DNA from: a virus
Lineage: Duplodnaviria; Heunggongvirae; Uroviricota; Caudoviricetes
Length of the DNA stretch: 17,760 nt
IMG/VR virus record: IMGVR_UViG_2609459861_000001
Strand: one strand, 5' to 3'
Notes under the pieces: generated by a model
The model's input: only the letters and a program-made list of their open reading frames with translations
Told to the model about the DNA's origin: nothing
Database searches by the model: none
Made by a program: the position numbers and the translations under genes
Part shown: piece by piece, positions 1-17,760 of the stretch
Numbering within the stretch: the first letter of the stretch is position 1
Layout of the letters: the number at the start of each line of letters is the position of its first letter

Positions 1-1032
1 TCAAAAACTTGCTATTGATGTTGGTAGTGTTGCCAGCGGATTAAACCGTAATGCAGTTTCCAGGTGATCCGGTGCCAGATGTGCGTAACGCATAGTCATT
101 TTTATATCGTGGTGTCCGAGAATTTTTTGTAAGGCCAGAATGTTTCCACCCGACATCATGAAGTGCGCCGCAAACGTATGGCGCAGAACGTGTGTCAGTT
201 GACCGCGAGGGAGCACGATAGACGTTTTTTCCATCACGGATAAAAATTGAAAATAGCAGTCTGTAAAGAAATTGAACCCATCAAGCGCCATGATCTCTTC
301 GTAAAGCTCTTTACTGATAGGGATGCTTCTGTTTTTCTTCCCCTTCGTTCTTACAAAGGTAATTCGGTATTTGGTCACCTGTGAGCGGGTAAGATTTACG
401 GCTTCACGCCAACGTGCGCCTGTGCTTAAGCATATCTTAACTACCAGTGCCAGAATTGGGTCCTGACGTTTGCAATCAGCCAGCAATTCAACAATCTGCT
501 CATGGGTAAGCCATGCCATCTCTTTTTCTGCGATGGTGAATTTTCGCATGTTCTCCAGTGGGTTCGGATACGACCATTCGCCCAGACGGGATAGTTCGCT
601 AAAAACACTACTTAGATAGCTTTGCTCCAGGTTAATGGTGACCGGGCTTGCTCCTTTCTTCCATTTCTCGCTGAAGTAGATCTCGCCTGTCAGGCGTTTA
701 TCTCGATAGTGGGCAAACATTTTAGAGGTGAGATCGGTTGCAAGAGGATTGCCCAGAGCGTCAACCATCAACAGCAATTTGTCATAGACATGCTGCCCAG
801 CTGTCAGAGATTTACCATGTAGTTTGAACCATAGTTCAACCACGTCTTTCAGTGTTCGACGATCCACTGATTCACCCAGCCAGGGCTTTGCTTCGGTTTC
901 TTCCATCGTGTGGCGCTCAAAAGCCAGAGCTTCGCCTTTGGTGGCGAATTGTTTACGCACACGACGCCCACTACGTCCGGCGGGGTAACATTCGCAAAGC
1001 CATTTTCCTGTGGTGAGTTTTCGTACTGCCAT
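1..1032 (-). CDS. int: P2/186-family tyrosine integrase
   Basis: Minus-strand ORF with stop at 1-3. Start chosen at ATG 1030-1032 (MAVRKLTTGKW..., like P2 Int MAIKKL...) with GGAGG about 11 nt upstream, rather than the track start at 1110. C-terminal region HxLRHT...Y (LRHTFAAH...MRYAHL) is typical of tyrosine recombinases. Confidence 0.85.
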   Translation of the reverse strand: MAVRKLTTGKWLCECYPAGRSGRRVRKQFATKGEALAFERHTMEETEAKPWLGESVDRRTLKDVVELWFKLHGKSLTAGQHVYDKLLLMVDALGNPLATDLTSKMFAHYRDKRLTGEIYFSEKWKKGASPVTINLEQSYLSSVFSELSRLGEWSYPNPLENMRKFTIAEKEMAWLTHEQIVELLADCKRQDPILALVVKICLSTGARWREAVNLTRSQVTKYRITFVRTKGKKNRSIPISKELYEEIMALDGFNFFTDCYFQFLSVMEKTSIVLPRGQLTHVLRHTFAAHFMMSGGNILALQKILGHHDIKMTMRYAHLAPDHLETALRFNPLATLPTSIASF

Positions 1033-1218
1033 AAAAAATGCCCTCCAATAGAGAGCATTTTTACTGTATGTATAACCAGTGTCAATGTATGAAATCTTGC
1101 GACCATACATCTCACTGAAGCCATAATGAAGTTGGCTATTTTTTGCTATGTGAGTATGTAACTTTTGCGGTTAGCCTGCGGCTCATTGTTATATTAGGCG
1201 CAGATATAAAAGCAAAGT

Positions 1219-1410
1219 TTATCGTGATTTTTTAGTACAGATTTTTTTGGATTTACTAATAGTTCCATCATTGCAAACAAATTTTCCATCGGAGGTACAG
1301 TGAGATACACCACCCTTTTTCCCAGAACAAGGATAATTTTTAGCATAGGTAGTTAGTGGGCTTAATAACAAAGAGCATGATAAAACCACAAAAAATACTT
1401 TACCAAGCAT
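1219..1410 (-). CDS. small secreted cysteine-rich, lysine-rich peptide (63 aa), moron between int and cI
   Basis: ATG at 1408-1410 preceded on the minus strand by a strong GGGAGGA Shine-Dalgarno. N-terminus [23 protein letters not shown] looks like a Sec signal peptide (AxA-type cleavage after TYA). Mature part has 4 Cys and many Lys. Lies 15 bp downstream of the cI stop in an A+T-rich stretch. Confidence 0.5.
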
Positions 1411-1425
1411 AGTTTCCTCCCGGTA

Positions 1426-1995
1426 TTATCTAACATATTTAACTGTTAAACTTATAATTTTTCCAATTATTTCAACATCTTCTATCTTGCAGTCGAAGGC
1501 TCTGTTTCCACCTTCAACGAAGATTCTTCCACCGGGTAAACGAGTAATGTCGCGGATTGTTATCTCGCCATCAATACTTATTACCCATTTACCATCACGT
1601 ATATCATCAAATTCTTTATCACAAATAAATTCAGAATTGTTATCTGTGATGACAAAAGGTTTTTTAAACGTAGAGGGTAGAAATCCCTTATCAAAAATAT
1701 AAAAACCGTCTTCACGCAAGGCACCATCAGATAATACATATTTAGCAACTTCCATAGTATTTGTATTACCTGAAGTTTGCTTTGAACCATGTCCAGTTGT
1801 GAGCCAATTAAGCGAGGTGCCCGTTTCAAGGGCGCACTGGATTACCCATTCTGCTGGGAATGAGTCACGCATGTAGCGTGTGGCGAGTGTACTTTTAGAG
1901 ATTCCTAAATGATCGCACAACGCCTGTCGAGTTTTGAATCCATAAGCTTCTACCATGCGCTCTATAGCGCCTCGTCCGCCTTTCTCCAAATTCAT
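1426..1995 (-). CDS. cI: 186-type CI immunity repressor
   Basis: About 190 aa. Translation aligns by eye with phage 186 CI (EAYGF...CALETG..LNWLTTG; C-terminal LPGG...V.GG). Start taken at ATG 1993-1995 with GGAG upstream; the track start is a GTG at 1999-2001. Confidence 0.8.
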   Translation of the reverse strand: MNLEKGGRGAIERMVEAYGFKTRQALCDHLGISKSTLATRYMRDSFPAEWVIQCALETGTSLNWLTTGHGSKQTSGNTNTMEVAKYVLSDGALREDGFYIFDKGFLPSTFKKPFVITDNNSEFICDKEFDDIRDGKWVISIDGEITIRDITRLPGGRIFVEGGNRAFDCKIEDVEIIGKIISLTVKYVR

Positions 1996-2019
1996 GGTCA
2001 CTCCAAGTGAACTTTTATC

Positions 2020-2048
2020 TTGACGATTTCACTGTGCGATCGTATGTT
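2020..2048 (+). promoter_or_regulatory. candidate sigma70 early lytic promoter (pR-like) in the cI/apl switch region
   Basis: TTGACG (2020-2025), 17-nt spacer, TATGTT (2043-2048), directed toward apl-cII. Pattern match only. Confidence 0.35.
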
Positions 2049-2120
2049 TATGATGTTCACAAAATACAAACGATCCGTATTCGTCCTGATTAATCATCAT
2101 TAAACGAGGAATGTTGCATC

Positions 2121-2342
2121 ATGAGACCTAACATTTCAATCACTCTTACCACGCCTCATGTGACTATTGAACGCTATAGCGAGCTGACAGGGCTGTCCAT
2201 CGATACCATCAATGACATGTTGGCTGACGGACGCCTTATCCGTCACCGTCTGCGCAAAGATAAAAAACGCGAAAAAGTGATGATCAACATAGCAGCCATG
2301 ACCGTTGATGCGCTTTCAGAATGCAATCTAAACCTTAATTAG
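2121..2342 (+). CDS. apl: Apl/Cox-like excisionase and transcriptional regulator (small HTH protein)
   Basis: 73-aa ORF immediately right of cI and upstream of cII, matching the 186 apl position. GAGGA upstream of the ATG. Helix-turn-helix-like segment [21 protein letters not shown]. Confidence 0.6.
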
Positions 2343-2374
2343 TTCGATTCTGAAATACATCAGAGGCATTGACC

Positions 2375-2884
2375 ATGTTTGATTACCAAGTTTCCAAACA
2401 TCCACATTTTGATGAAGCCTGTCGTGCATTCGCACTGCGCCACAACCTGGTGCAACTGGCAGAACGTGCAGGCATGAATGTGCAGATTCTGCGGAACAAG
2501 CTGAACCCAGCTCAACCTCATTTATTAACCGCACCAGACATCTGGCTGCTTACCGATCTGACTGAGGACTCAACACTGGTAGATGGTTTTCTGGCACAGA
2601 TTCATTGTCTGCCATGTGTTCCGATTAATGAGGTGGCAAAAGAGAAACTGCCGCATTACGTCATGAGTGCAACTGCAGAGATAGGACGTGTCGCGGCAGG
2701 GGCGGTTTCTGGCGATGTAAAAACCAGTGCAGGCCGTCGTGATGCGATCAGCAGCATTAACTCTGTAACACGACTGATGGCGCTGGCTGCTGTTTCATTG
2801 CAGGCCCGTTTACAGGCTAATCCTGCGATGGCGAGTGCAGTTGATACCGTGACTGGCCTCGGTGCTTCATTCGGTTTGCTGTGA
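2375..2884 (+). CDS. cII: 186 CII-like lysogeny establishment activator
   Basis: 169 aa from ATG 2375. [20 protein letters not shown]...[11 protein letters not shown]...[26 protein letters not shown] closely matches recalled 186 CII. RBS CAGAGG 8 nt upstream. Confidence 0.8.
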
Positions 2885-2891
2885 GGTGCTT

Positions 2892-3092
2892 ATGCTGACG
2901 AAAGAACCATCATTTGCATCGCTGCTGGTAAAACAAAGTCCGGCAATGCACTACGGTCACGGCTGGATCATGGGGGAGGATGGTAAACGCTGGCATCCGT
3001 GCCGTTCACAAGATGAATTGCTGGCAGAACTATCTACGAAAAAACGGGGGAACAAATGGCTATTGAAGGCGCTGCGGCGACTGTTCCATTAA
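2892..3092 (+). CDS. fil: Fil-like small protein (186 fil position)
   Basis: 66 aa from ATG 2892 with GAGGTG RBS at 2883-2888. Assignment is by position directly after cII, not by recognised sequence. Confidence 0.45.
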   Translation: MLTKEPSFASLLVKQSPAMHYGHGWIMGEDGKRWHPCRSQDELLAELSTKKRGNKWLLKALRRLFH

Positions 3093-3397
3093 GCCCCGGT
3101 GAACGCCTGAGTGGACTTAATCACATAGCGGAATTAAGGGCAAAAGTTTTTGGCCTGAATATTGAGTCAGAGCTTGAGCGGTTTATTAAAGATATGCGTG
3201 ATCCACGGGATATCAATAATGAACAAAATAAACGGGCACTGGCTGCTATATTCTTTATGGCAAAAATTCCGGCTGAACGTCATAGCATCAGCATTAATGA
3301 GCTGACCACTGACGAAAAGCGGGAGCTGATTAAAGCAATGAATCATTTTCGTGCAGTGGTGAGCTTATTTCCCAGACGGCTAACCATGCCGAATTAA
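3056..3397 (+). CDS. hypothetical phage early-region protein
   Basis: 113-aa ORF with GGGGG upstream, overlapping the end of the previous gene in another frame. Sits in the early operon between fil and the replication genes. No recognised motif. Confidence 0.5.
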   Translation: MAIEGAAATVPLSPGERLSGLNHIAELRAKVFGLNIESELERFIKDMRDPRDINNEQNKRALAAIFFMAKIPAERHSISINELTTDEKRELIKAMNHFRAVVSLFPRRLTMPN

Positions 3398-3464
3398 CCA
3401 ACTAATGAAATTAATGGCGTAAACCCGCCGGGCATCCCTTTATCTAAATTCAGGAGAATTGATT

Positions 3465-3698
3465 ATGCGTAATATTGAAACCCTCACGACTAAAACCGGA
3501 CCGGATGACGCAGGGCTTAATATTTTACTGACAGAGGCTCGTCTGGAAGAACGCCGGGCAAGGGCTGAAGCAATGGCAGCTCGCCTTGATCGCCTGGCGT
3601 GTCATATCACATCCCGCCAGCTAAACCACGTCGAAGCGGCAGAACTGCTGCGTGTGACCGCTGAAGCAATCCAGAACGAAGCGCAGGAGATCCACTAA
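3465..3698 (+). CDS. hypothetical phage early-region protein
   Basis: 77 aa from ATG 3465 with CAGGAGA RBS 7 nt upstream. Its stop overlaps the next start (TAATG). Confidence 0.5.
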   Translation: MRNIETLTTKTGPDDAGLNILLTEARLEERRARAEAMAARLDRLACHITSRQLNHVEAAELLRVTAEAIQNEAQEIH

Positions 3699-3925
3699 TG
3701 GCTGATGCAATGGATCTCGTACAGCAGCGCGTTGAAGAAGAACGCCAGCGCCATATCCGTGCTGCCCGTGCCAAAACACCGGGCGTGTCTCGCGTGCTTT
3801 GTATTGAATGTGAAGCGCCAATTCCGCCAGCACGCCGCCGCGCCATTCTAGGAGTGCAGCTTTGCATTACCTGCCAGGAAATCGCAGAGCTGAAAGGTAA
3901 ACATTACAACGGAGGTGCTGTATGA
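3698..3925 (+). CDS. TraR/DksA-family C4 zinc-finger protein
   Basis: 75 aa with CIEC...(17)...CITC spacing (C-x2-C-x17-C-x2-C), typical of phage TraR-like proteins. CAGGAGA RBS. Confidence 0.7.
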   Translation: MADAMDLVQQRVEEERQRHIRAARAKTPGVSRVLCIECEAPIPPARRRAILGVQLCITCQEIAELKGKHYNGGAV

Positions 3926-4779
3926 GCACCATCCTGAAATGGGCGGGAAATAAAACCGCCATTATGTCCGAACTGAAAAAATACCTTCCTGCTGGCCCGC
4001 GACTGGTTGAACCTTTCGCGGGTTCTTGTGCTGTGATGATGGCGACGGATTACCCCAGCTATCTGGTTGCGGATATTAATCCTGATTTAATCAACCTCTA
4101 TAAAAAGATTGCCGCTGATTGCGAAGCGTTTATATCTCGTGCCAGAGTTTTATTTGAGGAAGCAAACAGTGAGCTGGCTTATTACAACATAAGACAGGAG
4201 TTTAATTACTCAACTGAAATTACTGATTTCATGAAGGCGATATATTTCCTGTATCTCAATCGTCACGGTTACCGTGGTTTATGTCGCTATAACAAGAGCG
4301 GGCATTTCAACATTCCCTACGGTAATTATAAAAATCCGTATTTCCCTGAAAAAGAAATTCGCGCATTTGCAGAGAAAGCCCCGCGGGCAACGTTTATCTG
4401 CGCGAGCTTTGATGAAACGCTGGCGATGTTGAAGGCGCGGGATGTGGTGTATTGCGATCCGCCTTATGACGGTACGTTTTCCGGCTATCACACTGATGGT
4501 TTCACTGAAGATGACCAGTATCACCTGGCATCCGTTCTTGAACATCGAGCATCTGAAGGACATCCGGTCATTGTTTCTAACAGTGACACATCCCTGATCC
4601 GTTCGCTGTATCGCAATTTCACTCACCACTACATCAAGGCAAAACGCAGCATCGGCGTGTCGGCTGGCGAGAGTAAATCTGCAACAGAAATCATTGCTGT
4701 TTCCGGGGCGCGCTGCTGGGTGGGATTTGATCCTTCGCGTGGCGTGGATAGTTCTGCTGTGTACGAGGTGCGTGTATGA
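3922..4779 (+). CDS. dam: Dam-family N6-adenine DNA methyltransferase (likely GATC-specific)
   Basis: 285 aa. [11 protein letters not shown] (motif I, compare E. coli Dam LVEPFVGAGSV) and VVYCDPPY (motif IV DPPY). GGAGGTG RBS. Stop overlaps the gpA start (ATGA). Confidence 0.8.
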
Positions 4780-7190
4780 GTCATGCCGATATGAGCGACT
4801 CTAGCGGCTTTAACGAGGCCGCTGCAGCATTTTCATGGAACGGCCCGAAAAAGGCCATTAACCCTTATCTGGACCCGGCGGAAGTTGCGCCGGTTTCTGC
4901 GCTTTCAAACCTGATCACTCTGTACGCTACCGATAACGAGCAGGAACAACTGCGCCGCGAGGCACTGAGTGATCAGGTCTGGGAGCGTTATTTCTTTAAT
5001 GAATCCCGTGATCCTGTCCAGCGCGAAATGGAGCAGGATAAGCTCATTAGCCGGGCAAAGTTGGCGCATGAGCAGCAGCGTTTTAACCCGGACATGGTCA
5101 TTCTGGCAGACGTCAGCGCCCAGCCCTCCCATATCAGCAAGCCGCTGATGCAACGTATTGAATACTTCAGCAGCCTGGGCAGGCCAAAGGCTTATTCCCG
5201 CTATTTACGTGAGACGATTAAGCCATGTCTGGAACGACTGGAGCATGTACGCGACAGCCAGCTATCTGCATCTTTTCGTTTTATGGCAAGCCATGTAGGG
5301 CTGGACGGCCTGCTGATTCTGCCTGAAATGAGTCAGGATCAGGTGAAACGCCTGTCTACCCTTGTCGCTGCGCATATGAGCATGTGCCTTGACGCAGCTT
5401 GTGGTGATTTGTATGCCACCGATGACGTTAAGCCAGAAGAAATCCGCAAGACATGGGAAAAGGTGGCAGCGGAAACCCTGCGTCTGGATGTCATCCCGCC
5501 TGCGTTTGAGCAACTCCGTCGGAAAAGAAACCGCCGTAAACCCGTGCCCTATGAACTCATTCCGGGTTCGCTGGCGCGTATGTTGTGCGCCGACTGGTGG
5601 TACCGGAAATTATGGAAAATGCGTTGCGAATGGCGGGAAGAGCAGTTGCGTGCTGTCTGCCTGGTCAGCAAAAAAGCATCTCCCTATGTCAGCTATGAAG
5701 CCGTGATGCATAAACGTGAGCAGCGCCGCAAGTCACTGGAGTTTTTCCGTTCTCATGAACTGGTGAACGAAGAGGGCGACACGCTGGATATGGAAGACGT
5801 GGTAAACGCCAGCAGCAGCAACCCGGCGCACCGCCGCAATGAGATGATGGCCTGTGTTAAAGGTCTGGAGCTTATCGCGGAAATGCGCGGTGACTGCGCC
5901 GTTTTCTACACCATTACCTGTCCGTCACGTTTCCATTCTACGCTCAATAACGGCAGACCAAACCCAACCTGGACAAATGCGACGGTAAGACAAAGCAGCG
6001 ATTATCTGGTCGGCATGTTTGCTGCATTTCGTAAGGCGATGCACAAAGCCGGGTTGCGCTGGTATGGCGTGCGGGTGGCTGAGCCGCATCATGACGGTAC
6101 AGTTCACTGGCACCTGTTGTGTTTCATGCGCAAAAAAGACCGCCGCGCCATTACTGCATTGTTGCGTAAGTTTGCCATCCGTGAAGACCGCGAGGAACTG
6201 GGTAATAACACTGGTCCACGCTTTAAATCTGAGCTGATAAACCCGCGCAAAGGTACGCCAACAAGCTACATCGCGAAATACATCAGTAAGAACATTGACG
6301 GGCGTGGTCTGGCTGGCGAGATCAGCAAGGAAACGGGTAAATCCCTGCGTGATAACGCTGAATACGTTAATGCCTGGGCGTCTCTGCATCGTGTTCAGCA
6401 ATTCCGCTTCTTTGGCATTCCGGGGCGTCAGGCTTACCGTGAACTGCGATTGCTGGCTGGTCAGGCGGCAAGGCAGCAGGGTGACAAAAAAGTAGGTGCG
6501 CCGGTACTGGATAACCCGCGCCTTGATGCAATCCTGGCTGCTGCTGATGCTGGTTGTTTTGCCACCTACATCATGAAGCAGGGCGGCGTACTGGTTCCCC
6601 GCAAATATCACCTCATCAGAACTGCTTATGAAATCAACGAAGAGCCGACCGCCTATGGCGATCACGGTATTCGTATTTATGGCATCTGGTCACCCATTGC
6701 AGAGGGCAAGATCTGCACTCATGCGGTGAAGTGGAAAATGGTTCGTAAGGCCGTTGACGTTCAGGAGGCGGCAGCCGACCAGGGCGCTTGCGCCCCTTGG
6801 ACTCGTGGCAATAACTGTCCCCTTGCTGAAAATTTGAACCAACAGGAGAAAGATAAATCAGCTGATGGGGACCCCAGAACGGACATTACCAGCATGGATG
6901 ACAAGGAGTTGCACGATTACCTGCACAGTATGAACAAAAAAGAGCGCCGGGAACTGGCTGCAAGGTTACGCCTGGTGAAACCGAAACGGCGTAAAGACTA
7001 CAAACAGCGAATTACAGACCATCAGCGACTGCAGCTCGTGTATGAGCTGAAGTCCAGAGGATTTGATGGCAGCGAGAAAGAGGTCGATTTACTCCTTCGC
7101 GGAGGCAGTATTCCGTCAGGAGCAGGCCTGCGTATCTTCTATCGGAACCAGCGTTTGCAAGAAGATGATCAGTGGCGGAACCTGTATTAA
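4776..7190 (+). CDS. P2 gpA / 186 RepA-type rolling-circle replication initiation endonuclease
   Basis: 804 aa. HWHLLCF and YIAKYISK (paired active-site tyrosines) are characteristic of the P2 A protein family. GAGGTG RBS. Confidence 0.85.
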
Positions 7191-7282
7191 TTACGCGGGT
7201 TAACAATTCGTGCTCTTTATAATACCAGGCATATCAGGCTGATGAACGTAAAAAAACGTTTTACATCAGTAAGATTATTATA

Positions 7283-7302
7283 TACTGTAAATATAAACAG
7301 TG
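7283..7302. promoter_or_regulatory. LexA (SOS) box
   Basis: TACTGTAAATATAAACAGTG matches CTGT-N8-ACAG with an AT-rich spacer. It lies about 40 bp upstream of the small ORF and DinI/Tum-like gene. Confidence 0.6.
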
Positions 7303-7343
7303 GTTATGCGTACAGTATTGCGTGTGGTGTCATAGGAGGAAAG

Positions 7344-7532
7344 ATGCAGGACTATTTTTTGGAGTCTTTGAAGCTCCAGCGCATTGATTTTTTTCTTAAG
7401 CTTGTAGCGGCTAGTGAGTGTAGTGATGAAGAGAAGGGGCTGGCTCTGCAGTGGGTTTCTGAATTGACTGATGAACTCATGGCAAAAATCAGAACCCACG
7501 AATACAACCGCTCAATGGATGTCATCAGCTGA
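7344..7532 (+). CDS. small hypothetical protein, first ORF downstream of the LexA box
   Basis: 62 aa from ATG 7344 with AGGAGGA RBS at 7334-7340. The longer track ORF starting at 7242 would begin upstream of the LexA box. Overlaps the 5' part of the next ORF's extended frame. Confidence 0.4.
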   Translation: MQDYFLESLKLQRIDFFLKLVAASECSDEEKGLALQWVSELTDELMAKIRTHEYNRSMDVIS

Positions 7533-7542
7533 GGTGACTTTT

Positions 7543-7776
7543 ATGCGCATTGAAATAATGATCGATAAAGAGCAGAAGATTAGCCAGTCTACCCTGGACG
7601 CCCTTGAATCCGAGCTTTACCGCAATCTGCGCCCCCTGTATCCCAAAACGGTAATTCGCATTCGCAAAGGTAGCTCTAACGGTGTGGAACTAACCGGACT
7701 GCAACTGGACGAAGAAAGAAAACAAGTGATGAAAATTATGCAGAAGGTGTGGGAAGACGACAGCTGGCTGCATTAA
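7543..7776 (+). CDS. DinI-family protein (Tum-like SOS-inducible antirepressor candidate)
   Basis: 77 aa from ATG 7543 with GAGGTG RBS. MRIEIMIDK...LDALESEL.R...P......R......L.G...E....I..I.Q.VWEDDSW aligns by eye with E. coli DinI (MRIEVTIAK...IDALAGELSRR...QETWESADDW). Confidence 0.7.
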   Translation: MRIEIMIDKEQKISQSTLDALESELYRNLRPLYPKTVIRIRKGSSNGVELTGLQLDEERKQVMKIMQKVWEDDSWLH

Positions 7777-7911
7777 GAAACGTTGCTGGCGTCTGAACTT
7801 GCTTCTGGCGTCAGCAAGGTTGAACAACGAGCCCTTGCGAGGCGTTAGCTCTGTAGTGCATGTCTATGCCGCATGAGATCGCATGATCGTTTGAGGATCG
7901 TTTTTGCTAAG

Positions 7912-7936
7912 GCCCGCCAGAACTGGCGGGCTTTTG
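7912..7936 (+). terminator. rho-independent terminator ending the early operon
   Basis: GC-rich hairpin GCCCGCCAG/CTGGCGGGC followed by TTTTG. Confidence 0.55.
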
Positions 7937-7980
7937 CGTAGATCATGCAGGTGCATGAAAACCACTACATAAAGCGGGCA

Positions 7981-7999
7981 GGCGTGGCGGGGATACGAG
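7981..7999. other. cos-like sequence (candidate cohesive-end site)
   Basis: GGCGTGGCGGGGATACGAG matches the first 13 nt of the 186 cohesive end as I recall it (GGCGTGGCGGGGAAAGCAT; P2 GGCGAGGCGGGGAAAGCAC), then diverges. Position between the early operon and the portal gene fits the 186/P2 map. Confidence 0.3.
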
Positions 8000-8085
8000 C
8001 GCGCGCAACTCGAGATAGTGTGATACTTATCTGAGAAATCTTAACAAGGTTCAATACAATACCCTTTCAAAAAAAGGGGAGTGTG

Positions 8086-9237
8086 ATGTTTGTAAAAAAT
8101 AACTTTAATACAAATAATTTCGATGCGGAATTAGTTGAAGCGATTGGTAATAGGCTGGAAAACAACCAATTTTCGGATGCAATACTTGCAGGAACCAAAT
8201 ATCTAACAACTTTGCTGCGTGAAAAAGGGCAATGTGAAGGGGATGGGGCTCAGCTTGTTGGTACTGTTTTGGGTGGACAATCACCTAGAATCCAAATTAA
8301 TAGTCTTCAATCTGTATCAGAGCAGGACGAACAGCGCGGATTTGAAGCACTATTAAGAGGCTACTATCAGTGTATAAGAAATCCAAGGACACATGACAAT
8401 TTCCCTGATACAGAAGATTCCTGCATGAGAATATTGATCATGTTGGATACTTTTATTAAGTATTTAAAAAGAGATGTTGCTGAGTTCGATTACACAGCAA
8501 TTCTTGAAAGAATTTATGAGGTTCACTTTGTAAATAATTCTGATTATGCAGAAGCTTTAATATCACAAATTCCAGAAAAAAAACTACTAGATTTTTTCCA
8601 AAGTTTAATTTCTCGCTTTAATGAAAGGCCAACCAAGGAAATTGATTCTATATTCAAAGCAATAAACCAACGCTTTTCAGGAGAGGAAGAAAAAGCCGCA
8701 ATGCGGTTGCTAGGTGATGAGTTACGCAAGGCTAGCAATAATGTTGAGTTTGCTAATGTATTTAGAATAATTAAGCCGAGCGCATGGAGAAATCTTCCTG
8801 ATGATGTTTTAATTAGAATGGAAAATATAATCATCGAAGAGTGCAAAAAAGGATATTTGGATTTCTATTCTGATGCGACCAAAGGAGCTATAGGAACATG
8901 GGGTAATACATTTGGTAGCAAATTTAAAAGAAGAGGTGATCTTGGTGATGCTTTAATTGGATTGTTATATGATAGTTGGTATACGCAAAATTATGTTGCG
9001 AAATATTACGTTTTTTCAATCCCTTCTATCATTACTGATGATGTGAAAGTTAAGGAGTTAGCTGATGCTTTAGCTTATGCCACCATTGTAAATGGTGCTA
9101 AGCTTTTACGAACAAAATTGATTGATGCATGTAAAAATTATCCTGATAAGTTGAAAGAGCATCTTAGGGATGCTGTTCAGCAACGGATGGATAGTGATAA
9201 AAAATATGCGGAAGAATTATTAGGTCAAATAAGCTGA
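8086..9237 (+). CDS. A+T-rich cargo gene: protein with N-terminal HEPN-like domain (Rx4H motif) and uncharacterised C-terminal domain; candidate anti-phage defence
   Basis: 383 aa from ATG 8086 (GTG 8083 also in frame) with AAGGGGAG RBS. Codon usage and base composition are visibly A+T-rich compared with neighbouring phage genes. Motif CIRNPRTHD (R99...H104, nt 8377-8394) at the end of a roughly 125-aa N-terminal domain resembles the HEPN Rx4-6H signature. Own terminator downstream. Confidence 0.6.
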   Translation: MFVKNNFNTNNFDAELVEAIGNRLENNQFSDAILAGTKYLTTLLREKGQCEGDGAQLVGTVLGGQSPRIQINSLQSVSEQDEQRGFEALLRGYYQCIRNPRTHDNFPDTEDSCMRILIMLDTFIKYLKRDVAEFDYTAILERIYEVHFVNNSDYAEALISQIPEKKLLDFFQSLISRFNERPTKEIDSIFKAINQRFSGEEEKAAMRLLGDELRKASNNVEFANVFRIIKPSAWRNLPDDVLIRMENIIIEECKKGYLDFYSDATKGAIGTWGNTFGSKFKRRGDLGDALIGLLYDSWYTQNYVAKYYVFSIPSIITDDVKVKELADALAYATIVNGAKLLRTKLIDACKNYPDKLKEHLRDAVQQRMDSDKKYAEELLGQIS

Positions 9238-9246
9238 TTATTATTT

Positions 9247-9284
9247 GCACCTAATCTCACTTTCGATGTTAGGTGCATTTCTAT
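9247..9284 (+). terminator. candidate terminator after the cargo gene
   Basis: Inverted repeat GCACCTAA (9247-9254) / TTAGGTGC (9269-9276) with a 14-nt loop, followed by ATTTCTATAT. Lies between the convergent cargo gene and portal gene. Confidence 0.35.
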
Positions 9285-9288
9285 ATGC

Positions 9289-10323
9289 CTAATCTAATTC
9301 ATATGAGGTAAATTTAACCAGTTCTTCATTAAGTCCAATCCATGAGTTAATTTCAGATATTCTGTGTTGTAGCGGAATTAACTCATTCCTGACAAAAACC
9401 TTACTAGCCTTTTCAACATCCCCAAACCCGCCAACATTACTAGGCATAATCCCCATCATCTGCGGCGGTACACGGTGCGCTGCCATCATGTCATCCCGGC
9501 TCACGTTCTTGATGTTAAGAAACTCATCTTTTGCAGCCACCTCTGACAGCGGGATGATCTGAATCCCGTCTTTCTTTCCGTTGGGTGAGTACATAAACAA
9601 GTTGCGGAAGTTGCCCGGCCCTTTGGCGCTTTTCATCGCATTGCGGAGGTTGTTCACATCCTCCTGGTTCTGCGCGGCATCGGTCATGTACATGATGAAG
9701 CCTGCATGACTACCGTTAATGTAATATTTGCGGCGGAACAGCGTGGCGGACTCGTTGAGCAAAGCGGATGGGATGGCAGAAAGATAGCCGGGCAGGCCGT
9801 AGATCTCCTGATTAATATCTGGTTCCATCAGATGAAAAATGCTGCCTTTCGTGAACTGATATGGCTGGGTTGTCATACCGTATTGCACAAACCAGTAGGT
9901 ATCCAGGTCTAACCCGCGTCGGGTATATTTTGCCAGGGCAGGCTCAAGGGCGATAACTTCACCGAAGCGGTTCGTGCGTTTCTCCAGGTAGGCGTTACCA
10001 AATACCAGGTAGTCCTGCACAAAACGTGAAAAAGCCTGCTGGCTGAGCAGCGGGTGAGGGATATAGGTACTGGTCAGAATGTTGCACTTTACTGCAATCG
10101 GGGAACTGTGATGCACGGCAGCGCGGAAGGTGCGCGCCAGTCCGTCAAAGCTGACGGGCGGCTCATACCAACGGTCCATCTGTACGCATTCCACATAATC
10201 CAGCAGTTCTCGGCGGTCCAGAACAGGAACGGGATCGCCGAAGCTGAATGCTTCGGCTGTAGTTTGACTTTTAAGCTGGATCTGTTTCGTCGCCGCAGCG
10301 CGGTTCTTCTTACTCTTTCCCAT
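9289..10323 (-). CDS. portal protein (P2 gpQ-like)
   Basis: 344 aa from ATG 10321-10323, same length as P2 gpQ. Its start overlaps the terminase stop (ATGA), indicating translational coupling. Position and size match P2/186. Confidence 0.8.
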   Translation of the reverse strand: MGKSKKNRAAATKQIQLKSQTTAEAFSFGDPVPVLDRRELLDYVECVQMDRWYEPPVSFDGLARTFRAAVHHSSPIAVKCNILTSTYIPHPLLSQQAFSRFVQDYLVFGNAYLEKRTNRFGEVIALEPALAKYTRRGLDLDTYWFVQYGMTTQPYQFTKGSIFHLMEPDINQEIYGLPGYLSAIPSALLNESATLFRRKYYINGSHAGFIMYMTDAAQNQEDVNNLRNAMKSAKGPGNFRNLFMYSPNGKKDGIQIIPLSEVAAKDEFLNIKNVSRDDMMAAHRVPPQMMGIMPSNVGGFGDVEKASKVFVRNELIPLQHRISEINSWIGLNEELVKFTSYELD

Positions 10324-12089
10324 CAAAAAATCTCCACAATATTGCTGGTATTGGCGGATTCGCCCTGCAGCGGTTCGTTAAACAGTGCGTGCATTGTTGC
10401 CCAGGCCAGATCGGCATGGCTGGCTTCTTCGCTGCGGCTGGCTTCATAGGTTGGGCGGTTGCCGCTGGCGGTGGTGGCGCGACGGATTGCCATAAATGAC
10501 TGCGCTATGTCGGTGTGTCCGGCGTCAAACTCCAGACGACGGTGACTGATAATGTCGTAGGCCTTGAGTACCAGGGCGTTTTTAACGTTGGGGTTGTAGA
10601 CAAACTCCCGGACGGCTGGAAAAAACGCTTTCACGTTCTCGTAAACCCCGTGGCCGACACCTGTCGAGTCGATGCCGATGTAGGTCACGTTGTACTGTTC
10701 GGTCAGTTTTTTGATGGCGTCAGCCTGGGCGCGAAAGTCCATTCCGCGCCACTGGTGACGCTCAAGAATGCGGAACTTGCCGCCCGGCACGGCTGGCGGT
10801 GCCACCACCACGCATCCGGCGCTGTCGCCATTCTGCGTACCTTTCGCCGGGTCATAACCGATCCATACTTCGCGCCAGCCAAACGGGCGCAGGGCCAGTG
10901 CATGAAAGTCAGTCCAGACTTCCCAGCTGTCTACCATGCACGCCTGCAGCTCGCTGAGCGGGAACACGGACGCGAGATCGTCCACAAACTCGCACATCAG
11001 CAGGTTCTGGTATTCGTCCGGGCTGTACTCCATGCGCAACTGGTCAAGGTCGAACAGGTTACAGCCGCCGCGCACCGCATCTTCCACGGTGACTATCTGG
11101 CGGTATTGCCCGTCTGCGCACAGCAGGCCGGGGGCCAGATTGCTGTGGGACAGGTCGATGTCCACCTTATCGGCTTTGTTGCGCCCACGGTTGAACAGCG
11201 CACCGGACCAGAACGGATAAGCACTGTGTGTCAGGCTGGATGGCGTGGAAAAATAGGTTTGTCGCCATTTTTTGTGAATAGCCATACCGGAAGCCACTTT
11301 GCGCAGCTCCTGGAATTTCGGTATCCAGAAATATTCATCCAGATACAGGTTGCCGTGGTAACTCTGGGCCGTGCGGGCATTGGTGCCGAGGAAGTAAAGC
11401 GTGGCCCCGTTGGGAAGCACCATCGGATCGCCTTTCAGCTCCACCTCCACTTCTTTGGCGAAGTCGATGATGTACTGCTTAAAGACGTGGGCCTGTGCCT
11501 TACTGGCAGAAAGGAAAATCTGGTTACGTCCGGTAAGCAGGGCGTCAATCAGGGCTTCACGGGCAAAATAGAAGGTCGCGCCGATCTGGCGTGACTTCAG
11601 CAGGTTGCGGATGCGGTTGGTTTTTCCGGCTTCCCACCAGTGGCGCTGGTAGTTGAACATGGAGGAATGGAAAATTTCTTCCAGCTTCTCAATCTGTTCA
11701 TCGGTGAAAACATTCTTTTCAGGCTGACGGCGTGGGCCTTTGTTGCGGTTGGCGACGTTAGGGTTTAAGTCAGCTTCGTTGCCGCCATTGTTAAACTTGC
11801 CGATCCGCGCGTGGCGCTCCGACTGGCGCGCCAGCAGGTCAATCTCTTTGAAATCTTTCCCTTCTTTGTGCTCCTTCATGATGAGCTGGCAGTAGCGTGC
11901 GGCGGTGGTGAGCTGCATCTGATCCAGCGGCCCATAGTCACCCCACTTGTCGCGTTTTTTCCAGCTGTGAACGGTTGCAACTTTCTCGCCCAGCATTTCA
12001 GCAATGCGGGCTACGCGGTATCCCTGAAAGTACAGCAGCATGGCCTGCCGACGGGGATCGAGATCTGCGGGTGTCAGTGTGGTGTTCAT
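10323..12089 (-). CDS. terminase large (ATPase) subunit (P2 gpP-like)
   Basis: 588 aa, matching P2 gpP in size and in its position upstream of the portal gene on the same strand. Confidence 0.8.
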   Translation of the reverse strand: MNTTLTPADLDPRRQAMLLYFQGYRVARIAEMLGEKVATVHSWKKRDKWGDYGPLDQMQLTTAARYCQLIMKEHKEGKDFKEIDLLARQSERHARIGKFNNGGNEADLNPNVANRNKGPRRQPEKNVFTDEQIEKLEEIFHSSMFNYQRHWWEAGKTNRIRNLLKSRQIGATFYFAREALIDALLTGRNQIFLSASKAQAHVFKQYIIDFAKEVEVELKGDPMVLPNGATLYFLGTNARTAQSYHGNLYLDEYFWIPKFQELRKVASGMAIHKKWRQTYFSTPSSLTHSAYPFWSGALFNRGRNKADKVDIDLSHSNLAPGLLCADGQYRQIVTVEDAVRGGCNLFDLDQLRMEYSPDEYQNLLMCEFVDDLASVFPLSELQACMVDSWEVWTDFHALALRPFGWREVWIGYDPAKGTQNGDSAGCVVVAPPAVPGGKFRILERHQWRGMDFRAQADAIKKLTEQYNVTYIGIDSTGVGHGVYENVKAFFPAVREFVYNPNVKNALVLKAYDIISHRRLEFDAGHTDIAQSFMAIRRATTASGNRPTYEASRSEEASHADLAWATMHALFNEPLQGESANTSNIVEIF

Positions 12090-12135
12090 GGCACAAACCT
12101 ACAACCTTGAATGAAGGCTTTCCCCGCCTGCGGTT

Positions 12136-12153
12136 TGTGTGGTTGTCGGTACA
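12136..12153. promoter_or_regulatory. candidate Ogr/Delta-dependent late promoter element (TGT-N12-ACA)
   Basis: TGTGTGGTTGTCGGTACA fits TGT-N12-ACA. Its centre is about 55-60 bp upstream of a plausible rightward start site preceding the ORF at 12232. Confidence 0.4.
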
Positions 12154-12231
12154 AATACCGCGCATTGTTTCACTGCCCCCATCACCGCAACCATAAGGCT
12201 CCAGTAAGTTTTTTCTAACGGAGCACGGCTC

Positions 12232-13017
12232 ATGACAGTGAAAGCAAAGCGTTTTCGCATCGGGGTGGAAGGTGCCACCACCGACGGACGCGAAATCCAG
12301 CGTGAATGGTTTACTGATCTGCTGACGCCCGTTAAGTCGACCTCTGCCGAACTGCAGAGCGCAGCGGCCATGGGGCGACGATTCGGGGAGGCACTGGCAG
12401 AAGGGCTGAATATGGTCATGCATCCGCTGGACTCCCTGAAATCCGGCGTTTCCTGGTTGCTGGAGAAACTCGGCATTGTCAGTAAAGAGGCTGCAAAGGC
12501 GAAACTGCCGGAAAGCGTGACGCGTCAGCAACCTGCGACGGTGAAGGCAGACGGTAAAGTGATGATGCCATCGGGTGATTTTCCGTCATGGGGATATGGC
12601 TTTGCGGGGATGTATGACAGCGGCGGCTATATCCCGCGCGGGCAGTTTGGCATCGTCGGTGAAAACGGGCCGGAAATTGTTAACGGCCCGGCAAACGTGA
12701 CCAGCCGGAGAAATACAGCTGCACTGGCTGCCGTTGTCGCCGGAATGATGGGTGTTGCTGCCGCGCCAGCAGAGCTTCCACCGTTGCATCCTTTGGCGCT
12801 TCCCGCAAAAGGCGGTGAAGCGATGGTGAGTCGTGCAGCTACTGTGCCGCCCATTTACCGGATTGAAGCACCGACGCAGATCATCATCCAGACACAGCCA
12901 GGACAAAGTGCGCAGGATATTGCGCGGGAGGTGGCCCGCCAGCTTGATGAACGTGAACGCAGGCTGAAGGCAAAAGCCAGGAGTAACTACAGCGATCAGG
13001 GGGGATACGACGCATGA
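12232..13017 (+). CDS. probable deletion-fusion ORF: capsid scaffold gpO-like N-terminus joined to tail tape-measure-like (gpT) C-terminus
   Basis: N-terminus KRFRIGVEGATTDGREI resembles P2 gpO (KFFRIGVEGDTCDGRVI). The rest (GMYDSGGYIPRGQFGIVGENGPEIV) resembles C-terminal motifs of tape-measure proteins, and the ORF is followed directly by gpU and gpD as T is in P2. Confidence 0.5.
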   Translation: MTVKAKRFRIGVEGATTDGREIQREWFTDLLTPVKSTSAELQSAAAMGRRFGEALAEGLNMVMHPLDSLKSGVSWLLEKLGIVSKEAAKAKLPESVTRQQPATVKADGKVMMPSGDFPSWGYGFAGMYDSGGYIPRGQFGIVGENGPEIVNGPANVTSRRNTAALAAVVAGMMGVAAAPAELPPLHPLALPAKGGEAMVSRAATVPPIYRIEAPTQIIIQTQPGQSAQDIAREVARQLDERERRLKAKARSNYSDQGGYDA

Positions 13018-13499
13018 TGATGGTGCTGGGATTGTACGTGTTTATGCTGCGCACCGTGCCATATCAGGAGCTGCAGTATCAACGCAGCTGGCGACATGCG
13101 GCAAACAGCCGGGTAAACCGATGTCCGTCCACGCAGTTTCTGGGACCGGACAACGACATGCTGACGCTTTCCGGTGTTCTTATGCCGGAGATAACAGGTG
13201 GCAGGCTGTCGTTGCTGGCACTGGAGCAGATGGCAGAACAGGGGAAAGCATGGCCCCTGATTGAAGGCAGTGGCACGATTTATGGCATGTATGTGATTGA
13301 GGGACTGAATCAGACTAAAACGGAGTTTTTCCGCGACGGTATGCCGCGCCGGATTGAGTTCACCCTGTCGCTCAAACGGGTGGATGAATCCCTGTCCGAT
13401 ATATTCGGTGATCTCAGTGCGCAACTGAATAATCTGCAGGACACAGCAACGTCTGCCTTAAGCGATATCAGTAAAACGGTGGGAGGGCTGCTGTCATGA
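13014..13499 (+). CDS. tail protein gpU-like
   Basis: 161 aa, MMMVLGLYVFMLRTVP... resembles P2 gpU in sequence and size. ATGATGATG start overlaps the upstream stop. Confidence 0.8.
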   Translation: MMMVLGLYVFMLRTVPYQELQYQRSWRHAANSRVNRCPSTQFLGPDNDMLTLSGVLMPEITGGRLSLLALEQMAEQGKAWPLIEGSGTIYGMYVIEGLNQTKTEFFRDGMPRRIEFTLSLKRVDESLSDIFGDLSAQLNNLQDTATSALSDISKTVGGLLS

Positions 13500-14596
13500 A
13501 TTTCAGCTCTGAACTGCTTAACAAAGGCAACAAAACTCCCGCATTCAGCATCAGTATTGAGGGCAGGGATATCACCACTGTGCTGGATAACCGCCTGATG
13601 AGTTTGACGCTGACGGACAATCGGGGCTTTGAAGCGGACCAGCTTGATCTGGAGCTGGACGACGCCGACGGAAAAATCGTGCTGCCGCGCCGTGGTGCGG
13701 TCATTACGCTGGCGCTGGGCTGGAAGGGGCAGCCGCTTTTCCCGAAAGGGGCATTCACGGTGGACGAGATTGAACACACTGGCGCACCGGACCGCCTGAC
13801 TATCCGGGCGCGAAGTGCTGATTTTCGTGAAACACTGAATACCCGTCGTGAAAAGTCGTGGCACAAGACCACCGTTGGGGAAGTGGTGAAGGAAATAGCT
13901 GCGCGGCACAAACTGAAGATGGCATTGGGTAAAGACCTGTCAGATAAACCCGTGGAACATATAGATCAGACCAATGAGAGTGACGGCAGTTTTCTGATGC
14001 GGCTGGCGCGCCAGTACGGTGCTATTGCGTCGGTGAAAAATGGCAATCTGTTATTCATCCGACAGGGGCAGGGTAAAAGCGCCAGTGGTAAACCACTACC
14101 GGTTATCACTATCACACGTAAGGACGGCGACAGTCACCGCTTTACCCTGGCAGATCGCGGAGCTTACACGGGCGTAATTGCCAGCTGGTTGCATACCCGC
14201 GAACCCGCGAAGAAAGAAAGCACCGCGGTGAAGCGTAAGCGCAGGACTAAGAAGCAGAAGAAAGAGCCGGAAACGAAGCAGGGCGATTATCTGGTGGGTA
14301 CGGATGAAAACGTGCTGGTACTTAATCGCACCTATGCTAATCGGAGTAACGCCGAACGGGCAGCGAAAATGCAGTGGGAACGCCTGCAACGCGGCGTTGC
14401 GTCATTCTCGCTACAACTGGCGGAAGGGCGGGCAGATCTCTACACGGAAATGCCAGTGAAAGTCAGTGGCTTTAAACAGCCGATAGATGATGCGGAATGG
14501 ACCATTACGACTCTGACGCATACCGTCAGCCCCGATAACGGTTTTACAACCAGTCTGGAGCTTGAAGTGAGGATTGATGATTTCGAAATGGAATGA
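13496..14596 (+). CDS. tail protein gpD-like
   Basis: 366 aa immediately after gpU with ATGA overlap. Order U-D-ogr matches P2. Confidence 0.8.
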   Translation: MNFSSELLNKGNKTPAFSISIEGRDITTVLDNRLMSLTLTDNRGFEADQLDLELDDADGKIVLPRRGAVITLALGWKGQPLFPKGAFTVDEIEHTGAPDRLTIRARSADFRETLNTRREKSWHKTTVGEVVKEIAARHKLKMALGKDLSDKPVEHIDQTNESDGSFLMRLARQYGAIASVKNGNLLFIRQGQGKSASGKPLPVITITRKDGDSHRFTLADRGAYTGVIASWLHTREPAKKESTAVKRKRRTKKQKKEPETKQGDYLVGTDENVLVLNRTYANRSNAERAAKMQWERLQRGVASFSLQLAEGRADLYTEMPVKVSGFKQPIDDAEWTITTLTHTVSPDNGFTTSLELEVRIDDFEME

Positions 14597-14686
14597 TTCT
14601 TCGCAATGGAGAACTTTTAAGTTTGCAAAATGGAATAATGCGGTATCATTATTGTGAATTTAGCAAAAATGGGGAGAACTCGAAAA

Positions 14687-14905
14687 ATGATGATTTGCCC
14701 ACTGTGTGGAAGTGCCGCCCATACTCGCAGCAGTTTTCAGGTATCTTCATTGACCAAAGAGCGTTACAACCAGTGCCAGAACATTAACTGCAGCCATACT
14801 TTTGTTACCCATGAAACTTTTGTTCGTTCGATTGCAACGCCAAAAGAGTCAAATCCGGTTCAGCCACATCCAATGAAATCAGGACAGGTGGCGCTCTCTC
14901 TTTGA
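14687..14905 (+). CDS. ogr: Ogr/Delta-family zinc-finger late-gene transcription activator
   Basis: 72 aa from ATG 14687 (MMICPLCGSAAHTRSSF...KERYNQCQNINCSHTF, compare P2 Ogr MFHCPLCQHAAHARTS...KERYHQCQNVNCSATF). GGGGAGA RBS. The track ORF starts at an upstream GTG. Confidence 0.8.
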   Translation: MMICPLCGSAAHTRSSFQVSSLTKERYNQCQNINCSHTFVTHETFVRSIATPKESNPVQPHPMKSGQVALSL

Positions 14906-15140
14906 CGCTGCCGCCATTTTGTCGCCATCGTTAAAAAACAGTGTTTCTAACATCATGATTTTAAACAGCTTAAATTTCAGGCAACAAAAAACCCATCAAC
15001 CTTGAACCGAAATGGCGGGGGTGATGGGCTCCACAAAATGGGGACATCAAAGAAAAGCAGTGGCACTAATTAAGACTGATGCCCTGCGGAAAAGTTCTGC
15101 GGTTGTGCAAAAAAATTTCATTTTCAGGGCAACTTCAGTT

Positions 15141-16826
15141 TTATCCTAATCCTGGCCATACCATGACGATGATTGTCCCTGCCAGCGTCAGCAGGACGTT
15201 GGCGATTGCATAGGTGCCCGCATAGCCCAGCGCCGGGATGTTACTGCGAGCTGTATCACTGATGATCTCCATTGCCGGCGCGCAGGTACGTGCGCCCATC
15301 ATTGCGCCGAACAACAGCGCGCGGTTCATTCGCAATACATAAGCACCGAACAAGAAACAGATAACCACGGGCACCAGACTGACAATCAATCCGGCAATCA
15401 ACATCTGACCGCCAATCGCGCCCAGGCCGTTATTAATACCGCTACCGGCGCTCAGACCAACGCCTGCCATAAACACCATCAAGCCGAACTCTTTCACCAT
15501 GCTTAATGCACCCTGCGGAATGTAACCGAAGGTCGGGTGGTTAGCACGCATAAAGCCCAGCATAATTCCGGCGAATAACAACCCGGCAGCGTTCCCCATG
15601 CCGAAACTGAATGTGCTGAACTGGAAGGTGATCATCCCGATCATCAGCCCAATAACAAAGAAGGCGCAGAATGCCAGCAGGTCAGTGACCTGGCTGTGAA
15701 TCGAGATAAAGCCGATGCGATCGGCGATGGTTTTTACGCGGCGGGCATCGCCGCTGACTTGTAAAACGTCACCTTTGTTAAGCACGACGTTGTCATCTAT
15801 CGGCATCTCAATCTGGCTACGAATGACGCGGTTAAGGAAGCAACCGTGATCGGTCAACTTCAGTTGTGCGAGACGTTTACCTACAGCGTTATGGTTTTTA
15901 ACGACCACTTCTTCAGTGACGATACGCATGTCGAGAAGGTCACGATCGAAAACTTCTTTACCGTTACGGAAGCTGGGATCGAGTCGGGCATGGGCGTCGG
16001 GATAGCCTACCAACGCTATTTCATCGCCCATTTGTAGCACGGCATCACCGTCTGGATTTGCCAGAATCCCGTTACGTCGAATACGTTCAATGTAGCAGCC
16101 GGTTTGTCGATAAATACCCAGTTCACGCAGATTTTTGCCGTCGGTCCAGGCCACCAGTTCCGGGCCGACGCGATAGGCGCGGATCACCGGTAAATAAACC
16201 TTACGGTTGGCATCAGTGTCCAGGCCACGTTCGCGGGCGATTTGCTGGGCGCTGGTCTGTAAGTCCTGATGCTGCAATTTCGGCAAGTAACGCGCACCAA
16301 CAATCAAACTCACCAGACCGATTAAATAGGTTAAGGCATACCCGAGGCTCAGATTATCCAGTGCCAGTGAGAGCTGCCTGCTTTCCATGCCGGAATGACG
16401 CAGTGTATCGCCAGCACCGACCAGAACCGGTGTCGACGTCATAGAGCCTGCTAACATACCGGCCGTCAGGCCAATATCCCAGCCAAACAGCTTACCTAAC
16501 CCTAAGGCGATCACCAGCGCACTGCCAACCATCACCAGTGCTAACATTAGGTAATTTTTCCCATCGCGAAAAAAAATGGAAAAAAAGTTCGGTCCGGCTT
16601 CGACCCCGACGCAGAAAATAAACAGCATAAAGCCAAGATTAAGCGCATCGGTGTTAATGCTGAAATGTTGTTGGCCTAATAACAGCGATACGACTAAAAC
16701 GCCAATGGAATTACCCAGTTGGATCGAACCAAGTCGTAACTTTCCGAGACATAGCCCAAGCGCGAGGACCACAAATAATAACAGAATGTAATTCCCATTT
16801 AACAATTCGGCGACGTTTATATTCAC
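15141..16826 (-). CDS. ybjL: putative transport protein YbjL (AAE-family membrane transporter)
   Basis: 561 aa, multi-pass membrane protein. Sequence and neighbourhood (ybjM, grxA) match the E. coli K-12 ybjL locus as I recall it. Confidence 0.85.
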
Positions 16827-17095
16827 GGAGGCTAACTTCTTGTTTACTAGTAAGCTGTTGAAAGAAATGGTAATTTACGATAATGTTTTTTACCAGAATT
16901 CAGGGCGCAGATTCATTCAGCGCACCTAAACGATAGTAAAGTAACAATATATTTTACTAGTGTAATCACATTAGGTATCAACGGCTATATGAATTGCGTT
17001 GGCCTATATTAGCATGGAATGCGAAGCGGCTTTATCTTACTGAACGCCACACTGGCGAAAAATGTGTTCGATAGACGCAGTGTCAGGAGGAACGA

Positions 17096-17473
17096 GTGAA
17101 ACATAAACAACGTTGGGCGGGGGCAATCTGCTGTTTTGTCCTCTTCATTGTGGTGTGCCTTTTTCTGGCGACGCACATGAAAGGCGCTTTTCGGGCTGCC
17201 GGGCATCCTGAAATCGGCTTGCTATTTTTCATTCTTCCTGGAGCAGTCGCCAGCTTCTTTTCACAGCGTAGAGAAGTCCTGAAACCTCTGTTTGGCGCAA
17301 TGCTGGCGGCACCCTGTTCGATGCTCATTATGCGGCTGTTTTTTTCACCGACGCGCTCATTCTGGCAAGAGCTGGCATGGTTACTAAGCGCGGTGTTCTG
17401 GTGTGCGCTGGGGGCACTGTGTTTCTTATTTATCAGTAGTTTGTTTAAACCACAGCACAGAAAAAATCAGTAA
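17096..17473 (+). CDS. ybjM: inner membrane protein YbjM
   Basis: 125 aa from GTG 17096 with AGGAGGA upstream. Hydrophobic small membrane protein lying between ybjL and grxA as in E. coli. Confidence 0.75.
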   Translation: MKHKQRWAGAICCFVLFIVVCLFLATHMKGAFRAAGHPEIGLLFFILPGAVASFFSQRREVLKPLFGAMLAAPCSMLIMRLFFSPTRSFWQELAWLLSAVFWCALGALCFLFISSLFKPQHRKNQ

Positions 17474-17493
17474 AGCCCTCAACGCGAGGGCTT
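17473..17493 (-). terminator. hairpin between convergent ybjM and grxA (possible grxA terminator)
   Basis: AAGCCCTC/GAGGGCTT 8-bp stem with a 5-nt loop. On the minus strand it is followed within a few nt by a T-run (complement of AAAAAA at 17461-17466). Confidence 0.4.
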
Positions 17494-17502
17494 GTCAGAC
17501 GA

Positions 17503-17760
17503 TCAGGCGTCCAGATTTTCTTTCACCCATGCAGCAAAATCGGTATAGCCGCCGATATGTTGCTGATCGACAAAAATCTGCGGCACGGTTTCTACGGGTT
17601 TACCTGCCTTTTGTTGTAGATCTTCTTTAGTGATCCCTTCCGCACGAATATCTACATACTGATACTGAAAATCATCGCGTTCATTGCTCAATTTCTCAGC
17701 CAGATCTTTTGCACGCACACAGTAAGGGCAACCCGAACGACCAAAAATAACGGTTTGCAT
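17503..17760 (-). CDS. grxA: glutaredoxin 1
   Basis: 85 aa with the CPYC active site (GRSGCPYCVRAK). The ATG is at the last three bases of the window. Confidence 0.9.
   Translation of the reverse strand: MQTVIFGRSGCPYCVRAKDLAEKLSNERDDFQYQYVDIRAEGITKEDLQQKAGKPVETVPQIFVDQQHIGGYTDFAAWVKENLDA

Follow-up and report, generated by a model that had tools for sequence, protein, structure and literature searches.

In phage 186, the repressor gene cI abuts the integrase gene int, and both are driven by the promoter pL. In Vibrio phage K139, the lysogenic promoter pL likewise drives transcription from cI through int, but the order of the genes is cI-orf2-glo-int, and the product of the third gene, Glo, is annotated in GenBank as periplasmic and involved in phage exclusion. 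Glo has been described as a soluble periplasmic exclusion protein (PMC3952083). [quoted passage not shown] The YdcA protein of Escherichia coli is a 57-aa protein with a signal sequence, predicted to be periplasmic (PMC11340327); no functional study of the YdcA family was found in the literature.

A ydcA-like gene in a 186-like prophage

The whole stretch of DNA analysed here, referred to below as the window, is 17,760 nucleotides long. It carries a 186-like (Peduoviridae) E. coli prophage, now defective and integrated next to rybB. On the − strand of the window, cI is followed by a 63-codon open reading frame (ORF) and then by int; on the + strand, past cI, lie an apl/cox-like gene, cII (Phage_CP76), fil and the remainder of a 186-type early region. 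The features of the cI-int interval and its flanking genes are as follows.

1426..1995, − strand: cI repressor of the 186 type (Pfam Phage_CI_repr, 2.8e-33, and Phage_CI_C, 1e-28; RefSeq annotation)
1416..1421, − strand: Shine-Dalgarno sequence GGGAGG, 5 nt 5' of the ydcA ATG (sequence inspection)
1219..1410, − strand: ydcA-like coding sequence, 63 codons plus a TAA stop, identical to RefSeq WP_072005502.1, 'YdcA family protein'
1342..1410, − strand: codons 1-23, a predicted Sec leader that signal peptidase I would be expected to cut after A23
1222..1341, − strand: mature peptide of 40 aa, net charge about +8, in which four invariant Cys are predicted to form two disulfides
1..1032, − strand: tyrosine integrase gene int (Pfam Int_N and Phage_integrase; RefSeq annotation)

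The first-pass annotation of this DNA described a 63-aa ORF with a ribosome-binding site, starting 15 nt past the cI stop, and both the coordinates and the description were correct: the cI stop TAA lies at 1428-1426, and ydcA starts exactly 15 nt downstream, on the same strand. It had also called the ORF an insert, and this holds relative to the type phage, because cI and int abut in 186, with no gap between them. The wider statement that int lies directly downstream of the repressor gene fits phage 186 but not its many relatives with cargo between the two genes, which are considered below.

The gene is real and under strong purifying selection. It is more than a chance ORF, because the copies on related viral contigs are intact in 80 cases out of 80 and their pN/pS is 0.05; a check for disruption in close relatives, proposed with the first description, thus came out in favour of the gene. 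The 80 copies comprise 12 DNA alleles and only five protein alleles, and the changes are synonymous at 18 of the 22 variable nucleotides. There are four replacements: V5I and S17N in the leader, K24R at the first mature residue and K61N in the tail. Over a 27-codon core compared with a 70%-identical homologue, pS is 0.99 (saturated) and pN is 0.03. Of 5426 complete E. coli genomes, about 628 (~11%) contain the gene at no less than 90% DNA identity. A spurious ORF is ruled out by the pN/pS of 0.05 together with conservation across Proteobacteria.

The prophage itself has lost much of its genome. In the RefSeq annotation of an identical locus, the region corresponding to window positions ~12100-14905 holds a terminase gene with a 5'-truncated tape-measure gene directly after it, then U, D and ogr; the genes for the capsid, for lysis and for most of the tail are gone. 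On the right, the prophage adjoins the host sRNA gene rybB (14983-15061; Rfam RF00110, 100 bits), with ybjL next. This places it between rcdA and rybB, and its attachment site is probably the 3' end of rybB. As the prophage is defective, any benefit of ydcA would now go to the host rather than to a viable phage. A second piece of cargo lies at 8083-9237 (+ strand), where replication gene A and the portal gene flank the classical P2 hotspot. It encodes a 384-aa TIGR02391-family protein, the N-terminus of which matches PADLOC PD-Lambda-3_B (2.4e-14) and Aga_HEPN (2.1e-9), and which is therefore likely to be HEPN-type defence cargo.

The YdcA family and the anatomy of the protein

The family had not been recognised in the first reading of the sequence, but a homology search places the product, as an already catalogued member, in the YdcA family. 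The curated equivalog NCBIfam NF007463 (PRK10040.1-2) scores 113.5 bits against a cut-off of 93, over residues 5-63 and all 58 profile positions; PHROG 6000 is matched with an E-value of 9e-34; the Pfam family PF27300 'YdcA' is precomputed on a 94%-identical protein (P0001) and was found in 57 other matches; and the RefSeq name of WP_072005502.1 agrees. A sub-threshold GULLO2-like Pfam match (E 0.068), obtained in a scan of a Pfam-A set lacking PF27300, was put down to chance. The model for K-12 YdcA, NF007462, gives 67.5 bits, below its cut-off of 118. K-12 YdcA (b1419) resembles the protein described here in having a Sec leader followed by a domain of ~35 aa with a shared motif and four invariant Cys, but the copy in the window belongs to the phage-type subfamily NF007463 rather than to the K-12 equivalog, and, whereas K-12 ydcA adjoins cybB and rydC, it lies inside a prophage lysogeny operon. 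The chromosomal ydcA of E. coli is a paralogue, with ~74% DNA identity over the core.

Homologues open with a hydrophobic but variable stretch of ~23 residues, and the next ~35 are highly conserved. A variable hydrophobic leader ahead of a conserved four-Cys core is what would be expected of a periplasmic domain with disulfide bonds and a cleavable Sec leader. In the leader, a short basic n-region (K4) precedes a hydrophobic core of 12 residues, and T-Y-A occupies −3 to −1, giving a TYA|K junction. Ala at −1 is invariant in the homologue alignment; in 176 of 184 family members, position −1 is A, G or S, position −3 is small or aliphatic, and the median leader length is 23 aa. The family core follows the pattern PCSGxKGG(V/I)xHC..(D)GxF(V/I)CxDG(S/T)xSxSKxxC, with four invariant Cys, and the motif is present here; the invariant positions include P27, C28, S29, K32, G33, G34, C38, F44, C46, D48, G49, S52, S54, K55 and C58. 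AlphaFold2, run with a 35-sequence alignment, models the core with two short strands at a pLDDT of ~85-92. The mature 40-mer contains nine Lys, one Arg and four Cys, and has a pI of 9.75 and a charge of +7.8, which puts it at the basic end of the family, the median charge of which is +4. The leader and the Lys-rich four-Cys mature part seen in the first reading are borne out by the homologue alignment and by composition. As for the term 'secreted', also used there, the protein is most likely exported to the periplasm and not released from the cell.

The leader also contains V-L-S-C at residues 9-12, a loose resemblance to a lipobox, and the protein could on these grounds be read as a lipoprotein with Cys12 as its lipidation site. 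This reading is rejected because Cys12 is not conserved, being replaced by S, G, I or L in homologues; it is also too close to the N-terminus. Under the lipobox rule of PROSITE PS51257, a stretch of six residues must be uncharged, and Lys4 lies within it. No frameshifts, which if frequent would have pointed to decay of the gene, were seen among close relatives. Taken together with that of a spurious or decaying ORF, the probability of a lipoprotein is minimal.

An exhaustive profile search recovered 439 family clusters at 50% identity, 272 of them at E ≤ 1e-10, and, in species-level genomes, the family extends across Alpha-, Beta- and Gammaproteobacteria. Only about nine of the 80 loci from species-level genomes belong to 186-like lysogeny modules; the others look chromosomal. 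The neighbours of 73 chromosomal copies include no consistent partner (DUF2946 six times and GemA three times, with singletons otherwise), and the three chromosomal-looking copies next to GemA adjoin the Mu gene of that name. In Moraxella Mcat phages, a YdcA homologue lies between the head and tail modules. Plasmid association amounted to only 10 records, none of them conjugative and several of chromosome size (4.8-4.9 Mb) within the plasmid collection; given these figures, the UniRef name 'Conjugal transfer protein' was set aside as an annotation artefact. The picture, drawn from genome comparison, is of a host periplasmic mini-protein that has been captured repeatedly by different temperate phages.

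The family has longer members. In a subfamily of ~105-145 aa (NF007464 type), a low-complexity linker is followed by a second Cys-rich module, C.C.....C.GPRGG.(Y/F)C...SG.KSY; this type is common in Rhizobium, Comamonas, Herbaspirillum and Stenotrophomonas, and examples include proteins P0056, P0057, P0059 and P0061 and, among others, the loci L131, L134, L138 and L142. Three other proteins (P0078, P0079 and P0080) carry two or three tandem YdcA repeats.

Cargo and transcription of the cI-int slot

Comparison across relatives of 186 marks the cI-int gap as a cargo slot. Escherichia phage vB_EcoM-813R9 carries PD-Lambda-1 there, and Klebsiella phage 4LV2017 carries a gene for a 349-aa protein. 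In another E. coli prophage lineage, the slot encodes a YdcA of 70% identity, and the gene for a PDC-S20 KAP NTPase begins 12 nt downstream. Two sister prophages at the same chromosomal site illustrate the range of cargo: in L086, a PDC-S20 KAP NTPase (4198-5529; E 1e-171) directly follows a YdcA homologue, and in L085 the cargo is PD-Lambda-1 (3591-5267; E 3e-120), with T5orf172/MUG113 domains. A Hafnia prophage has the order cI, 143-aa ORF, YdcA, int, and the order cI-YdcA-int is also found in genomes of Yersinia, Buttiauxella and Escherichia species. Haemophilus phages HP2 and S2 encode an unannotated 60-aa YdcA homologue in the slot, the ATG of which overlaps the cI stop (TAATG); a gene for a secreted 254-aa protein comes next, and then int. 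In a megablast of cI-ydcA-int against the phage collection, only the int leader matched, in Klebsiella phages, and the exact cI-ydcA-int module was found in no sequenced isolate phage of that collection.

PD-Lambda-1 and the PDC-S20 KAP NTPase share with ydcA the insertion slot and the conserved int leader downstream, but they are large cytoplasmic proteins of ATPase or nuclease type, whereas YdcA is predicted to be an exported peptide of 4 kDa. No defence model in PADLOC-DB 2.0 matches YdcA at E ≤ 0.01, and PADLOC gave no match for the Hafnia 143-aa ORF, HP2 orf1(S), the 4LV2017 349-aa ORF or the 232-aa neighbour of the Moraxella homologue. YdcA could be an accessory subunit of a neighbouring defence gene, such as that for the KAP NTPase, and function solely with such a partner, in which case the copy in the window would be an orphan. 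The NTPase 12 nt downstream of the 70%-identical homologue, the 143-aa ORF before YdcA in Hafnia and the secreted 254-aa protein after it in HP2 are consistent with such a role. However, the partners differ in every context and none is present here, and solitary ydcA, present in ~600 E. coli genomes, is the commonest form and is subject to strong purifying selection. An accessory role is accordingly very unlikely.

The first-pass annotation proposed that ydcA is co-transcribed with cI, and the sequence points the same way: co-transcription is the only reasonable arrangement, since no sigma-70-like promoter was found between the two genes on the − strand, the gap is 15 nt and homologues in the slot are packed equally tightly, with a stop/start overlap in HP2, 2-nt gaps in Hafnia and 23 nt in the other E. 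coli prophage. Between the cI stop and int, the following further features were recognised.

1092..1425, no strand assigned: cargo segment (approximate limits), from the cI stop to the conserved int leader
1165..1181, − strand: stem-loop in the ydcA 3' untranslated region, with no U-run
1057..1085, − strand: promoter-like site, TTGACA, a 17-nt spacer and AAAAAT (consensus match only; kept in relatives)
1033..1062, − strand: hairpin and U-run (AAAAAUGCUCUCUAUUGGAGGGCAUUUUUU), directly 5' of the int ATG, with the int Shine-Dalgarno sequence included in the 3' arm

The limits of the cargo segment (~1092-1425) follow from the alignment of the int leader and from near-identity to Klebsiella phages bearing other cargo, which ends at window position ~1090. 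The stem-loop at 1165-1181 is not a canonical terminator, because it has no U-run. Folding of 1033-1218 gives a z-score of −3.7, and an alignment of four cargo types shows that the int-leader hairpin is kept in prophages with other cargo, with compensatory changes: the stems are GCUCUC/GGAGGGC here and GCCCUC/GAGGGC and GUCCUCA/UGAGGAC in relatives. An Rfam scan gave no match in 1-2100, its sole match being RybB at 14983-15061. The hairpin at 1033-1062 is a possible attenuator, terminator or translational control element for int and, as part of the int leader, could uncouple int from the cI-cargo transcript. With a conserved hairpin and U-run before the int ATG, read-through from ydcA into int is not assured.

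The insert is A+T-rich, as was noted at the outset (G+C 0.32-0.36), but low G+C is not confined to it. The 3' half of cI is equally A+T-rich (0.31-0.35), and base composition therefore does not delimit the cargo. A low-G+C block at 1100-1800 (0.31-0.39) takes in ydcA together with the cI C-terminal domain and leaves out the N-terminal DNA-binding domain (0.45-0.50), which suggests a mosaic junction inside cI. As low G+C runs through the 3' half of cI, the repressor gene and ydcA may have travelled as one immunity cassette.

Candidate functions of YdcA

The reading that best accounts for these observations as a whole, to which we give a probability of about 0.55, is that this is a prophage-borne YdcA, expressed in the lysogen, exported and acting in the envelope for the lysogen. 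By its sequence, the gene stands second in the lysogenic operon, immediately after cI, and has no promoter of its own; YdcA would therefore be made whenever cI is made, i.e. in the lysogen. The protein would be exported by the Sec pathway and cut after Ala23, and its strongly cationic 40-aa product would fold in the periplasm with two disulfide bonds. It might then act in the envelope to the benefit of the lysogen, by analogy with Glo, which is encoded in the same slot in K139. Family identity, expression context and export, taken jointly, are highly probable. Lysogenic conversion by ydcA, also raised in the first reading, is something that we infer.

The likeness to Glo is one of position and predicted destination. 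Glo, too, is small and exported, and K139, a P2-related phage, encodes it in the lysogenic operon; ydcA, like Glo-type genes, lies between cI and int and is co-oriented with both. However, Glo has no sequence or profile similarity to YdcA (hhalign probability 0.1%) and is not a homologue; it is a 137-aa protein with no Cys-rich core, and it is for Glo that exclusion has been shown. The likeliest mechanism for YdcA may be the binding of polyanions, either incoming DNA or an outer-membrane-proximal entry machine, such that the entry of foreign DNA might be hindered, with superinfection exclusion as a result. A function in exclusion or DNA binding is a tentative proposal that could well be wrong. 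The family median charge of only +4, against +8 here, the non-homology of Glo and the lack of a PADLOC match all speak against it.

In its favour are the charge of the mature peptide, about +8, and the exclusion and defence genes that share the slot, and domain fusions provide a further lead. In a Pfam scan of 149 YdcA family representatives, the only recurrent extra domains of known activity were nucleases, of three unrelated folds: Endonuclease_NS in three proteins (P0188, P0197 and P0198), SNase in one (P0108) and PLDc_2 in one (P0172). The YdcA domain directly follows the leader in each of these fusions. A second SNase fusion at 41% identity indicates that this architecture is not a one-off, and other SNases in the same search have Excalibur (PF05901) ahead of the nuclease domain. 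Fusion to nucleases of three unrelated superfamilies suggests a module for nucleic-acid binding or for holding enzymes in the envelope; the fusions are rare (5/149), and an envelope anchor would explain them as well as a DNA-binding module. In the most far-reaching reading of these data, YdcA would be a periplasmic or extracellular nucleic-acid-binding mini-domain, used by some bacteria to target secreted nucleases of three folds, captured repeatedly in its free-standing form by 186-like, HP2, Moraxella Mcat and Mu-like phages, which would express it from the lysogeny operon to trap or deflect incoming DNA in the periplasm, and co-opted as the lobes of the Legionella protein Dis2. We regard this as speculative and unlikely in its entirety.

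Dis2 of Legionella pneumophila (Lpg0823; 7MUC/7MUD chain AN) was the top match in the profile search, at E 3.6e-5 with the leader included, and was also the top Foldseek match (probability 0.94; 38-39% identity over 39 columns). Dis2 belongs to the Dot/Icm outer-membrane cap, has a signal peptide and the motif C(C)SKMGGIxYC...VCN(N/D)G, and lies near the outer membrane, with two disulfide-pinned lobes (PMC8486379). As those of the nearest solved structure, these pinned lobes, along with the four invariant Cys, count in favour of the disulfides predicted for YdcA. The two lobes of Dis2 are in tandem within a type IV secretion machine, whereas YdcA here is a single domain. YdcA might, like one Dis2 lobe, be an outer-membrane-proximal adaptor that docks on a porin, secretin or receptor and masks or alters it, leading to receptor-level exclusion or surface modification. 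The top rank of Dis2 in both searches, its location and its pinned lobes argue for such an adaptor. However, the match is borderline when the signal peptide is left out (E 0.09 and 0.023, tied with LDL-receptor repeats), phmmer with a two-repeat YdcA member gives E 1.2, and the window contains no secretion-system genes. Llp of T5 and Cor of phi80 are receptor-masking lipoproteins, which YdcA here is not. An adaptor of this kind is improbable.

The role of YdcA could also be a housekeeping one, in which the prophage copy would add dosage, or a constitutive variant, of a host periplasmic factor for envelope stress or acid tolerance, with no anti-phage role. Deletion of the chromosomal ydcA renders E. 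coli W sensitive to 300 mM 3-hydroxypropionate (PMC7642389), and induction at pH 5 under YdcI is cited in the same paper. Most family members are chromosomal and solitary, and ydcA has been kept intact in a defective prophage. A mostly chromosomal family, together with the loose link of E. coli chromosomal ydcA to acid and 3-hydroxypropionate tolerance, makes a housekeeping role in the envelope possible. However, only one study supplies the 3-hydroxypropionate phenotype, for which there is no mechanism, and the phage-type subfamily is distinct from the K-12 type. In addition, ydcA has been recruited repeatedly, by several unrelated temperate phage types, and sits in a defence hotspot, which points to phage-phage or phage-host conflict. 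A stress-tolerance factor of this kind is, on this evidence, unlikely, and an exported YdcA that acts in the envelope for the lysogen is still the preferred reading.

The object itself is ordinary: its RefSeq accession and family name already exist, and roughly one complete E. coli genome in nine is positive. The only new elements are the functional leads and the missing annotation of the YdcA homologue in the reference genomes of Haemophilus phages HP2 and S2. The value of the locus lies in the lead that it provides on a widespread proteobacterial family, through the repeated recruitment of ydcA to the cI-int slot of temperate phages, the nuclease fusions and a possible structural relative in Dis2. 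The 40-residue peptide can be synthesised, and a cheap assay of DNA binding or exclusion could therefore give an orphan family a function. If YdcA does prove to be a nucleic-acid-binding mini-domain that traps or deflects incoming DNA, it would exclude superinfecting phages, or defend against DNA uptake, in a new and passive way.

Follow-up and report, generated by a model that had tools for sequence, protein, structure and literature searches.

The cargo gene of a defective P2-like prophage of Escherichia coli encodes a 383-residue protein with two domains, an N-terminal domain assigned by profile searches to the Ymh/TIGR02391 family of HEPN proteins and a C-terminal α-solenoid. It is a credible candidate for a one-protein anti-phage "suicide" defense. 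We consider it rather likely that the protein is a stand-alone, prophage-carried abortive-infection RNase, in which the solenoid controls the HEPN site. The gene was analyzed within a 17,760-nucleotide stretch of viral DNA (the window). The exact protein, WP_000497736, is already known from Table S5A of Rousset 2022 (PMC9122126) and is not among the cloned systems of that study; what is new here is the solenoid, a previously undescribed domain, together with its fusions to kinases and a CHAT protease. A literature search for WP_000497736 by name found it in no paper text and found no published experimental test of it, and it is absent from the accessible part of the DefensePredictor tables.

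Gene and genomic location

The cargo gene lies at positions 8086–9237 of the + strand, with an ATG at 8086, a stop codon at 9235–9237, and a GGGGAG ribosome-binding site at 8076–8081. The open reading frame listed in the preliminary description is real; RefSeq calls it as a "TIGR02391 family protein," and the Met at 8086 is the common start of full-length homologs (35–92% identity). It is also more A+T-rich than its neighbors, as had been noted, with a G+C content of 0.350 and a GC3 of 0.258 versus 50–57% G+C in the flanking phage genes (0.532 in gene A, 0.501 with a GC3 of 0.59 in the portal gene, and 0.565 in the terminase gene). This G+C content of 35%, together with the patchy taxonomic spread of the homologs, which ranges from Proteobacteria to Bacillota and Acidobacteriota, shows that the gene is of foreign origin.

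A conserved cos region at 7949–8006 aligns with the cosR/cosL junction of P2 at 45 of 58 positions and contains the cohesive-end equivalent GGCGTGGCGGGGATACGAG at 7981–7999, which shares 14 of its 19 nucleotides with the P2 cohesive end. Because of this alignment, and in agreement with the gene order, the cargo gene can be placed between cos and the portal gene, where it had first been located. The cos region is common to ~1,280 E. coli records, and it is followed by a variable A+T-rich cassette (8007–9288, + strand; G+C 0.349) that occupies the whole cos-to-portal interval. The right border of this slot is fixed by the portal gene (gpQ homolog, 9289–10326, − strand), and the distance from the end of the cargo gene to the portal stop codon is 52 bp in every context read. 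At the left border, ~1,230 other E. coli genomes match the window only up to ~8005–8011. The cargo gene is found in only 51 of the 1,283 matching records, and the others diverge directly after cos. P2 has an interval of ~167 bp, and that of an "empty" relative (L011) is ~150 bp; in a sister prophage (L012), the same slot holds a P-loop NTPase gene. TGCATG-type repeats near cos showed no window-wide enrichment.

The slot thus lies between gene A and gene Q of a P2-like element, adjoins cos, and varies among prophages. It is the documented gpA–gpQ hotspot (PMC9122126), so that the idea of a variable-cargo slot holds. This slot is rich in anti-phage systems in P2-like prophages (Rousset 2022, PMC9122126; Vassallo 2022, PMC9519451). 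The gene had also been likened in position to old and tin of P2. These genes belong to the same hotspot, and their expression from the prophage excludes other phages, as that of the cargo gene may do. The likeness in position fails, however: seen from cos, old and tin are on the side of gene A, and the cargo gene is on the portal side. The Old and Tin proteins are also unrelated to the cargo protein.

Predicted RNase domain

The N-terminal domain comprises residues 11–125 (8116–8460, + strand). In Pfam, these residues match Hypoth_Ymh (PF09509) with 82.5 bits against a gathering threshold of 25 (E = 2.9e-23), and the TIGR02391 profile scores 44.8 bits against a cut-off of 39.45. PADLOC gave matches within the HEPN regions of two models, PD-Lambda-3_B and Aga_HEPN, and the PHROGs search gave only a weak match to a family of unknown function. 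The predicted structure is a four-helix up-and-down HEPN fold and resembles a solved HEPN protein. Ymh is an HEPN family (Anantharaman 2013, PMC3710099), and on the basis of these profile and structure comparisons, the proposed HEPN assignment is confirmed.

The predicted RNase active-site motif, R98-N99-P100-R101-T102-H103 (8377–8394, + strand), is located between model helices 77–97 and 110–128, the third and fourth core helices. The Rx4H motif had been noticed earlier with the numbering R99/H104, which is one too high; counted from the Met at 8086, the residues are R98 and H103. An Rx4H turns up in 17% of shuffled versions of the cargo protein and the broader Rx4-6H in 43%, so that the motif by itself is weak evidence, and its weight comes from the HEPN domain match and from its invariance. 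R98 and R101 are retained in 120 of 120 relatives, H103 in 119, and N99 in 116; all four are invariant in an alignment of 32 sequences. A second Rx4H (R142–H147, in the solenoid) was rejected as the active site because it is not conserved in the wider family.

Some HEPN domains within the superfamily are non-catalytic. The cargo protein could accordingly be a counter-defense or other non-nuclease protein, with the HEPN part serving as a binding domain or the protein neutralizing a host system, and phage hotspots may also carry anti-defense genes. We regard this as very unlikely; the full R-N-x3-H signature, the second invariant Arg, R101, and D108 are kept in 118–120 of 120 relatives (116 for N99), a pattern of conservation that is found in catalytic HEPN families (PMC3710099) and from which the domain is predicted to be an RNase.

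C-terminal solenoid

Residues 126–383 (8461–9234, + strand) are predicted to form stacked antiparallel helix pairs, that is, a HEAT/ARM-like α-solenoid. The model has a pTM of 0.67, and the orientation between the two domains is uncertain. The preliminary description recognized nothing in the C-terminal ~250 residues. This stands for sequence matches in Pfam, PADLOC, and the PDB, but not for the fold, nor for the relatives, since kinase and CHAT proteins also contain the solenoid. In Pfam scans of 24 diverse solenoid copies at E ≤ 1, no family recurred, PDB sequence profile searches with the solenoid gave no match, and Foldseek searches with it against the PDB and BFVD returned nothing at E < 1e-3. 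PADLOC does not match the solenoid, and none of its models spans the whole protein.

Among 148 representatives, the solenoid is joined to an HEPN domain in 85, to a Ser/Thr kinase in ~30 (assigned by length and domain position; all 17 that were scanned are kinases), and to a CHAT protease in one; the kinase and CHAT versions are from other bacteria. HEPN RNases, Ser/Thr kinases, and CHAT proteases are effector types known in immune systems. The mean pairwise identity of the solenoid is 52%, with several invariant motifs; the conserved residues include F148, Y154, W234, R244-x-E246, G-T-W (270–272), and W-Y-T-Q-N-Y (298–303). The solenoid may be a portable immune-sensor module that serves HEPN, kinase, and CHAT effectors in many phyla and responds to one conserved infection cue, a proposal that we consider possible rather than probable. 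If it is true, the P2-borne E. coli protein would offer tractable access to a new trigger and to a new family of sensors that consist of a single chain. The extent of conservation counts against a sensor, as it exceeds the expectation for one engaged in an arms race, and would be equally compatible with a ligand that is RNA or a conserved host component.

Such a ligand is central to a different explanation, in which the HEPN domain is an RNase and the solenoid, instead of sensing a trigger, serves for substrate docking. Like PUF/Pumilio or HEAT proteins, it would bind either RNA or the translation apparatus. It would deliver the attached RNase, kinase, or protease, and activation would come through the expression level or a host factor. 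The strong conservation of the WYTQNY, GTW, and RxE motifs across the HEPN, kinase, and CHAT versions would suit one conserved ligand, and the kinase versions are found in non-defense contexts. However, a specific PUF or RNA-binding assignment was not adopted: importins, condensin HEAT subunits, and PP2A-A score equally well, with high rmsd, and the PUF matches therefore reflect generic solenoid similarity. Furthermore, the most variable part of the solenoid is its first repeats (residues 161–220), and immune proteins in which different effectors are attached to one constant module usually use that module as a sensor. A docking rather than a sensor role is unlikely in our estimation.

Distribution and gene neighborhood

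The protein is widespread: the assembly collection lists the identical sequence in 5,387 blocks. It always adjoins the portal gene in P2-like prophages, and the genes across cos vary. No conserved partner gene was found in seven E. coli contexts and four distant loci. There is no small co-oriented open reading frame next to the gene that could encode an antitoxin (MNT or similar), its neighbors being cos and the portal gene, and a HEPN-MNT or other two-gene toxin–antitoxin system was rejected on this ground. In keeping with the mobile cargo initially supposed, the homologs reside in prophages or in mobile or defense islands. A distant homolog in Aeromonas is within a lambdoid prophage; another adjoins Bil-like, DUF4145, and ImmA/IrrE genes; and further homologs have serine recombinases, MobA, type I RM, AAA_15, UvrD, and putAbiC as neighbors. 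The kinase–solenoid relatives are mostly located among ordinary metabolic genes, and a defense context was looked for around them but not clearly found.

The gene could instead serve the prophage itself, as an addiction or competition toxin or as an RNase that tunes phage or host transcripts at induction, with no protection from unrelated phages. Its neighbors are packaging and portal genes, intact phages also carry it, and about one-quarter of P2 hotspot loci hold cargo unrelated to defense, including partition systems and toxins (PMC9122126). Three observations make this explanation quite unlikely. The cargo gene is intact in a decayed prophage remnant that is no longer able to make particles, no antitoxin-like neighbor is conserved, and some homologs are not in phages but in islands that also contain RM and Abi genes. 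The intact gene in the decayed prophage illustrates, in one small case, how the cargo of a dead phage is kept by its host.

Proposed mechanism

Here, we propose how the cargo protein may act as an abortive-infection RNase. In an uninfected lysogen, where the gene would be expressed, the solenoid, acting as a regulatory or sensor module, may hold the HEPN sites apart or occluded. The Ymh-type HEPN domain is expected to be a metal-independent RNase, and the active site would form only when a homo-oligomer joins two R-x4-H motifs, as in other HEPN enzymes. Binding of an infection cue to the solenoid would cause a rearrangement of the oligomer; the cue is most likely a protein made by a competing phage. 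Once active, the RNase would cleave an essential RNA, which may be mRNA, rRNA, or the anticodon loops of tRNA, and the resulting arrest of translation would leave the infected cell unable to produce phage.

We favor abortive infection because the HEPN part matches PD-Lambda-3_B, a proven defense, and because the gene is foreign and resides in the gpA–gpQ hotspot. The gene is also autonomous, being linked to the portal gene and having no partner shared with distant homologs, and the homologs adjoin RM, Abi, and recombinase genes or sit in prophages. The recurrence of the solenoid with three immune effector types and the precedent of HepS for a solo HEPN protein encoded in a prophage point in the same direction. 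The metabolic contexts of the kinase–solenoid relatives, the weak promoter, and the lack of a full-length PADLOC model count against a defense function.

The cargo protein is convenient for genetics, as it is the product of a single E. coli gene, has clear catalytic residues, and is widespread. The ligand of the solenoid, once found, could explain the switching of several unrelated effectors. As the solenoid is outside Pfam and PADLOC, it would add a detectable family to defense-annotation tools.

Comparison with known systems

To our knowledge, one-protein HEPN defenses are common in genomes, the trigger or target is known for very few of them, and HepS is the first to be worked out in detail. 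HepS, from the Salmonella prophage Gifsy-1, is a solo HEPN protein whose inactive tetramer is opened by a phage tail-tip protein to give an anticodon nuclease (Sargen et al., Nature 2026, PMC13043305). The mechanism proposed above for the cargo protein is modeled on it. Like the cargo gene, it is a prophage-encoded accessory gene and a one-protein system with no conserved partner gene, and R-x4-H is at a near-identical position in the two proteins (R100–H105 in HepS and R98–H103 in the cargo protein). HepS consists of the HEPN domain alone and is encoded in a lambdoid prophage, whereas the 383-residue cargo protein has an added solenoid of 258 residues and is encoded in a P2-like prophage. The authors of the HepS study left out homologs longer than 250 residues or with extra domains (PMC13043305). 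Assignment of the cargo protein to HepS-type solo defenses was rejected on its size above 250 residues, its second domain, and the lack of detected sequence similarity. Searches with the family profile and with the HEPN domain alone found no solved HEPN chain at E ≤ 1 in a PDB set that may not include HepS.

Subunit B of PD-Lambda-3, also from E. coli (Vassallo et al. 2022, PMC9519451), has a Ymh-type HEPN domain, which the cargo protein matches at profile positions 139–258 of 270 (PADLOC PDLC03987, E = 2.4e-14). PD-Lambda-3 acts as an abortive-infection system (PMC13190303) and is taken as multi-gene because subunits A and B are distinguished in PADLOC. The HEPN domain is at the C-terminus in subunit B and at the N-terminus in the cargo protein, and the B model has no counterpart of the solenoid. 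Membership in PD-Lambda-3 was rejected, as the match to the B model is confined to its HEPN part and no partner gene is adjacent. Abi families were likewise rejected, as the PADLOC matches cover the HEPN domain only.

The cargo protein is a member of the Ymh/TIGR02391 family by HMM score and keeps Rx4-6H. Fusions described in this family are with paraMORC, AbiJ-NTD1/2, and AbiTii, in addition to solo forms (Anantharaman et al. 2013, PMC3710099), and they do not include one with a C-terminal solenoid. The kinases of the kinase–solenoid relatives match models of PD-T4-6, a type of Ser/Thr kinase defense (Vassallo 2022), so that in these relatives, too, an effector is followed by a C-terminal module. 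The match is limited to the kinase core (~140 residues) and does not extend to the solenoid in any PD-T4-6 model; the cargo protein itself has no kinase.

Flanking hairpins and promoter candidate

Terminators had been suggested on both sides of the gene. Hairpins are indeed present at both ends, but a simple terminator scan listed neither. Upstream of cos, a GC-rich hairpin followed by UUUU (7911–7935, + strand; −23.4 kcal/mol, z = −5.0, with 0 of 200 shuffles folding as well) is probably the intrinsic terminator of the early operon, which runs from gene A to the DinI-like gene. The hairpin between the convergent cargo and portal genes (9246–9277) has −15.7 kcal/mol (z = −5.7) on the + strand and −14.9 kcal/mol (z = −4.4) on the − strand. 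It is also a probable terminator, and the U-richness of its tail is only moderate. A weak σ70-like sequence at 8031–8060 (+ strand; CTGAGA-18-TACAAT, 9 of 12 matches) is only a promoter candidate because such sites are no commoner in the region than in shuffles. An RNA gene scan found no tRNA in the window and no hidden RNA gene at the cargo locus; the sole Rfam match in the window is RybB, located away from the cargo gene.

The cargo gene and its slot

The window is part of an E. coli chromosome in which a P2-like prophage is inserted between rcdA and ybjL. The gpA–gpQ interval of such phages, between replication gene A and portal gene Q, has been documented as a hotspot for anti-phage systems (PMC9122126; PMC9519451; PMC13586616). 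An ORF of 383 aa in this interval (ATG at 8086, stop at 9235–9237, + strand), preceded by the ribosome-binding site GGGGAG, is recorded in RefSeq as WP_000497736, "TIGR02391 family protein". The gene is of horizontal origin. As the preliminary description had noted, it is more A+T-rich than the surrounding phage genes, and the break is sharp: its G+C content is 0.350 (GC3 0.258) versus 0.532 for gene A, 0.501 for the portal gene (GC3 0.59), and 0.565 for the terminase gene.

The P2 cos junction aligned with positions 7949–8006 (45 of 58 positions matching), with the equivalent of the 19-nt cohesive end, GGCGTGGCGGGGATACGAG, at 7981–7999. This places the gene between cos and the portal gene, in agreement with the preliminary description. 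In P2 itself, this interval is only about 167 bp. When 7780–9290 was compared with 5,426 complete E. coli genomes by megablast, 1,283 records matched, and the gene was present in only 51. In the records lacking it, similarity ended at about 8005–8011, right after cos; the slot is empty in one sister prophage (L011) and holds a P-loop NTPase gene in another (L012). The cargo cassette therefore spans about 8007–9288.

In all seven distinct neighbourhoods shown, 52 bp separate the end of the gene from the portal gene, while nothing, 66+260 aa, 225 aa, DUF8087, or DUF6694 is found between DinI and cos. The HEPN–solenoid gene has no fixed partner. Two independent sub-slots flank cos (window 7949–8011; compared loci L029–L033): the contents of the gene A/DinI-to-cos side vary as listed, while the HEPN gene is constant on the cos-to-portal side. 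The old and tin genes of P2, which had been placed near cos and the portal gene, actually occupy the gene A-side sub-slot, across cos. Sequenced enterobacteria carry the identical protein very often (it is listed in 5,387 blocks of the assembly collection), and two deposited phage genomes carry it too.

Two hairpins bracket the gene, a strong one followed by UUUU at 7911–7935 (−23.4 kcal/mol, z −5.0) and a second at 9246–9277 (−15.7 kcal/mol, z −5.7). Neither was listed by a consensus terminator scan. The sole promoter-like site upstream, at 8031–8060, is a weak match (9/12). Independent expression of the gene is plausible.

GCATGA/TGCATG-type repeats lie just upstream of cos (7857–7957), with CGCATGAGATCGCATGATCG at about 7870–7890 and CATGCAGGTGCATG at 7943–7956. 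They are partly common to P2 (GCATGAGATTGCAT) and may belong to the region that terminase recognises; their hexamer showed no window-wide enrichment.

The N-terminal HEPN domain

Residues 11–125 match Pfam Hypoth_Ymh (PF09509; E 2.9e-23, 82.5 bits versus a cut-off of 25) and also exceed the TIGR02391 cut-off. The Ymh family was assigned to the HEPN superfamily of RNases by Anantharaman et al. in 2013 (PMC3710099). PADLOC matches were restricted to this domain, which aligned with the C-terminal portion of PD-Lambda-3_B (E 2.4e-14) and with the Argonaute-associated Aga_HEPN. The suspected HEPN-like domain is upheld by these profile matches. Counted from the annotated Met, the motif is R98-N-P-R-T-H103; the earlier R99/H104 numbering started from a GTG one codon upstream. 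On its own, the motif is weak evidence, because shuffles of WP_000497736 contain Rx4H in 17% and Rx4-6H in 43% of cases. No substitution of R98, N99, R101, or H103 occurs across 32 full-length homologues of 35–92% identity. Among 120 proteins with the N-terminal domain, R98 and R101 are each conserved in 120, H103 in 119, P100 and D108 in 118 each, and N99 in 116. Computation cannot make the HEPN assignment any firmer. Beside this conservation of the catalytic residues, a non-catalytic or counter-defence role is a less likely reading.

The C-terminal solenoid and its partners

Residues 126–383, referred to as the solenoid, are all-helical with one β-hairpin in the predicted structure (pLDDT about 90–98). 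With the limit as loose as E ≤ 1, 24 diverse copies still drew no Pfam hit, no PADLOC model matched, and a profile search against the PDB found no relative; by sequence, the domain is undescribed. An exhaustive HMMER search with the solenoid alone (1.84 billion cluster representatives, E ≤ 1e-3) gave 292 proteins. Outside the close family, 148 were listed, and a Ymh HEPN domain precedes the solenoid in 85 of them. About 30 are roughly 450 aa or longer with a different N-terminus, which in each of the 17 scanned proved to be a Ser/Thr protein kinase domain, of the type filed by PADLOC under PD-T4-6. One relative (P0173) has a CHAT protease fused to the solenoid, and the remainder are short, being fragments or solenoid-only proteins. 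F148, Y154, W234, R244-x-E246, G-T-W, and W-Y-T-Q-N-Y are common to the HEPN, kinase, and CHAT versions in the alignment, and the solenoid is thus one domain family, exchanged between effector types.

Full-length relatives are scattered over Pseudomonadales, Campylobacterota, Deltaproteobacteria, Acidobacteriota, Bacillota, and Latescibacterota (one genome per species). The surroundings are typical of mobile genes involved in conflict: among 51 genes neighbouring four of these loci are three large serine recombinases, a MobA relaxase, transposases, a type I RM methylase, AAA_15, AAA_13, UvrD, and putAbiC, with some housekeeping genes at the edges. A homologue of about 50% identity lies between NinB/Rha and Cro/CI-type genes in an Aeromonas dhakensis lambdoid prophage, a Sulfurovum homologue adjoins an AAA_15/AAA_21 ATPase and a UmuC-like gene, and one on a metagenomic contig adjoins DUF4145, GIY-YIG, ImmA/IrrE, and Bil-like genes. 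A phage-selfish toxin or RNA-processing role is a less likely reading of the gene. UmuD/UmuC-like genes (Peptidase_S24 + IMS) are repeatedly found a few kb or less from genes of the solenoid family in unrelated bacteria (L003/L004, L005, and one of L020–L027), and probably mark mobile elements.

The neighbours of the kinase–solenoid relatives are mostly metabolic genes with few of conflict type, which calls for caution in regarding the solenoid as defence-specific. These proteins (L020–L027) occur in Pseudomonas, Duganella, Thauera, Xylophilus, Bryobacterales, and Planctomycetes, mostly in no obvious defence islands. In the main rival to a gating function, the RNase is kept and the solenoid would instead dock onto a conserved cellular ligand; this non-defence context favors that reading, as does the conservation of the solenoid (mean pairwise identity 52%, several invariant motifs).

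Proposed mechanism and related systems

What the analysis establishes for the gene is its architecture, its catalytic residues, its autonomy, its horizontal origin, and its residence in the hotspot. Here, we propose that it most likely specifies a single-chain abortive-infection RNase. The composite HEPN active site would form on oligomerisation and would be gated by the solenoid; a protein of the infecting phage is the probable trigger, with tRNA or another RNA of the translation apparatus as the probable target. That the gene is expressed, that its product oligomerises and is active, and that it has such a trigger and phenotype is inferred from the established enzymology of the HEPN family and from HepS and PD-lambda-3.

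HepS of Gifsy-1, a prophage-encoded solo HEPN protein with the motif R100–H105, is the closest worked-out analogue: a siphovirus tail-tip protein opens its inactive tetramer, and tRNA anticodon loops are cleaved (PMC13043305). A sequence link between the two proteins was not found, and WP_000497736 has an extra domain, so that membership is ruled out. PD-lambda-3 acts through abortive infection (PMC13190303), and its B subunit has the same HEPN type; the partner gene is missing here and the model match is only partial, which rules out membership. HEPN–MNT is ruled out by the lack of an antitoxin, and the protein belongs to none of the PADLOC Abi models. WP_000497736 falls within the Ymh HEPN family and within the class of P2 hotspot cargo.

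WP_000497736 is labelled Hypoth_Ymh in Table S5A of Rousset 2022 (PMC9122126); within those supplements the accession and label are confined to that file, and the systems described as active in the text do not include it. It was not found in the text of the literature searched or in the DefensePredictor tables examined. The existence and location of the gene were already known, and HEPN Abi proteins are common. The HEPN-plus-solenoid layout does not figure in the 2013 account of Ymh fusions (PMC3710099), and its solenoid is absent from Pfam and PADLOC. What is added is a portable solenoid common to kinase and protease effectors, in a gene that is experimentally tractable.

Other features of the prophage

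The prophage is a remnant (10323–14787) that has lost its capsid and lysis genes and most of its tail genes, yet retains the hotspot gene intact. The terminase gene (10323–12089, − strand) is directly followed by a truncated tape-measure gene (12232–13017), gpU (13014–13499), gpD (13496–14596), and ogr (14593–14787). The same remnant was found in other genomes (L028, L012). A D12-class DNA adenine methylase gene (3922–4779, + strand) in the early operon, immediately upstream of gene A, may encode an orphan methylase carried by the phage, for instance to counter restriction. Another A+T-rich stretch (1001–1750, G+C about 0.34) runs over a 63-aa ORF (1219–1410) and a CI-type repressor gene (annotated at about 1426–1995) adjoining the integrase. 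The right edge of the prophage carries the RybB sRNA gene (14983–15061, − strand; Rfam RF00110, 100 bits). The 3′-terminal AACAAAAAACCCAT of this gene recurs to the left of the integrase within the complete locus (L001 760–773, outside the window), which suggests that the 3′ end of rybB is the phage integration site.

Follow-up and report, generated by a model that had tools for sequence, protein, structure and literature searches.

The locus described here raises a simple question: what has become of the capsid, lysis and tail genes in a P2/186-like element whose large terminase gene, P, is separated from U by one open reading frame only (12232-13017, 261 aa)? An earlier note on this DNA had claimed that the whole capsid-lysis-tail block is missing and that the remaining ORF starts like gpO and ends like a tape-measure protein, and both claims were borne out. 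The window (the whole stretch of DNA that was analysed, 17,760 nucleotides) matches the E. coli W5-6 chromosome at 100% identity and, judged by its gene content and order, is a defective Peduoviridae (P2/186-like) prophage located in the E. coli chromosome between rcdA and ybjL. Peduoviridae records match its DNA at 95-100% identity, and the PGAP gene table of W5-6 together with Pfam searches gives the P2-type order, i.e. int-CI-cox...A, cos, Q-P divergent from O, and ...T-U-D-ogr-attR. From att core to att core the remnant measures ~15.46 kb in W5-6, where the two copies of the core occupy positions 2235-2253 and 17679-17697 of the locus record. The window begins ~467 nt inside attL, and the attL copy of the core, which agrees at 16 of 19 positions, lies outside the window and adjoins rcdA.

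In the RefSeq/PGAP annotation of the identical W5-6 region, the T fragment is the only pseudogene and all other genes of the remnant are uninterrupted, among them the early genes int, CI, the cox-like gene, CII, fil, Dam and gpA. Immunity, replication, the LexA-box and DinI-like module, the cargo gene and ogr are thus all retained as uninterrupted ORFs, as the earlier note had stated, although the ORF at 14593-14787 is not ogr; that gene lies at 14687-14905, with a sigma-70-like promoter match at 14622-14649 in a promoter scan. Coordinates of these features, and of the re-used breakpoints discussed below, are collected in Table 1.

Table 1. Features of the remnant in window coordinates, followed by breakpoints re-used among deletions at rcdA/ybjL.
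Feature	Position	Strand	Evidence or remark
Integrase	1-1032	-	PGAP 'phage integrase' WP_000290938.1 in W5-6; same protein in intact EC361
CI repressor (immunity)	1426-1995	-	PGAP 'phage repressor protein CI'; identical in intact EC361
Replication endonuclease gpA	4776-7190	+	PF05840 Phage_GPA, 425 bits
'SOS module' (LexA-box-like sequence, small ORF, DinI-like gene)	7285-7776	+	Pattern search, Pfam, PGAP
Small ORF of SOS module	7344-7532	+	Downstream of LexA-box pattern CTGTAAATATAAACAG
DinI-like gene	7543-7776	+	PF06183 DinI, 80 bits; PGAP
cos site	7949-8006		57/58 bases match the 'putative cos site' annotated where the phage Cartapus genome begins
Cargo gene, Hypoth_Ymh/TIGR02391, HEPN-like	8086-9237	+	PF09509, 82 bits
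Portal gpQ	9289-10323	-	PF04860, PGAP
Large terminase (ATPase) gpP, intact	10323-12089	-	Pfam Terminase_5, Terminase_6N, Terminase_6C
P-O divergent intergenic region, whole	12090-12231		Identical to intact prophages
gpO', first 26 codons of capsid scaffold/protease gene	12232-12309	+	Residues 1-26 identical to XJW9B277 gpO
Deletion junction, TGG at both parental sites	12307-12309		Three-way DNA alignment; 3-bp microhomology, shared Trp codon
'gpT, codons 790-1025 and stop, in frame with gpO	12307-13017	+	BLASTP, PGAP
gpU, intact	13014-13499	+	PF06995, 147 bits; WP_032258246.1, identical in intact XJW9B277
gpD (baseplate hub / late control D), intact	13496-14596	+	PF05954, 96 bits; PGAP
ogr (late-gene activator)	14687-14905	+	PGAP 'ogr/Delta-like zinc finger' WP_000972391.1
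attR core CAGGCAACAAAAAACCCAT	14978-14996		Annotated attR of Klebsiella phage 4LV2017
Left break, GF31 and CPE35	12143-12145		After ...GTGTGGTTG; joined to different points in T
Left break, window and EC50	12306-12309		...GCGTGAATG(G); T codon 790 versus ~235 nt further
Left break, NCTC9041 and MB7671	near gpO 3' end		...CAGGACTA(CC); joined to T and to D
Left break, PSJ-16 and STEC308			...CAGGCGGTA(C); joined to D and to 3' end of invertase gene
Right break, H5 and AST205	in gene E		Directly before TGACCGAAG; left partners in gpO and in gpP
Breakpoints at rcdA/ybjL, locus-record positions	L006/L007 ~2346; L008 (EC50) ~2507; L005 ~3216; L012 ~3250; L018 ~1300		
gpO 3'-end breakpoints, locus records	L019, L020, L021, L022, L024 (STEC308)		

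The ORF between P and U is a gpO/gpT chimera. In a BLASTP alignment with gpO of the intact XJW9B277 prophage, 26 of 27 aligned residues are identical and residue 27 is the one that differs, while residues 26-261 of the ORF match gpT residues 790-1025 of the same prophage without exception (236/236). Alignment of the translation with gpO and gpT, and of the DNA with both parents, places the junction at a TGG triplet: the window tracks the gpO parent to ...GCGTGAATGG and the gpT parent from TGGTTTACTG..., and its DNA is identical to that of intact prophages up to 12309. Megablast against phage genomes independently gave the same limits, with left-arm homology running from the portal gene to 12309 and right-arm homology from 12307 to attR. 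The W5-6 position corresponding to 12307 is also where PGAP starts the pseudogene that it names 'phage tail tape measure protein, incomplete, missing N-terminus'. Reading frame is preserved across the join, and the stop codon of the fusion overlaps the start of gpU (ATGA) as in the intact T-U pair.

Little of the GPO domain, and none of the tape-measure signature domains, survives in the fused product. Against the GPO capsid scaffold/protease family (PF05929), the fusion aligns over positions 2-26 of 268 with 30.7 bits, below the gathering score of 33.6, compared with 378.8 bits over positions 2-268 for intact gpO. The signature domains of intact gpT (TIGR01760, aa 200-567; PF10145, aa 246-457) both lie in the deleted part and are absent from the fusion, which retains aa 790-1025 alone. 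No NCBIfam model matched the fusion ORF, and a full-length colinear match of the 261 residues to any one family was sought by BLASTP, Pfam and NCBIfam and not found. The ORF is accordingly best described as a chimeric pseudogene, a by-product of the join and not a new protein.

Sequences upstream of the fusion have been carried over unaltered. A GGAG at 12219-12222 lies 9 nt before the ATG of gpO', and a TGT-N12-ACA dyad is present at 12136-12153 in the P-O spacer. In P2 late promoters the Ogr site is found at the position matching that of this dyad. The motif was rejected as evidence for a late promoter in its own right, as its five matches in the window against 4.4 expected are not significant alone and the inference is positional only. 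Because the P-O region, the gpO Shine-Dalgarno sequence and the T/U overlap are all retained, the shortened operon O'-'T-U-D is probably still driven from the putative P_O promoter and its ribosome-binding site when Ogr is made.

From coordinate offsets to the intact XJW9B277 prophage, the deletion measures 18,291 bp, and comparison with the intact prophages at the same locus (XJW9B277 and EC361) places 26 whole genes between O and T, all of which were lost together with most of O and three quarters of T. Because the two arms of the remnant match two different intact prophages, this inventory is drawn from a mosaic comparison, with XJW9B277 as the comparator. In order, the missing genes are those of the head (major capsid N, small terminase M, head completion L), with X; the lysis genes (holin, endolysin, LysA-like, LysB and LysC), which lie between L/X and R in both XJW9B277 and EC361; R and S, followed by a DUF4435 gene and an AAA-ATPase gene; the baseplate and fibre genes V, W, J, I, H and G; an invertible fibre segment in two fragments, with its invertase; and the tail genes for sheath (FI), tube (FII), E and E'. 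The DUF4435 and AAA-ATPase pair of XJW9B277 lies between S and V (7465-9568 of the locus record), inside the deleted interval, and EC361 has no such pair at its S-V position. This pair resembles the PARIS anti-phage defence system; if the progenitor of the remnant carried it, a putative defence system would have gone with the deletion.

Nothing elsewhere in the element replaces what was lost: PGAP annotates no capsid, small-terminase, lysis, sheath, tube or baseplate genes anywhere in the remnant of W5-6. The particle-forming head set (major capsid, scaffold/protease, small terminase and head completion) is absent save for the 26 codons of gpO, the lysis cassette (holin, endolysin, spanins) is absent from the window, and the contractile tail set is reduced to 'T(790-1025), U and D, with no sheath, tube, V/W/J/I, fibres or full tape measure. 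Without N, O and L there would be no capsids, without gpM no cutting at cos, and without tails or lysis genes no release of particles, from which we infer that the remnant would be unable to form particles on its own. SOS induction should for the same reason, i.e. the loss of the lysis genes, no longer end in phage-mediated lysis of the host. Excision and replication of the remnant may still be possible, given that it has int, cox, A and cos as well as both att cores.

The left part of the element preserves several features of its own. The LexA-box-like sequence CTGTAAATATAAACAG at 7285-7300 is the single match to the pattern in the window, against 0.23 expected; it is a perfect match and lies upstream of the small ORF and the DinI-like gene. 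The segment 7285-7776, a putative SOS module, resembles the SOS-controlled tum module of phage 186. The cos site, which contains GGCGTGGCGGGGATACGAG at 7981-7999, was placed by means of the Cartapus genome; the P2 cos 19-mer (GGCGAGGCGGGGAAAGCAC) had no match in the window at three or fewer mismatches. It follows the DinI-like gene and precedes the cargo gene (window 7949-9237), so that the latter, flanked by cos on one side and the portal gene on the other, occupies the left end of the genome as packaged. The cargo protein is identical in intact XJW9B277 and has weak PADLOC matches to PD-Lambda-3_B (2.4e-14) and Aga_HEPN (2.1e-9). Other occupants of this slot are a DUF4145 gene in Cartapus and three genes, including one for a HIRAN-domain protein, in EC361; a slot of this kind is reportedly a defence hotspot in P2-like phages.

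The parental sequences on both sides of the junction are still represented by intact prophages at rcdA/ybjL. The cargo, portal, terminase (WP_001098431.1), gpU and Ogr proteins of the window are identical to those of XJW9B277, and EC361 has the same proteins as the window from int through Dam. The early region of XJW9B277 differs from that of the window, with an extra DUF4041 gene and a different CI. Because the early arm corresponds to EC361 and the cargo and late arms to XJW9B277, the progenitor was presumably a mosaic of modules both of which are extant in undeleted form; the exact progenitor, combining the window's early and late regions without the deletion, was not found. A further record, ON470620.1 ('Escherichia phage vB_EcoM-813R9'), is 100% identical to the left arm of the window and is a prophage with host flanks. 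It ends inside the tail-fibre gene H and continues with ybjT, ybjS and amiD in inverted order, an arrangement suggestive of an inversion or deletion in the chromosome, one end of which would lie in the fibre region. Because of these host flanks and the rearranged end, it does not represent a complete phage genome.

Of complete E. coli chromosomes, 27 have the same junction, and their sources (cattle, pigs, dogs, humans and river water) span several countries. Over 5,852 nt across the junction, 25 of these are 100.0% identical and the other two, both of strain 744, are 99.9% identical. The junction was seen at one chromosomal locus only. A 30-mer spanning it had a single exact match in IMG/VR, which was the window itself (IMGVR_UViG_2724679074_000002), and none in a one-genome-per-species set or in metagenome contigs. 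This distribution points to vertical inheritance in one widespread, successful E. coli lineage. Literature searches combining ybjL and prophage returned nothing describing this remnant.

Taken together, these observations are most simply accounted for by a defective prophage that arose in one deletion, an interpretation to which we assign a probability of roughly 0.93. A single illegitimate-recombination event at the 3-bp microhomology would have fused codon 26 of gpO to codon 790 of gpT at TGG, removing 18.3 kb from within O through N ... E', along with any cargo between S and V. That the product is in frame would be a 1-in-3 chance outcome, and the remnant would then have been passed on vertically. 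Nothing in the sequences that we compared contradicts a single deletion.

The locus has undergone such losses repeatedly. In other E. coli, the P2-like prophages at rcdA/ybjL have lost internal segments in at least 19 different ways, and this abundance indicates that such decay is common here. EC50 has a deletion of the terminase C terminus in addition to its main deletion, and STEC308 combines a frameshifted terminase with a gpO-to-invertase join and a sheath-to-U join; the presence of several separate lesions in these two strains is indicative of stepwise decay at the same locus. Nineteen distinct deletions, ascertained by similarity to the window and with junctions read from DNA alignments, were examined for the positions of their ends, which fall in P, the P-O spacer, O, N, M, the sheath gene, E, T, U and D. 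Five pairs of deletions share a breakpoint to within 0-4 nt while differing in the partner breakpoint (Table 1), and a stretch of 85 nt at the 3' end of gpO contains six left breakpoints. With breakpoints assumed to be uniform (a naive model, applied post hoc), the probability of at least four coincident left pairs in 19 events is ~1e-4. Three of the four left hotspots lie 0-2 nt from the base of a perfect 5-bp hairpin, compared with 7.9% of background positions (likewise a post hoc comparison), and two left hotspots flank one hairpin, CCGCC-N11-GGCGG.

Descent of one member of a pair from the other does not readily account for the shared breakpoints. It was excluded for NCTC9041 and MB7671, each of which keeps bases missing in the other, and for the other pairs it would require a second deletion from the same nucleotide. 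Clustering of right breakpoints in gpT was discounted as largely a matter of ascertainment, as the query required the T'-U-D arm, of which T is the adjoining 3-kb gene, and a longer query returned endpoints also in P, N, M, the sheath gene, E, U and D. Four candidate causes were examined by eye and found no support. A 7/8 Chi-like sequence (ACTGGTGG) near the gpO 3' cluster, with none at the other hotspots, was all that could be found in favour of Chi-protected ends; GGTTTAC occurs at two right breakpoints, but no matching left half-site accompanies it as quasi-gix/cix sites for a Cin-like invertase would have; no restriction site is common to the junctions; and no IS element is present at any junction to suggest an IS-mediated adjacent deletion. 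Based on the re-used breakpoints, it is conceivable, albeit doubtful, that the deletion in the window was produced by breakage and rejoining at preferred sites, a process that would disarm the P2-like prophages of rcdA/ybjL time and again. If this were true, structure-directed breakage or some nuclease or recombinase would set the cut points, consistently sparing the arm that carries immunity, replication and cargo.

A quite different interpretation is that the remnant is mobile, i.e. that it excises, replicates, and is packaged from cos by a P2-like helper, either co-resident or superinfecting, and so spreads its cargo gene in the manner of a satellite; a dimer of ~31 kb, for example, could be packaged in a 33-kb head. 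The integrase, cox-like gene, gpA, both att cores, cos, portal and large terminase are indeed intact, and five of the 27 carriers have further chromosomal P2-like copies (3 places per record). However, the other 22 carriers lack a second P2-like copy of P/T/U/D and so have no helper at hand, and the remnant contains no genes for exploiting a helper, whether by capsid-size redirection or by derepression or transactivation, all of its genes being P2-like. The junction lies inside two ORFs, as an accident would leave it, and its restriction to one locus, together with its absence from IMG/VR (bar the window), metagenome contigs and the one-genome-per-species set, likewise speaks against mobility. 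In addition, at least 19 other remnants at this locus have a broken P, U or D. We therefore consider mobility of this kind very improbable.

Still less probable is that the fusion itself has been co-opted, such that O'-'T, U and D, expressed from an Ogr-dependent P_O, act as a decoy, poisoning the tails of superinfecting P2-like phages as they assemble, and are maintained by selection. The in-frame join, the retained promoter region, gpO ribosome-binding site and T/U-start overlap, and the intactness of U and D would all accord with this proposal, although one in three random joins would be in frame. Moreover, EC50 has the same left breakpoint but is out of frame (4 extra nt, which PGAP renders as two fragments), U or D is truncated in other remnants, and the carriers show no sequence divergence on which selection could be tested. 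Finally, the idea that the 18 kb is really present but was collapsed out of the contig, as can happen in misassembled contigs of the kind from which the window, an IMG/VR predicted viral region of an isolate genome, was taken, is refuted by the identical junction in 27 independently sequenced complete chromosomes, which rules out misassembly, and by its clean 3-bp microhomology with no collapsible repeat.

We return, then, to the single deletion at a microhomology, which makes this a case of ordinary prophage decay of a well-known kind, the T part of which was already flagged in RefSeq as a truncated pseudogene. Decay by deletion is reportedly the general picture for prophages. For annotators, the practical consequence is that an IMG/VR 'viral' contig corresponds to a non-viable prophage remnant, and that the strain carrying it should be unable to release this phage. 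The remnant also provides a cleanly dated case of one-step prophage disarmament for which both parental sequences are still available and in which the immunity repressor and the HEPN-like cargo gene have been retained. The element matters little by itself, and only the re-use of breakpoints might repay further work: with dozens of presumably independent deletions of one prophage family at one site, rcdA/ybjL could be a useful natural data set on prophage loss. A defective prophage that should no longer lyse its host agrees with what is known of prophage decay and 'grounding' (PMC6379469).

Among classified phages, the closest relatives of the remnant belong to the genus Elveevirus of the Peduoviridae, e.g. 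Escherichia phage Cartapus and Klebsiella phage 4LV2017. The intact rcdA/ybjL prophages XJW9B277 and EC361 share with it the site, att core and gene order, with arms that are 95-100% identical at the nucleotide level, and, in the case of EC361, identical int, CI, CII and Dam proteins; they differ in that the remnant lacks 18.3 kb and, as its gene content predicts, would yield neither virions nor lysis. An R-type tailocin was considered and rejected, as sheath, tube, baseplate, fibre and lysis genes are all absent from the PGAP annotation. P4-type satellites and PICI resemble the remnant in their size (~15 kb), integrase, replication functions, P2-type cos and lack of capsid and tail genes, but the remnant has neither the sid/psu/delta-type genes for helper manipulation nor a P4 alpha-type primase. 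Its colinearity with P2-like phages to either side of a junction that is itself intragenic marks it as a deletion derivative and not a satellite lineage. The nearest parallels are the cryptic P2 remnants and defective prophages of E. coli, which likewise have suffered internal deletion, retain their att-proximal ends, immunity and cargo, and are inherited vertically. One of these is the ogrK/D' segment of E. coli K-12, which has reportedly been described as such a remnant. Relative to it, the remnant between rcdA and ybjL is much younger and larger, with arms 100% identical to those of intact prophages and with uninterrupted genes.
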